This document shows positions 1-64,000 of a stretch of DNA of 64,000 nt, one piece after another. A program made the position numbers and the translations under genes. The DNA is taken from the NCBI GenBank assembly GCA_023920165.1, contig CP089274.1, positions 2,852,001-2,916,000 of the forward strand, in the 5' to 3' direction. Position 1 is the stretch's first letter; each line of letters opens with the position of its first letter. This DNA is from Curvularia clavata (taxonomy: Eukaryota). The notes under the pieces were generated by a model. That model made no database searches and was not told the DNA's origin. It was given only the letters and a program-made list of their open reading frames with translations.

Positions 1-2118
1 ACAGTCTTAAGCAAGCAGCTACAAGGTGCGTCTTTGACAACACATGATGAGATCACACTGAACTAAGCCGATCCTTCTAGCGAGGTTTGTGTGCTTGATT
101 TGCGTTTTCTACACCGGGCCTCCAACACGAATCGCAAGGAAACACTCACGACATTGGAGGAGTTGAAACAAAGAATTTACCTGAGAAGGCCCATGGCACG
201 GCAACTACAGGATCTCAGTGGGGAGTCAAGACTATGGCAGTCTCGCCTTCTACCACCACAGACACAGGCAAACAGCCACGAGTCGACCCGCCCTTTACTG
301 GATGAGTATGCCAGTTACCCTTCACATGTCGACTACCGGCATACAGTACAAAGCCCAGCCGAGTACTATCGCTCGCTTGGTAACCGGGATACACCCAGTC
401 CGGCCCTTCCAGCTTATGAACCTGCACAAGCCGCGGACCTGAATCTAGGCAAGGCGCTCGAACGCCTCCCTCCCGATCATCGCGCAGCTGCAATGAGGGA
501 CATCCAGAAGATGATAATGTCATACCAAGGACTTAGTCTCGATAGCAGAGCTCATCAGCAACAGAGGCATGGATACAATGACAGCTACTCTGGGCGACAT
601 GAATTCTACAGCGCGCCCAGCGACCGTCATGTATCTGAATCGGTCGTAACGGACTTTGAAAAAGAAATCTATGATCAACTACAGAATCTTGGAGCAACCC
701 CAGACCAAGACACAGTGCATTCTAGGCCTCTGGTGTTCAAGCAGGATATGTTTGGGTTAGAGAAGGAGCAGTCTGAGTACCTACGGCCGTTCCATTCGAT
801 GCAAACGAGAGCACCGAGACAACCAAGGTGGTCCGAATCCTCAGGCGGCAGCTCTTCTCAGTCAAATATTGCATCACTCGATCGGAACAGCTCCAATTCC
901 TCGCAAGGCTCATCGAACAAAATACCCTGTGCGCCGTCTCAGCAGCCACTGTCCGCTGAGCATGCTCGTGTCCCGTCAGTACCAGCAACGTTCGACGAGG
1001 ACAGTAAGCAAGATGAGGACCGCCGTAGTATGCACGCATCTTCCTCATACTCTGCTTCAGAAGATGAGTACACTCCTCCGCCTATACCACCGTTGGCCCC
1101 CTCACGCAGCCAGCCTAACACCTCACCAAATGATCCACCTGGAAAGCCTTCAAATAGCGAAATAGCTCCTAAAACCAATGCCAGTGGAGTTCAAATAACG
1201 CACCAGACATGGTCAGGAACTCAACCAACAATTTACTCACCATTGCAAACACAATATACCGTTGAAATCACCGCCAACAATGCCCCATCAAGCACACAAG
1301 CCCACCACCGAACACCCTCCAGCCTCTCTGCCCTCGCAGCATCCCTCAATCCCAAAAAGCTCACCCGGACAACCAGTATCAACCGCTCCGTGCGCTCTCA
1401 AACCTCGACCTCCAGCTCCAGCAGCGCCTCAAACCCCAGCGGCCCCCTCACCCGCACCACGCAACAAACCACCATCCCCAGCAACCCTCTCCTTCCGACC
1501 GAAACCATAATGCACGGCCGCCCTGACAAATCAAACGACTACTGGGGCTTCTGCAAAGGCGCATGGGCAACCCAAGAATCTCTATCCAAGGGGCTCGCCG
1601 TGCGCGCCCAACCCTGCGGCTACTACGTCATCAAGCACCAGTGGTCATGCCGGTACTGTGTCTTTGCGGGCCCTGTATTCAAAGCGCCGCATCCGAGTGG
1701 TAAGAAGGGAAAGAGCATCGATATTGTGGATCCGAGGGTGAAGGTCTCGGCGGCAGGGGTGCGATATCGCTGGGTTTTTTTGGCAAAGAGTCATGTGAGG
1801 AAGAAGATTGGGGGTGCGCCTACGACGACGGCGACACAGGTGGCTGCGGCGGTGGGAGGTGCTGTGGGAGGAGGAGATGATAATTTTGGGTGCGTGTTTT
1901 GTTGTCTGGAGGATAGGGTGTCGGGGGTCTATGGGGGCGTGGAGACGCTGATGAAGCATGTTTTGCAGGTGCATGGCGTGAAGGGCATGAGTGAGCAGGT
2001 GTGTAGAAAGGCCAAGTGTATTTTGGGAAGGGTGGCGAGGACAGATGAGGAGTTTGATGTTAACATTCCATTTCTGGGTTCCGAGGCGGCGGATAGGTTG
2101 CGGGAGATGGGGGAGTGA
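1..2118 (+). CDS. 5'-truncated conserved fungal hypothetical protein with a Ser/Pro/Thr-rich middle and a Cys/His-rich C-terminal domain
   Basis: 675-aa ORF; probable intron 26-80 (GTGCGT...CTAAG...TAG) extends the frame beyond the window start; C-terminal motifs YWGFCKGAW, WSCRYC, GVRYRWVFLAKSH, CVFC and MKHVLQVH. Confidence 0.75.
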
Positions 2119-2377
2119 GGAATGGGTTCTCTGGCGTTGGGGTTTCGGCGTTGGAAAATTGCTTGGGATGCATGTTTTTTTGGATACCCCCTTTTGCGCA
2201 TGAGTAACAGCGCGTGGTTTTTTGTTGGCTGTATTTGTAGATGAACAGCTTCATGATTGAGACCTCTCTCTCTGGTGCACTTCCTTTTCGTAAACTTTTT
2301 CGCTCAGGAATGTTCCTCCAGATTGTCGAAACACCAAAGCCTTCAACATTACATTCTGCTAAGCCCTGACATCACTC

Positions 2378-4354
2378 TCACACTATGGTAACGGTTCTCC
2401 TCTCCCATTGAGACTGAGACACAGCTTCTTCGTCAAAGTCCATGATGAGCCTATTGAATTCATATTGCCTTTGAGACAGTGACGTGTTCAAAATCTCGCC
2501 TGTTGATTCCCGCGCGTCGACAACCCAGCTAATTTCGCAGTTCCACCGGCCGATGCGACGGAAAACGCCCGGTTCCACCTCCTCCAAGACCAAGGCGAAG
2601 ATCCAAAAGCGATTGTCCACAGAATTTTGAGCTCCCAGGTAGGCTAGGTGAAGCGTTTTGCAAGACGCCTCAGGCTGAAACTCAGTGTTCAAATCATATC
2701 CAAACAGAAGAGGCATGCCGTCATGAGTCCGGGAGAGTGGACACGAGACAATCCATGTCGTCAGCTTTATGAGGGGGAGAAACATCTCATAGCTGTCCTT
2801 GTGCTTGATAAATGCCCAGAGATTCATGTCCCCATCTGTCCTATGGGTGAAGCGAACTTGGATTTGATCGCATCGCAATAAACCATTTTCAGAAACCTCG
2901 GGTTTTAGTGTATGAAAACAGCCCTGCAACGATTTTAATTTGGTAGAAGCCCAGCTAAAAGATGGAAAAAGATTCATCCTTGATATTTTGTATAGGGGTA
3001 TGTCGTGGCTACTGTTTCTTGTGGCTGCCCAGCAGAGGTTTGAGACAAAACGGGTTTGTGCTAGATCTTCATCTTCGTGCTTGTATATAAGGAACACACC
3101 GTAAAAATGCGTCAATCTGAAAGGAAAACTCTCCAGTTGGTCATAAGCGCTAATGATGCCTTTGAAGGCATTGATAACATCGGTATCAAAAGACAATTGT
3201 CTCGAGTAATACTCCGTCAACCGTTCTTGGAGTTCGAAAACAGTGTAGCCAACACCGTTAAATGGAAATGCTCGTAGTTGCGGGCGCATTCCAAAGGTTG
3301 ACGCTGTGAAACTCGGATGCAAACTCTCCATGCAATGCGTTGTTCTGCACTGGAAATACATTTGAGTATTGGTAAAGACCAGCCGTCGACGAGATAGGAG
3401 CATCTCTTGGTATGTCCATCCGCGTTCTGCCCACTTGGTAATACCGATTTCGTCGAATATGGGATCAACGCCGAGAAAGGTTGTGTCAGGAAGGGTCAAG
3501 GATAGTTGCGGTTTTCTTGGAGTTCCTCGAACGCCAGGAAGGCCATGATGAGGGTCATCTCCGCAGGCAGCTATAATAGTAATTTCTGCGCCTTCATAGA
3601 CCCTGTTCATATTCTGGATAGTATTGTGTTTCTCTTGCAGATTTTCCTGGTCGATGCAGTAACGATCTACCCATAGAAATGGTACCTCTAGGGCAATAGC
3701 CACAGCCATGGCGTCTTCTATTGTTTTTGGTAGCTCTGCTGGTAGCTCGTCCCCGAAGCTCTGCGTTTCCCGTGCGGCGCCACTTCCCCACACGTAGCTC
3801 AGGCATGCATACGGTTCATCCGGTCTTACTGCAATGAGTCGGCGTGACTTGCAGTCGATGACCCTCAGAACATGTTTGCCAACCGCTCCTCGTATACACT
3901 CTTGACCGTGTGACTTCTTGCATATGTCTACTTGTTTTCGGATGAATTGATAGTCTGGCTCATCAGGGCAAACTATCCGGCGAACAACCTGGGGATGTGC
4001 AAATTCTGTGCTTTGTATAGGAAAAAGTTCGACGGTATTCAATGTGTAGTAGGACTCAAATTTCAAGCCTATAGTCATTCCCCCCACTTGCGTAGGGCTA
4101 TCAAGAAGATAGTATAAATAGACATGATCGCGATATGAAAACGAGCCATATATCCATTCGAAAACGCGGCAGAATTGAGCACAAAGAGCACAGTCGGCTT
4201 GTAGAGATTCTACTGAAACCATAGTGATGAAATCAGGCGTGTTGTTGGTCCAGTTTTCTTTTATCTCGGTGGGCAAATATGCACAGCGATGGCAGTAGTA
4301 GTTGCTGTTGATTTCGTCGTGTCCCTGAACGGGGCGGGGCGTGACGTCTCTCAT
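2378..4354 (-). CDS. Heterokaryon incompatibility (HET) domain protein
   Basis: Intronless ORF with HET motifs LRVIDC, YACLSYVWG, LPKTIEDA...LWVDRYCIDQ and W-x-x-RGWTYQE-x-x-LSRR; first in-frame ATG at 4354 (ORF open to 4435). Confidence 0.9.
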   Translation of the reverse strand: MRDVTPRPVQGHDEINSNYYCHRCAYLPTEIKENWTNNTPDFITMVSVESLQADCALCAQFCRVFEWIYGSFSYRDHVYLYYLLDSPTQVGGMTIGLKFESYYTLNTVELFPIQSTEFAHPQVVRRIVCPDEPDYQFIRKQVDICKKSHGQECIRGAVGKHVLRVIDCKSRRLIAVRPDEPYACLSYVWGSGAARETQSFGDELPAELPKTIEDAMAVAIALEVPFLWVDRYCIDQENLQEKHNTIQNMNRVYEGAEITIIAACGDDPHHGLPGVRGTPRKPQLSLTLPDTTFLGVDPIFDEIGITKWAERGWTYQEMLLSRRRLVFTNTQMYFQCRTTHCMESLHPSFTASTFGMRPQLRAFPFNGVGYTVFELQERLTEYYSRQLSFDTDVINAFKGIISAYDQLESFPFRLTHFYGVFLIYKHEDEDLAQTRFVSNLCWAATRNSSHDIPLYKISRMNLFPSFSWASTKLKSLQGCFHTLKPEVSENGLLRCDQIQVRFTHRTDGDMNLWAFIKHKDSYEMFLPLIKLTTWIVSCPLSRTHDGMPLLFGYDLNTEFQPEASCKTLHLAYLGAQNSVDNRFWIFALVLEEVEPGVFRRIGRWNCEISWVVDARESTGEILNTSLSQRQYEFNRLIMDFDEEAVSQSQWERRTVTIV

Positions 4355-5011
4355 GGTTCTTCTTTCGTGTTTGGATGTGTTGTAAATCGTGCTTGCGTTT
4401 GCTTCTGAGGTTTCTCTATCGATTAATCGGTTCAACAGTCAAATAAATGTATATCAGTCTTTATCCATTAGCTCTGATTCTAAAAGGCGCTACAGTAGTG
4501 AGTGCCTGGAGCATGTGGCTTAGACTTCAGGCAGACAGCCCATGCAACCACCCCCACCTAGCGATTCTGCCGGGTGCAACACCGAGACGGAGTGCAGGAC
4601 TGGCAAACATACCCAGCGATTAAAAAGTCATGACTGAGGATGTTGGGGGATATACATGATTTGGCGTTGCTCAGGACTCTAGGGAAAGACAAGTTTCATA
4701 AAGCTCGGACGTGAGGGGTGTACTTTATGAGAAGGAGCGAGTTTGAGAGGCTAAGAGCTGAACTTGTACATTTGATCGGAAGGAGCAAAAACTACAGCAA
4801 AGAACAACAACAGATATCTTTGTAACCAAACACATGAACGACGCTGTAAGAAGATCCCTCCCTTGGCATTGAATCCCGTGTTCCCCAAATGTATTTTCCA
4901 AGACCGTCTTTAAACGCCCGCTACTCGTGTGATATTCAGACAGCCTACGAAGAAATGAATATCGACTTGAAGCCCTAACTCCAGAAACAATAAAGAGATA
5001 TGATAGCAATT

Positions 5012-6370
5012 TTATACCTGCCCATGCGCCTGATTACCCGAACGACCCATATCTACACTCTTGTGGTACTTCCTGCATGGCATATCTTCGTGTGACTGCG
5101 GCTCCTCGTCCTCTTCTTCAATATCAAACATGCGTCTCAACTCTTTGCAGGCAATTAAGTACTGCTGCCTTGCACCAGGGCTCTCTCTGAGAGGATTGGG
5201 TGCCTTGTCCCAGCCATGCGGCACCCCCGGTACACAGTGGTAGTGAACACGCTTGCCAAGATCATTTTGGAGACGATCGCGGAAGCGCTCGCCTTCAGCA
5301 AGGAGCATGTCCCATTCGCAACAGAAGAGGACAATATCATCGGGCAGCGCCTCGAGCATATGGTTTGGTGCTACACCGGGACTCAGCCACGGATGGGCGA
5401 GGTCGAGCGAGGGCGGCTGGAGGTATGAATCGTCGAAGAGATCGGTGAAGACGGCGGGGAGGTTTTGGTCGACTCGTGCGCAGGTCTCGCGGCGCTGTGC
5501 GCGTGTTTGTGTATAGTCGGTTGGTGGATAGAAGGATACTATGCCTCTGATCTTAAGAACCGCGTTGGTGGCTTCTGTCGTGACCGAGACACCCGAGTGG
5601 TCTTTGTACGAAGTTACGAGGGATAGCGAGGATGCGCCCGTTTGGCGGAGCATGGCGATTCGGTCGAGGCGCGATTTCTGGCGTATGAGCGGGATACGTG
5701 AGCCACTAGGGGTAAGGTTCTGAGTAGAGCCTTGAGGCTGCTGGATGACGGCGTTGGGAACGCTGCCCGCTCTCTGGTCGATGATCTTCGCGCCGGAGGG
5801 AGTTCGATCGAACAATTCGCCCTGTAGACACAACGGGACCGTAAAGCTCATGTTTCCTCCTGACGAGAAGCCTGAGATTGCGAAGCGATCCGCATCGAGC
5901 ATCAGCTCATCTGCGTGCTGTGCCAGCCATAGCAATGCGTCGGCACCGTCTTCTACGGCCGTAGGAAAGGGATTTTCGGGGGCGAGACGATAGTCGACGC
6001 TGACAACGACAGCTCCAACTTCATCGACGACGGCACCGCACCAGCGCGCATCGTCGTGCGCTGTTCCGAGAACGAAACCGCCGCCATGGAAGTTGATGAC
6101 GACAGGGTATTTCTTGGTGCCCTTGAGCTTCTTGTGCTTCTTGTAGTCGCTGGGTACGTAGAAGTTGAGGCGAAACTTGCTCTTGATGGGCGATACAGTG
6201 GCGTCGATGTCCCTGTGGAAGGCGGGCTTGGGGGGTCGTGGTCGTGCGAGGCGGTGCAGCATCATTCCGATACCCATGAGCACGCGCCAAAACTGCGCCT
6301 GGACGTGGAGGATCCATCGCGGCCGGCTGGCCTTGTGCTGCTGGGGAGCGGTATCGACCGAGACGGTCAT
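5012..6370 (-). CDS. Alpha/beta hydrolase (HSL/GDXG-type lipase/esterase)
   Basis: 452-aa ORF with HGGGF oxyanion motif, DYRLAPE, GFSSGG nucleophile elbow, EWD acid and PHGW catalytic His. Confidence 0.92.
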   Translation of the reverse strand: MTVSVDTAPQQHKASRPRWILHVQAQFWRVLMGIGMMLHRLARPRPPKPAFHRDIDATVSPIKSKFRLNFYVPSDYKKHKKLKGTKKYPVVINFHGGGFVLGTAHDDARWCGAVVDEVGAVVVSVDYRLAPENPFPTAVEDGADALLWLAQHADELMLDADRFAISGFSSGGNMSFTVPLCLQGELFDRTPSGAKIIDQRAGSVPNAVIQQPQGSTQNLTPSGSRIPLIRQKSRLDRIAMLRQTGASSLSLVTSYKDHSGVSVTTEATNAVLKIRGIVSFYPPTDYTQTRAQRRETCARVDQNLPAVFTDLFDDSYLQPPSLDLAHPWLSPGVAPNHMLEALPDDIVLFCCEWDMLLAEGERFRDRLQNDLGKRVHYHCVPGVPHGWDKAPNPLRESPGARQQYLIACKELRRMFDIEEEDEEPQSHEDMPCRKYHKSVDMGRSGNQAHGQV

Positions 6371-6954
6371 TTCGGGTTGAGTGTGTTGGTGTAACAGATC
6401 AAAGTCACGCGCGCCATAAATGAGGCCGCGGGGGATAGAGAGTAGGCCAGAGCTGAGATATGTACGAATCGAAAAGTCAAATAGGGAATTGCGACGCTGG
6501 GCGATGACGTAGGCCTTTAAGGGGTCCGCCCGCTAATGGCGGGTCAAGCTTACACGTACATACAGCGTCGCCCTGCGCCCGTCGCGCTATCAGCCGCTTT
6601 GGGAAACATTATAGAAGGTCTGCAAAGCTGCTCGGTTGGAGCGGCATGAATTCATACCGCCCGCTAGTGATATCATTGCGACTACCTACACTGCGAAAAC
6701 CACAGCCAGGATCCATATGTCTCAAAACCCAACCCCCAAAAAACAAAGCAAGCCGGAACGGGTATAGGGCTGCTCAAGTCCTCAGAGAAGCGCCAGACGC
6801 TCGCCTATTGATGCTGCCGCAAGTAATAAATCCATACTAAAAGTTGACTGTCAAAAGTCAAGACCGCATATCAGACGACGCCGACACAGTCAGATGCAAG
6901 AAGCAAGAGAAATGCAAACCAAGAAACACAAGTGTTAAAAGACGGGCAAGGTGG

Positions 6955-7523
6955 TTAGGCGTCGATGAACTCGTACTCCTCGTCCTCGGGAGCAACCCGT
7001 TGCTTGCCTCGGGCGACGTCGTCGTCGTCGAGGTCGAGCACCTCGTACTCGCGCTTGACCAGCTTCTCTGTCTCCTTGGTCTCGAAACGCTCGACGGCCT
7101 TGTCGAGCGCGTAGTTGAGGATCTGGCTGCCGTGTGTAGGACCGCGAGAGGCATCGTATGAGTATGCGATGTCAGCGTCTGGAGCAGGGGCTGTCGAGGG
7201 GTGCTCGACGTCCTCATCGGCCGACGAGTCGTCGCTAGCGGACGCCATGTCCTTGTTGAAGGCGGTGCGAGCCTTCATGGGAGGGACATAGGACCTGAAT
7301 GGATCAGTTAGTACTCTGATGGACGACGCCTGGCGAGTAGGATGGGGGTTGAAGCTTACTTGATAGAAGAGCACGGCTTTGCAGGGCGTGGCTTGCCGTC
7401 TTCCTCGCGTCGTCCAGGACCATACGACTGGCCATGGGCCCACTTTGTCCTGCTGTTCTTGTCGCGGTTGAACTCCCTGGCACTGCTGCGAAGGTCGGCA
7501 GTGAAGGTCTGCGAGGCTGACAT
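6955..7523 (-). CDS. Small acidic fungal hypothetical protein (2 exons)
   Basis: ATG 7523 (MSASQTF...); intron 7295-7359 (GTAAGC...CTAAC...CAG) joins ...SSIK to SYVPPM...YSYDASRGP...ALDKAVERFETKETEKLVKREYEVLD; strong codon bias. Confidence 0.75.
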
Positions 7524-7761
7524 TGTGGAGACGAGGGCGGCGGCGAGGATGCCTGGGGCTGTTGAGTATACTATGGTTGTGTCTGGTGTAGTGTATACGG
7601 TAGAGCAAGAGGGTGTAGTGGTAGGTTGCAAGGAGTGGCAGGGTAGATGTGGAGGGTGGTTGAGGAGTAAAGGTAGGTTAGGTTAGGGGAAGAGAGAGGG
7701 AGCTACAGGCACGACAGGGTCAGGTAATAACCAGGTGGATGACTGGCGGCTGTCTTATGAA

Positions 7762-7781
7762 TGACTCTGAGAAGTGACTCA
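7762..7781. promoter_or_regulatory. Two Gcn4/CpcA-type elements (TGACTCT, TGACTCA)
   Basis: Motifs at 7762-7768 and 7775-7781, about 250 bp upstream of the ATG at 7523. Confidence 0.4.
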
Positions 7782-8607
7782 GGATGATGAGTGGCTAAGC
7801 AGGCAGCTGTGAAGGAATGCTAAGGCTCGTGTAACAGGGCAGAGTGAATGCAGCATGGCCAGGCCCGCGGACAGTGCCGCCCTTTATGAGGTCAAAGGCG
7901 TCAGCACTGTCCGCGTCCCCGCTCGTTGCGTGGTTCCTGATAAGGAGGCCGTGAAGGAGGGCGAGGCGTGGGCGTGGGAGCACGCTCATGACTGCAACGC
8001 CAGCCTCCGACTCGCCGAGGCCCGTTGCCCGCGTTAACCCGATGCGCCTCCGGTTTGACGGTGCCGGCCATGCCATGGCAATGGTGTCATCATGGCGGTT
8101 TCATCATGAGTCTTTTGCTGGCCAACGTGGGCGAGTTGGAGGCCTGCCGGAGTTCCTTGCTAGCCACTATTTACGTATGCTCGATCGAGGTACCGCCATG
8201 GCCAAGGGGGTCAAGCTGAAGCTCTCCTCAAGCTCAAGCTCAAGCTCAAGCCCTCCGATCGCCGACCCCACATGTTACGGACCTCCACACTATGCGCCTA
8301 TGTATGGATGTGCCTACTATCTGTCGCTTCATGTGTGTGCATCCCAACAATCGCCGCGTATTACATTGGCACGCTGCCTCGATAACGACCCGGATTCGGC
8401 CGCCTATCTGTGACTGCGCCCTTTTCCCTAGCCCCCAGCCCTCACGCCCTAGAGCCTTCGCGAACGCATGCACCCCATACCAGTACCATAGTCCGGGGTT
8501 GCGCCCTCGCGCAATCAGCGTCCGTCCAACTCTAACGTGTCGACTTCTCGACGCTACATGGTACACAGCATGCGCCACTAACAAGACCCCTATTCATGAC
8601 TCTCTAC

Positions 8608-9280
8608 TCAAGTATGGTACGCGGCCTCGTCTTCGTCCGTCTCGCTGCCCTCTACCTGGCCAGCCTCGCTTGGGAGCATGTCGGGGAACCACCCGTACTC
8701 CTCCAGATCCACCGTGTACTGGCCCATGCCATCCTGCGTTACCACAACACCCTCTCTCCGCAGCGCGTCGGCCTGGTGCGCTGCCGCGTTGGGGCCTCTT
8801 TGTCCAGTTAGCATGCACAAAGAAAAGCAACAAACAGGTCTTTGTTGCTATGACGGACACAGAGGCGCTGACCTCGGGCTGATGCCGCCTCTGGCATTGA
8901 TCACGCGCTGCCAAGGCACGTTGCCGCTATGAAACCTAGGCCTCGTCTTGCTGCTGTCGCCCGATGCTGAGGGCAGGTTCTTGAGACACACCCCAACCTG
9001 TCTTTTGACGTCATGCCTGTTAGTTGCGTAGTGACATAGTAGGCGTGTACTGTACGTGTATGCCATGATCATGGTGATGGGGGCATGCTACCTGGGACAT
9101 TCGGCTGCGAACAAGTCAGCAACTTGTCGTCATCATCATCCACCAGCACGACGCACGCTTTCCCACCAGCCTAGCAATGTGCCCGTAACTGGTGACCTTG
9201 CCATGCGGGATTTCCTGGATCGCCTCGTACACGGCTGTATACCACAGCCACACCTCTTCAGAGCGCTCGCCCGGTGCCAT
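8608..9280 (-). CDS. ATL1: Alkyltransferase-like protein (O6-alkylguanine DNA-binding, MGMT family)
   Basis: Exons 9280-9157, 9104-9092, 9001-8873 and 8797-8608 give ...IPHGKVTSYGHIARLVGKPECPRQVG...VPWQRVINARGGISPR...; Trp replaces the catalytic Cys of MGMT (PCHRV). Confidence 0.9.
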
Positions 9281-9478
9281 AATGAGTAGTTGTTTGTAAT
9301 CCAAAATAGTAAGGAAGAAGTGAGGGACATTGCCGGCCAGGCGGCGATCGCGACGGGAGAGACGCCATGACGCGAGATCACGTGATGTGCCATGATGCGC
9401 GTGCCAAGCCCATCGACTTTCCCTGCCAAACTTCGCGACCTCCACACAGCCCGCGCCCACCCCTACCACCAATCAAGC

Positions 9479-10525
9479 ATGTCTGGACTTGCCGACTACT
9501 TGGCCAAAAACTACCTTACCGCTGACTCGGAAAAGAAATCTAAAAAGCGCAAAAGAAAGAACAAGGATGCCGGCCTCATCATCGAAGACGACGACAACTT
9601 GGGCTGGAAGGACAAGGCGGACGATGACGACGACGATGCGCCAATGATAAGTGAGCATCCCTAGCTACTTGCTCGCAGATCTCGACAGCTAACGTTGGAC
9701 CGACCAGTTGGCGGAGGTACACTCAAGAAGTCAAAGAAGAAATCAAAAGGCACCGACGCAGCACCGTGGACAGCTGTAGGAGTCGCTGCACCCTCACATG
9801 CCGCGCAACTCGCTGCCGACGCGGCTGCCGCTGATGCCATCATCGCAGGCACCGCTGCTGATCGCCAAAAGGCAGCAGAGGCTGAAGACGAAGCGCCAGA
9901 GATGGTGGACCAAGAAGGCATTCTCAAGACAGCCTCTGGCGCAAAGGCAGGCTTGCAAACGGCCGCCGAAGTCGAGGCTGCCATGCACAAGAAGATGGCA
10001 GAGGATAAGCTCCAGGCGGAGAAAATCGCAAAGGAAATGGGCGGCGCTGCCCCTGAAACCATATACCGAGACGCCAGTGGTCGCATTATCAACGTCGCAA
10101 TGAAGCGCGCAGAGGCACGTAAGAAGGCAGAGGAAGAGGAGCGTCAGAAGCGCGAGAAGGAACGAGCCGCACGCGGAGATGTCCAGAACGCCGAGGCCGA
10201 GCGCCGGAAACAACAGCTGCAGGATGCGAAGACGATGACACTCGCTCGATACGCAGATGACGCCGAACTCAATGACGAGCTGAAGGAGCGAGATCATTGG
10301 AACGACCCGGCCCTGGGCTTTCTACGCAAGAAGAAGGCAGGGCGCAGTATTACAGGCAAGCCACTTTATAAAGGGCCGTTTCAGCCAAACAGATATAATA
10401 TTCGCCCTGGCCACCGGTGGGATGGCATTGACCGAAGCAACGGGTTCGAGAAGCAGTGGTTCGATTCGAGGAATCGCAAAGCAAATATTGAGAAGCTCGA
10501 GTACCAGTGGCAAATGGACGACTAG
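9479..10525 (+). CDS. BUD13: Pre-mRNA splicing factor Bud13/Cwc26 (RES complex)
   Basis: [13 protein letters not shown] start; intron 9651-9707; [14 protein letters not shown] and C-terminal [22 protein letters not shown]. Confidence 0.93.
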
Positions 10526-11464
10526 TGTTTATCGTGGAAGAGCAAATTACATAAAACGGCTTTCGTGTTTACTTGCATAGCGCGGCGTTTGGGATTTTCA
10601 CAAATACATCTTGGATTTCAGTCAGTTTTGCGACCGGTACGATTCCTGGTTCACTGGCTTCGAGACACATTGTAGTGAATTGCGTCGAATTGAGGGTATG
10701 CTGCCTACAAGCATACATTTGTCCGGCGAAAAAGTACTTCTGCAATAAAACATGAAAATAAGAGACTTTACTGTTCAAATAACACTCGGATTCAGAACGC
10801 AGAACACATCATTAGCTGAACATTGTCGTGAATTTGCAGAGGCTTACAAAGATAGACATGCATAGTTATGTGCTTCTCCATACTAGATTAACCCCACCTT
10901 ATACAGCTAGGTAGTTATTGCGTGGTTTACTAAATCAATCCTTTATCAAACAATTGCCGAGTCCAGCACCCACAAATCCCAACGCTGCCTGCTCACATCC
11001 TAACATCGTCGAACGCAAGAGAAAGTGGTTATTTTCCAGCACGAGAGTTTAAATTGCTATAGACACAAAGAAAATCACCACACTATCGAACCCACATTTC
11101 GTATACTAGTCGTGTAGCCGTGGTTGCGGCTAATGCGTGTTGAATGGAATCATCACACACAACCCACAAGCATAGCACAGTCACAAACAACACATATGGG
11201 CACTTCATTCCATTATGTCAATTTATTTCATTTCATTCACAATGAGCGTCCCTTCATACATCAGAATCCCTAATCCCCCCTTTCAGTAAGCAAGGAACTA
11301 GAAACATCGCCGTGCCCTTCCCCCCTTCCACCCATACACTTGACATTCCCGTACCCTCATGCGCTAGATGAAGCAGGCCATTCGTCTTGTCGTTGAAGCT
11401 TTAAAACTAATTCAAGGGAATACTGGGATGGATGGGGTTCTAGAGCCGGGAGTACATGGGCGAT

Positions 11465-11753
11465 TTAGTGCTATGAGAGGTATTAGTATATGTTGCTGTT
11501 CTAGGATAAAGAAGACAAGGAGGACGGGGACGTACGGAGCAAGATCCACAGTTGCAGCTGGAGCAGTCGCCAGAGCACTTGCAAGAGGTGCAGTTGCTGT
11601 TGTCTCGAATTAGCACATGAAGATCCATCATATCTTGTTCGCTCTGGGGCCATCTCGACGAGTAGGAGGTCGGCAGCACGACCATCACGGTACTGCCGCT
11701 ATGCAAGCAAGCCAGGCCAGCAGTAAAAAGGGCAAGACGTACCAGGGAGCCAT
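11465..11753 (-). CDS. Metallothionein, 25 aa (MAPCNCTSCKCSGDCSSCNCGSCSH), 3 exons
   Basis: Exons 11753-11743, 11596-11536 and 11470-11465; both introns have GTACGT donors, CTAAT branch points and YAG acceptors; 8 Cys with three CxC motifs; TATATAAG at 11873-11866. Confidence 0.85.
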
Positions 11754-13469
11754 GGTGATGGTTGATTGGTTGGGTTGGGTGAGAAGGTTAACTTGGTTGG
11801 TTGATAGTGTAGATGAGCGAATTCAAGAGCGCGATGAGGCCATCAGGGTGCCGAGAAGGGACACACTTATATAGACCCCCCAGCTCCGTTGGAACCTTTA
11901 CTTTACTTCAGCTTCGCACCCTCCCACGCAAGCCCCGTCTGAGTGGATGGCCGCCCTGTGGGGTGTGTCATGCGCGACTTGTGCGGCCGCCCAGGATGCG
12001 CGGTGGGGTTGTGCGTCCAACGAGTGACATATCGATGATACTGGATTTGACCCCTCCTTTTTCAGCTACGCAACCCTAGGCCGGTAACCCTCACCGTTTT
12101 ACCCGTACAGGAAGACTTGGAAAGGGGACAGATCGGGAGATCTGCTTGGTAGACGGTCATATGTCGGCCCCGGGTGGGAAGTGATTGGACGGCACTACAG
12201 CATGCTAGCATGAACGGCCTCCCACTCGGTGTTGGGAAGGGACTTGGTCGGATAACCGCTTCAGGCGACGAGCCACTCGCACAAGTCGCGCAGTCCCCGA
12301 TGGCCTTGGTCTGGGACTGTACATACGGAGGGCTCCGCTAATACGGCATTTGCCTCACTTGTCGCTGGTAGCCTGACCACTCGATTGTCCCGACAGCCCG
12401 GACTTGGCTTCTCACCTGGGAATGTCTTCTGCTGTACCATCTGCGACTTGACACCATGAGTACACGTAAGAAGGCTCGCAGGTCCTATTTGTTCAGGTAG
12501 CTCATGGGACGGCACGGCCGTGGACGTGGGATCAAGCTTGGCTGATCATTCTTCCTATCGAGTATTTTACGTCTCGGCTGATTACTGGCTGTGGACGTAT
12601 TTGTATATGTGTGTATACTATCCCTTTACCTGCACATGTGAGAGCCCCGCTCTTGCGTCTCGCCGGAGACCGTATCTGTATGGCAGATCGGACAATGCGA
12701 GACATACATAGACGCATAGAAAAGCAGCAGAGTATGCTACGTTCCCATTGCAGTCTAATCAACCTGTCATTTTCGGCATAGAAGACTCGGTGCTTCTAGA
12801 GTACAGATGTACATGCGCACGTGGTGACGTCGTGCCGGAATCTAGATGTCACCCCGCGTGGCTGGATCGCGTCTAGTCTGTCTCGAGATACTATGGCTTC
12901 ACCTGCCGGCCAATCACGGCAGTGCTGTCGGGAACCAAGTACAGAATCACGTGTATAAGCCTGTCGTACTTCTGGCCCCTATAACTCATCAAGACAAAAG
13001 AACCATTTGATGCCAAGTCGTATCTTTAGTAGCACCTCACGGGAGGCCGCCAACATGTCCTCCCCACGTAAGATGTCTCAGAATATCACTACGCTGTTTC
13101 CGTTGGCCAATAAAGCTGTGTGACCATTATGGCTGAGCTGCAGTCGTCTGCATGTGATTGTTATTAGAAATGGACTAGGATCGAGGTTGTGGGAAAAAGG
13201 CCATAGTTTCCCAGTTTGTCCAAACAAGAGACGCCGAGCTGAAAAATGTCCGATATGTCTCCGGTTTCACAGTAAGTTTGTGTTTGCGTGTCACGGCCGT
13301 CGAATGATAGGAAAAGAGACATGGATGGGGAAAGAAGGTGACAGTGTGGGGCCTTACGCTGTGCTGGTCACTGGAATCTCGATATGTCATTGATGTGTGA
13401 CTGGACGACTGATGTCTGGATACTGCTAGAAAAGGACACTCCAGCACGACTTCACCTGATATCTTACAA

Positions 13470-15097
13470 TTACTCTTCCGCAATTGCACCCCAAGCGGTG
13501 ACATCTGGCCCGTGACGCATTTGAGGAGACGGCGAAATATCAGTCATGAGTTGCGCAGTGTCAAGCACAAGCTCATCGTCTCCGTATTGGCCGATAATCT
13601 GCAAGCCCACAGAGTTGAAGGTAGACTCAGGTCTTTCTGACGCCTTCGAATCTTCATCAGAACGTACACCCATCGGAACACTGACCGCGGGCAGTCCAGC
13701 CAGACTTGCGGGGACAGTGAATACATCATTCATGTACGAGTGGATCGGATCTTGAGTTTCCACCTCTGAGACTGACGGTGCCATTGATGGGGCTGTTGGA
13801 CATAGTATAACATCAACCCCTTCCTTTGCTTCTGAGGACATACTGTTCTCAAACAGCGGATTCGGCGTCGTGAATATCTTGTCAAAGTCTCGCTGCACCA
13901 GTCTGCGGACCTTTTGTGCTTGAATGAAATAGTTGTCAATAGCTTCAGCGCTCAATGAAAAGGCTCCAAGCAAGATTCTGCGCTGGACTTCAGGTCCAAA
14001 ACCTTGGCCGCGAGTTTTGGCGAACAGCACACTATCGGGCGTTCCGTCGATTCCCTCTGCCCTGTTGCCATAGCGGACTCCGTCATACTTTGCAAGGTTA
14101 CTAGATGCCTCGGCTGGGGCAAGCACGTAGTAAGCTGATAAAGCTTGTTGAGTTGTCGGTAGTCGAACGGGATGCAGACTGTGCCCACAATGCCACAATT
14201 GCTTCAGCTGCTGGATCCATGCTTTTCGAACAATGGGCTGCAAGGTGTTGATGTTGTATTCAAGGGGAATTCCAATCCTCAAGGAAGATGGTAGGCCTTC
14301 TTTACGTTTCCTAAAGCGTGCGCGCGTTGACTGAGGGATAGAAGTTGGGTCTTGCGCATCGTAGACATTTAGTTTGTCTGCATCCCGCGTCAGATATACC
14401 ACCCGCTTGATTCACGACTTGTACCCACCAAAGATAGTCCTCACATCCTCAGGGCTCCGCCCAAATATGCCAACAGTGTCTAGCGAGTTAGCGTAGGCGA
14501 TCACTCCCCATCTCGACAGTAGGCCATAACTTGGCTTGAAGCCAACCACGCCTGTGTATGAAGCGGGAAGTCGGACAGAGCCTCCAGTATCTGTTCCGAG
14601 CGCTCTGCTTGTCTCAATACATGTAGCTTGTTCTCGAAATGGTTGGAGACTTACCCCCAGCATTGCGAGCTCGCAACTGCAAGCGCACTCCCACCTGAGC
14701 TTCCTCCTGCAACCGAATCCTCGCCCTTGTATCTCTGCACTCTTACTGGACCAAAGTGCGAATGGATCGAATGCGAGCCCATGCCAAACTCATCCATGTT
14801 GGTCTTGCCCATCACCACCGCACCTTCATTTTGAAGAAGCTTCACTACCGTCGCATCGTATGGGCTAGTAAAGTTTTCCAAAATCTTGGAGGAGGCCGTC
14901 GTTTTCAAGTCCTTCGTGCAGATATTGTCTTTTATTGCGATTGGCTTATCCGCAATGGTGCTCGAGGAGGAATGCGATTCAGTGACATTGTCGCGGGCGG
15001 TAAGAACGGACGGTGCGACTAAGGAATTGAAAGCATTAAGGTGTTTATACTTTGATTGATTCAGCAGGTATGTCTTGGCATACTTGGAGAGTGACAT
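13470..15097 (-). CDS. HER2: Glutamyl-tRNA(Gln) amidotransferase subunit A, mitochondrial (GatA)
   Basis: Amidase signature [40 protein letters not shown] and [11 protein letters not shown]; introns approx. 14605-14654 and 14378-14428. Confidence 0.93.
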
Positions 15098-15812
15098 GGA
15101 GGGTGAGTCGCATCGCTGGCGCAGGCTGGAAGTCTGGAGGTGAGCGGGACAAAAAGTTGCCGCGACGTCATGTGGAGCTCTGACGATACGAAGACTGACT
15201 CGAGTCCTCTTACAGAAGATTGAATGCACGAAGCCTAGGCAGCACTTTGTACTTTCGAACAAGTAATATATCCCATGATTCGTTTGGGTCAGAATGGTCG
15301 CTAAAGAAGGCGAGATGAATAGCAAAGTAAGCAATTTCGTGCTGAGTTCATTCTACTAAAAAAACGAAGTGGTTATCTTGCGGTAGAGCTGTATATTTGT
15401 TGTACACGACCAAAAAAATACTAAGATTCAACACACTTACACTGCCTAATACGATATATTCGTTTAGCTTTAGCAATATTATCTAGATGCATCGGAGATT
15501 CGGTCCTACAAACTAATCCCGAATGGATAACATCATATTTCATGGGGAAGACGCCAAACCGGATACATCGGTTCCTTCGTACTTGGCATCCTCCAGTCCC
15601 ATATTGTAAACAGAAGAGGAGTGCTGCGAAAATGTGTGAGGGATCTTGGCAGATTGGTTGAGTGGTTGGGCCAATTCTGCAGTATAAGTATAGATGAACT
15701 TTGCTCAAATACACACAATTCCTCTTGTTACATACCCTCAAACCCCTATCGAAATCATACATAAAGACCACTTTTCTACCGCAACGGCCCTCATTAGGTT
15801 ACGTGTCTCAGG

Positions 15813-16067
15813 ATGTTCAGCAATAAAAAATCCAAGCTTACAGAACATCGCTCGTCCAACGATGTCAACACAACACAGGTCGCTGTGAATTACGAAATTC
15901 ATGTGTCAGAACATAACGACGTCGAAAAAGGGTTTCAAAGCGCGAGGACAACATGGTGGCTTGAATTCCTTGGGTCAATGTTAGCAACGTGGTTTGTTAT
16001 GTTTCTATACGACAAAGTCATAGGACTTCCTCGACGGCCTCGCACCGCATATGAAGCCCAGACATGA
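15813..16067 (+). CDS. Possible small membrane protein (84 aa)
   Basis: ATG-started ORF with DVEKG followed by a hydrophobic segment (WWLEFLGSMLATWFVMFLY) and a basic tail; no recognised family. Confidence 0.35.
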   Translation: MFSNKKSKLTEHRSSNDVNTTQVAVNYEIHVSEHNDVEKGFQSARTTWWLEFLGSMLATWFVMFLYDKVIGLPRRPRTAYEAQT

Positions 16068-16129
16068 TTAAGTGTATTCATTTCACTGTGGCTACGTTGC
16101 ATAATTCAGGAAGAAATGTAAAATTCAAC

Positions 16130-17892
16130 TCAGATGTCAAGGTGTTGTCTAATGTCATCACCAAGCCTCCACTCTTCATCCCGGACCATACGGTCAAGCG
16201 GACTTTGCACATCGTCCTCGTCACTTCTTCTCGTCCCGCTAGTCCCCGCATCACTAATCTCGGTGGCTCCGCTAACACTACCACTTGTGCTCTTGGTTCG
16301 TTTCTTTTTGAACCAGCTTCGTTTGCTCTTGGTGCTGGCAGCGTCGGTATCCGATGTTACTGATGCAGCGTATTCGCGTCCATCGCCATCGACTAGCGTT
16401 GGGTCTGTACTCAATGCGACGCTGAGGTTAGAAGAGAGTTTGCGGAGGTGATTGGTGTCGACATCGCTAGAATGGTCGGCTGGAGCAGGCCTGGGTGTAG
16501 GGATAGGCGTTGTTTCTGTGGAAGGGGTTGACTCGACGAGTTCGGCATCGCGGTACCATTTCCGACGACGAGTGTAGCGGCCCCAACCGTCTTGACCTCG
16601 TCGGCCATCTCTCCACTGCAAAAGGTTAGCATTTCTGTATTGCATAAGTAAGCCACATAGCGTACCTTGTTGTCGTAGTATATCCAACCTGACTCTTCCT
16701 TTGACACGCCCTTCTCTGCCTTGCCGTCTTTGCCACCACCGTCAATCTTCCACTCACTGCCCTGTACCCATCGCCATCTCGCGCCTCCACCCTCAACCTC
16801 GGGTAGTTCAAACTGCTCTTTCGGCGGCACGGGGTTCAGATGCTCGTCCGTCCATGATGCTCGCTCATAAGCAAGCATCGACGAGGTCCAACCGATGCCT
16901 AGCCACCTCCGCTGATTCTCATAGATGGAAAAGGTGAAGCGCACTCCTGTTGACTCTGGCCGGCGCTTAGCGGCGAGGGAGGCAGCCACTTCCTGTGTAC
17001 TCTTCTTTCGCGGTGGAAGAGGAGGTGCACCCTTTTGGTTGGCTGGCGTTATTTCACCAAAATCCAGTCCAGTGAGGAAAGCGCACGTCTTCCGGATGGT
17101 TCTCGATCTCCAGAGCAGTGTGCGCGTGACGCGAGCTGGTCGGGAATGCCAACTGAGCATCACTGTGCCTACTGCGAGCACAACTCTCTTTGTAGTGAGT
17201 ATGTAAAATGGCGGGAGCGTAAGGGCTATCCATAGCGGTAGTACAAAGAGTATGCGGATGAACAGCACGGTGAGTGCTGGTCGTGTTGTAGCCGATGTCG
17301 CAGTCCTCTGAGTAGAAAGGAAGTCTGTCAGGCGCAGAAATGGATCCAAAAGGATATTGCAGCGTGAAGTGAAGAGCTTCAGACTGTCGACAATCTCCTC
17401 CAGGCTCTTGTGGTGCTTGATGTTGGTGTCCGACTCGACCCGCTTATGCCCCGTCTGGCCTTTCTCGCCAGTCCACCCGGTGGATGACAGCGGAGAGTAT
17501 CTGCGCGTGTACATGCCTAGTATCAGGCCTGAAACGACGATGATGGGCCCAGCGTATCTCGTGACTGCATCGCCGTACATGACGACTGCCCAGAAGGCTG
17601 CCACCAAGAGAAAGCTCTCCCAAGGATCGCCTGTTGTCCATGTCACCAATCCGGCAAACTTGTTCAGTGGAAGTATGAAGGGATGCGAATATGCGAGAAC
17701 GCGTGTAATTTGCGGTGGGGTAGCAGCAAGTAGCGGGGATTTCTGGTGCACGAGTATGGCAGAGCGGCGCTTGGTCTGGGGCGTTGTCTGCCCTAGGTGT
17801 GCGGGAGAGAAGGAGGCATAGGTAGGCGGGTTTGGATCACCGGTCGATTGCGGAGACGACGCATCGTTACTGGACTTGTTCGGGGTGGACAT
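16130..17892 (-). CDS. Peroxin Pex23/Pex30-family protein (reticulon-like region plus DysF motif)
   Basis: Hydrophobic N-terminal half; YENQRRWLGIGW, WTDE, GWIYYDNKW and YTRRRKWYRDAEL; intron 16616-16665. Confidence 0.88.
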
Positions 17893-18630
17893 GTGCTCTA
17901 TCCAGGGAGTATCTACTCGAGTGTGAGCATGGTGGTTGCGCGACGATGTTTACTTGCAATCCGGTTGCGAGTGGTGAGGGAACCAACCTAGTGCGGCCAT
18001 GCATGGGGATGTGCGTCATCGCCCGGCGGCATGCAGATGAGGCTGAGTACCACGCTCTCGTCCACCCGCGCTCGAGGTGGCTATGTGGGTATAGAGTCAA
18101 GACGGCACTTGAGCAAGGAGAAGAACAGCCGGGCGAGGTCAAAAAAGTGTCATGCAGGCAACGCCCGTGGTACTGCGGCGGCAGAAGGTCATGGTCATCT
18201 CTCCGGCGGGGGCCTTTTGAGCATGTGAATGGCCTTAGTCCGAGGACGACGTGCGGGAGCCTTCTGGGCAGCCCTCGGCGATGGGCGCCGGGTAAACAAC
18301 CAGTCGGGCATGCTTACAAGGAAGACATGGCTTGTATATGCAAGCCTGGCCATTGCAACTACACTTGCAAGCATCCAACCGCACACGAACAATGGTTGCG
18401 GAGATTGGCAGTTTGCGATCGTGACGTGATTGGCTGCGGCGCTGTCGATCACGTGCAAGCCTCGGAAGCAGACCGAATCTGCGGAAGGCGACCCAGAAAT
18501 TTTGGAGACGCCCTCGTCGCCGACAGCACCCGCCACCAGCAAGCAGCAGACTAGCAGTCCTACGCCGTATAGTCTGAAAATAGGAAATCATCTTACTCTC
18601 TTCCCCGTCTTGCTTTCTGTCCCAGCGACA

Positions 18631-19088
18631 ATGGTACGATCCGCCCATGTCTTCACACCATCCCAAACTAATGCCTGCAGGCCCATCGCATAATAACACA
18701 AGTCGTCTTCTCCGGCGCCCGAATAATAGGTCGAGCCGTGTCCGAGTCGTATCGTCAAGCCGCCGCCTCCCAGAAATATGCAGCAGCCAACCAGGGCAAA
18801 AGTGGAGGCGCTTTCTCCTCTTCGAATATCACCATGGACGAGGCCTGCCAGATCTTGAATGTGGGGCCAGGAAAGATGGGAAACATTGAACCCGAAATAG
18901 TCACCGAACGATTCAAGAGACTATTTGACTTGAATGATCCAAAGAAAGGTGGCAGTTTCTACCTGCAGAGCAAGATTTTGAGAGCAAGAGAAAGGATCGA
19001 AAGAGAGCTACAAGGCCATCAGCGTGTTGCAGAAAGAGAAAAAGAGCTGAGAGAAGGCTTCAAGCCAAAATTCACAAAGGAGGATTGA
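18631..19088 (+). CDS. PAM16: Mitochondrial import motor subunit Pam16/Tim16
   Basis: ATG 18631, intron 18634-18680, then AHRIITQVVFSGARIIGRAVSESYRQA; MDEACQILNV and NDPKKGGSFYLQSK. Confidence 0.93.
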
Positions 19089-19790
19089 GGCGAATCCAGT
19101 TTAGATGAAGCGGTGGACACTTCGCAGCAACCTGCGCCCGCCATTGGGCTACCGGCGCTGCGACTGTGACCATTGAACCAACACTCATATCATTGCACAC
19201 GGTGACGAAGGGATGTCTTGTTGCATTTGAGCGGCGTTTGGCATAGCGTTTGAGCCTTCCCTGGGCACAGTACAGCGAAGGCGCTCTGTGGTTGAGGGTG
19301 TAGTTGGACTGGCACGAGTATGCTTTTACGTCTCTCCACTCTCGCATGTATATGTATTATTTTTCATAATGTTCGAATACTGTACCATTACATGTACCTT
19401 GCACCAACGACACAAGCAAATTTGTTATGTTATAGTACCAAATGCTTTACCTGTTACAATGTTTCAACGCCGAATTCGGCGCCTTTCCCAAGTATTATCT
19501 GGGGCTACCTCCATCCATGGAATATAGAGCCAGGACATGAAGTTGCGGTTTAACAATCATTGACTGAGCGGAGGTGGACGAGGGGCAGGCTGCTCCCCCC
19601 ACAACGACCGAGGTTCGCGCTAAGGGCTTGGCTTACAGCAGGACCGCCTGGCCACAAAACTTTCGCGCGCAAAGCCCTCTACCATTTGGCACCACACCAC
19701 TCGCTGTCAACTAACCACCCCCGCACACACACACAACCATCCTCACTGGCTGCGCGCAACCTTGACTATACTCAGGAGACGCGACACCAA

Positions 19791-21944
19791 ATGGTCGACT
19801 CATATCGCCCTGGGCGCGACCGCCCGCGATCGCTCGCCGACCGTATGACATTCACTGGTGGAAGCGGCGACAGTTATCGACCCGGCGCTGACAACGGCAA
19901 CCGTGACAACGGCGATCGCTCACAATTCACCTTCGAGTCAAACCACCCCGCTCCCCGCTTTCCGCCTTCTGGCCCCGCCAGCTCGCGAGGTCCCTCCGGA
20001 TCTGCAGCGTCTAGAAGACGCGGTCGCGGTGGGGCGTCGCGAGGTCCCTCTCGTGCTGATGGCAGGAATCATGCAAACGGCCATCGCAGAGCCCCCTTTA
20101 AGAAGGCTGCGCCTCACGAGCGTGCTTTGCTCCTGCATCGTGACAACCAGAGCCCTGAGCGCTCACTAGGTGTTGCTGCAAACTCCAACCGCTTTCAAAA
20201 CCCTGATGACCTGTCCGACGACGATGAAACCGACACGGGTGTAGAGAACGATGATTCGGCAGATGGCGACGCGTCACAGAGCAAGCCAAAGGCTACTCGC
20301 ACACAGTTCAAGCGTCCTGATGGCGACTCTGTCCCGAAATGGTCCAACCCAGACCCGTATACTGCACTACCCCCTCCTGATGAGACCACAGGAAAGAGGC
20401 TGGACGTTGTGAAACTTATCCGGAAGGCAAAGAACCAAGAGGCGGAGAAGGCTACCGGGCACAATTCCGTTGTTGCAAACGATGATTTCATTTCGTTTGG
20501 TTCTGACCATGAAGACGATGAGGACGACGAGGACGACGCCCGAAACGCCATACAAGGCTCATTGAATGATTTCACGCACAATGGCAGTAATTTCACTAGG
20601 AATAAGCAAGAAGCACCTGGGGCAGACCTTCGAGCACCCCGTGGCCCCAAAGCCAACAATAAGCGTAAAGCCATGGTAGGTGGCATTGTTGATGAGTGGA
20701 TGCCTACTCAGAACGGCAATGCGACACCTTGGCTCCCCTCACGTAATGCTTATGTGCATCTTGCGCGTGATCCAGAGAAGTGGTGAGTCGGTCACTTTCC
20801 AACGGCCGAGCATTTATTCAGAGCCCTGTGATTCCCACAGTGCCCAATGATAGCGACAGCCTTGCGCCATACCTTGAGATATTTGTATTGATCATATACC
20901 AGGCTTCACAACGAAATACTGGATTTCTATGATTTTGTTGCCCCAAAGGAGTTCGAACACGAACAACGCAACAGACTTGTCATCCGAGTTAACAATGCGC
21001 TGGGTCAACGCAGATTTCCCCAAGAGAACGGTCGCATCCTGTGTTTTGGTTCTTTCCCAGCAGGTCTGTATCTGCCTACTGCTGATATGGACCTGGTGTA
21101 CGTCTCCGATCGACACTACAATGGCGGCCCTCCTGTTGTCGACATGTCACAAAGGGGCGCTAACAAGAGCCTGCTATACAAGGCAGCCAACAGGCTCAAG
21201 AGCACAGGCATGGATGCCCATGGATGCCAAGTCATTCAAGCCAAGGTTCCTATCATCAAGTTCGTGGACAGGCTTACCCGACTCCAAGTTGACATTTCCT
21301 TTGAGAATCTGAGTGGAGTCCAAGCTCAGGCAACATTTGATGAATGGAAGCTGCAATACCCTGACGTGGTATACATGGTGGCGCTTCTAAAGCAATTTCT
21401 GGTCATGCGCGGACTGAACGAAGTGCACACGGGTGGACTTGGGGGCTTCAGCATCGTATGCTTGGTTGTCAGCTATATCCAGCATTCCAAGAAAGCAGAA
21501 AACCTTGGCGAATGCTTCATCGGATTCTTGAAGTATTACGGGGATTTCAATTTGGCTAGGAAACGCATCCAGATGCATCCACCAGCTATCGTCGAGAAGG
21601 TAAGCAATAATCCATGCTGTGGTGCCGGAGCATCCCCATGCATGTCGAAGCTCGTTCATGAAGCTGACCTATAACAGTCCAACTACGGAATCGACGGTCG
21701 CCCGGAAAAGCCCAACGGTCTTTCCATTCAAGACCCGAACCGCCCCGAGAACAATATCTCCGGTGGCTCTCACAGGGCTCAGGATGTTTTCGATGCCTTC
21801 AAAGAAGCCTACTACACGCTTGAAGATCGAATGAAGGCATGCCGCGCAGGCCAAGACATTGGAACGAGCATTCTCCAATGCATCTTAGGTGGCAACTACG
21901 AGACTTACATCCAGCAGCGAGAGCATCTGAGGTCTCTCAAGTAA
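19791..21944 (+). CDS. TRF4: Non-canonical poly(A) polymerase Trf4/Cid14 (TRAMP complex)
   Basis: WLHNEILDFYDFVAP, FGSFPAGLYLPTADMDLV, AKVPIIKF, GLNEVHTGGLGGFS and LSIQDPNRPENNISGGS; introns 20783-20902 and 21600-21677. Confidence 0.9.
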
Positions 21945-23096
21945 GGTTAAGTCATTGGATTCGATTTGGCCGCTTTCATTACATAGTGCCGTCGCTCACC
22001 AACGCACATCCCTCGCCCAAACTCCTTTTGATGAATGAGCCAGAAATATGGGGATATGATTGAGAAATGGCTGAAGGACACAACAATGTTATCTATACAC
22101 GGAGAATGCGGGATCCGCGGGTATTTGTCGGACGAATGCCCTTGTTCTTGGAAAACCAGAGCAATTCGGTGCAAGAGTAGGCGAGTATGAATGCCTTGGC
22201 ATGCTTTACTCACTCACTCTCTTTCCAAACAGGTTAGGGACTGCGTATTTTGTTTCAAGCATATAATGTTTACAATATGTGATACCCCTCGGAGTCAGCC
22301 TCGCAACAGGCGGCTTTAGGCGTTTGGCGAATTATGGACGGGTAATACTTCCGGCACGAACGGACAGACGGACGAACGGACGACCTCTCTTCCACTCGAC
22401 GAGCAGAAGTTTAGCTTCACGAGCGACTACGTAATAATCTCCGTATAGCACTTCCGGTTTCTGACAAAAAAGGTGTATGCCATCTGTCCGAAATCCGAAA
22501 AAGAGAGAAAAGAAAAGGAAACGAGGCTCGAACAGCACAAAGCATGTCTTATGAACAAATATGTTCTCTCCTACGTGTAACTCTTATCCAGGCTGTTTCT
22601 ATTAACCATTTTCTCTTTCTCTGTACTACTTAACTGTGGTGTGTTCCATGATAATCTGGTTTCTTTTCAGGTCCTCTTCCTTTCCTCTATCCATTCTAAC
22701 TCGAATTTTTGATCCATCTCGGGGTTTTCCTTCCCGGATGGAACAAACCATACTACTAATGATTAGAATTTCTTCGTTCCGCAGTAGCGGAAACTGTCAC
22801 CAGCAATGGGACGTCTTTTCTCATTGAGTCTGCAGGCTTCTAATGCATGCGCTTGAGGAAGAAAGACGGACTATTTGCTTGGAGAACGGCAAGTAGGAAG
22901 AGTCTTTTTTTCTTTTTTTGCACTGTTAGAACCTCTGTATATACCCATCTTATTACAATTATTGATGAGAAACTTTTTTCTTTAGTGATCGCTAAAGTAG
23001 ACGCAGAACTCAAAGTACACCAGGCTAGAAAGATTCAAACTACCTCCATCTCAACAAGTTACCAACCACATTCACCCCCACTCCCACATACGGCAT

Positions 23097-25492
23097 CTAC
23101 AGCTCCTTCTTCGTCTCGACAACTGTCTCGTTCTGGGCCTGCTCAATGAGCTTCCTTGCCACGGCTGCACTCTCCCTCCAGCTCCTCTGGCGCTCCCAGA
23201 ATCTAATCTCAGCCGTAGTCTCGCTCAGACTGCTTCTTCGCGCGTCTTCCTCGAGACTGCTCCTAGTGATCTCGCTGTCCTTTTCATTCAGCTTAGGCAT
23301 ATTCTGTAGCTGACTGAGGTTTTCTTCAAAATATTGCTTGCGAACAAGAAAACGCTCGCGGCGCTCCTTTTGCAGGCCTGGGGTGTCGAGCTTCGAAAGG
23401 ATGATGCGAACACCCCAGCGGAAGAGAATGAAGAGGTGTTCGGCAAAGAAGACAGTGAGAAGGAGGGCCCAGAGTTGGATGTTGCTGGGGCTGCCGTCGG
23501 GACCAGTGTTGTCGTTCCAGAACATGTAGACGAGAGCTGAAGTGGTAATGCTGCCGAGCCAAGTGAGGAAGGAGAGGGAGTCGAGCCAGGGACCAATAGT
23601 GTCGGCACGCCATGGTGTGGGTCGGCGCATCTCCACGCAGATCTTCATCGCGTCGGCACGGAGCTCAACCCAGTTGTTGATGAGGAATGATACAGCGGTC
23701 AGTGGCCAGACAACAGAGAAGAGTGATAGGTAACCAAATTGAACAACCATCTCGCGGAGGTCGGCAGTGACATCGTAGACTTCGAGCTCAGCCTCTTTGC
23801 GGACACGTTCGAGGAAAGCGGCGTCCTCAGGTGGGTCGTTGGCGGCAGCAGACGGTGCAGATCCGCCGTTCTTAGCAGCTCGTTCTGACTGCATCTCCTT
23901 GTACTTGTCAAGTCCGCGACGCTTGAGGTATGGGACGATGAGTTCCATGCCCAGGTTGACTACCTGAGCAGTCACAGTAAAGTAGATGACCTGTTTGCGA
24001 AGTCGATCAGGGTTGATGCTCCAGCTGGAAGCCTTTGATTCGAGATGGAGTTGCTTCTCATCCTGGGCAAAAGGTCGAACAGCGACATGGAAAACGTCCA
24101 AGTATGGCACGATGACCTTGCCAAAAGGAACGTAGACGAAAGCAGTCAAGAAGATACCCAGGTACGACATGATAAAGTTCATGACGAAGATCTTCTGGGT
24201 CAATGCTTTCTCGTACGCGGCATGGGTCTCATAGTTTTCAAACTGAGTCAGTTGTGTGGCAGCATGAGTTAAAAGTGTATTTAGGATAGGGTTGACCGTG
24301 GTGAGAATACCAGTAGGAATGAAGATCTGAGGATAATTAGCACAGGAACAGGAAGCAATTGGAGTGTAGTACTCACAAGGACGCTCTTGAGCGGTCCGTC
24401 GTACACTTCAGAAATGAAGACCTCAATACCGAAGCAAGTCGCAATGACTGCTCCAAGCGAGAAGGCCGCAACAATTGCAAAAGGAATTTGCAACAGCTGC
24501 CTCTGGAAGCGCTTGGATGTAGGAAAGAAACCAACCTGCTCGCCTGTGACGGGGTCCGTAATGGTCTTTTCGGGCGTGAAGTCTCGCTTCTTAACCTCGA
24601 TATTGGACACGCCCTTGACGCCCCAGCGAACGCTCAGGTCCTTCTCCTGATGCTTCCAGTACTCGGTGAAAACGGTGCACCACAAAGCACTTGCAAGAGC
24701 ATAAATGGGGGAGAAATAGCCAAGGAATAGCCATGAAAAGAGACCAAACCCAGCGGCCGGGATGAGGAAGGTAAAGTAGGATTGCGTGAAGGCGAAATAA
24801 AAGGCGATCTGTCCTTATCAGTCTAAAGATCACCCAAGACGTAACACAACAGCTTACCTTCTCTCCCATGCGATTGCGAATTTCATCCAAGTCTTCAGTG
24901 GTCAGGATGTACTGTGACGTCCACTTCTTGATCCAATCCTTGTTGTAGGCATGGTCGTGCAGGGCGAATATGGACTCGACATTCTTCCACTCGCCTTCCT
25001 TGGGTGTTATTCCAGCTCCTCCTTCTGAGGTAGGGTTTGTGATGAGCTGGTATATTATGCGCAGCCGTTCGGCCTCGTAAAGTGGTTCTGCTTCGAGCGA
25101 TTCACGAGTGACTTTTTCAGGGGCAGCAGATCGGACGCCATGGATCCAGTCACGGACTCTGCAAAGGGTCAACCATTGATCTATAAATGAGAGAATTAAT
25201 TTCACACACCTGGACCTGTATACCTCGCCAAACAAGTGCTCGTCAGAAGCAACCCTCACGAAGAGGAGAAGCGAGTGCGAGTCTCCATTGCGGACCTCCG
25301 TCTGCAGACCGACATTCGCAAGGGCCTCGCAAAGCTTCTCAAACTGCGCAGCCGCCTTGGCTTTGTCTGCATGCCCATCAGCTCGTTGCTTCATTCATCC
25401 CGCCCTGTTTGGAGCTTACCCGTGCTGGCGAAGCGGTAATTGATCACATAGTCGACATCGAGATTGGACTGTAGGGCGTTTGATTTGGCCAT
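23097..25492 (-). CDS. IST2: Anoctamin/TMEM16-family Ca2+-activated scramblase/channel (Ist2-like)
   Basis: Introns 25367-25419, 25159-25209, 24809-24857 and 24327-24376; EAERLR, IFALHD, GEKIAFYFAF, EMVVQFGY, NNWVELRADA and DTIGPW. Confidence 0.9.
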
Positions 25493-26638
25493 GTCCGACG
25501 ACGATGCCGAGGTGAGGAGGGCGATTTTGAGTCTGTAGACGGACCAGGAGAGGTTTGTGAAGTAAGGAATCGCAGCCGCAGCAGGGTTGCTTGTCCCCTC
25601 TTTTTGGGTCGACATGCCAGGAAAGGTGTAATCAGGGTTGCAGCTGGGCTATCAGAGACAACGTCATCGTCGCGTACACCCCGGTCCCGCGCCATCCCTG
25701 CGCATCATCAATCCATCTTTCTACAACACCCAACATCGAGCTGCGTGCTATTTTCGGGCATATGCGGTGTCTCTTGTTGTTTTTTACGGAGTTTTTCTTT
25801 TTCGCATCTTTGGACAAGGACAAGAATGTAACCATACCCCGCACTTTCTTGATTCAACACAACAACGAACATTGATATCGCTCGTAACGTTTTCTTTGCA
25901 GACTACATGAATTATATGGCTCGCGTGAGAAAATTTTGAATTTGACATCTTCTATCGTTGCGGTGATAAGCCTCTCTTGCGCATAAGCGATAGTGTCGTG
26001 GTCTGGGTTTGCGCTCTTATTCTTTTCCTGGAAAATTATACAGGATGTATTGCTGAGGTATAGCTGCTAATGCATGTAACTGTAGAGACCCTGAATTTGG
26101 AGTGCTAAGATGCTCCATCATTGGATATATTTTTTTAACAAGTTTGTAGCCAGTCAAGGTCCACCAAGCCAGATCATGATTCTTCTCATAACCAACGTCT
26201 TCCTATAGTAAACAATACCACGTAGAGTTTTCTTTCTCTAGCCGTAGTCGATTCAATTATTCAACATTTAAATCTCTTCCTCTTCCTCTTGACATCCAAT
26301 AGCTAAATCAGTAGCTGGTAACTTTTCCCATGGGTTCTGTCAGCTATGGCTTTGGAATATTGTGACTGGGAAAGAGCAGATACATCGTCTAGCTGTCCCA
26401 GGGTTGACTGCTTTATTCCTTGAAGCATATGGTGTTTACGTAGGGATTACGCGCAGCACAAGCAACAATATCACATTAAGACGGATTGGAATTGTGAAGC
26501 CTAGGGCCAGTGCTTAATTGTCGCGTGAGATGTGAAGCGGCTCCCATCAGCACGTCTTTTAAGGCCAAATTGTTGTAAAGTTTCTCTATTTACCCTACAG
26601 GCTCCTGTTTTTTAAAAGTTTTTCTTCTATCCAACTAA

Positions 26639-26990
26639 CTACCGCGTAAACCAGCAATCACAACGTCCACCGGGAGCTGCCCATGCTGTCCTAAAGGTCC
26701 TGCCGGGACACTAATCCGCTGTTAGTTGGATCTCAAAAACCTTTGGGCTGCTTGTTCTAACTTACAGTGCTAGCGATAGTCGGGTTTGATGTGCACTTCG
26801 CCGCGTCGTCGGGAGCACAGTTTCCATTTCCCTATTTCTTCATGTCAGCATAGCGTTTGATGAAACAATTACGAGCAGTACATACGACTGGTGGAGTTTG
26901 GTCGCAGACGGCGACGAGATTCGTCCAAGCAGATGCAGAGCCTACAAGAGGCAGTGCAACAACAAGGAGGTTTAGGAGGTTGAATTGCAT
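26639..26990 (-). CDS. Small secreted Cys-rich protein (80 aa, 6 Cys), candidate effector or antimicrobial peptide
   Basis: Exons 26990-26886, 26831-26766 and 26710-26639 with canonical GTATGT/GTAAGT introns; MQFNLLNLLVVALPLVGSASA-WTNLVAVCDQTPPVGNGNCAPDDAAKCTSNPTIASTCPGRTFRTAWAAPGGRCDCWFTR. Confidence 0.72.
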
Positions 26991-27850
26991 TGTGATGATC
27001 TTTATCGCTTCAAAGGTAAGATCGAGAACGGAGAAGAAGGGGAAGGGTCCTTGATGTCTTATAGTTACGGCAAAGGGACCCATTTCGTAAGAAGGATAAT
27101 CGGCGGCAGGAAATGGCTAGTTACCGGACAGTAACACAAACATAAGGCCGAATTTCCTCTTAACATACCGCACCTTTGACGCGTGCCATGAGGCTCGGCA
27201 AGAGTGGTGTGCACTGTTAGAACTTCACCAGCGGGCTTGCTTCGGAGATTACAGCCACGCTATCTCTCTATACGTATCAAGTCTGCCTATCACCTAAAAC
27301 TGTTGTCTATCATTGGTTGTTTTGGAGGAGGGTGGATAAATACCGCTGTAACCCTCAGGACAGCAGTCTGCCATTGCACATTACTTTTGTACCGGGTACT
27401 AAAGTAATCACCGAATCAAAGGTAAGCACCAATATATATACCTTCTTTCTAAAGACAACATATCTGATGCATATAAGCGAAAAGTCCAGAAGGTCTAGTG
27501 AGATGAAGAGTTAGGAGAATTTTCTATGCATTTTGAGTCAACTATTCACAGTCGAAGAGTATTATTTAGGTAACGATCGAGTTGCCAAGTAAATACTCAG
27601 GAGATGTTCTTACTTCTACTATCCTTTGACCGCGCAACACACGTCACTGCCGACCCACTTAATACGGACGTACTAAAATATTACTACTATCAATGGAGAG
27701 CGACGTTGAGTGCAACTTGAACAAGTTGATTCGTGCTTCCATCAATGATCGCAACCCCACCCTCCTTCTTTCCCCAGCCCATCTCCACGTCAAGACCCTT
27801 TTCAAACTTCTCTCACGTTCAAATCCAGTTCGCTGTCGAAATATTCGCGT

Positions 27851-28163
27851 TTAACCCGTTTTCATGCATGCTACACGCGAAGCCTGGCACGTTTTCTCTT
27901 TACCACATACGATATCTACCAACGGATTAGCCATCTCAAACTACAAGTAAACACTGGGGGTTCCCCTTACCCATGCAGACGCTAGAGCAGCATTCTCCGT
28001 CTGCACTGCAATTGACTGTATTTGTTAGCAACTGTGAAAATATCGAGAGAGCCGACTGCTTACATCCATTGAGAGTGCAGCTCCTCTCTTGGAGCTCAGC
28101 TGGAAGAACAGCGGAGGCCGATGCGATAGCCACGATCGCGGCGATGACAAAGGTGAGCTTCAT
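27851..28163 (-). CDS. Small secreted cystine-knot (ICK/knottin-like) peptide precursor
   Basis: Signal MKLTFVIAAIVAIASA, propeptide ending LQER, intron 28016-28063, mature SCTLNGFNCSADGECCSSVCM...; a second intron 27916-27970 gives ...DIVCGKEKTCQASRVACMKTG* (stop 27851); if retained, ...GKGNPQCLLVV* (stop 27936). Confidence 0.75.
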
Positions 28164-28686
28164 GGTGGAGGCGTAAGTGAGTGAGTGTTGGTAGCGTGAT
28201 AGTGTTTGTGATACTGTTACTCGTCTCAGTGAGTAGAGTGATCGCCAGTATTTATATTTGAAATTCCACATCTGCATTGATCTTGTAATAAGCGGACCGA
28301 TTAGTGGAAGATACAGGCTTTTCCGGGTGGAGCAAAAGTACATGATATTAATTAATCGGTCGTTTTTACATGCCGTGTAGGGCTGGCCACAAGGGCAAGG
28401 TTAGCAAGCTGTGCTAGTTGAGAATTGGTCGGCGTGGTATTATTCCACCACCTCTAAGCCATACGATCAAACATCCCTCAATGGGCTCGATCGGGTGTAT
28501 GTTTTGCAAAACATGAGTCTAAAAGAGCGGAAAGGCAGTACGAGGAATATAATTACTAGTACCTCGTATTTTCATGGCGCATATCTGTCAGACCATATAA
28601 AATAATCAAACACGAAGATCCTGAATCCAAGCATCTGGTACAGAAGATCTTAGGCTGTAGTATCTAGTTGCTTACTATACACCACT

Positions 28687-30431
28687 TCACGCCACAATAT
28701 CCCCTCCGAATCCAATCGGCCTTCGCACCGGACCCTGCTTCTTATATGGCACAATAGCCAGCGCCTTATACGTCTTGCCCATACCATTTGGACCCCTATC
28801 AACAAGTCTCTTCCAGCTCGTTTCCAGGCGCTTCTTCGTTCCCTCGTCCTTTGCTGCCTTGAGGAGGCGGTCAGCACGCTCCTTGATACCCATTGTGGAC
28901 AGGAAAAATGATTGCTCGACAGGACCGTGAACTTCGACGCCAGGAGAAGCGTCCAGAGCTGAGTCGGCTAGGGCAAGGAAATCTACATCGGCGGAGAGAT
29001 CCACAAGGCCTGGCGAGGCAAAAGGTGAGACGGTAGTGTGCGCGCGGATGCCGCGAAGAGTGTTTGCTGGGATGGTATCTAGAGGGCCGTAGTCGAGGAT
29101 AAGTGCCGCTCCAGAAGGTTGTGGTTTTGTGAAGGTATCCTCGTCATGTTGTTTCGCGCTCGGTTGACCACCTGACGCTGGTGTATTACTAGGCTTGGTG
29201 TTACTGCCGCCTATCCTTACAGCAAAGTCCGAAACATAAGCGAGTGACTCTGGTGAGATCTCAATAACGGCATCAGGCGTGTTCTCCAGCTTCTTGTAAC
29301 GATCCGATAGCTTCGGCAGGTACAGTGAGTGTGGTGTCGGTGTCTTTGACACGGTTAGCTCAAAATCAAGCTTTTCGGCATCCTTCGGCACCGAAGAGCT
29401 TGATGTGTTTCCGTCTGCATGCGGGGAGGTTGGCGATACAACAAGCTCATGCCAGTTGTTCTTGGGTGCTGTTGCGCCGTGCTTAGGTGTAATAGGACCT
29501 GTCGGCGTAATGATAGTGGACGAAGCAGGTATAGAAGATTGTGCGACGTTTTGAAAGACATGTATAGGAAGTGCATCAAAGAATTCGTGAGCGAGTATGA
29601 AGGGAGTTGCTGTGGCTTCTACGTTTGTTGTTAGTAATCTGTCGGATAGGTTGCACGAAGCATTGGCAGAAACACACCCTTGGGGACAAGCCTTATGTCT
29701 TCACACCACTCAATCTTACATCCTGGAATGTACTTGCATGGTGCGGTAAGGCCAATCTCGCTCTTCGTAAGGTCTTCAGTTCCAGAAAGCAGTTTTGCCT
29801 GCTGTTTCTGTAGGTAAGGCGACGCTTCGATGAGATAGATTGTCTTAATGCTCTTGGAAAAACTTCTGAAGGTGGAGATAGTCTGGCAGCCTGTTAATAT
29901 ATCTTCTGCTTCGTTTCTTGAGTGCTCGTCATACCCTCAGGACATCGTCCATCAGTGTGCCTCGTCCAGGACCAACTTCAATAATTTGCACATTGTCCTT
30001 CTTTCCCTGTGCCAACCACTCTGCATATACCCATATGCCAATCAACTCACCAAATATTTGGCTAATTTCTGGCGAGGTTACAAAGTCACCCTTAGTTCCG
30101 AATTGATCCTGCCCGCTCGTGGTTTGTCTTGTGTAGTAGCCGCCTTCAGGATGTGTGAGACATTGGCGCATGTACGCCGCAACGGATATTGGACCAGTCG
30201 TCTGAGATCAATGTTAGACTTTCATACATGGCAAGTCAATTGGTTGCTTACGGTAATAGCCTGAGCCAGAGTCTTTGCCAGAGGTGTTGTCCATTGTCGT
30301 TCCGAGTTTGCAGGAGCAGAGGTCGACGACCACCGCGAAGCGCATTTACTTCTCTGGCACGCAATTGGTTTGGGGGTTAAACGCCCATTTCGCGCTGCCG
30401 TCCGCAACAGATTCAGGGGCTGAGTTTTCAT
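28687..30431 (-). CDS. NDUFAF7: Mitochondrial protein arginine methyltransferase NDUFAF7/MidA (complex I assembly)
   Basis: [43 protein letters not shown] and [12 protein letters not shown]; three introns (30202-30251, 29883-29934 and one near 29620-29677). Confidence 0.92.
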
Positions 30432-30674
30432 GTCGACGCTCTATCGCCGTTCCATGACGTCTGCGCGTTCGGAACTTAAAAGTTCAAATCGGAACGCCGA
30501 GGTGAACGAAGCTATGACCATCACCCTTTGCATTGGTCTATGACTATCTGCGACGCTCCGCTTCGGACGCCAATCATATTACAGTATATGGTATCGGGCT
30601 CTACGTGATATACAGGCCGTATAACAGACAGGCAGTTCTCGGGAACAAAGTAAGGTTGAGAAAGAGAAGGAATA

Positions 30675-32021
30675 ATGGCGTCCCGCTGGGCGAACGAAGA
30701 AGCAGACAAGGCCGAGGAACTACGCCGAAAGAAAGAAAAGGAGGAGAAGAAACGCTTGAAACTTCAGAAGCAGCAAGAAACAGAGGCTGCAGCACGTGCG
30801 GCTCAAGAAGTGGAATCGCGGCCTGCAAAGCGTCGAAGACTGTCGGCAGGCGACGACGAGGACGAGGCCTCCAAATCAAAAGATGCTCAAGAAGAGAGGA
30901 AACTACTGCGCTTCGAAGGCGGAGGCTGGTCCTCATGCCGGCACACGTCCAACTTTGAAACCCTCAATCAGATCGAAGAAGGTTCCTATGGCTGGGTATC
31001 ACGGGCACGCGATATAACCTCGGACACGGTCGTAGCCCTGAAGAAAGTGAAAATGGACTACAACCAAGACGGTTTCCCTATCACAGCACTCCGCGAGATA
31101 TCCATTTTACAGCGCTGCCGCCACCAAAACATTGTCAACCTGCATGAGATTTTGTCTGGCGATGACCCCCAAGAATGCGTCCTGGTCATGGAATTTCTCG
31201 AACACGATCTCAAGACACTGCAAGAAGACATGAGCGAACCGTTCATGGCATCAGAAGTCAAAACACTGCTACGTCAGCTGGTATCTGGAGTCGGGTATCT
31301 GCACGAAAACTTCATCATGCATCGGGATCTCAAAACGTCAAACATTCTGCTCAACAACAGAGGCCAGCTCAAAATCGCTGACTTCGGCATGGCACGCTAT
31401 ATCCCGCCTGCTAACGCACCTCTGACACAACTCGTAGTAACGCTGTGGTACCGCGCCCCAGAGCTACTCCTCGGTACACGGGACTACGGGCCTGAAGTCG
31501 ACATGTGGAGCGTAGGCTGTATATTTGGAGAGTTGCTGGCCAAGGAGCCGCTGCTCCAAGGCAAAAACGAAGTCGACGAACTGTCTCTCATCTTCTCCCT
31601 CTGCGGCCTACCCTCGGAGAAAACCTGGCCGCAGTTCTATCGCCTGCCTAACGCAAAGAGCCTCAAGCTGCCGCGAGACCATCGCAACGCGCCGTCTTTC
31701 AACCGTGCAAAGTTTCCGTTCCTTACTGCCGCGGGAATCGACTTGCTCTCCTCGTTGCTTGCACTCAACCCGGAACACCGCCCTACAGCCAACGAGGTCC
31801 TGGCCCATCCTTACTTCAGAGAGCAGCCCAAGCCCAAGCCGACGGAAATGTTTCCTACGTTTCCCAGTAAAGCTGGGCAGGAGAGGAGGCGAAAGAAGAG
31901 CCCGAATGCGCCAAAGAGAGGCGACGCGCCGGGTATGCAAGGAAATCTGGATTTTAGTAGTATTTTCAAAGGGAGAGAGGAGGAAGAAAAGGGTGCTGGG
32001 TTCCAATTGAAGATGACTTGA
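30675..32021 (+). CDS. CDK11: Cyclin-dependent kinase CDK11/Ppk23-like
   Basis: Single-exon kinase: IEEGSYG, GFPITALRE, HRDLKTSN, DFG and VVTLWYRAPELLLG; CDK11-type tail FPTFPSK...SPNAP...GAGFQLK. Confidence 0.88.
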   Translation: MASRWANEEADKAEELRRKKEKEEKKRLKLQKQQETEAAARAAQEVESRPAKRRRLSAGDDEDEASKSKDAQEERKLLRFEGGGWSSCRHTSNFETLNQIEEGSYGWVSRARDITSDTVVALKKVKMDYNQDGFPITALREISILQRCRHQNIVNLHEILSGDDPQECVLVMEFLEHDLKTLQEDMSEPFMASEVKTLLRQLVSGVGYLHENFIMHRDLKTSNILLNNRGQLKIADFGMARYIPPANAPLTQLVVTLWYRAPELLLGTRDYGPEVDMWSVGCIFGELLAKEPLLQGKNEVDELSLIFSLCGLPSEKTWPQFYRLPNAKSLKLPRDHRNAPSFNRAKFPFLTAAGIDLLSSLLALNPEHRPTANEVLAHPYFREQPKPKPTEMFPTFPSKAGQERRRKKSPNAPKRGDAPGMQGNLDFSSIFKGREEEEKGAGFQLKMT

Positions 32022-32202
32022 TGTGCTCGGAAGGATTAGATTTTTATTTCTCGATTAAACAACTGGCTCGGTCACCACAGCCAAGGCGTCGGCGGATAAC
32101 TCGGATAATAGTACACTCTAAATGACCCGTGATGAGGCCTCCAACCCAATTAACACCTATTTGATTTTCTTTTCAACGTGCTGTACCATGGAACTATAAC
32201 AA

Positions 32203-33380
32203 TCACCTGCGGTCCCTGCTCCGACTACGGTCGCTGCCATAGGAGCTATAGCTAGGGCTTCTTCTTCCTCTGCCTCCACCACTTCCACTGCTAGGACCAG
32301 CTCTTCGGGGTGAGCTATCCCTCCTGCCATACCCTCGTCTTGGCGGCGTTCTCGACGGTGACCGGCTGTAGGAAGAGCGGGAAATACTCCTCCGTGGCGA
32401 GCGGCTTCGGGATCGTGAATATGACCGCGGACGTCCTCCCCATCCTCCACGTCCACCGCGACCGCCTCTTCCACGTCCCCATTGTCCACGGTCGGGCGAC
32501 ATTCGGCGCGGCGGAGAGCGGTAGCGTGGGGGACCGTCCATTGGTGGTGGTCTGTATGCGCCGGGTGGCCCTCCTCCTCGTTGTCCCCATCCGCCACGGC
32601 CATATCCGCCGTGTCCATATCCACCCTCAAATTCGTCTTGGAACCTGTCGCCTGGTGGTGGGCCTCTGCGCGCTGGTGGAGGTGTTTGCGAAAAGCGACG
32701 CCGAGGCAGAACAATGGAAACTTGAATCTTAGCCCCGTCCAACTGTGCGTCATGCATTTTTGCGATTGCGCGCTCGGCGTCGTCGACTTCTTCGTAGAGT
32801 ACATATGCTATGCCGCGGTTTATGTTGACTATTTGGCAGTTAGCCGGGTGCTTGCAATGCTATGAGATGTTACGTACAAGTCGGGTTCATGGGCATCTTG
32901 ACATCCTTGATGACACCGTACTTTCCGAATATTTCCCGTATATGGTCTTCTTTGACGTTCCTGGTGAGGGCTTCGACGACAATCTGTCATAACGTTAACA
33001 ACAATTCTGGTAAAGTAGCAAGGCTGGGCCCGAAGTCTGTGTACTTGGGTCCAGGCACTCGATCGTCTGACCTTTGCGCTTCTAGGTGCTGGCGACCCTT
33101 CTCTTGGGGTAGGGCTGCGAGTGTAGCTCCTCCCTCGGGAGCGCGATCTGCTGTCTGGTGTGTAGCTACGTCGTCCATTGCGCCTGGGAGACGGGGACCG
33201 GGGCAAGCGGGATCGAGAGCGCGAGCGAGAACGTGTAGGGGATCTTGGGGACAGTGACCGCCGTGGGGAGCCAGACGGCGCTGAACGAGAGCGGGAGCGC
33301 GATCTAGTTTGCGACCTGTCGCGAGATGGGCTGCGGGTGCGCGACTGCGAGCGTCTTGGGGACGGGGAACGGGTCGGCAT
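32203..33380 (-). CDS. RNPS1: RNPS1-like SR-rich RRM protein (ASAP/PSAP, EJC-associated)
   Basis: RS/SP-rich N- and C-termini; RRM IVVEALTRNVKEDHIREIFGKYG...NRGIAYV...MHDAQLDG; introns approx. 32983-33071 and 32829-32877. Confidence 0.8.
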
Positions 33381-34282
33381 TTCTTGGAGTCCTGAGCAAA
33401 GCGGTCGCAAAATATTTTTGTCTAGTAATCGGCGGCTATCATATGTTTAGAAGTCGAGGTGGGCGCTTTTTCCATGTACTGTTTGCTTGCGCGTAATCTT
33501 TTGGCAGCTCAAGCTTACAGCTCCCAGCGAGCTTCGGCCTAGCGTAGGCACGTGACTAACGCGCAAACATCCAAAGAGCCAGAGCAACAGGCGCACGTCA
33601 TAACGGGGCGGACTGGTTTGGACACGTCAATTGTATGTATGTAAATAGACTGCATCAATTCCTTCCAGTCTGCTCTCGAGGACAGGGTGTTGCGTGGCAC
33701 TGGGTGGACCGTTGTGAATGTCGAGTCATAGATAGTCTGTATAAACGACGTGCCGTGCACAAACACCAGAAATGCTCTGCTGCTGGCGCCTATGCAAAGC
33801 CACTTCTCAATCTTGTCCAATGCATGGGGCTCGATGGTTCGATGACAGCAATTCGACCCGCTCCGTGGCCATGACCCCAGAAAGCGGCAGATGCGCTTGG
33901 ACAGGCGACACACTAGGCGGGTATCGCGGTGGGCATGGTGGGATAGTCATATTCGCAGCAGCATCGGCTCCCCCATGCGACCAGTACATGGCTGCAGGAT
34001 GGCGCAAGGAGAACGCGTGACAGGGCGCGGGATTGCGAGAATCCATGACCGAGGGGTGTGGCCATCGCGATAGGAAAAGTTGATTTCATTGCGAGAGGGC
34101 GGGGTCGAAACAGCCCCACTATCAAACCACGACTTAGCCCAACAACGCAGCACCAACCCTTCTCACCGCATCTGCTCTCTTGTCCTGCTTAGTCAAAAGT
34201 ACCTGCATCTCCTCTGCCTCACTCCTGTCAATTTTCTCATCTCTCCAAGCTCCCGCAGCACGCACATTACCCCTCACCAAAC

Positions 34283-34892
34283 ATGTCCTGGCAAGGTAAG
34301 CAACGCGCCCCTCTACGCGGCCACAAACGCTGACCTCGACGCCAGCATACGTTGACACCAGGTACGTCTGACTTCTGCCTCGATTGCCACTCCCATCTAA
34401 CCCCATCTCCAGCCTCGTCGGCTCTGGCAACATCGACAAGGCCCTCATCTGCGATCTCGAGGGCGCAACCAACTGGGCCGCCTCCCCAGACTTCACGGTA
34501 CGTTGTCCGATTGTCCACGCGTGGTAAGGCGTGCAGATGCTGACACACTACAGCTTGCCGATGCGGAGCGGGCAGCCATTGCCAAATCTTTCAGCGACAA
34601 GTCGGACCCCAAGAAGGTCATCTCCGAGGGCGTCAAGATCAACGGCGTGAAATACATGACTGTCCAGGCAGACGACGAGGGTTTCAAGGCCAAGAAGGTA
34701 CCGCTTGGAGAATTGCCCGTGATGCTTGTTGGATGCAGTCGCTGACAATGAAACTAGGGCAAGGAGGGCATCGTCGCCTTCAAGACTGGCCAGGCCGTCA
34801 TCATTGCTCACCACGGCGAGGACGTCCAGACCACCAACGCTTTCAACACAGTTGCTGAGCTCGGAGAGTACCTGAAGAAGCACAACATGTAA
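34283..34892 (+). CDS. PFY1: Profilin (5 exons)
   Basis: Spliced MSWQAYVDTSLVGSGNIDKA...GVKINGVKYM...GKEGIVAFKTGQAVIIAHH...ELGEYLKKHNM*. Confidence 0.95.
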
Positions 34893-35512
34893 AGCGGCTC
34901 CGATATAGAACTCTTTGTACGTTATGGATATTTGCATAGTCTCCACGTAGGAGCGGACAGCATGGTGGGTGAAGGATGCAGGACATGGATATGAATCATG
35001 GCGCGCGAAACTGCGAGATTGAAGAGTCTTCTTCGATACAATGACATACCTTGAAACCACTCTTATGTGAATTACGACAGTTCGTGATGTCCATCTGTAA
35101 TGCGCAAATGAGTGGTGAAGCTAGTGCAGGTGCTGTGACTAGCAAAATTAAGCAGCTTCGAGAACACCATAAGATTGCAAATTCTCTGTTCATAAAATGT
35201 AGTCAGGAAGATTCGAGTGGTGTGAGCATTAACTCGAGATGAAAGCCTTGGAGTGTCTCGACCAAGTACACACCCTCTCCTCTAAATCTCTGGTAATAGT
35301 ACGAGGCAATAGTGAATAGATAAAGACAGTTTGTCTATCTTGAAACCCGTAACAGGAATTCAATACCCTGGTCGCTATGAGTGCTCCAGACTAGTATGGC
35401 AGTTGTGGGTTGAGTGTGTTGAGGTGGTGGAGGGGGACGAGCCAGCGCCGAGTCCACGATCCGCTCCAACACCCAACGTGAGTTCTTTTATCACCATTTT
35501 TGAATATCTGGT

Positions 35513-35631
35513 ACATACGACCATAGGCTCGAGAAAGCAGGATTCCCCGTTCGATCAATCATACTTAAGCTCGAGACCGGCGGACTAGTAGTCAGGTGGG
35601 TGACCACTGGCGAATCCCCGCTGTCGTATGT
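35513..35631 (+). rRNA. Dispersed 5S rRNA gene (variant type)
   Basis: 119 nt: ACATACGACCATA...TACTTAAGC...TAGTAG...GGGTGACCAC...GAATCCC...GTCGTATGT; 9-bp terminal helix; T-run Pol III terminator immediately after. Confidence 0.93.
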
Positions 35632-36008
35632 TTTTGGATTTTTGTTTGAATTTTTGTGTGAATCTTTTTGCTGTAGATATGTGCTACGACATAATGTAAT
35701 GTGATACTGTTAGACAGGTTTCTTCTCGAATACTTGACTTGTTTTCGAGACACGAACTGCGCTTGGTAGCCTATCCATTGTAAATACTCATTTAAGCTTG
35801 GAACAGGAGAATCGTCGCCGAGGGCGGAGCGGCTCGTCGAACGGCGGTTCGTCAGGCACAGGCACGCTAGAAGGCCATGCGAACACAGACCCTTGTCACC
35901 CGCAGCACATCACCGTCATTCATCCGCTCACCACCGCGACACGCTCCACAAGACTTCCGTCACAAAAGTGACAAGACGCACTCCACCTAGCCTCCACCGC
36001 CTTTGGCA

Positions 36009-37052
36009 ATGCTTCTCGAGCATCTCAACCCCTGGTACCGTCCCGAGTCCGAATTCGACCCGTCGTCTTTTGCCGCCCTCCTCGTTCAAGCACCGGTAAA
36101 GCTACTCCTCCGCCATACACACCACTTCCTTACCCGTCTGCACTCTACCCCAAAGCCCTTGCAGGACCCTCCTGTACGCGTCGTCTGTATATCCGACACA
36201 CACAACAATGTACCAGACCATGTCCCCGACGGCGATATCCTCATCCACGCGGGTGACATGACCAACGATGGGAGTGTGGCAGAGATTCAAAAGCAGATTG
36301 ACTGGCTGAGTTCGCTGCCGCACAAGGAGATTGTTGTCATCAGCGGCAATCACGACACGTTTCTCGACCCAAGGGTGCGGTCCTCGCTGTCCGACGAGCA
36401 GAGAAGAGGCCGCCTCGATTGGAAGAGAGTGCATTATTTACAACATCGCCGTCTGAGTCTCACAATCACAGTTCATGTGAACAACAGCAATGATACTAGT
36501 GTAACGACCCCGTTACTGGCTGCAGGCCAGACGCAAAGACGCATATGTATATACGGCGCGCCGCAGATACCAGCGTGTGGGCCTATGAGTGTGCACGCTT
36601 TCCAGTATGAGCGAGGAAAGGATGCTTGGTCTGAGACGGTACCGGAGGACATTGATATTCTGGTCACGCATACCCCACCAAAGTTCTACCACGACCTGTC
36701 GCTGCCAACAGGATTGGGCTGCGAGCACTTGCTGGCCGAGGTCCAGCGCGTAAAGCCTACTCTACACGTCTTTGGGCATGTGCATTGGGGAGCTGGGCAA
36801 ACGGTAGTCTGGTGGGACAAGGCACACGATGCATATGTGCGAGGGCTATCAATCCGGTCGAAATGGACTCGGGGCGTCCTGAATCCCAGGTTATGGTGGA
36901 ACGTCGTCCGAGTTGTATACCGTGGGGTGAGAGAGCTACTATGGGATCGTGTGTGGGGGGGTCAAAGTCCGCACACTATCATGATTAACGCAGCCCAGAT
37001 GCACGGAAACACTGGGCAGCTGGGCAACTCAGTCCAGGTCGTCGACATCTAA
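36009..37052 (+). CDS. Calcineurin-like metallophosphoesterase (MPPED1/2-like)
   Basis: VVCISDTH, IHAGDMT, ISGNHD, LVTHTPP, HVFGHVH and INAA motifs. Confidence 0.9.
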   Translation: MLLEHLNPWYRPESEFDPSSFAALLVQAPVKLLLRHTHHFLTRLHSTPKPLQDPPVRVVCISDTHNNVPDHVPDGDILIHAGDMTNDGSVAEIQKQIDWLSSLPHKEIVVISGNHDTFLDPRVRSSLSDEQRRGRLDWKRVHYLQHRRLSLTITVHVNNSNDTSVTTPLLAAGQTQRRICIYGAPQIPACGPMSVHAFQYERGKDAWSETVPEDIDILVTHTPPKFYHDLSLPTGLGCEHLLAEVQRVKPTLHVFGHVHWGAGQTVVWWDKAHDAYVRGLSIRSKWTRGVLNPRLWWNVVRVVYRGVRELLWDRVWGGQSPHTIMINAAQMHGNTGQLGNSVQVVDI

Positions 37053-37333
37053 CATTATCCGTCACAGTATTCCAGCAAGTCGTAATCGTAATGTATAACA
37101 CCTTTTTGATCAACACAGCAGTAAGCACTTCATTGTCGGGAAGCCTTTTCAAACTAAAAAGGATTCTGTTGATTTAGCTTGCCTTAACTCGTAGGAGAAG
37201 CCAAGTTCAACATGGAGACCAGGCAGATTCGCCGTTCCCCGCGACTTTTATTGATCGTGGTCATAAAACCATAAATCGTGCATACCATGCCATGCCATAT
37301 TCCACCACCGAGCAAAATACTTTGCGCACATGC

Positions 37334-37939
<606 letters not shown>

Positions 37940-38187
37940 GTTGACGGTATGTGCGGCGTGACTGGCGGGTTCGTGATGCTGTCGACGATCGTGAAGTCGA
38001 ACTTTGGGTGGTAGAAAATCGCTTGCATTGTGCGGAGGAACGTAACGCCGGCGTTAGCGTGCCAAGATGCCGGCGTTGACTTTTCTTTGCCGCCTGCGCG
38101 ACTTGACAACTTCTCGCATCGTTTTCCGCCATGGGCTGAACACCAACACAACACTCTCGCACAGGAGCGTGCGACGCAACCGCAACC

Positions 38188-39968
38188 ATGGAACAAAGTA
38201 GAAGCATTGGTCTCATCGGCATGGGCGACATGGGCAAGATGTATGCCCGACGCCTCAGCACTGCTGGATGGAAGTGAGTGCACTCGCGCGCGTGATAGCT
38301 CACATTCACCTGCTTTTGCAATTGGTAAGTTCCAGCCTCTTCTCCTCTCCCCTGTTATGATGACCGTGAGTGCATTTGGCTCGAGTACGGCGCCATGTCC
38401 ACGCTGTTGCCGTCTTGGTTTTCAGCAATTGGGCATGGTGTCGTCCATGATGTGAATTCTCGCTACCTAACTTTAAACAACTCTGAACTACACCCAAACT
38501 TTTCTGCATTGTTCATAGCTTTTGGCACGAACCTTGCTAACCAGTGGCTCACAGATCATTTTTAACGACCGGCTTGACTAACATGGTACTTTAAGAGTCC
38601 ACGCTTGCGATCTTCCGGACAAGTTTGATAAACTGGTGGAAGAGTTCAAGGACTTTGTAGGATAGCACTTTATGTAACCTGCTGAATGAACGCATGCTGA
38701 GACTGCGCCAGCCCAAAGTTGAAATTATGCAAAACGGCCATCTCGTGTCTCGGTGCAGCGACTACATCATCTACAGCGTTGAGGCGAAGAACATTGACGG
38801 AGTCGTGAAGGCTTTTGGTCCTTGTACGGTGACATGCATGCTCTTCAGATGACTTTGAACTAACATGTCTGCGTACAGCTACCAAGGTCGGCGCTATCGT
38901 TGGTGGGCAGACGTCTTGCAAAGCCCCTGAGATGGATGCCTTCAACAAGCATCTCCCCAAGGATGTCGGCATTGTCTCCGTGCACTCTCTTCATGGACCT
39001 GGCGTCGATCCAAAAGGCCAGCCGCTGGTGTTGATCAAGTACCGTGCCTCGGACGATGATTTTGCATTTGTGGAGAACGTCATGTCCTGTCTCGGGTCCA
39101 AACATGTCTATCTTACTGCTGAGCAGCATGACCGTATCACGGCAGACACGCAGGCTGTAACCCATGCTGCATTCTTGAGCATGGGCGGTGCATGGTATGC
39201 CAACAACCAGTACCCATGGGACAGTTCCCGCTATGTTGGTGGCATCGAGAACGTTAAGATGAACATTACGCTCCGCATCTACTCCAACAAGTGGCATGTC
39301 TACGCCGGCCTGGCTATTCTCAACCCGGACGCAAAGAGGCAGATCAAGCAGTACGCCGAGTCGGTCACTGAACTGTTCAAGCTTATGCTCGCGGGACAGC
39401 GCGACGAACTCCGTGAGCGTGTGCACATCGCACGCAAGGCCGTGTTTGGCGACAATGTAAACAACAAGAAGCAGCTACTACTACGAGACGATCTCCTCGA
39501 CCGATTTGCTCTGGGTACGATCCCAGAGAAGAAGCTCAAAAACAACCATCTCAGCTTGCTCGCCATGGTCGACTGTTGGTGGAAGCTAGGCATCGTGCCT
39601 TACGATCACATGATTTGCTCTACTCCTGTACGTTTTGTCTACTTTTTTTTCTATACGCGTTGAACACCAACTGATTCATGTAGCCCTCGCGCATGTGGCT
39701 CGGCATCACCGAGTACCTCTTCTGCAACCCAGCTCTACTTGAGGAAGCCATTGACACGGCCATTGACGATAATACATTCCGTGCCGACGATCTCGAATTT
39801 ACCTTTGCTGCGCGCGACTGGAGCTCTCGTGTCAGCCTGGGCAACTTTGAGGGCTACAGGGATAAGTTTGAGCAGATTCAGAAGTACTTTGAGCCAAGGT
39901 TTCCCGAGGCGACTAAGTTGGGGAATGAGATGATCAAGGTTATTTTGCAGAAGACGCAGGATGGATAA
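38188..39968 (+). CDS. TYR1: Prephenate dehydrogenase (NADP+)
   Basis: IGLIGMGDMGKMYA, VGGQTSCKAPE, VHSLHGP and HDRITADTQAVTHAAFLSMG; introns 38274-38595, approx. 38657-38711, 38825-38877 and 39628-39682. Confidence 0.95.
38353..38490 (+). ncRNA. snR13: Intronic box C/D snoRNA, snR13-like (guide for 25S rRNA Am2280/2281, yeast numbering)
   Basis: Box C ATGATGA 38357-38363; TGAGTGCATTTGGCTCGAGT (guide plus TCGA D' box, as recalled for yeast snR13) complementary to LSU GCCAAATGC; 14-bp stem 38387-38400/38431-38444; C' ATGATGT 38447; GCTACCT 38462-38468; box D CTGA 38483-38486. Confidence 0.85.
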
Positions 39969-40273
39969 GTGGATGTGGCTGGGTTATGAAGCGTAGTCGA
40001 AATATTACGGAAACGATGGAATAGTATGATCAAGTCATTTCGTTAGGAGTGAAGTCAATGCCAATCCCATCTCATAGACTAGCGACCGTTACTGCTAAAC
40101 GCTACAATGAGCTGAACAAAGTATACGTGTACATCTACCAGTAAATTGGCTCCCAGTACGTGCTCTACTAGTACCTCTTCCCAGTTCCTTAGAAATAACC
40201 CTCTAACCACCAGACCACGAAGCTCCCAACTTTTTTTCTTCCCACAAACCTCAAAGAAAAAAAAGGGAGGACC

Positions 40274-41775
40274 TTAGTTCTTCCTGCTCTCAAACTCGCA
40301 CGACTCCCCAATCTCACAGACCCCAAATCCCTCCCGTCCATGTTTTACACCCTTCCACTCGCACGCCTCCTTGAGTTCCTTCGGCGGTGCCAGAACCTCC
40401 TCCTCAGTCAGTACCCACGTACCCCAATGCATGCCCAGTGCGTGGGCACACTTTGTATCGACAAAGATATTCACTGCATCCTTGGGATTCGCATGCACGT
40501 TGCTGAACATCCAGCGGGGCTCGTAGGCGCCGATGGGGATGAGACCGAGGTCAAAGGGGCCTCTGTGTTCACCTATTTGCGCGAAAGCAGGGCAATGAGG
40601 AAGGTGGGAGTGGGCTGGGGCATAGTCATCTTCCGAGGCGGGGATGCTGCGGGGGACGGTGCGGTAGCCTGTGTCTCTGTTGGACGTGTTAATATGGATA
40701 TAATATATCATGGACTGGTTGGGGGAGACATACCCAGCAAAATACACCTTTGCGCCGCCAGACTCGACACTCCAGCTGGCCCAGAGAGTTTTGCACTTGT
40801 CAAAGGGCGTTCGGGCGCTGACGTGCTGGCAAGGCAGGGCGCCAATAGATGCTGTGATGCTACCGCTTTTGCTCTTTTGATCTGCCTCTGCGGTTCCGTT
40901 ACCAACAACCGCCACACCATCACGATGCTCCTGCAACACGACGTCTCTGCTCTCCCACCAATCCAATTCGGTCATTTTGGTCACCCCGCTCTTTCGAAAC
41001 CATTCCTTGTTTCCCAAGGGAGCAAAGAAATGCGCCTCAGGGAACTTCTTCTGCAGCCGCTGGATAGTCGGGTAGCTCAGGTGGTCATAGTGGTTGTGGC
41101 TGATGACGACGGCGTCTACCATGGGCAGATCCTCAATCTCGCAGGGCGGAGGCGTGTACCGCTTTAGGCTCTTCATGTTAAAGGGTGCGCAGCAATCCTC
41201 AAAGACCGGGTCAAATAGCACGCGGAATCCGCCTGGGAACTCGACGTAGTAGCATGCGTGTCCGAGCCATGTTGCGCGTAGCTTGGGTGTTTGGCGTGAG
41301 GGTAAGAATTCTGGGGTGCGGACTGCTACTGTGGGTGGTGTGGTATCTGGGTTGTTTGCTTGACCTGTGATCTTGCGCCTGTAATTCTGCTGGTTAGATC
41401 GATATACAGGAGACATTGGTTAATAGGACAGGGAAAAAGCAAAACTTACCAAAGCATGGACGAGACCAATTCCCACGGACTCGCCTCGACGTAGCTGTCC
41501 CACGGGTTGGTAAACCCTTTGCCATTTTTCAGGTGGTGCCTCCGTGCCTCTGCTTCCTCTGGTCTGGCAGCAATCTGCGTGGGGTTGCTGACCACAGCAT
41601 AAAGCCCAGCCCCGATGCTGGCGCCTCCAATGGAACTCATTCTGACTGTCGTACTAAACTGCGGTGTCTGCCAAAAGTTCTGATGAGTACGGGCCTTGCG
41701 TTGAAACCGTATAGATCGCGCGTCCTTAGCCTGCACTCTCAGACGGCGAGACCAGAGCGAAACCACAGAAGACAT
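40274..41775 (-). CDS. N-acyl-phosphatidylethanolamine phospholipase D-like metallo-beta-lactamase (Fmp30-like)
   Basis: FTNPW, TWLGHA, ISHNHYDHL, LPCQH, YFAGDTGY, PIGAYEPRW and GMHWGT; two introns; start at 41775 or 41640. Confidence 0.9.
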
Positions 41776-43080
41776 TGAATATGTATTGTGTGCATATACA
41801 CAGCTTTAGGCTCAATCTCACCAATTCACGTGGCTGTGTTTATGCACACACACACCTACACACCCACACGCGTACACCTGTCTGGCCTACAGGTTGAGCA
41901 GAAGAAGATTAGCTCTCACGTCTTTGCGTCTGCGGCGGGCAAAAGATGGGCCGGAAACGCGGAGTTAAGCTTGAATGTTGACGTAGTGTAGATGGCCGAA
42001 TCATGTGTTCTCACAATGAGGCGGAGTCTGGTTTAGGCCCACCATGCAACAAGCGACAATCCCTAAAAGCAAAAGCTGGCCGTTGAACAAAGTCGGAGTC
42101 CGGAGTTTCGGCCAGTTTGTTCATTCCGACAGCATGCTTCCTTTTGCCGTCTGCCCGTCATGGTTATGGCTCGACTTCTTCCCGACGTTCCTCGAAACAC
42201 TGGCCTGTGCCTGAAGAGATGCTTTCATCACGATGCTGTGCTCGAATCGAGGTGCCTTGGTCAGCCTCGTGCATGGCTGGCTGCCGCCTGTTCGCGGGGT
42301 CTTTCGGGCACTGATTCGTCCGTCCGTCCGCACGCCCGTCCCTTGGGACCTGTGTGGCTGTATTGGGAGTCTCGTCATCTCCTTGGGTGTTGTGTCAGCA
42401 GTAGCTTTGCATGACTGTGCACGCCAAAGGTCAGATGCTATGTCTCACAGGTGGGCGGAGTTGTGATAGCTTCAATCTAGGCTGTACAATCATACACATA
42501 ATTCTCACGCGCCAAGCTCATGCAGTCAAGCTCACGCAATACAACCAATGTTCAAATATAACGAGCGACCTGACAATTGTTCAGATTGGTTCCCATGCTG
42601 GGCCATGTCTCAAGCTATTCAAAGCTACTGTAACTCAGCGCTTGTTTGGCCAACTAACCAAAGCTTGTAACGCCCACACCATACCTTCCTTCTCAAACCT
42701 CCAAGCCATCTACTCCAAAGAGAGTGAAGAGAAGACACAATCACTAGGAAAACAGGAAACCGGAAAAGAATGTGACGTTTCCTCGCGACCTCGTCGCTTT
42801 TCTAGGATTTTTTTTTCGCATTCTGTTCTGTGTCCCGGGATATCAGGATCTTTCGATGTATAACAGTAGTACACTAAAGAAAGAAAAGAGAAAAAGCAAC
42901 AACAGAAAAGCCCAAAAATATTTCCTCCGTTTGTCCAAAATAATGCCGGGGCGGAAAAGAAAAGCCCATAAAAAAGCAGGAGGTATTTTTTTCCCACCGC
43001 TTGAAGAGAAATAAGCCAATTCCCCATCGCTGATCTTGTGCCATTAATTACAACCCGCCTGCAGCGGAAGGCGACGATCG

Positions 43081-43120
43081 AAGAAGAAGAAGAACAAGAA
43101 CAAGAACAAGAACAAGAACA
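43081..43120. repeat. Microsatellite (AAG)n(AAGAAC)5
   Basis: Direct reading; lies downstream of the CLG1-like gene. Confidence 0.85.
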
Positions 43121-43820
43121 AAGTCATGAACGTAACAAACAGCTCTCCAGGGGTAACAGATCCGTTGGTAGCCGCCAACGTGTGGAGTGCGAGGAGTGAC
43201 GTGACGCCTCGGAAGCGCCAGCCAGACCCAGAGAAGAAAACAAACCGTAAACCAATAAGATAAGGCAACCCTCCCGTGATGATCTTGGAGGAAGCGCTGA
43301 GGAAATGAACAATCGTAAAAGGTGCAGGTTGGCACCATAGAGGACAGACAAAACGCCGGGGACCCACAATTTCGCTGACATGCTCCTATCAGACCATGGA
43401 CAAACCAATGTCTAAAACGTATACCCGTGATAATAAAGAGCGGAAGGAAATAAGAGAACTAGAAAAGGGGACAACAACTGTGAAATCTATCATGTGAGAT
43501 GATGGCAAGCCTGATGCGTTTTCATGAGATCCGGAATGGCGCCGATGTGGGCGTATGTGTGCAGATAGCTGAGGGAATAGTGCAGATGCGCAATAGGAGG
43601 ATCCGGTAGTCTAGGCTTGGGGGAATCGAAGCGACCAAGTGTATCCAGTGGCCGAGATTGGATGTGGTTGCTGGTGGTTCCGGTAAGCCCCGGGTGCTTT
43701 GTATAAAACGAACATAAACTTTTTTAAACATAGGAAGCGCTGAAATAGGACGTTGAATGGGTATCCATGGAAAGTCAAGAAGACTGCGTCGCGATAAACG
43801 TCCAGCTGATTATGGCAGGC

Positions 43821-45176
43821 TTAGACAGCCACGGCCTGAGGGCCATAGCCCGGAGCCATGAAGTACGGTGGGTGTCTCTGGACACAATAGGCACATCCGC
43901 AGCTTAGGCCATGCTGGTTCCACGCAGATGGGGTGTATTGTGAATAGGCCGGTGGTCCATAAGTAGACGACTGCTGGGATGGCTGTACAGGGGCTGGCTG
44001 AGACAAAGGTGGGAAGCCGAACATGGTGCGACGCGAGTATCCCTCGACGGGAGCCCAAGTACCCGTTGTGCCATAGTACTCTGGGGTGGTGGGACCCGTG
44101 GTAGGTGCGGAAGCAGGGGAGTGTTCGTTTGCGGACCTCCACGGGTCGTATTGAGAATACGAGGGAGGGTTGTAGTGTGCAGACTTGGGAGCGTACTCGT
44201 ACGATGGCGTGTAAGCCTGCTGCATCGGCAGAGGAGGAAGCGGCTTATTGGCGTTGAATGAGCGTCGGTGCACCGAAGTATCAATGGGGCTGAGCTTGCT
44301 GCTACGGTCGGCACGCGCAGCAGTAGTGTTCTGGTACTCCTTCCAGTGCTCTGACCAGGTGTTCCAGCCTTGTGCCTCGGAGGGATCACGATGAAGCTTG
44401 AACTTGATAGCAAGGAGCCACTCCAACTCAAGCTCGTTGAGCTCGTGGACCTGGATGCCGCTGACCTCTGACCACGAACGGTTGATAAAGGTGTTGTCAT
44501 CGAGGAACTTGCTACCAAGTACCAGGGCAATGGTGAGGAGGCGGAACAAGTGCGTATCCGTCTTTGGCTCGTGAGCCAGCATAGGCATCCTGTTGGACAG
44601 GTAGAAGATGCTGAGCAAGATGGTCGCAGAGGGAAGCCTGGTGGCGCAAAGGACCTGGTGCACCCATTTCCGGAAAGTGGCTGGCATCATCCGACCAGGG
44701 GTAATGAGGCGCAGAGCTGTGTCGCATACGAAGTCGGTCATGACGTCCATATCGTAGTCGAGCTTCGCCGAAACACCACCGACAGGCTTCTCTTCTTTGG
44801 CCGGCTGGCCCACACGCTGGTTGTACTCGTGTAGCCGTTGCTGCTGCATGGCCGCATCGGCCATGGAATTTCCAGACTGCATGCGCATAGGCGGGAGAGT
44901 TGCACCCATGGGGTCGTAGAACGAGTTGGCTGGGGGAAGACTGGGGGGCGCAGAGCTCAGATAAGTACCGGCCTGCGGGTACATGGGTGGCATGGCGATG
45001 GCCAGTTGACCGTAGCGGTCTGCGAAATCGTAACCATCATCCTGTTGTCGAATCGTGGGACCGGCATAAGCAGGCTGTTGCGGTGGGTATGATGCACCGC
45101 AGGCAGAGTGGTAGCTGGGCACGAACTCTGGCGGAGAGAGCCGTGGCATGTTGTGCCGGGGGTAGAAGGAAGGCAT
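43821..45176 (-). CDS. CLG1: Clg1-like Pho85-type cyclin
   Basis: GGVSAKLDYDMD, FRKWVHQVLCATRLPSATILL, LVLGSKFLDDNTFINRSWSEVSGI and LNELELEWL; Pro/Tyr/Gln-rich flanks. Confidence 0.85.
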   Translation of the reverse strand: MPSFYPRHNMPRLSPPEFVPSYHSACGASYPPQQPAYAGPTIRQQDDGYDFADRYGQLAIAMPPMYPQAGTYLSSAPPSLPPANSFYDPMGATLPPMRMQSGNSMADAAMQQQRLHEYNQRVGQPAKEEKPVGGVSAKLDYDMDVMTDFVCDTALRLITPGRMMPATFRKWVHQVLCATRLPSATILLSIFYLSNRMPMLAHEPKTDTHLFRLLTIALVLGSKFLDDNTFINRSWSEVSGIQVHELNELELEWLLAIKFKLHRDPSEAQGWNTWSEHWKEYQNTTAARADRSSKLSPIDTSVHRRSFNANKPLPPLPMQQAYTPSYEYAPKSAHYNPPSYSQYDPWRSANEHSPASAPTTGPTTPEYYGTTGTWAPVEGYSRRTMFGFPPLSQPAPVQPSQQSSTYGPPAYSQYTPSAWNQHGLSCGCAYCVQRHPPYFMAPGYGPQAVAV

Positions 45177-46007
45177 GATGGTGTCGGACTGTCGCAGAGA
45201 GAAGACCGGCGAGGCTCCTGGATATAGGTGTTAATGACGACTTCTGATGTGATTATCAAGAATGAGGCGTGGCACGTCGTGTCAACGCCAAGGGAGATTT
45301 TGTTTGGCTCTCACGTACAGTCTTCTCGTTCGCGCCGCCTCTAGAGTAGCCTAAAGACCCTCTAGTAAGATGTGCTCATTCAAGAAATTCTGTCGCCTGC
45401 GAAGAGTATTTGGGGTAAGATGCGTGTTGAGAGTGTTTGGTGCTGCTTGTTGCGCGGCGCGTTACGTGCGTGTGCGTGTAAACGGACGCCGGTGTCGAGC
45501 GCACAGGATGAAACAGAGGCCGTGGAATAAGTCGACAAAATCCAGGGCGCAAGGTCGCGGTAGATGAAGAGCAGAGGCCGGGGCTAAGTCAATAGATCCG
45601 GCGATGCGTGGTCGGGGTGGGAGACGACGTTGCTGGGGTCGGGGGAGTTGTGGGAGATGGCGCAAGAGGGAACAGAGATTGAAACCGAGCCGGGCCCAAT
45701 CACGCAGTGCAGGCCAGAAGCAGAGGCAAAGACTGCACGCCGGATGTGTGAGAGGGAAAGAGGCAGGCGGCGAGGCGCTTGATGTCAGAGACTTGGAGCC
45801 GGAAGCTGTCGAAGCCAGGCGGACAAGTCGACCCGAGTGTGGCAGTACAGGTGGTGGTTTGCAACCGGGCTAGGGCCTGGAGACAGAGCAGCGGCTTGGG
45901 GGTGCCGTGACAGCCGAGATTTGATGCGCACGTCCGTTTGGCTGGGGTCGGTGTGTTGCAACGAGCAACGCCTGCGACGACGGAGACGTGATGCGGTAAC
46001 GGTGGTC

Positions 46008-46110
46008 GAGAGGAGGGAGAGGGGGGAGGAGGAGAGGGAGAGAGATGGAGAGGAGATGGGGAGAGAGATGGGGAGAGATGGGGGAGTGGGAGGGGAGGGC
46101 AGGGCAGGGC
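46008..46110 (-). promoter_or_regulatory. Polypyrimidine (CT-rich) tract, probable core promoter/TSS region of the cyclin gene
   Basis: About 100 nt of near-pure purines on the + strand, about 850 nt upstream of the cyclin ATG. Confidence 0.4.
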
Positions 46111-48279
46111 GGCGAGGGCGGTGATGAGTGGGTGGTGGGTGCAGTGTGTCGTCGAGGCAGGTTAGCGAGCGAGGCCTAGCAACGCAGCCGCGAAGGGGCC
46201 CTGTCGCATTCCTACTGCTAGGACGCCCGTCTCCATCCGAAGGGTGCGCCTGCAACAACGGTTCATTGCCTACACCACTCATGTGCGGTGAAAACTCTGC
46301 CTGTTGTAGTTTAGTGGGTCGAAGCCTCTCCCTCTGCGCCGCCCACGACGTGCGGTGACTACCGCTCATGACTCCTGACGATGCTTGTGCATCCACACGA
46401 CGGCCCAAGCCAATGAACGCCGCCAGGGACCACCCTCTGCGCTTGCGACGACAGCAAGCCACGTATCGCCGCCTCTCTTCGTGCGTGCAATCCGGCCTCC
46501 CGCCCTCTTTTCGGCACGCCTGCAGTAGCGGCCTGACTGGGCCACTGGGCCGTCCTGACTGGGCCGCTGCGCCTGGAGAGCACGAGGGGGGTCGCCAGAG
46601 GGAGTGCGAGGGTCTGGGAGAGAGCAGCCGCCGTCATATGGGCCGCCGGAAGGGCCTCTGTGCTCGCCTGTCGCCGTGTACAGCATGTTTATTTGTGTAA
46701 ATAGGGGCCAATTTGCGCTTTCGCCCTGCCAGCCCCATCATGTGCGCGTCCAGCACAGCAGAGGCTACCCTCGCTCTCCCTCTCTGCTTGTTGGTGGTGG
46801 TGTGGTGGGCAGCAACCGCCAGAGCCCGCGAATAGCAGCCTGAGGGCCGAATCCACCATCGTCACGTCGGGCCCGTTCGCCATGCGAGCAAGAAAAAAAA
46901 ATTGTGCCGCCGCGGCCGTTGAGCAGCTCCCCACGACGCATGGCTGGCCAACGGAACTGCCTCTGTCATCCGCCAGCGGGGCCATGTCGACGATACGACT
47001 TGGGCTTGCAGCGATGAGGAGGGGCCTACCTCGCGATCAGCGTCACATCTGCAAATCGATCCTCGCGTCCGAACACCACGGTGGCGGTGACAACGTCGGC
47101 GGCGAAACCGGGCTGCGATGCTGCGATGCAGCAATGGGCCGGGTGGATGGGTGGGCGTCATCACTCGTCGCTGCTCACCACCCACGGCTCGTGCAATCGT
47201 CACCCGCTGCCCTTCCAAGCGCTCGGCATGTCCTTCTGGGCTCGAGGCCATTGCATAAGCAAGTGTCCACTCGATACGCTTGCCATGCATGCATCTGAGA
47301 GTCGAGGCCGGCCACTGCTCCACCCACAAAGCCAGCCCCCCTTTTGCTGCTCACCATTGGCTCCTAGCCTCTGGCTCCGACTTGGTGACGCTTGTTCATG
47401 GCTTCGGCGGGCAATTTTTGGCTTCAGGCACCAGGCTGCTCGCTGCGGTCACACAGTGCTGACACCTGGACCCCGTGGTCACGGCCGCGGCCTGACGTGG
47501 CGTCAATTTCCATGTCGTCTCGATCCATGTCCGCGGTATTGCGCACAATTTGACACCGGAAGCAGAGTGCGGTGAGGACGGGCTGCTAGTAAAAGGAAAA
47601 AAATCAAACAGCATGCGACGATTGTTAGCACAGTGGCTAGCCAGCCTGTCAATCTGGCCGTCGCCCCGTTTAGGCCTAGTGCGTGCATGCTGGCACGTGA
47701 AGAAACACCAATGCCCTTCTAGCTTCCTTGCTGCCATCCCGACCGCCCACCTGGCGCCTTCTGAGGCACGTCCCCACAACAACACGTCTCATTGTGTGCC
47801 GATTCCAGCCATGGCCGCCTTCTCTTTATTGCTCAACACGGTTACGTCGGATTGGGAAACATGCCTACTCGAACCTCGCCTCGTGCTTGCTGGCACACGC
47901 CTTTTGGCGCTGCTCCCACTAGCTTTGACCTGACCTGACCTGACCTCCGTGCTGCACAGTTCCTGGGCGAGCAGATGGTCCACCACGCGCACAAAGGCAG
48001 CATAAACTCTATCCACCAATAAGTCACTCTCCTGTCTTGTTCAAAACATGGCGTCATGTGCAAACAAGGTTCTGGGGGCAATATGTTGTAGACCGCACAA
48101 GATTGCGTCGTTGCATTGAGTAACATATATGTCATCATCCCAGACTCGTCCAAGGACCGTGTCGTCCCGTCGGGCCCGAGTATCCCAAACGCCAGTGTAA
48201 ATGCTCGATCCCGTGGTATATCCGACCAGCTTTTGCGCGCGCCATCCCTTGAACAAAGACAAAACATCAAAACACTGCA

Positions 48280-49331
48280 TTAGTTCATCTGCCGGATCAA
48301 CTCGTTGATCTTGTCTTCCCGGTTGCCCAGGTCACCACCTTCAATGTAGTGCTTGAACTTCCGCTTGCGGAATCCCCCTGTCGGGCTATTAAGCTTGAAC
48401 GGCCACAGGAAGTTGGACGCCGCCTTGAAGTTGGGGCCGACGGTGCAGATCTCGTGGATCAGGTCTTCCATACAGATCATGCCGTACTTGCCCAGGTTCT
48501 CCTCGATGATCTCGTTGTCAGTCAAGGGAATGCGCTGCTTATCCACCTTGCCGTAACCACGCTCTGCAAGTCTAGTTAGCACCTGCCGTTTGCACACTTG
48601 GAGGCACATAGCACTTACTGTAGATGAGCTCGCGGACGGACTTTTGGTTCGGGTAACCATAGGCGACAAAGGGCTCAACAATCTTCAGCATCTCCATCGT
48701 AGCCTTGGTGAGCTTGATGAAGACTCCATTGTTGATCTGAAGCAGACGCAGAAGCTGCAGAGTTTTGCGCTTCTTGGGATCAATCTTGTTGATACCCTTG
48801 ATCCGGACAACAAAAGCAAGCTTGGGCTCTTCGGGAACGTAGATGCTTTCGCTCTTCTTGGCCTCACGCGCCAATCTTACCCGCTCCCTCTCGGCATCGC
48901 GGTATTCCTTGACATACTTCTCCGCTCTTGTGAAGATGACCTCGCGCTTCTTCTTGTTCTTGTCTGCCTCGTGTCAGCGCTACTCTCTACTAGCAATAGC
49001 ATGCCATAAGACTCCAAGAGGCCGATTTTCTCATTCCCGAAAGATGGTTAACGATTCGACAACATTGACCGAAGTCTAGCCGATGATGTGGTTGTTATAA
49101 TCACTGTAATCGACCTGCTGGAGTCTGTGATGGCATGCGGGATGGATCGTACCTCGCTTTTCCCGAGTTGCGATTGCGCGCTCCTCGCGAGCCTTCTCTT
49201 GAGACTTTCTCTTCTTGAGAAGGTTCTCAGGCACGAGCGTGATGTCGCTCTGCGTTGGGACAGTTCTACAGCCTCGTGTTAGTAGTAGCTATGGGTGCTT
49301 GGATGGGAAGGACGTACGACTTCGACGACAT
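48280..49331 (-). CDS. RPL7: 60S ribosomal protein L7 (uL30), 4 exons
   Basis: [47 protein letters not shown] and NFLWPFKL; introns 49266-49317, 48964-49152 and 48564-48618. Confidence 0.97.
49027..49109 (-). ncRNA. snR39B: Intronic box C/D snoRNA, snR39B-like (guide for 25S Gm805, yeast numbering)
   Basis: In RPL7 intron 2: box C variant GTGATTA (49104-49098); 13-nt guide ACCATCTTTCGGG complementary to LSU CCCGAAAGATGGT; box D variant ATGA (49034-49031); internal ATGTTGTC as recalled for yeast snR39B. Confidence 0.8.
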
Positions 49332-49912
49332 GTTGAAGTGGTGCTCGAGAAAATGTTCGGAAGCTCAATTTTTGCCAGACCCTTAGCTTGCGCGCTAACC
49401 CCACTCACCCAAGCGCCAACGCTAACGGTTTAGCGGGCCCACTTGCCAGTTCGTGAACGCTCATGCTACAACATCGCTATTAACTTGCAACAATCTGTGG
49501 TCTCTTCTTATATGAGAGGATCTCGCGGCTCACTGTTTGAGTAACAAGTCATGAAATATACGTACTTTGTGGCATAGAATAGTCGCTGTCAAGATGCATA
49601 CACTAGCGTATATTTCTACTCCATGTCGACAGCTCTGTAAACGCATTCAGGATGATTACGTTGAATAGAGAGATGCAGGTAGCCAATATGAGGCATTCAC
49701 TCGCGTCGTTAGAGAATCAAGAACAATGGCAAAATTCAAGCCCTACCATTTCGTAGTTACCCCATCTCATCACCCTTCATATCCAAAACAAAGAGCTTCT
49801 CTCCTTTGTCCCAATTCCCATCTAAAAACCCCCCAGAAGTATAGTGAGACAGCGAATATACTCCATTCACCAATTTAGGACCTTCAAATACTCACATTAT
49901 CACGTTATCATC

Positions 49913-50179
49913 ATGGAGCAACAACAGCTCCCGATATCCAGCGACCCCTACGCTCTCGCCCACCGCTACAGAGAATACATGGTCGAGCATCCACGCCGCT
50001 TCCTGGAATATCTAAACCCATACTACGAGCGGCTGCTAGCCAATCAGCCCGATCCAGCTGTAGACGCAACAGACGATCGCTCGCGAGCAATTCGGTATGC
50101 TAAGGAGCACTATGAGTGTTTCTATGAGATCAGAGACGTTAGGCGAATAATATCTTGGTTGTCGCCTGTAGAGAGGTAG
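49913..50179 (+). CDS. Small hypothetical protein (88 aa)
   Basis: ATG 49913, MEQQQLPISSDPYALAHRYREYM...AIRYAKEHYECFYEI; protein-like composition, no recognised family. Confidence 0.55.
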   Translation: MEQQQLPISSDPYALAHRYREYMVEHPRRFLEYLNPYYERLLANQPDPAVDATDDRSRAIRYAKEHYECFYEIRDVRRIISWLSPVER

Positions 50180-50389
50180 TGCTGGTATGGGCTATTTTTT
50201 TGAAGATAGATTTGCGGGATAGCAGATGTTAATGGGCGGAGGGGAGGAGGCTGGAGCGAAGTGCGAGGAAAGAAGCTATATCTTCGATTGGGTACGATGG
50301 AAGGAGGCTGTTGATGGGATACTAAAGACTGTCTACATTCTCGTTTGATGGCTCAGCATCGGCGGCTAATCTTTTGTTCGATCATGTTT

Positions 50390-51485
50390 CTAATACGCCA
50401 ACTCAGTGCCATCATTATTCATAAACTTTCCGCTGGTACCCTCAGTCGCCGAGGCAATCTATTCAATGTCTTGTCAGCTACCTCGTCTGCTTCTGAAATT
50501 TTCTCCTGCGCTTCACTGCAATCGCCGAGTCATACGTACCATCTTCTGCATGGTGCGCGCAGCTTCAATTGCGGGCGTAAAGGCAATCATCTTTGTGAGA
50601 TCGAGGCCAAAAGCCTTTGCCTGCTCAACATTGGCACGGGTCGAATCAGTGTCTACGGCTCTGTTTGTACGAAATTGTTAGCAAAAATAGCTTTCTCACA
50701 AAGACAAATGAGGTTGAAAAAATGGTTACGTACCCGGGTTCGTATGACCAAATGCTGACATCCTTGTTGTCAAGTGCCAGCCACTTGAACAGGTAATTTC
50801 CCAGTGCCTTGCTTGCTCCGTATCCGGAAATGGGCACTGGTTGTAAGAGCAGAAAGTCAGCATGATGTTCCCAACATGAAAGTCTTGCCGGAAAATCTAG
50901 TGTTTCTAATCTTCATTGCGGTTCACCTCATTCAAAGGCTCCGCTAACACTGTACTGTGTTACTTACAGATATTCTGCATATTGTTGAGACATCCCGCCA
51001 AACTCGAAACATAGACAAACTGGGCCTTGCTTCCTGCCGCACGAAGAAGCGGCAGTACAGCTTTACACAGTTCAAACGGGCCGTACGCATTCACGTCAAT
51101 GAACGTCTGGATGTCGGATGTTGAGGCATGTGCAAGACTAGGCGTCGGTGCAATCAGGCCAGCGTTGGCAATAACGATGTCGAGGGCGCTGATGTTGTGC
51201 GTTGTCTTTAGCGTCTCGATTCCCGATGTGATGGTAGCTGCGGATGCCATCTCCATGTTCACGACGATGATGCGGGATCCCGAGGCCTTGGGAAGAGAAG
51301 ATAGAGAGGCTTCAGCTTTAGGTACATCGCGGACTGTGGCTACCACAGTCGTTTCTGGGACGGCCAGATATGTTTCTACCAGAGCCTTACCGAACCCTAG
51401 GTAAATTCCATAAGAATGTGGTGTGGGAGAAGGGGACAAGTTGCATACCGCGGTTTCCACCCGTGATAAGAACAGTAGAAGGCAT
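50390..51485 (-). CDS. Short-chain dehydrogenase/reductase (Nor-1/AflD-like ketoreductase), 5 exons
   Basis: MPSTVLITGGNRG|FG Rossmann motif, IANAG, YVSS, catalytic YGASK, EPGAVDTD and C-terminal SGKFMNNDGTELAY*; four canonical introns. Confidence 0.85.
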
Positions 51486-52417
51486 GTTTGGCTTGGTGCT
51501 GTGCTAGTTATTAGAACAGTTACATGATGAGATCTAGTGTCAATCATACCTGGAAATACCAAAAGAAGAAAATAATGAGAATACGAGTTGTTGTACTTTG
51601 TAAGATTGAGGAACCTGAAGGCTGGGGGAATCCGCTGATGGGTACATCTTAAATGTACACGGCTGAAACCATACTTTACACACTGTGCTCAATTCTCGGA
51701 CCAACTAGCCGCGATGGTCCGGCCATTCAGCGACAATAACCCTGCTTACACCAGAGTGAGCGTATGAGAAGAGGCGGGCAAAGTGTCTCCCGCACCCGGG
51801 AAAGCTTGAATCGGCCCTTCAAGCGTCAGAGTCTCAGCATTTTCCCCCGGTTCAGTCTGTTGGCGATCATCGTATCCTCTATTTGGTTGGCACGCTATAT
51901 AGTTCCGCGGACTAGACTTGAAACAACTCCGCGTCTTTGTTATGTTCATAGCCTTGGAGATTGTGATACCTACATCAACCAACATGCTTGTATTTGATGT
52001 AGGCAGGGGGAGGTTTCCGGTACAATGGAGAGGCCATTGTAGCGCTAGAGCGTAGTCTAAATGTTGACCGCCATTTCGCCCAGCAGAGCAAGTATACAAT
52101 CAGAGGCCAGTATCTGTAATTCCCGCTGCAGACTACCACGAGAGTTTCGGACGAATTGGTGGTTTTGCGAAATGTTATTGCCCTAATAGAAGATATGGAT
52201 ATGGACACCATAAAGCACTCATACACACATCTAATATCACTTGGCCATCATTGATACAGACGGTACGCAACAATCTGGTCAAATATCCTGTTTCATATAC
52301 TAAAAGATCAAGAATATCCATCTCCGGAATCTCATGGAAAACAATGCGCCTTCTACCCACTATTGATATTACACCAAAGACGAAGAAATAATTGAGCCAG
52401 CAGATGCGTAGAGTGCC

Positions 52418-54787
52418 CTAATAGGCAGCATTTCCCTGATCATGCTCTTTGATATACTCGGCGCCCTTTTCCAAAAACTCCTCTCTGGTAATGAAATTTC
52501 GCTTCGACTCCTTCTCCGCAGCCCATTGCGCAGCTCCCCTCCAAGCATCCAGCACGCAATCATTCGCTTTTCGCACGTTGATTATCTGTTCCGCGGGCAA
52601 GACGGCTCTCAATTCGGCTCTGAGGCGTTCCTCGAAGCCCTGGAACAGAGTGTTGCCGCCGGTTAGGAAAATGTCTTTGAGGACATCATCACGGTAAGGG
52701 GAGTCGCCTAAGCGCTCAGTAAGGATATTTGATGCGATTTCTACAATACCTGCTTGGTCAAGACCAGCAATTGTAGGTTGAAATACGACTTCTGGGACGC
52801 GGATGCGTTCAACGTTGAGGTGGATCTGGTTGATTTCCTTCTGAGACTCTGGATCGAAGGGATACGGTCCATGTAGGAAAGCATGAAGTATACTCTTGGT
52901 CCAATCAGTCTGTGCCTCACGTGTTGACTCCTCGGTAAAGTTAGGGTCGTGCTTGAGGAGCTGAGATTCAATTTCCTTGAGGTTCTTGGAGAGATCCTCC
53001 TCCTCTTCGTCGTCGGAGCCTTCGCCCGTCGCAATTTGACGGTAGACACCCCAGTCAGCGTCGTCAGCACCGAAGGTATCATCGTCACCGCCGCCTCGTC
53101 GTCTTTTCTTTGTAGGCGTGTCTGAGGCGAGGTTTGCGATGGATTTCATCCGCATTTGATTTGCGAGGGATTTGCGGTTTCCGAGTTCTGCCTTTAGTCG
53201 TTCCCGATCCTTGATCTTCTGGATAATTGCTTGACGTGCTATTCTGCGCTCCTCGATCCAGCCTTGAGGGTCCTCCTCTCGCCGCTGATCATCGAGGCGC
53301 TGTTCTTCTGCTAGCCGTGCCTTCTCCTTCTCCTTCTCTATCTTTGCGCGTTGACGGGCGTCGTAGTTAGACTTCATCAATCGCTGCTGTCGCTTCTGCT
53401 TAATGCCTTCTTCGTCCAATTGATCATCTGGAACGTCGAGGAGGGGGAAGGTAGGTGCCTCCACCTGTTCCTCTTCTGTCTCCCCAAGATCCTTGTTGCG
53501 GGCCTTCTTTATGGCAAACTCTAGCTCCTTGACTCGTTTGTTAAGCTGGTTTTCGTCGTCAAAGTCATTCGACTCCAGTATGCGCGCCTTTTCCTTTTTG
53601 GTGCTAATCTCTTCAAGCTGGGCCTGTAGTTGTATGCACCACTCCAATTCCTCCTCTTTCTTCTTCAATTTTTCAAGACGCATCTTCGCGGCTTGCGCCT
53701 GTAGTCTTCGACCACTCTCCTTGCGCTTCTCGGCTGCAGCCGCTAGTTCTTCCTCCGTCTTTTGCACTACGATCTGCTCAGTATAGGGAAACTGAATTGT
53801 GTGGTCCCGGTCTTCAAGCCCTGTCCAGTCAAGATAGTGACTGAGCTCGTTCTCATAGTCTTGCGATACATAGCAGTGCTCCCGAACCAGATCCTCAGCC
53901 TGACTGTCGCTGATCTTTCCAGGAAAGGTGGGATACTTTAGCCTCAGAAGCTTCAGTAGGTATTGCGCGGACTGGAAGCGGCCCCAGTTGAGTCGCGTTG
54001 TTTGCGACAAGAGAGGCTTCGAATCGATGACGGGGATGACGTGAGTGGATGTGTATGAAGAGTCCATGACCAAGCCGCTGCGACCGCCGTTGTAAGAGTA
54101 CGAGAAGAGCGAGTCGATACCGTATGCAACCGAGGGTGCGCCATAGCACTCGAACAAAATCTCAGACATAGCTGTTGGGCGTGCAGTTAGTGGATTGCAA
54201 CTTATAGTCAAAGGGGTGCTTTCTGTTCAGGCTAACGTACTCTTTCTTGAATAGCCCAAGTTGGCGATGGGCTCTGTCATGACAATGGGCCGGTCTACGC
54301 GCCCTGAGCGCCCATCGACGCCCATCTTGACAAAGCAGTAATCTAGCACACCCTCCATGGCATCCCAATTGTTGATAATGTTGCTGCCGGGCTCGTAAAT
54401 GGGCTTCGACTGGCCTCGCGCTGTACCATCCGCGTAGACATCTGCTCCAATGAAGGTGAAGGTTCGGTTAAGTTTGCGGTCGCGATACCTGGCCATGTTG
54501 GGAAGGACGGAGAATCGAGGCTTTGAGTCAAAAGACCATCCTGCGCGAACGGCTGAGGAGCCTGCAATGCGTCAGCTTGTGTAGAGACATGATGGCGCAG
54601 TAGGTGAGCAAGTAGTACCATTGTCGATGACGATGGCGGTTTCGCTGTTGCTACGCGACCAGCCTTCTTGGTCGACAGGCTTGAAGCCCTCAAATGGTGG
54701 TTCTGACACGCTCCATAGCTTTGGCGGAGGTTTGGGAGGGTTGCGACCAGCGGGCTGCGGCGCCTCGTCAGTCGCCGAGGGAGCCAT
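52418..54787 (-). CDS. ARP5: Actin-related protein 5 (INO80 complex)
   Basis: IVIDNG|SS, IVMTEP, MSEILFECYGAPSVAYGIDSLFS, a large charged insertion, ERIRVPEVVFQP and LDAWRGA; introns approx. 54562-54617 and 54172-54239. Confidence 0.95.
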
Positions 54788-55202
54788 GTCTGTGGAAGAG
54801 GTGAAGGTGGGCTGGAGCTGTGAGTCGAATGTCTAGATCATGTCGCAGCTGGGGAGTGTCGCGGGTGCGTGTGTCCGGTTAGCGCGATGGTTGCGGAGCA
54901 TGCGCGACGTCGTGGTTGCTGCTGTCTTGAGGCTCTCCAGGTACGGTACTGCAGCTCGGTGGCCCGGGCCCGTCTCCGCATGCTACTCGAATATGCAACT
55001 GCATGGGTTATGCTCACTAAGCTTCTGCGGAAACACTTGGATCATCGTTTCTCATTATCTGGGTATCTAGGTATCTAGGTTGTTCGACTACGCGCCTACT
55101 CCAATGCAACCACAAGCTGTCTCCTAAATGCATTCCCTGTTTACAATACATGCTTGCATGGTCAGTCCAGTCTGCGCACGCAGCACTTGCAGTCGCTTTG
55201 GC

Positions 55203-55585
55203 TCATGCGGGATCTTTGAGACCATTTGTCGCTAGAAATTGTCAGTGTTTCGGTGAATACCTCGCTGACTATAGCATGTTTACCTTCAAGGTGGAAGAGC
55301 ACATTGGATTGGTAGTTCTTGAACATCTGAGCCACAAGCTCCGTGTCCATGTTCTGGATGTTGATTTCCTGGAGATTCTTGTTCAACATCATGATGGCCT
55401 CGTTCAGTTTCTCCTTTGCGACTGTTAGCATGATCATGGCCTTTTGGTCGAGGGAGTTGGCGTACTGACAACATTGTTGATAATGCGAGCAAGCAACTGG
55501 CTCTGCTGATGTTCGTGAGGGCTTTCCTATGGACGAGTCAGATATACTCCTCGAGTAAAAGAGACGTTTCTTTATAGCTAACCAT
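55203..55585 (-). CDS. DAD4: DASH/Dam1 complex subunit Dad4
   Basis: Spliced [72 protein letters not shown]. Confidence 0.9.
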
Positions 55586-55930
55586 TTCTGCGGCTATGCG
55601 GTGTTGCTATCAAGTGTATGCCTTTGAGATGTTTGGTGGGGAGGATCAAAACAGCTAGTGTGAGCAACTTGATGCAGGTCCGGCGGGAGAGCTCCACCTC
55701 CGCAAGCTCCGTCTCCAGCTCAGCATCATCATCCCTACACATCTGCCATTCGCACCCGTCTCTAACCAGGAGAAGGAAGAGAAGCGCGTATTTTGTCTTC
55801 GTCTATCTGCAAAGCGTCCACGCGACTTCAAATTTGAAGCCTCTCGACCAGCGCCACGACAAGTCGCTACCGAACGAACGCGACATAGCCAGCCACACCT
55901 CTTGTATCCTACTCGTCCAATTCCCACACC

Positions 55931-56497
55931 ATGGCACCTCTCACAGCCGCTTCCGATGAAAAGACACATCAGGCACTCCTGGACAAGCTTGATATCTACG
56001 CAGTCCCAAAGCCCTTCAGGAATCCCAACTGGAAGCCTCCGCAGCGCCGCAACAAGAACCTCAAGCAGATCCTCGGTGAAGCTTCACGAAAAGAAGCATC
56101 CGTCATGGCCACGCAGAACAACAGCGGCATGTCGACCCCAGCTACAGGGAACGAAGGCAACACCCCAGCTGGTAACGGTGGCCGACAGCCCAACATCGCG
56201 CAGGCCGCTCAGAGTCTGAGTACACTGGTACTAGAGAAGAACGGTCGAGCTGCTGCTGCGGCAGGCAATACAGCCGGCCCTGCGCCTACCTACACAAACA
56301 TTGAATCTGCGCCCAGTTTCCACCCGAGTAGCCAGAAGAAGTATTGCGACGTGACAGGTCTTCCGGCGCCGTACACAGACCCCAAGACGCGTCTGAGATA
56401 TCACAACAAAGAAGTGTTTGGCAGCATCAGGACAATGCCGCAGAATGTATCAGAAGGCTATCTTGCGGCTAGAGGTGCGCACACCATTTTGAAGTGA
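55931..56497 (+). CDS. IES6: INO80 complex subunit Ies6 (YL1_C domain)
   Basis: RRNKNLKQI, TYTNIESAPS, KKYCDVTGLPAPYTDPKTRLRY and YLAARGA. Confidence 0.93.
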   Translation: MAPLTAASDEKTHQALLDKLDIYAVPKPFRNPNWKPPQRRNKNLKQILGEASRKEASVMATQNNSGMSTPATGNEGNTPAGNGGRQPNIAQAAQSLSTLVLEKNGRAAAAAGNTAGPAPTYTNIESAPSFHPSSQKKYCDVTGLPAPYTDPKTRLRYHNKEVFGSIRTMPQNVSEGYLAARGAHTILK

Positions 56498-57316
56498 GGG
56501 TTGGGCTCGACGATGCGCCGGTGGCTGCAGCTCCGCGCTCAGAAGAGGGTTGCAGGCAGTCTACCAACCCCAACCACCGCACAATGCACCCAGCTTCGAT
56601 GGTCGCCTAGTAATTGGCCAAATTTTTCGAGTGAGGCCCGCCATTTGTTCCGTAGGGTCACACCTACACTCTCACCAATCGTGCACAAAACGAACGTGGA
56701 GCTTAGGGCTTAGGCCAGACGGAGCTGGCTTCAAAGTATATGTATGATCATCAAAGTCAAGCTACTCTCCACCCACCACAAGCCTTTCGGCTCGTGGCTC
56801 AAGGAGGTGCTCCGGCTTAACCGTGATCCAAGATTCTTCTACGCCCATAAGACGGTATACCAGGACCTCGCGCGAGGACTCCTAGTTACAGCAGCTCGAG
56901 GCATGCTGTTGTCAGGGCGATATCTACATGATTGTTGTATTTCTAGCGCAGCGTGGATAGCATAATAGAACAACGCATTAATTGTCCCCAATGCTCCGGT
57001 GCTTGCTTTCATCCCGTCAGGATTGTGATGGTGGTACAGTCGAGAAGCATGCGACCAGAATTTTAAGCCCTCGCCCGCCGGAATAGATGCGCTAGCAGGG
57101 GGGAGCTCCGGGCCGGTTGGTCAATCACCACGCCCGCGTTTCACTCGCCAAGCGGACACGAAACAGACATACCAAAGTTAACACCTTTGTGCCAGATATA
57201 CCTTGAGCCTAGGTATCAGTTTTGCTGCCTGAACTTCTGGCGACGTCGACCCGAAATTCCTCGTTTCTATCCTCTCGCACGCAGCGACCGACACACCACA
57301 CACAGAGACATTCAAG

Positions 57317-57969
57317 ATGCCGACTATGTGGCTTTCAGATACCCAAAGTACGATGCGCAAAGCCTAAATCTGGAACTGCTCGCTGGGATTTTTGCTGACA
57401 TGACAGATAGAGATTGGGGTCGCCTTCTGTTCTGGGGGTAGGTATGCGCCCAACCCCACGGATGCGCTCATCATGCGACTCGAGACTGATCAGATGGATA
57501 GGCGGACTCTTTCTAATGGGTGGTGTCATGATGTTTTTTGATCGCGCAATGTACGTATGTATTCGCCTGTATGCAGGCATCCTGCTAACATGTGTACAGG
57601 CTGGCCATGGGCAACGTACGCTTCCCGCTTCATCTACCCCTTACCTGAGCGTTTTTAACGCATCCCGAACAGATACTCTTCATAATCGGACTCACGCTTA
57701 TCATCGGAACAACCAAGACGGTTGCCTTCTTTGCTCGAAAGCAGAAATGGAAAGGTACCCTCGCCTTCGTCGCCGGCATATCGCTCATCCTCATGCGCTG
57801 GGCATTTGTCGGCTTCATCGTAGAATTGTACGGTATACTCGTTTTGTTCGGCGACTTTCTTGCAACCATTGCAGGCTTCGTGAGCAACATACCTGTTATC
57901 GGGCCGTACATTGCAAAGGCCCTGCAGGCAATAAGCGGTGCAACAAGGAATTCGGATCTGCCTGTTTAG
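57317..57969 (+). CDS. GOT1: Golgi transport protein Got1 (5 exons)
   Basis: MPTMWLSDTQKIGVAFCSGGGLFL...FFDRAMLAMGNILFIIG...GFIVELYG...FGDF...IPVIGP. Confidence 0.92.
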
Positions 57970-58479
57970 ATTTACACATGCCACAGGGCTACGGAACTGA
58001 GAATATATCTACGTTGGAGAGAGATAATATTGTATTCTGCAAAGGCGCAAGGGGCAGGATGAGCTATGAGGTGGCCATCATTGGTTTAACTACAATGAGT
58101 TGCATGAGAAGATGGGCATGACTAGGCGTTGGAATTGACTTAGACTAAGTAAAGCTTTATGGGTATTTCTCTACAAGCTTCGAGGCTGGTTGGTGGCCGG
58201 TTCACCTCTAGTGACGTGTATAACTGAAATTTTATGAGCAAACACTCTTGTGTCAAATATTGTAGAAGTCAGTGAGATAAATGCTTCACGTGCAATTCCT
58301 CTGGTGGCATATGGACGTAACATAAACAATGGTGGGTGGGTGATACGACATGCTCACGTGCTTTCGCGTTCTCGCGTTTCCAAATTTCCCCACTTCTCAC
58401 ATCAGTCGGCAGTCAATTCTCGAACCCCGCATCCATATTCTCAGGTTCCTCGTCGCGTAACCCTCCCTTAGGCTTCGCA

Positions 58480-59533
58480 ATGTCTCGAAGTGAATCACCA
58501 TTCGTCCGCGCACCGGTAGAAGATGCGAGCTATAATTCAATACACCGCGCGTTTCTCCAAGCCTTTCAGACCCATGGAGTCCTTACCGTGGATGAGATGA
58601 AACCCATCCTAGCACACATAATGACGGCATTCAGTGAGCGAACCAGCTTCTGGATTTTGTCCCCAAACTAATATGTTCGTAGACCCCGATCGTCCGTGGT
58701 CAGAAGGCGACGTGACACAGCCCTACCTGACATCGATAATCCAAACCATCAACGCCAAATTAGAAGCCTTTGACTACGAGATCCGCTCCACGCGCGACCA
58801 ACAAAGTAAAGATACCGTTTACGCTCTTGTCAACAATACAAGCGACGCACTCACCCAACTTGCTACCACCTTCTCCGCCAACGAAATCGCATACATTCGA
58901 CGCCTACTCGACCACATGTTTGAAACAAACAACAACAACGTGCGTGAAACAATGGCTGTAAAGCATACAGAAGCGTCACAGCTCGCACGTATATCACGAC
59001 GGAACCGACAAAGCCAGGTAAATGGCTCGCATACGCAACTCAATGGCGAGACACAGGATACGCCGGCCCAAGGCGCTGACACGAGCATTTCCATTGCCGA
59101 AGCCGACATGGTCCTCGACAGCCTTGTGGCCCAGGGATTCTTTCACAAGTCGCGCGCAGGATACTATTCGCTTGCCCCGCGGGCGCTCATGGAACTCCGC
59201 GCCTACCTCAAGGAGACGTACAACGAGTCTGCCGACGAGAACGAAGACGGACGAGAAGTCATTCGCATACGCGACTGTGAAGGATGCAGAGAAATCGTCA
59301 CGGTGGGTATCAGGTGCAACAATCGAGAGTGCGGGGTGAGATGGCATGATGCGTGTGCGAACAGTTATTACCGAGGGCGACGAGACCAGGAGAGAAAGTG
59401 CCCGAGGTGTCGGACAGAGTGTACGGGAGATGTGTTTGTAGGTGAGCGAGCGGATAGAATGGGTGGCAGAACGAGTACTGGTGGAAGAGGGATATCGAGC
59501 ATGTTACGAGAAGAGGATGAAGAGGAGGAATGA
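58480..59533 (+). CDS. NSE1: Smc5/6 complex subunit Nse1 (winged helix plus RING-like domain)
   Basis: HRAFLQAF, YALVNNTSD, QLATTFSANEI, LAPRALMEL and CEGC...C...C...HDAC...CPRC; intron approx. 58634-58682. Confidence 0.92.
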
Positions 59534-59872
59534 GAAAGAAGGGATGTCTACTATGTCGACGAGCCCATAGCGACCAGATACTCAAGATACCCCGAATTGG
59601 ATTTCAACAGCGATTCAGCACATATTTGGCATCCAGCATGTTCTCAAAAAGAAGAATTGGAGAGAAAAGTCAAATTCATTTTCAAAAATCGTATTTTAGA
59701 AGCCTCCTCGCAGCGTCGAGTCACTTAACGTCTCTCTTGAAAACCCAAGTGTTTTTGTTTTTGGTGAGAATGAAAGAAAAACGGAAAGAAAACGCCATAT
59801 AACATCACATACATATATACAAGCCCCATTTGTTCATACACGCACATCCACACATGACGCATGGCAAGGAAC

Positions 59873-61100
<1,228 letters not shown>

Positions 61101-61299
61101 GTTGCTGGTGTGAGTGGTTGGCTGTGAGCTTGTGAGAGTGCTGCGAACTTTATACATGAGCATGTAACATCAGGAGAGGCGATTTGCGGTCAGTCTTACA
61201 TTGACTAGGGCACAGCTGCAGGATGCTGGGTTGCCTATCAGTACGGAAGGCGCAGAGGTGGGGTGGTTTGTATGGTTGTGTCGAGAGTCAAAGGTCAAT

Positions 61300-61306
61300 T
61301 GACTCA
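61300..61306. promoter_or_regulatory. Gcn4/CpcA response element TGACTCA
   Basis: Perfect consensus 200 bp upstream of the DAHP synthase ATG; a GAGTCA half match lies at 61285-61290. Confidence 0.65.
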
Positions 61307-62406
61307 GCTGGGTGCGCAGAAGTATGCAGAAAGTAGCTCCGACGTCGGGCGGGGCTCAGCTGAAAGAGAAGAATATTTTGGGCGCTTGTCAAGTCGAGGG
61401 CGCGTTGGTCGTGCAGTCGAGCACAGTACAGTCATATGCAACCGAATTATTTTGAACTGGCCCTGGCAACTTTTGGCCAAAGGTGGGGCAAGTTTGTTGC
61501 CATTAGAGTTATCGATACACCGCCCTGCATGTCCGCCAAGCCTGGGCCTGACAGACGCCAACGGCTGCCTTCCTGTTGGCTGATGCGCCCTGCACCCTGC
61601 GGCCATGACAACGACTTGTATACAGAGCATCTTGCGAATATTTCCCCGAAGCCGGGAGCAGCAACTTGCCTCATATCCCAACTCCATCCACGAGCGCCCG
61701 TCGCTCTCTCTCATTCGTGCCTAGGTGTATTATTTTACAAGCCCACGTCCAACGCCCACCACTACTGCACGACCCCTCTCCCAGAGCCATGGCCGTCTCT
61801 TACAAGGCGCCCATTCAGCTGGCTTTGGATGCCCAGCAAGACGCCATGTGCGGCTGACAGCGACAAAACCAACCTCACTTCACCTCTCTTCTCCTTTCTC
61901 GTGCATACAAGTCCATCCACGTGATGCGGCGGTGCCCGGCTATGCGCTGCCCGCCGGCCTCACTTCGCGGGTTACACGCCAGACTGGCTCCTGCACTCCA
62001 CCACGCTGCGCCACACCATCCATCATCCACACCACACACAGCCGCTGCTGCTGGGAGCCTGCCAATGCAGGCAACGGGCCCTCGACTTTCCGGCCGTCCA
62101 TCCACGACTGCCCTCTACCCGAGCGCCAGGCCGTGAGAGGCGCCCGTCTCCACAACACAAACCAGGGTTCTTTTCATGCGACCTGAAACACCGCACCCGC
62201 CCCTGATAGCCGTATCAGCCCCTCGCCTGCCTGCTTCAAAACATATTTTCAGGCACTTCAACTGCAACCCCGGGTCCCCATTTACATACCCCTCCATCGC
62301 CGTGTCTGCTGCACAATCCTGCGAGTCCCCGCTGCAATACGGTCCTGAACAGCATCAGCCTCATTAAACAGTAATTACCAAACAGTCGTTCTTTGCACGA
62401 GCCTCC

Positions 62407-63359
62407 ATGTCCATGTTTCAGGTCATGAACCGGAAGCGCGATCGGGACGATGATGACGACTCCGACTTTGACGACGACAGGTACACGAAGGCACGTTGGC
62501 CTACCATACAAGCGTCAGCTCTGGCTAACTGGGACCCTAGAAATTGCGACCAGGCTTTGCTCACCACACAAACAATGGCCACTTTCAATATCAGCAGCAG
62601 TCGAGTTTGCCCCACCGGCCCTTCCACACGCCATCTCCACCTAGATTGTTCACTGACGTTCGTTCCATGACGCCGGTACTGTCAGACCGCGGGGGGCTAG
62701 ATTCGCCAGATTCCATCCAAGATGGCTTTTTCAGCATATCAAGAGAGTCGAGCAGAATGGATTGCGACGTGGATATGGACGATGACATAGATGTACGAAG
62801 CCAGCCGCCAGAATCGCCTGCAATCAGCTCCTTTGGCAACAGCTTCATGCGACCACCCATGCTCCGACCATCATTATTCAACTCCGACTCTGTTAACAGC
62901 AATGGCCGGATACCAACACCTATCCATCCTTCTTTTAAACGGGGCGGCATGAGCGGTATAGGCTACCCGAACAGTGGCTCAGCCGGGGGAATGGACGTGA
63001 ACAGCATGCCTGTGCCATGCATGCAGCAACCACCACCGGTATGGAAAGGATGCAAGCAAGGTGCCAACGACGACCGAAGCAGACGCATGCCTTCGCCCAT
63101 TTCAGAGGACGACGATATTCCTGATACACCCACTGCCCTCACCCAGTCGCAGCTGTCGCGCCTTTCCGTCTCGCCAGCCACCACGGCTGAGGCCATGGAC
63201 ACGGAGATACGCCCGACGGCTGCCTCACCCAATACGCCTCGTGGCCGCAAGCGAAGCGGTGCGCTGACAGGCATGGGCCGTTTCAGCATGGGCTATCGGG
63301 ACGATTGCGAAAAGTGTCGGCAAAGAGTACCGGGCCATTATTCGCATTTTCTACCCTAA
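62407..63359 (+). CDS. Disordered fungal hypothetical protein with C-terminal MGYRDDCEKCRQRVPGHYSH motif
   Basis: Exon 62407-62490 joined by a probable GC-AG intron (62491-62540) to the 271-aa ORF; GRIPTPI and MPSPISED phospho-type motifs; terminal CxxC...H-x2-H. Confidence 0.75.
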
Positions 63360-64000
63360 ATACCCTCTCTTTGGTTTCTCTCTATTCCTAACATCCTTTT
63401 TCTTTGGTTAATTGCATACGTCATTATCAAACGCTCACGACCTGTCTATCTCTATTTCTCTCATTCATTTTCTAGGCACATGACCGGTTAGGCGGGGTTG
63501 CGGTTTTTGGATAACGCTCTTATTTTGCGCGTTTGGCGCTCGGTGGTATTGTGGGTTTCGTGGAACGCACAGCTTGTGCTTTACACATACACATATAGTA
63601 CAGTACATACACTACACGCCTCACTGATTGGGCTTGGCATAGGCTTGGGTACAAGGCATTTGTTCTTCCTCTATCTTCCTCTCTTTTTGTATATTGATCA
63701 ACGGCATTTCAGAACCAAGAGGTTGGGTATCCCGATGATCTCCGCTAAATAAACAGGATTCCAACAAGATGCGGGGATGGCACGTAGTGTATGTGGGGGA
63801 GAATGGGTACGCGGAGAACAAAGCCGCGCAGGGCAAGTCCGAAGCTACGGACGGCCATGTGTGTACATAGTAACTATGTTGTCACCATCCAGTATGCAAG
63901 CCAACGGACGGACGGACGGATGCTCGGCCATTCAGTCGGACAAACACATGCTCCCAAAGGGCCCTATCTATGACGCCATCATCCATGGATTCTTAATCAA

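Follow-up and report, generated by a model that had tools for sequence, protein, structure and literature searches.

A complete snoRNA-bearing splicing unit inside intron 1 of the Curvularia clavata TYR1 gene: a candidate intron within an intron

Nested introns and intronic snoRNAs

Nested splicing and complex snoRNA introns are already known in fungi. The complex fungal introns described so far are mainly of two kinds: stwintrons, in which the order of removal is forced, and nested events, which were seen once by deep profiling. The latter comprise the 13 nested "introns within introns" of Cryptococcus neoformans, which were found via spliceosome profiling (Burke et al.; bioRxiv 10.1101/224170) and in which, going by the available parts of this preprint, the inner intron need not touch the outer signals. 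These parts report neither conservation nor snoRNA cargo, and the example shown was undetectable in polyA RNA. The stwintrons of Pezizomycotina (PMC5639578, PMC9024468) also consist of two nested U2-type introns in filamentous ascomycetes, and are removed by consecutive splicing reactions. Their internal intron breaks the external donor, branch, or acceptor, which makes the order obligatory.

Stepwise splicing has further been described for fungal polycistronic snoRNA hosts—for the cluster III host of Euascomycetes (PMC3596301), and for the Candida snR57-55-61 cluster, where it is nested or recursive (PMC5033589). There, stepwise splicing serves the release of the snoRNAs and snoRNA introns are insertable units; the hosts are non-coding, and their introns touch or overlap one another, at exon sizes of zero or below, or an intron lies within a snoRNA. 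Introns that carry snoRNAs seem to be mobile as whole units (Luo 2013, PMC3596301), and processing of an intronic snoRNA is influenced by how far it lies from the 3′ splice site (Liu 2009, PMC2780460). In human SNORD2–EIF4A2 (PMC10324135) and in the NOP56 host (PMC11028025), the box C/D snoRNA occupies an intron at which the choice of splice sites decides between productive mRNA and a premature stop—by cassette exons and snoRNA–intron base pairing.

Here, we describe intron 1 of a TYR1 gene within a stretch of 64,000 nucleotides of C. clavata (contig CP089274.1, positions 2,852,001 to 2,916,000), hereafter the window, whose own numbering is used throughout. The locus shares with C. neoformans the freedom of the inner intron from the outer signals. 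It differs from what those parts of the preprint report in that the inner intron belongs to the snoRNA itself, has been conserved in many orthologues, and yields a product abundant enough for assembly. Unlike stwintrons, it keeps all three outer signals intact, and unlike the polycistronic hosts, it places the snoRNA intron wholly inside the intron of a protein-coding gene, with outer flanks of 51 and 41 nt. Among the open-access and bioRxiv papers searched, none describes a snoRNA with a conserved intron of its own nested in an intron of a coding gene, although a description elsewhere is possible. The same literature yielded no paper on a prephenate dehydrogenase intron with a snoRNA and, in the portions available, no link between intron-within-intron nesting and a snoRNA; for TYR1, snoRNA, and intron, all papers among the matches listed dealt with termination or with residue Tyr1 in the CTD of the polymerase.

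The TYR1 host gene

The host gene, located on the forward strand like all features discussed here, encodes a prephenate dehydrogenase of the TYR1 type. Exon 1 (38188–38273), read from the sequence as an open frame and covered by RNA contigs, contains the ATG and encodes a GxGxxG motif for nucleotide binding; its 3′ end is in phase 2 (…GGA TGG AA). It is followed by the outer intron 1 (38274–38595, 322 nt), which is defined by its signals and by the mature junction in contigs of two RNA runs, X11 and X9. Exon 2 (38596–38656) is bounded by the RNA-contig junctions 38273^38596 and 38656^38712. The rest of the gene (38657–39968) holds exon 3 between intron 2 (38657–38711, 55 nt) and intron 3 (38824–38878, 55 nt), both supported by RNA junctions. 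Exon 4, between introns 3 and 4, carries the PDH_C domain, which a Pfam scan of this exon detects with 29.2 bits against a cut-off of 22; the sequence for the N-terminal domain is divided by introns. Intron 4 (39629–39693, 65 nt) rests on splice signals and the open frame, as does—with respect to the frame—exon 5, which runs from there through the stop codon at 39966–39968. The spliced coding sequence translates into 427 amino acids without an internal stop.

A preliminary description of this locus had remarked that intron 1 is longer than most introns, put at 45–130 nt, and that partial splice products carry premature stops. Within TYR1, for which the lengths were checked, the remaining introns of 55, 55, and 65 nt agree with the former, and the latter applies to every non-mature intron-1 product, whose stop falls at codon 30 or 42. 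The 5′ flank of the outer intron, which remains in the RNA once the inner unit is spliced out, has an in-frame TGA at 38275–38277.

Two complete sets of splice signals

Intron 1 bears two sets of splice signals, and the coordinates given for both in the preliminary description are all correct on re-reading of the sequence. The outer set consists of the donor GTGAGT (38274–38279), the branch ACTAAC (38577–38582, branch A at 38581), and the acceptor AAG (38593–38595). The inner set delimits an intron of 230 nt (38325–38554) by the donor GTAAGT (38325–38330), the branch GCTAAC (38536–38541, branch A at 38540), and the acceptor CAG (38552–38554), and hence lies wholly within a complete outer set. 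This inner intron, which is supported by its signals, by an RNA junction in X12 and X9, and by conservation, starts 33 nt upstream of box C of the snoRNA. On its two sides remain a 5′ flank of 51 nt (38274–38324) and a 3′ flank of 41 nt (38555–38595), the latter with the outer branch and acceptor inside; both are kept in the X12 contig that holds the inner junction. Removal of the inner unit was said to leave an intron of normal size, which is the case for the 92-nt remnant of the two flanks, and the resulting joint (…GCAATTG/ATCATT…) forms no new splice signal. With nothing missing from the outer set, the intron could in mechanical terms be spliced without the inner reaction.

Three other readings of this layout were considered and rejected. 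Two short introns around a micro-exon had been dismissed in the preliminary description for want of usable splice sites, namely an acceptor ahead of the inner donor and a donor behind the inner acceptor. We come to the same result: this reading fails because the 5′ flank offers AG only at 38278 and 38298, with no branch-like motif, and the 3′ flank a single GT (38586, GTACTT), 10 nt from its end. A stwintron is rejected, as the outer GTGAGT, ACTAAC, and AAG are uninterrupted, with the donor at least 45 nt and the branch at least 22 nt away from the ends of the inner intron. Recursive splicing via a zero-length exon (YAG/GT) is rejected as well, since TTG precedes the inner donor and no donor follows the inner acceptor; among 17 of the aligned rows introduced below, visual reading places AG before the inner donor in only one, L025.

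How readily would such an internal set arise by chance? When the intron is shuffled with its dinucleotides preserved, 40 of 5000 shuffles contain a strict set of donor, branch, and YAG, as do 10 of 792 window tiles of 322 nt; a set of relaxed motifs is seen in 314 of 5000 shuffles and 45 of 792 such tiles. A chance origin in a single sequence is thus of low but not negligible probability, and the weight of the nested-intron case rests on the RNA junction and on conservation.

An snR13-type snoRNA in the inner intron

The inner unit had been proposed to enclose an snR13-like snoRNA, and the C/D boxes and the guide are indeed found inside 38325–38554. Boxes, guide, and shared blocks delineate an snR13-type box C/D snoRNA at 38353–38491; these ends are approximate, the 5′ end being set by analogy with Neurospora crassa CD1, which begins 5 nt before box C. 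Box C ((A)TGATGA, 38357–38363) and box D (CTGA, 38483–38486) are invariant in all 18 aligned rows. Between them lie the guide with the D′ motif CUCGA (38380–38384), an internal hairpin, the C′ motif ATGATGT (38447–38453), and a conserved GCTACCT block. The inner branch A at 38540 follows the last letter of box D by 54 nt, close to the 50 nt noted before.

Saccharomyces cerevisiae snR13 guides 25S Am2280/Am2281 and bears an unusual D′ motif, CUCGA/UCGA (PMC5389607). N. crassa CD1 is the snR13 homologue, 125 nt long, listed as "Intron" and assigned to 26S-Am2242 (PMC2780460); in the text and supplements of that study that were searched, which give the CD1 sequence, no host gene is named and no nested intron is mentioned. 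With both RNAs the snoRNA of the window has an identical box C, 5′ guide, and CUCGA D′ motif, and it shares the GCTACCT block and box D. By contrast, snR13 of S. cerevisiae is an independent gene, whereas the window copy resides in an intron, has a longer internal hairpin, and scores below the Rfam gathering threshold—18.3 bits for snR13 (RF01223) against a gathering score of 47. Nevertheless, its 5′ guide equals the Rfam snR13 consensus at 19 of 19 positions and is the same as in loci of 54–170 bits, with which the window also has the snoRNA blocks in common. None of four filamentous-type loci matches Rfam snR13 at E ≤ 0.01, while four of five yeast-like loci exceed 47 bits; the Rfam model does not span the long internal hairpin. 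Going by the identity of the guide alone, the predicted target would be Am2280/2281 (yeast numbering) of the LSU rRNA; the window contains no LSU rDNA. Across the whole window, Rfam reports only a 5S rRNA at gathering scores and no further snoRNA at E ≤ 1, so that the window offers no second snoRNA intron as a control.

Inner and outer junctions in RNA

The RNA evidence consists of assembled contigs from four of 22 listed runs (X1, X9, X11, and X12). Such contigs give no levels and cannot prove absence, and a rule of 31 letters on the shorter side of a junction was applied. The inner junction 38324^38555, for which the preliminary description had suggested a search, is present in contigs of two of the four runs, with both outer flanks kept and the sequence continuing into exon 2; it is listed as 38323/38554 with a cut of +1 and GT..AG ends. 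In X12, a metatranscriptome, it is found in one 330-nt contig that joins 38069–38324 to 38555–38625, with 72 letters on the shorter side and one other letter, and this inner-spliced form is the sole form assembled. X9 provides one further contig, whose 29 letters on the shorter side fall slightly below the rule, alongside the mature form. The mature junction 38273^38596, likewise proposed for checking, also occurs in two of the four runs, its shorter side measuring 61 letters in X11 and 30 in X9. Neither mixed junction, 38273^38555 or 38324^38596, appears in the contigs of any of the four runs, whose absence there is no proof. RNA showing the mature junction only, which had been named beforehand as speaking against nesting, is hence not what was observed, given the inner junction in X12 and X9.

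Further contigs bear on the unspliced and partly spliced forms. X1 yields a contig of 2260 nt in which intron 1 is fully retained, with introns 2 and 3 removed and no intron-1 junction. A contig in X9 stems from a relative of about 95% identity and comprises exon 1, 28 aligned intron letters, 61 unaligned letters, three intron letters, and exon 2. The 92 letters between its exons would be exactly the remnant length; the content at the joint is given as "between: not known". Partly spliced and unspliced forms abundant enough for assembly fit a slow second splicing step and a dead-end isoform equally.

Another joint in X9, 38281/38634, derives from a divergent relative. In X11 and X12 there are stretches without cover, which in contigs is no proof of absence. 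The word shares of X2–X8 and X15 would fit either intron-1 retention or full splicing and were not counted as evidence.

Conservation among TYR1 orthologues

A metagenome scan with box C and the guide returned 32 loci; in 24 of them the snoRNA is hosted by the first intron of an orthologous TYR1 gene. Seven of these duplicate other loci across the 530 nt used for comparison and were set aside, which leaves 17 orthologous rows and, with the window, 18. The rows are related to each other, with exon-4 protein identities to the window from 70% to 94% across the orthologous loci. The nested layout with two signal sets is present in all 17 non-identical orthologous rows, and not only the type but also the spacing of the inner signals is kept. 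An inner donor is located 33–45 nt before box C in 17 of the 17 rows reaching that far (window included)—GTAAGT in 11, GTATGT in three, GTAAGC in two, and GTGAGT in one—with GT and the +5 G kept in each of them. An inner branch motif follows 51–59 nt past box D in 18 of 18 rows, and a YAG 12–17 nt past the inner branch point in 17 of 18. A donor falls into the inner-donor slot in 470 of 32000 shuffles, a branch with YAG into the inner slot in 239 of 36000. The inner intron spans 227–259 nt across the rows; the remnant of every orthologue has a consensus-type donor and branch site and a length of 78–119 nt.

Mean pairwise identities, calculated over 14 distinct rows of this related set, are 0.80 for the inner donor, 0.64 for the inner branch, and 0.76 for the inner acceptor, next to 0.85 for the outer donor and 0.75 for the outer branch. 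Non-signal positions reach 0.31 in the 5′ flank, 0.24 in the 3′ flank, and 0.37 between box D and the branch point. A lack of conservation of the inner signals, the second outcome named beforehand as contrary to nesting, did therefore not occur: position and type are kept in orthologous TYR1 introns. The outer acceptor is AAG in seven of 18 rows, among them the window and the rows closest to it, and CAG or TAG in 11. In the yeast-like outgroup loci L002 and L010, snR13 is found between a single signal set.

Two-step removal and its alternatives

Both signal sets are present in intron 1, the inner and outer junctions are both used in RNA, and the two sets and their geometry are conserved. The nested-intron interpretation of the preliminary description is thus supported by the inner junction in RNA and by the conserved inner signals; a coupling of snoRNA output to productive versus NMD-bound TYR1 mRNA, raised there as a possibility, is conjectural. 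We lean toward the view that TYR1 intron 1 is a true, evolutionarily maintained intron within an intron that is removed in two steps. The inner 230-nt intron would be a complete splicing unit belonging to the snoRNA, which the spliceosome could excise independently as a lariat, and the snR13-type snoRNA would then be trimmed from this lariat. Excision would shorten the 322-nt intron to 92 nt—an ordinary fungal size—with its own donor, branch, and acceptor intact. A second splicing reaction would remove this remnant and restore the TYR1 reading frame, so that inner-spliced RNA may be converted into mature mRNA. In principle, all 322 nt can also be removed in one step, and the two routes may coexist. 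Most likely, the arrangement arose when an intron with its snoRNA was inserted as a unit into a short intron that TYR1 already had; thereafter, the outer signals might have been held by the coding frame, the inner ones by snoRNA biogenesis and/or splicing efficiency.

The inner-spliced RNA might, however, be no intermediate at all. With mutually exclusive alternative splicing, the outer pair would give productive TYR1 mRNA, and the inner pair would give the snoRNA along with a dead-end transcript whose frame stops at codon 30 and which is degraded or retained—selected for supplying the snoRNA without the enzyme. We regard this as less than likely, if the most serious competitor. It would account for X12, in which the inner-spliced, outer-retained form is assembled alone, for its occurrence next to the mature form in X9, and for the retention of intron 1 in X1. 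The stops in all non-mature forms and the non-consensus AAG acceptor of the window and its closest relatives would suit it, too, and the uncoupling of snoRNA and host via splicing and NMD is described for human hosts (PMC11028025, PMC10324135). Yet the remnant is a complete intron in every orthologue with no visible bar to the spliceosome, and in 11 of 18 rows its acceptor is an ordinary CAG or TAG.

Alternatively, the inner unit may be a relic without present function, in which the signals of an inserted intron are used occasionally as cryptic sites and both snoRNA and mRNA come from one-step removal of 322 nt. The complete outer signals would permit this, about 1–6% of comparable sequences contain an internal signal set by chance, and the nested event shown as the example in the available part of the C. 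neoformans preprint went undetected in polyA RNA (bioRxiv 10.1101/224170). It is nonetheless improbable in light of the conservation, as the inner signals are conserved like the outer ones (0.64–0.80 versus 0.75–0.85) amid neighbouring intron sequence at 0.24–0.37. Moreover, the donor GT and +5 G persist in 17 of 17 rows, the spacings to box C and box D stay within 13 and 9 nt, and the inner-spliced RNA is abundant enough for assembly in two studies. That the joint 38324^38555 came about without splicing, by a genomic deletion variant or cDNA template switching, is hardly credible: although known from contigs only, the joint ends exactly GT..AG at a consensus GTAAGT and CAG with a branch motif 14 nt upstream, its two sides overlap by a single letter, it recurs in two studies—one a declared metatranscriptome—, and its sites are conserved in orthologues.

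Returning to two-step removal, the nested layout could even act as a two-gate device that uncouples a snoRNA of ribosome biogenesis from the TYR1 enzyme of the same transcript, an extension that we consider doubtful. The inner intron would be spliced constitutively and always deliver the snoRNA, and the remnant, with its in-frame stop and the weak AAG of the window's clade, would be a regulated or "detained" intron deciding between TYR1 mRNA and non-productive RNA. If so, TYR1 output could be set post-transcriptionally, for example by amino-acid supply, with the snoRNA supply untouched.

The TYR1 locus combines a nested intron with a clear snoRNA cargo, signals kept across many orthologues, and a partial product visible in ordinary RNA data. 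It makes three ideas testable: that fungal intronic box C/D snoRNAs require a fixed distance to the branch point, that snoRNA-bearing introns spread as units into existing introns, and that stepwise splicing uncouples a coding host gene from its snoRNA. For annotation, a snoRNA gene and a second splicing event go unseen in gene models that show a single 322-nt intron.

Base pairing within the intron

Helices that might order the two splicing steps were sought as well. A single-sequence fold pairs 38279–38288 with 38365–38374 over 10 bp; the whole fold is no better than shuffles (z −0.57, with 29 of 100 folding equally well). The flank complement for this pairing is, by visual reading, complete in the window and L011 only and partial in L001 and L014. 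Most rows carry a CTCAY motif ahead of the inner acceptor that is complementary to GTGAG in the outer donor; L029 and L032, which have another donor, show no compensating change. In contrast to the human hosts, which work through snoRNA–intron base pairing, RNAalifold on the 18 rows detects no conserved snoRNA–intron helix. The pairs it predicts lie solely inside the snoRNA, whose internal hairpin comprises 15 pairs with compensatory changes.

Architecture of TYR1 intron 1

The snoRNA region belongs to the 5' portion of a + strand gene with five exons (38188-38273, 38596-38656, 38712-38823, 38879-39628, and 39694-39968), for which translation of the five spliced exons gives an open frame of 427 codons. 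Exon 4 matches the prephenate dehydrogenase dimerisation domain (Pfam PDH_C, 29.2 bits against a cut-off of 22); hence, the name TYR1 that the preliminary description gave to the host is reasonable. Intron 1 measures 322 nt (38274-38595), the other three introns 55, 55, and 65 nt. A 5S rRNA gene (35513-35632, + strand; Rfam RF00001, 76.7 bits) is located about 2.6 kb upstream of TYR1, in a dispersed 5S arrangement.

Two sets of splice signals on the + strand were proposed for this intron, and sequence inspection finds all of them in place: an outer donor GTGAGT at 38274, branch ACTAAC at 38577, and acceptor AAG ending at 38595, and an inner donor GTAAGT at 38325, branch GCTAAC at 38536, and acceptor CAG ending at 38554. 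The inner intron interrupts none of the three outer signals, and its removal leaves 51 + 41 = 92 nt, as calculated before. The distance from the end of box D to the inner branch A, put at about 50 nt, is 54 nt. A premature stop at codon 30 or 42 ends the unspliced product, the inner-only product, and the two mixed ones; the preliminary description had noted such stops for the partial products. Within the 5' flank (38274-38324), a branch motif is absent and AGs occur only at 38278 and 38298, and GT occurs once in the 3' flank (38555-38595), 10 nt short of its end. This excludes both a recursive site and a pair of introns flanking a micro-exon, the latter a reading the preliminary description had already turned down.

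Chance alone yields a strict internal signal set for 40 of 5000 dinucleotide-shuffled versions of the intron and for 10 of 792 window tiles of 322 nt; with relaxed motifs, these numbers become 314 of 5000 and 45 of 792. The single-sequence case thus goes only moderately beyond chance, and the argument has to rest on RNA and on relatives.

The snoRNA within the inner intron

On the + strand, the snoRNA consists of box C (38357-38363), a guide followed by a CUCGA D' box (38380-38384), a long internal hairpin between the D' and C' boxes, the C' box (38447-38453), and box D (38483-38486). The Rfam snR13 model gives 18.3 bits, which is below its gathering score of 47; at all 19 guide positions downstream of box C, however, the sequence equals the snR13 consensus. 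In yeast, snR13 guides the methylation of A2280 and A2281 in 25S rRNA, and PMC5389607 describes for it an unusual UCGA/CUCGA D' box, which the snoRNA of the window shares. The snR13 homologue of Neurospora crassa is listed in PMC2780460 as CD1, an RNA of 125 nt with target 26S-Am2242 and the location "Intron".

Metagenome contigs searched with box C plus guide yielded 32 loci, 24 with the snoRNA inside intron 1 of a TYR1 orthologue and eight AT-rich, yeast-like ones with TYR1 absent nearby. Five of these eight were scanned with the snR13 model: four reach the gathering score (170.4, 74.6, 54.3, and 53.7 bits) and the fifth lies just under it (45.6 bits). Box C, guide, CUCGAG, a C'-like box, a GCTACCT block, and box D are shared with the yeast-like loci in the alignment; the extra length is the internal hairpin, with compensatory changes in 15 pairs among the 18 aligned TYR1-type rows. 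Two yeast-like loci, L002 and L010, place the snoRNA between one GTATGT and one TACTAAC…TAG, with TYR1 absent nearby; the stretch extends from roughly 27 nt ahead of box C to roughly 46 nt past box D. Judged by these signals, the arrangement resembles a plain snoRNA intron belonging to a different and possibly non-coding host.

Conservation among TYR1 orthologues

In all 24 TYR1-type loci, the TYR1 intron that holds the snoRNA occupies the same phase-2 position, behind GG(N)TGGA(R). Seven were dropped because a comparison across 530 nt showed them to be identical to another locus, and the other 17, of which two are truncated at the 5' side by the contig end, were aligned with the window into 18 rows. 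Relative to the window, TYR1 exon 4 of these loci is 70% to 94% identical. The outer intron spans 309-358 nt in the 16 complete rows, the inner intron 227-259 nt, and the remnant 78-119 nt. An inner donor stands 33-45 nt before box C in all 17 rows reaching that far (GTAAGT in 11, GTATGT in 3, GTAAGC in 2, GTGAGT in 1); in most rows, no other donor-like hexamer occurs from the outer donor to box C. The inner branch motif follows box D by 51-59 nt in 18/18 rows, with a YAG 12-17 nt beyond it in 17/18; L029 is ambiguous. Downstream of box D, 16/18 rows contain just the inner and the outer branch-like motif, L029 having three and L032 only the inner one as matched by script.

Mean pairwise identity, computed on 14 distinct rows, is 0.80 for the inner donor, 0.64 for the inner branch site, and 0.76 for the inner acceptor, against 0.31 and 0.24 for the 5' and 3' flanks; the stretch from box D to the branch point has 0.37, the outer donor 0.85, and the outer branch site 0.75. 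A loss of the inner signals in orthologues, named beforehand as the outcome that would speak against nesting, was hence not found. Invariant or near-invariant columns outside the snoRNA comprise the inner donor, the inner 3' splice region, the outer branch site, and T240. Upon shuffling, a donor falls into its conserved slot 470 times in 32000 trials and a branch plus YAG into theirs 239 times in 36000, the rows being related to one another and hence not independent trials.

Splicing states in RNA

Four public RNA runs from four studies, out of 22 listed, were compared with the window, all as assembled contigs, which show presence only, neither level nor absence. Junction mapping along the lines of the preliminary description retrieves the mature junction 38273^38596 in one X11 contig (61 letters on the shorter side, intron 2 also spliced) and one X9 contig (30 letters). 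The predicted inner junction 38324^38555 (reported as 38323/38554, cut shifted by +1) has GT..AG ends and skips 230 nt. It is real as RNA: a 330-nt contig from the metatranscriptome X12 joins 38069-38324 to 38555-38625 with a single other letter, covering 5' UTR, exon 1, the 51-nt and 41-nt flanks, and the start of exon 2, and X9 holds one contig with 29 letters on the shorter side, just below the 31-letter rule. RNA thus does not hold the mature junction only, the other outcome named beforehand as adverse. A further X9 contig, from a relative at about 95% identity, shows exon 1 with 28 intron letters, 61 letters not placed by the alignment, and the last 3 intron letters with exon 2; the resulting 92 letters between the exons would match the remnant in length. 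In X1, a 2260-nt contig lacks introns 2 and 3 and wholly retains intron 1, and an intron-1 junction was not seen among the contigs of this run. Together, the contigs of the four runs establish that unspliced, inner-spliced, and fully spliced states all exist as RNA. The mixed junctions 38273^38555 and 38324^38596 were seen in none of the four runs, whose contigs cannot prove absence.

The first X1 record (38052-39050 and beyond) continues upstream of 38052 over a short intergenic region toward a divergent minus-strand gene with its ATG near 37942; the intron-1-retaining contig may represent intron detention or merged overlapping transcripts. Several short contigs (a second X1 record and several X9 and X11 records) align solely to 38206-38260, the GxGxxG-coding part of exon 1, with 3-6 differences and unrelated flanks. 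They probably stem from other dehydrogenase genes or other organisms rather than from TYR1 isoforms.

Splicing route and origin

For mammalian cells, Hirose and Steitz are reported to have found in 2001 that a spacing of about 50 nt from box D to the branch point is optimal. Relative to the outer signals, the snoRNA would have 84 nt separating donor and box C and 95 nt separating box D and branch point. The inner unit provides all elements of a snoRNA intron, at spacings typical of intronic box C/D snoRNAs, and is therefore read as the snoRNA's own intron. According to Liu et al. (PMC2780460), how far a snoRNA lies from the 3' splice site is important for its processing, and N. crassa snoRNAs mostly lie 41-60 nt from the 5' splice site. 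The spliceosome would recognise the inner intron as a unit and excise it, with the snoRNA trimmed from the lariat, before a second reaction removes the remaining 92-nt intron, which is of ordinary fungal size and has intact signals.

We lean toward this two-step splicing as a real productive route, with the inner-spliced RNA as presumed mRNA precursor. Alternatively, the inner-spliced RNA might be a dead-end, non-productive isoform of alternative splicing, which we consider possible but rather unlikely. In X12, the inner-spliced form is the only one assembled, and X1 retains intron 1; both fit a dead end and a slow second step equally. A weak, non-consensus AAG serves as outer acceptor in 7/18 rows, namely the window and the six closest to it, CAG in 8, and TAG in 3; this weakness in the window's clade points in the same direction. 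That the inner intron is a tolerated relic appears improbable; the conservation of its signals argues that they are needed. A non-splicing artefact is hardly credible.

As for origin, a snoRNA-bearing intron was likely inserted into an older short intron, which fits the "excision-and-insertion" behaviour proposed for snoRNA-associated introns in PMC3596301 and the single-intron layout of L002 and L010. Once nested, a loss of the outer signals would break the TYR1 frame.

Relation to known systems

Nested splicing is known from Cryptococcus neoformans (13 cases, bioRxiv 10.1101/224170), and stwintrons are well described in Pezizomycotina. Abutting snoRNA introns are spliced stepwise, nested, or recursively in non-coding polycistronic hosts (PMC3596301 and PMC5033589). 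Set against these systems, the TYR1 case stands apart in three respects: its inner intron interrupts no outer signal, that intron carries the snoRNA, and the host is protein-coding, with a conserved layout. An earlier description of the TYR1 nested snoRNA intron was not found among open-access papers and preprints; the arrangement is relevant to work on fungal introns and on snoRNA biogenesis.

Candidate pairings

A conserved RNA helix imposing a splicing order was not found by RNAalifold on the 18 rows, by comparison of flank pairing, or by a single-sequence fold. Just after the outer donor, 38279-38288 forms a 10-bp complement to the start of the snoRNA guide (38365-38374). MFE and centroid structures both pair these two segments; overall, the fold is no better than shuffles (z -0.57), and by eye the full complement is seen in the window and L011 only, with partial versions in L001 and L014. 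A GCATTGTTC block at 38507-38515, about 20-30 nt after box D, is kept in most orthologues—with T240 invariant—within a diverged stretch; an imperfect pairing with GAACCTTGC, immediately upstream of the inner branch site, seems feasible by eye but is not predicted by RNAalifold. CTCAC lies at 38548-38552, just before the inner acceptor, and CTCAY, present in 14/18 rows, is complementary to GTGAG of both the outer donor and the snoRNA guide; L029 and L032, which have a different outer donor, show no compensating change. The spacer between branch point and acceptor of the inner intron is itself unusually conserved, at 0.66 identity.
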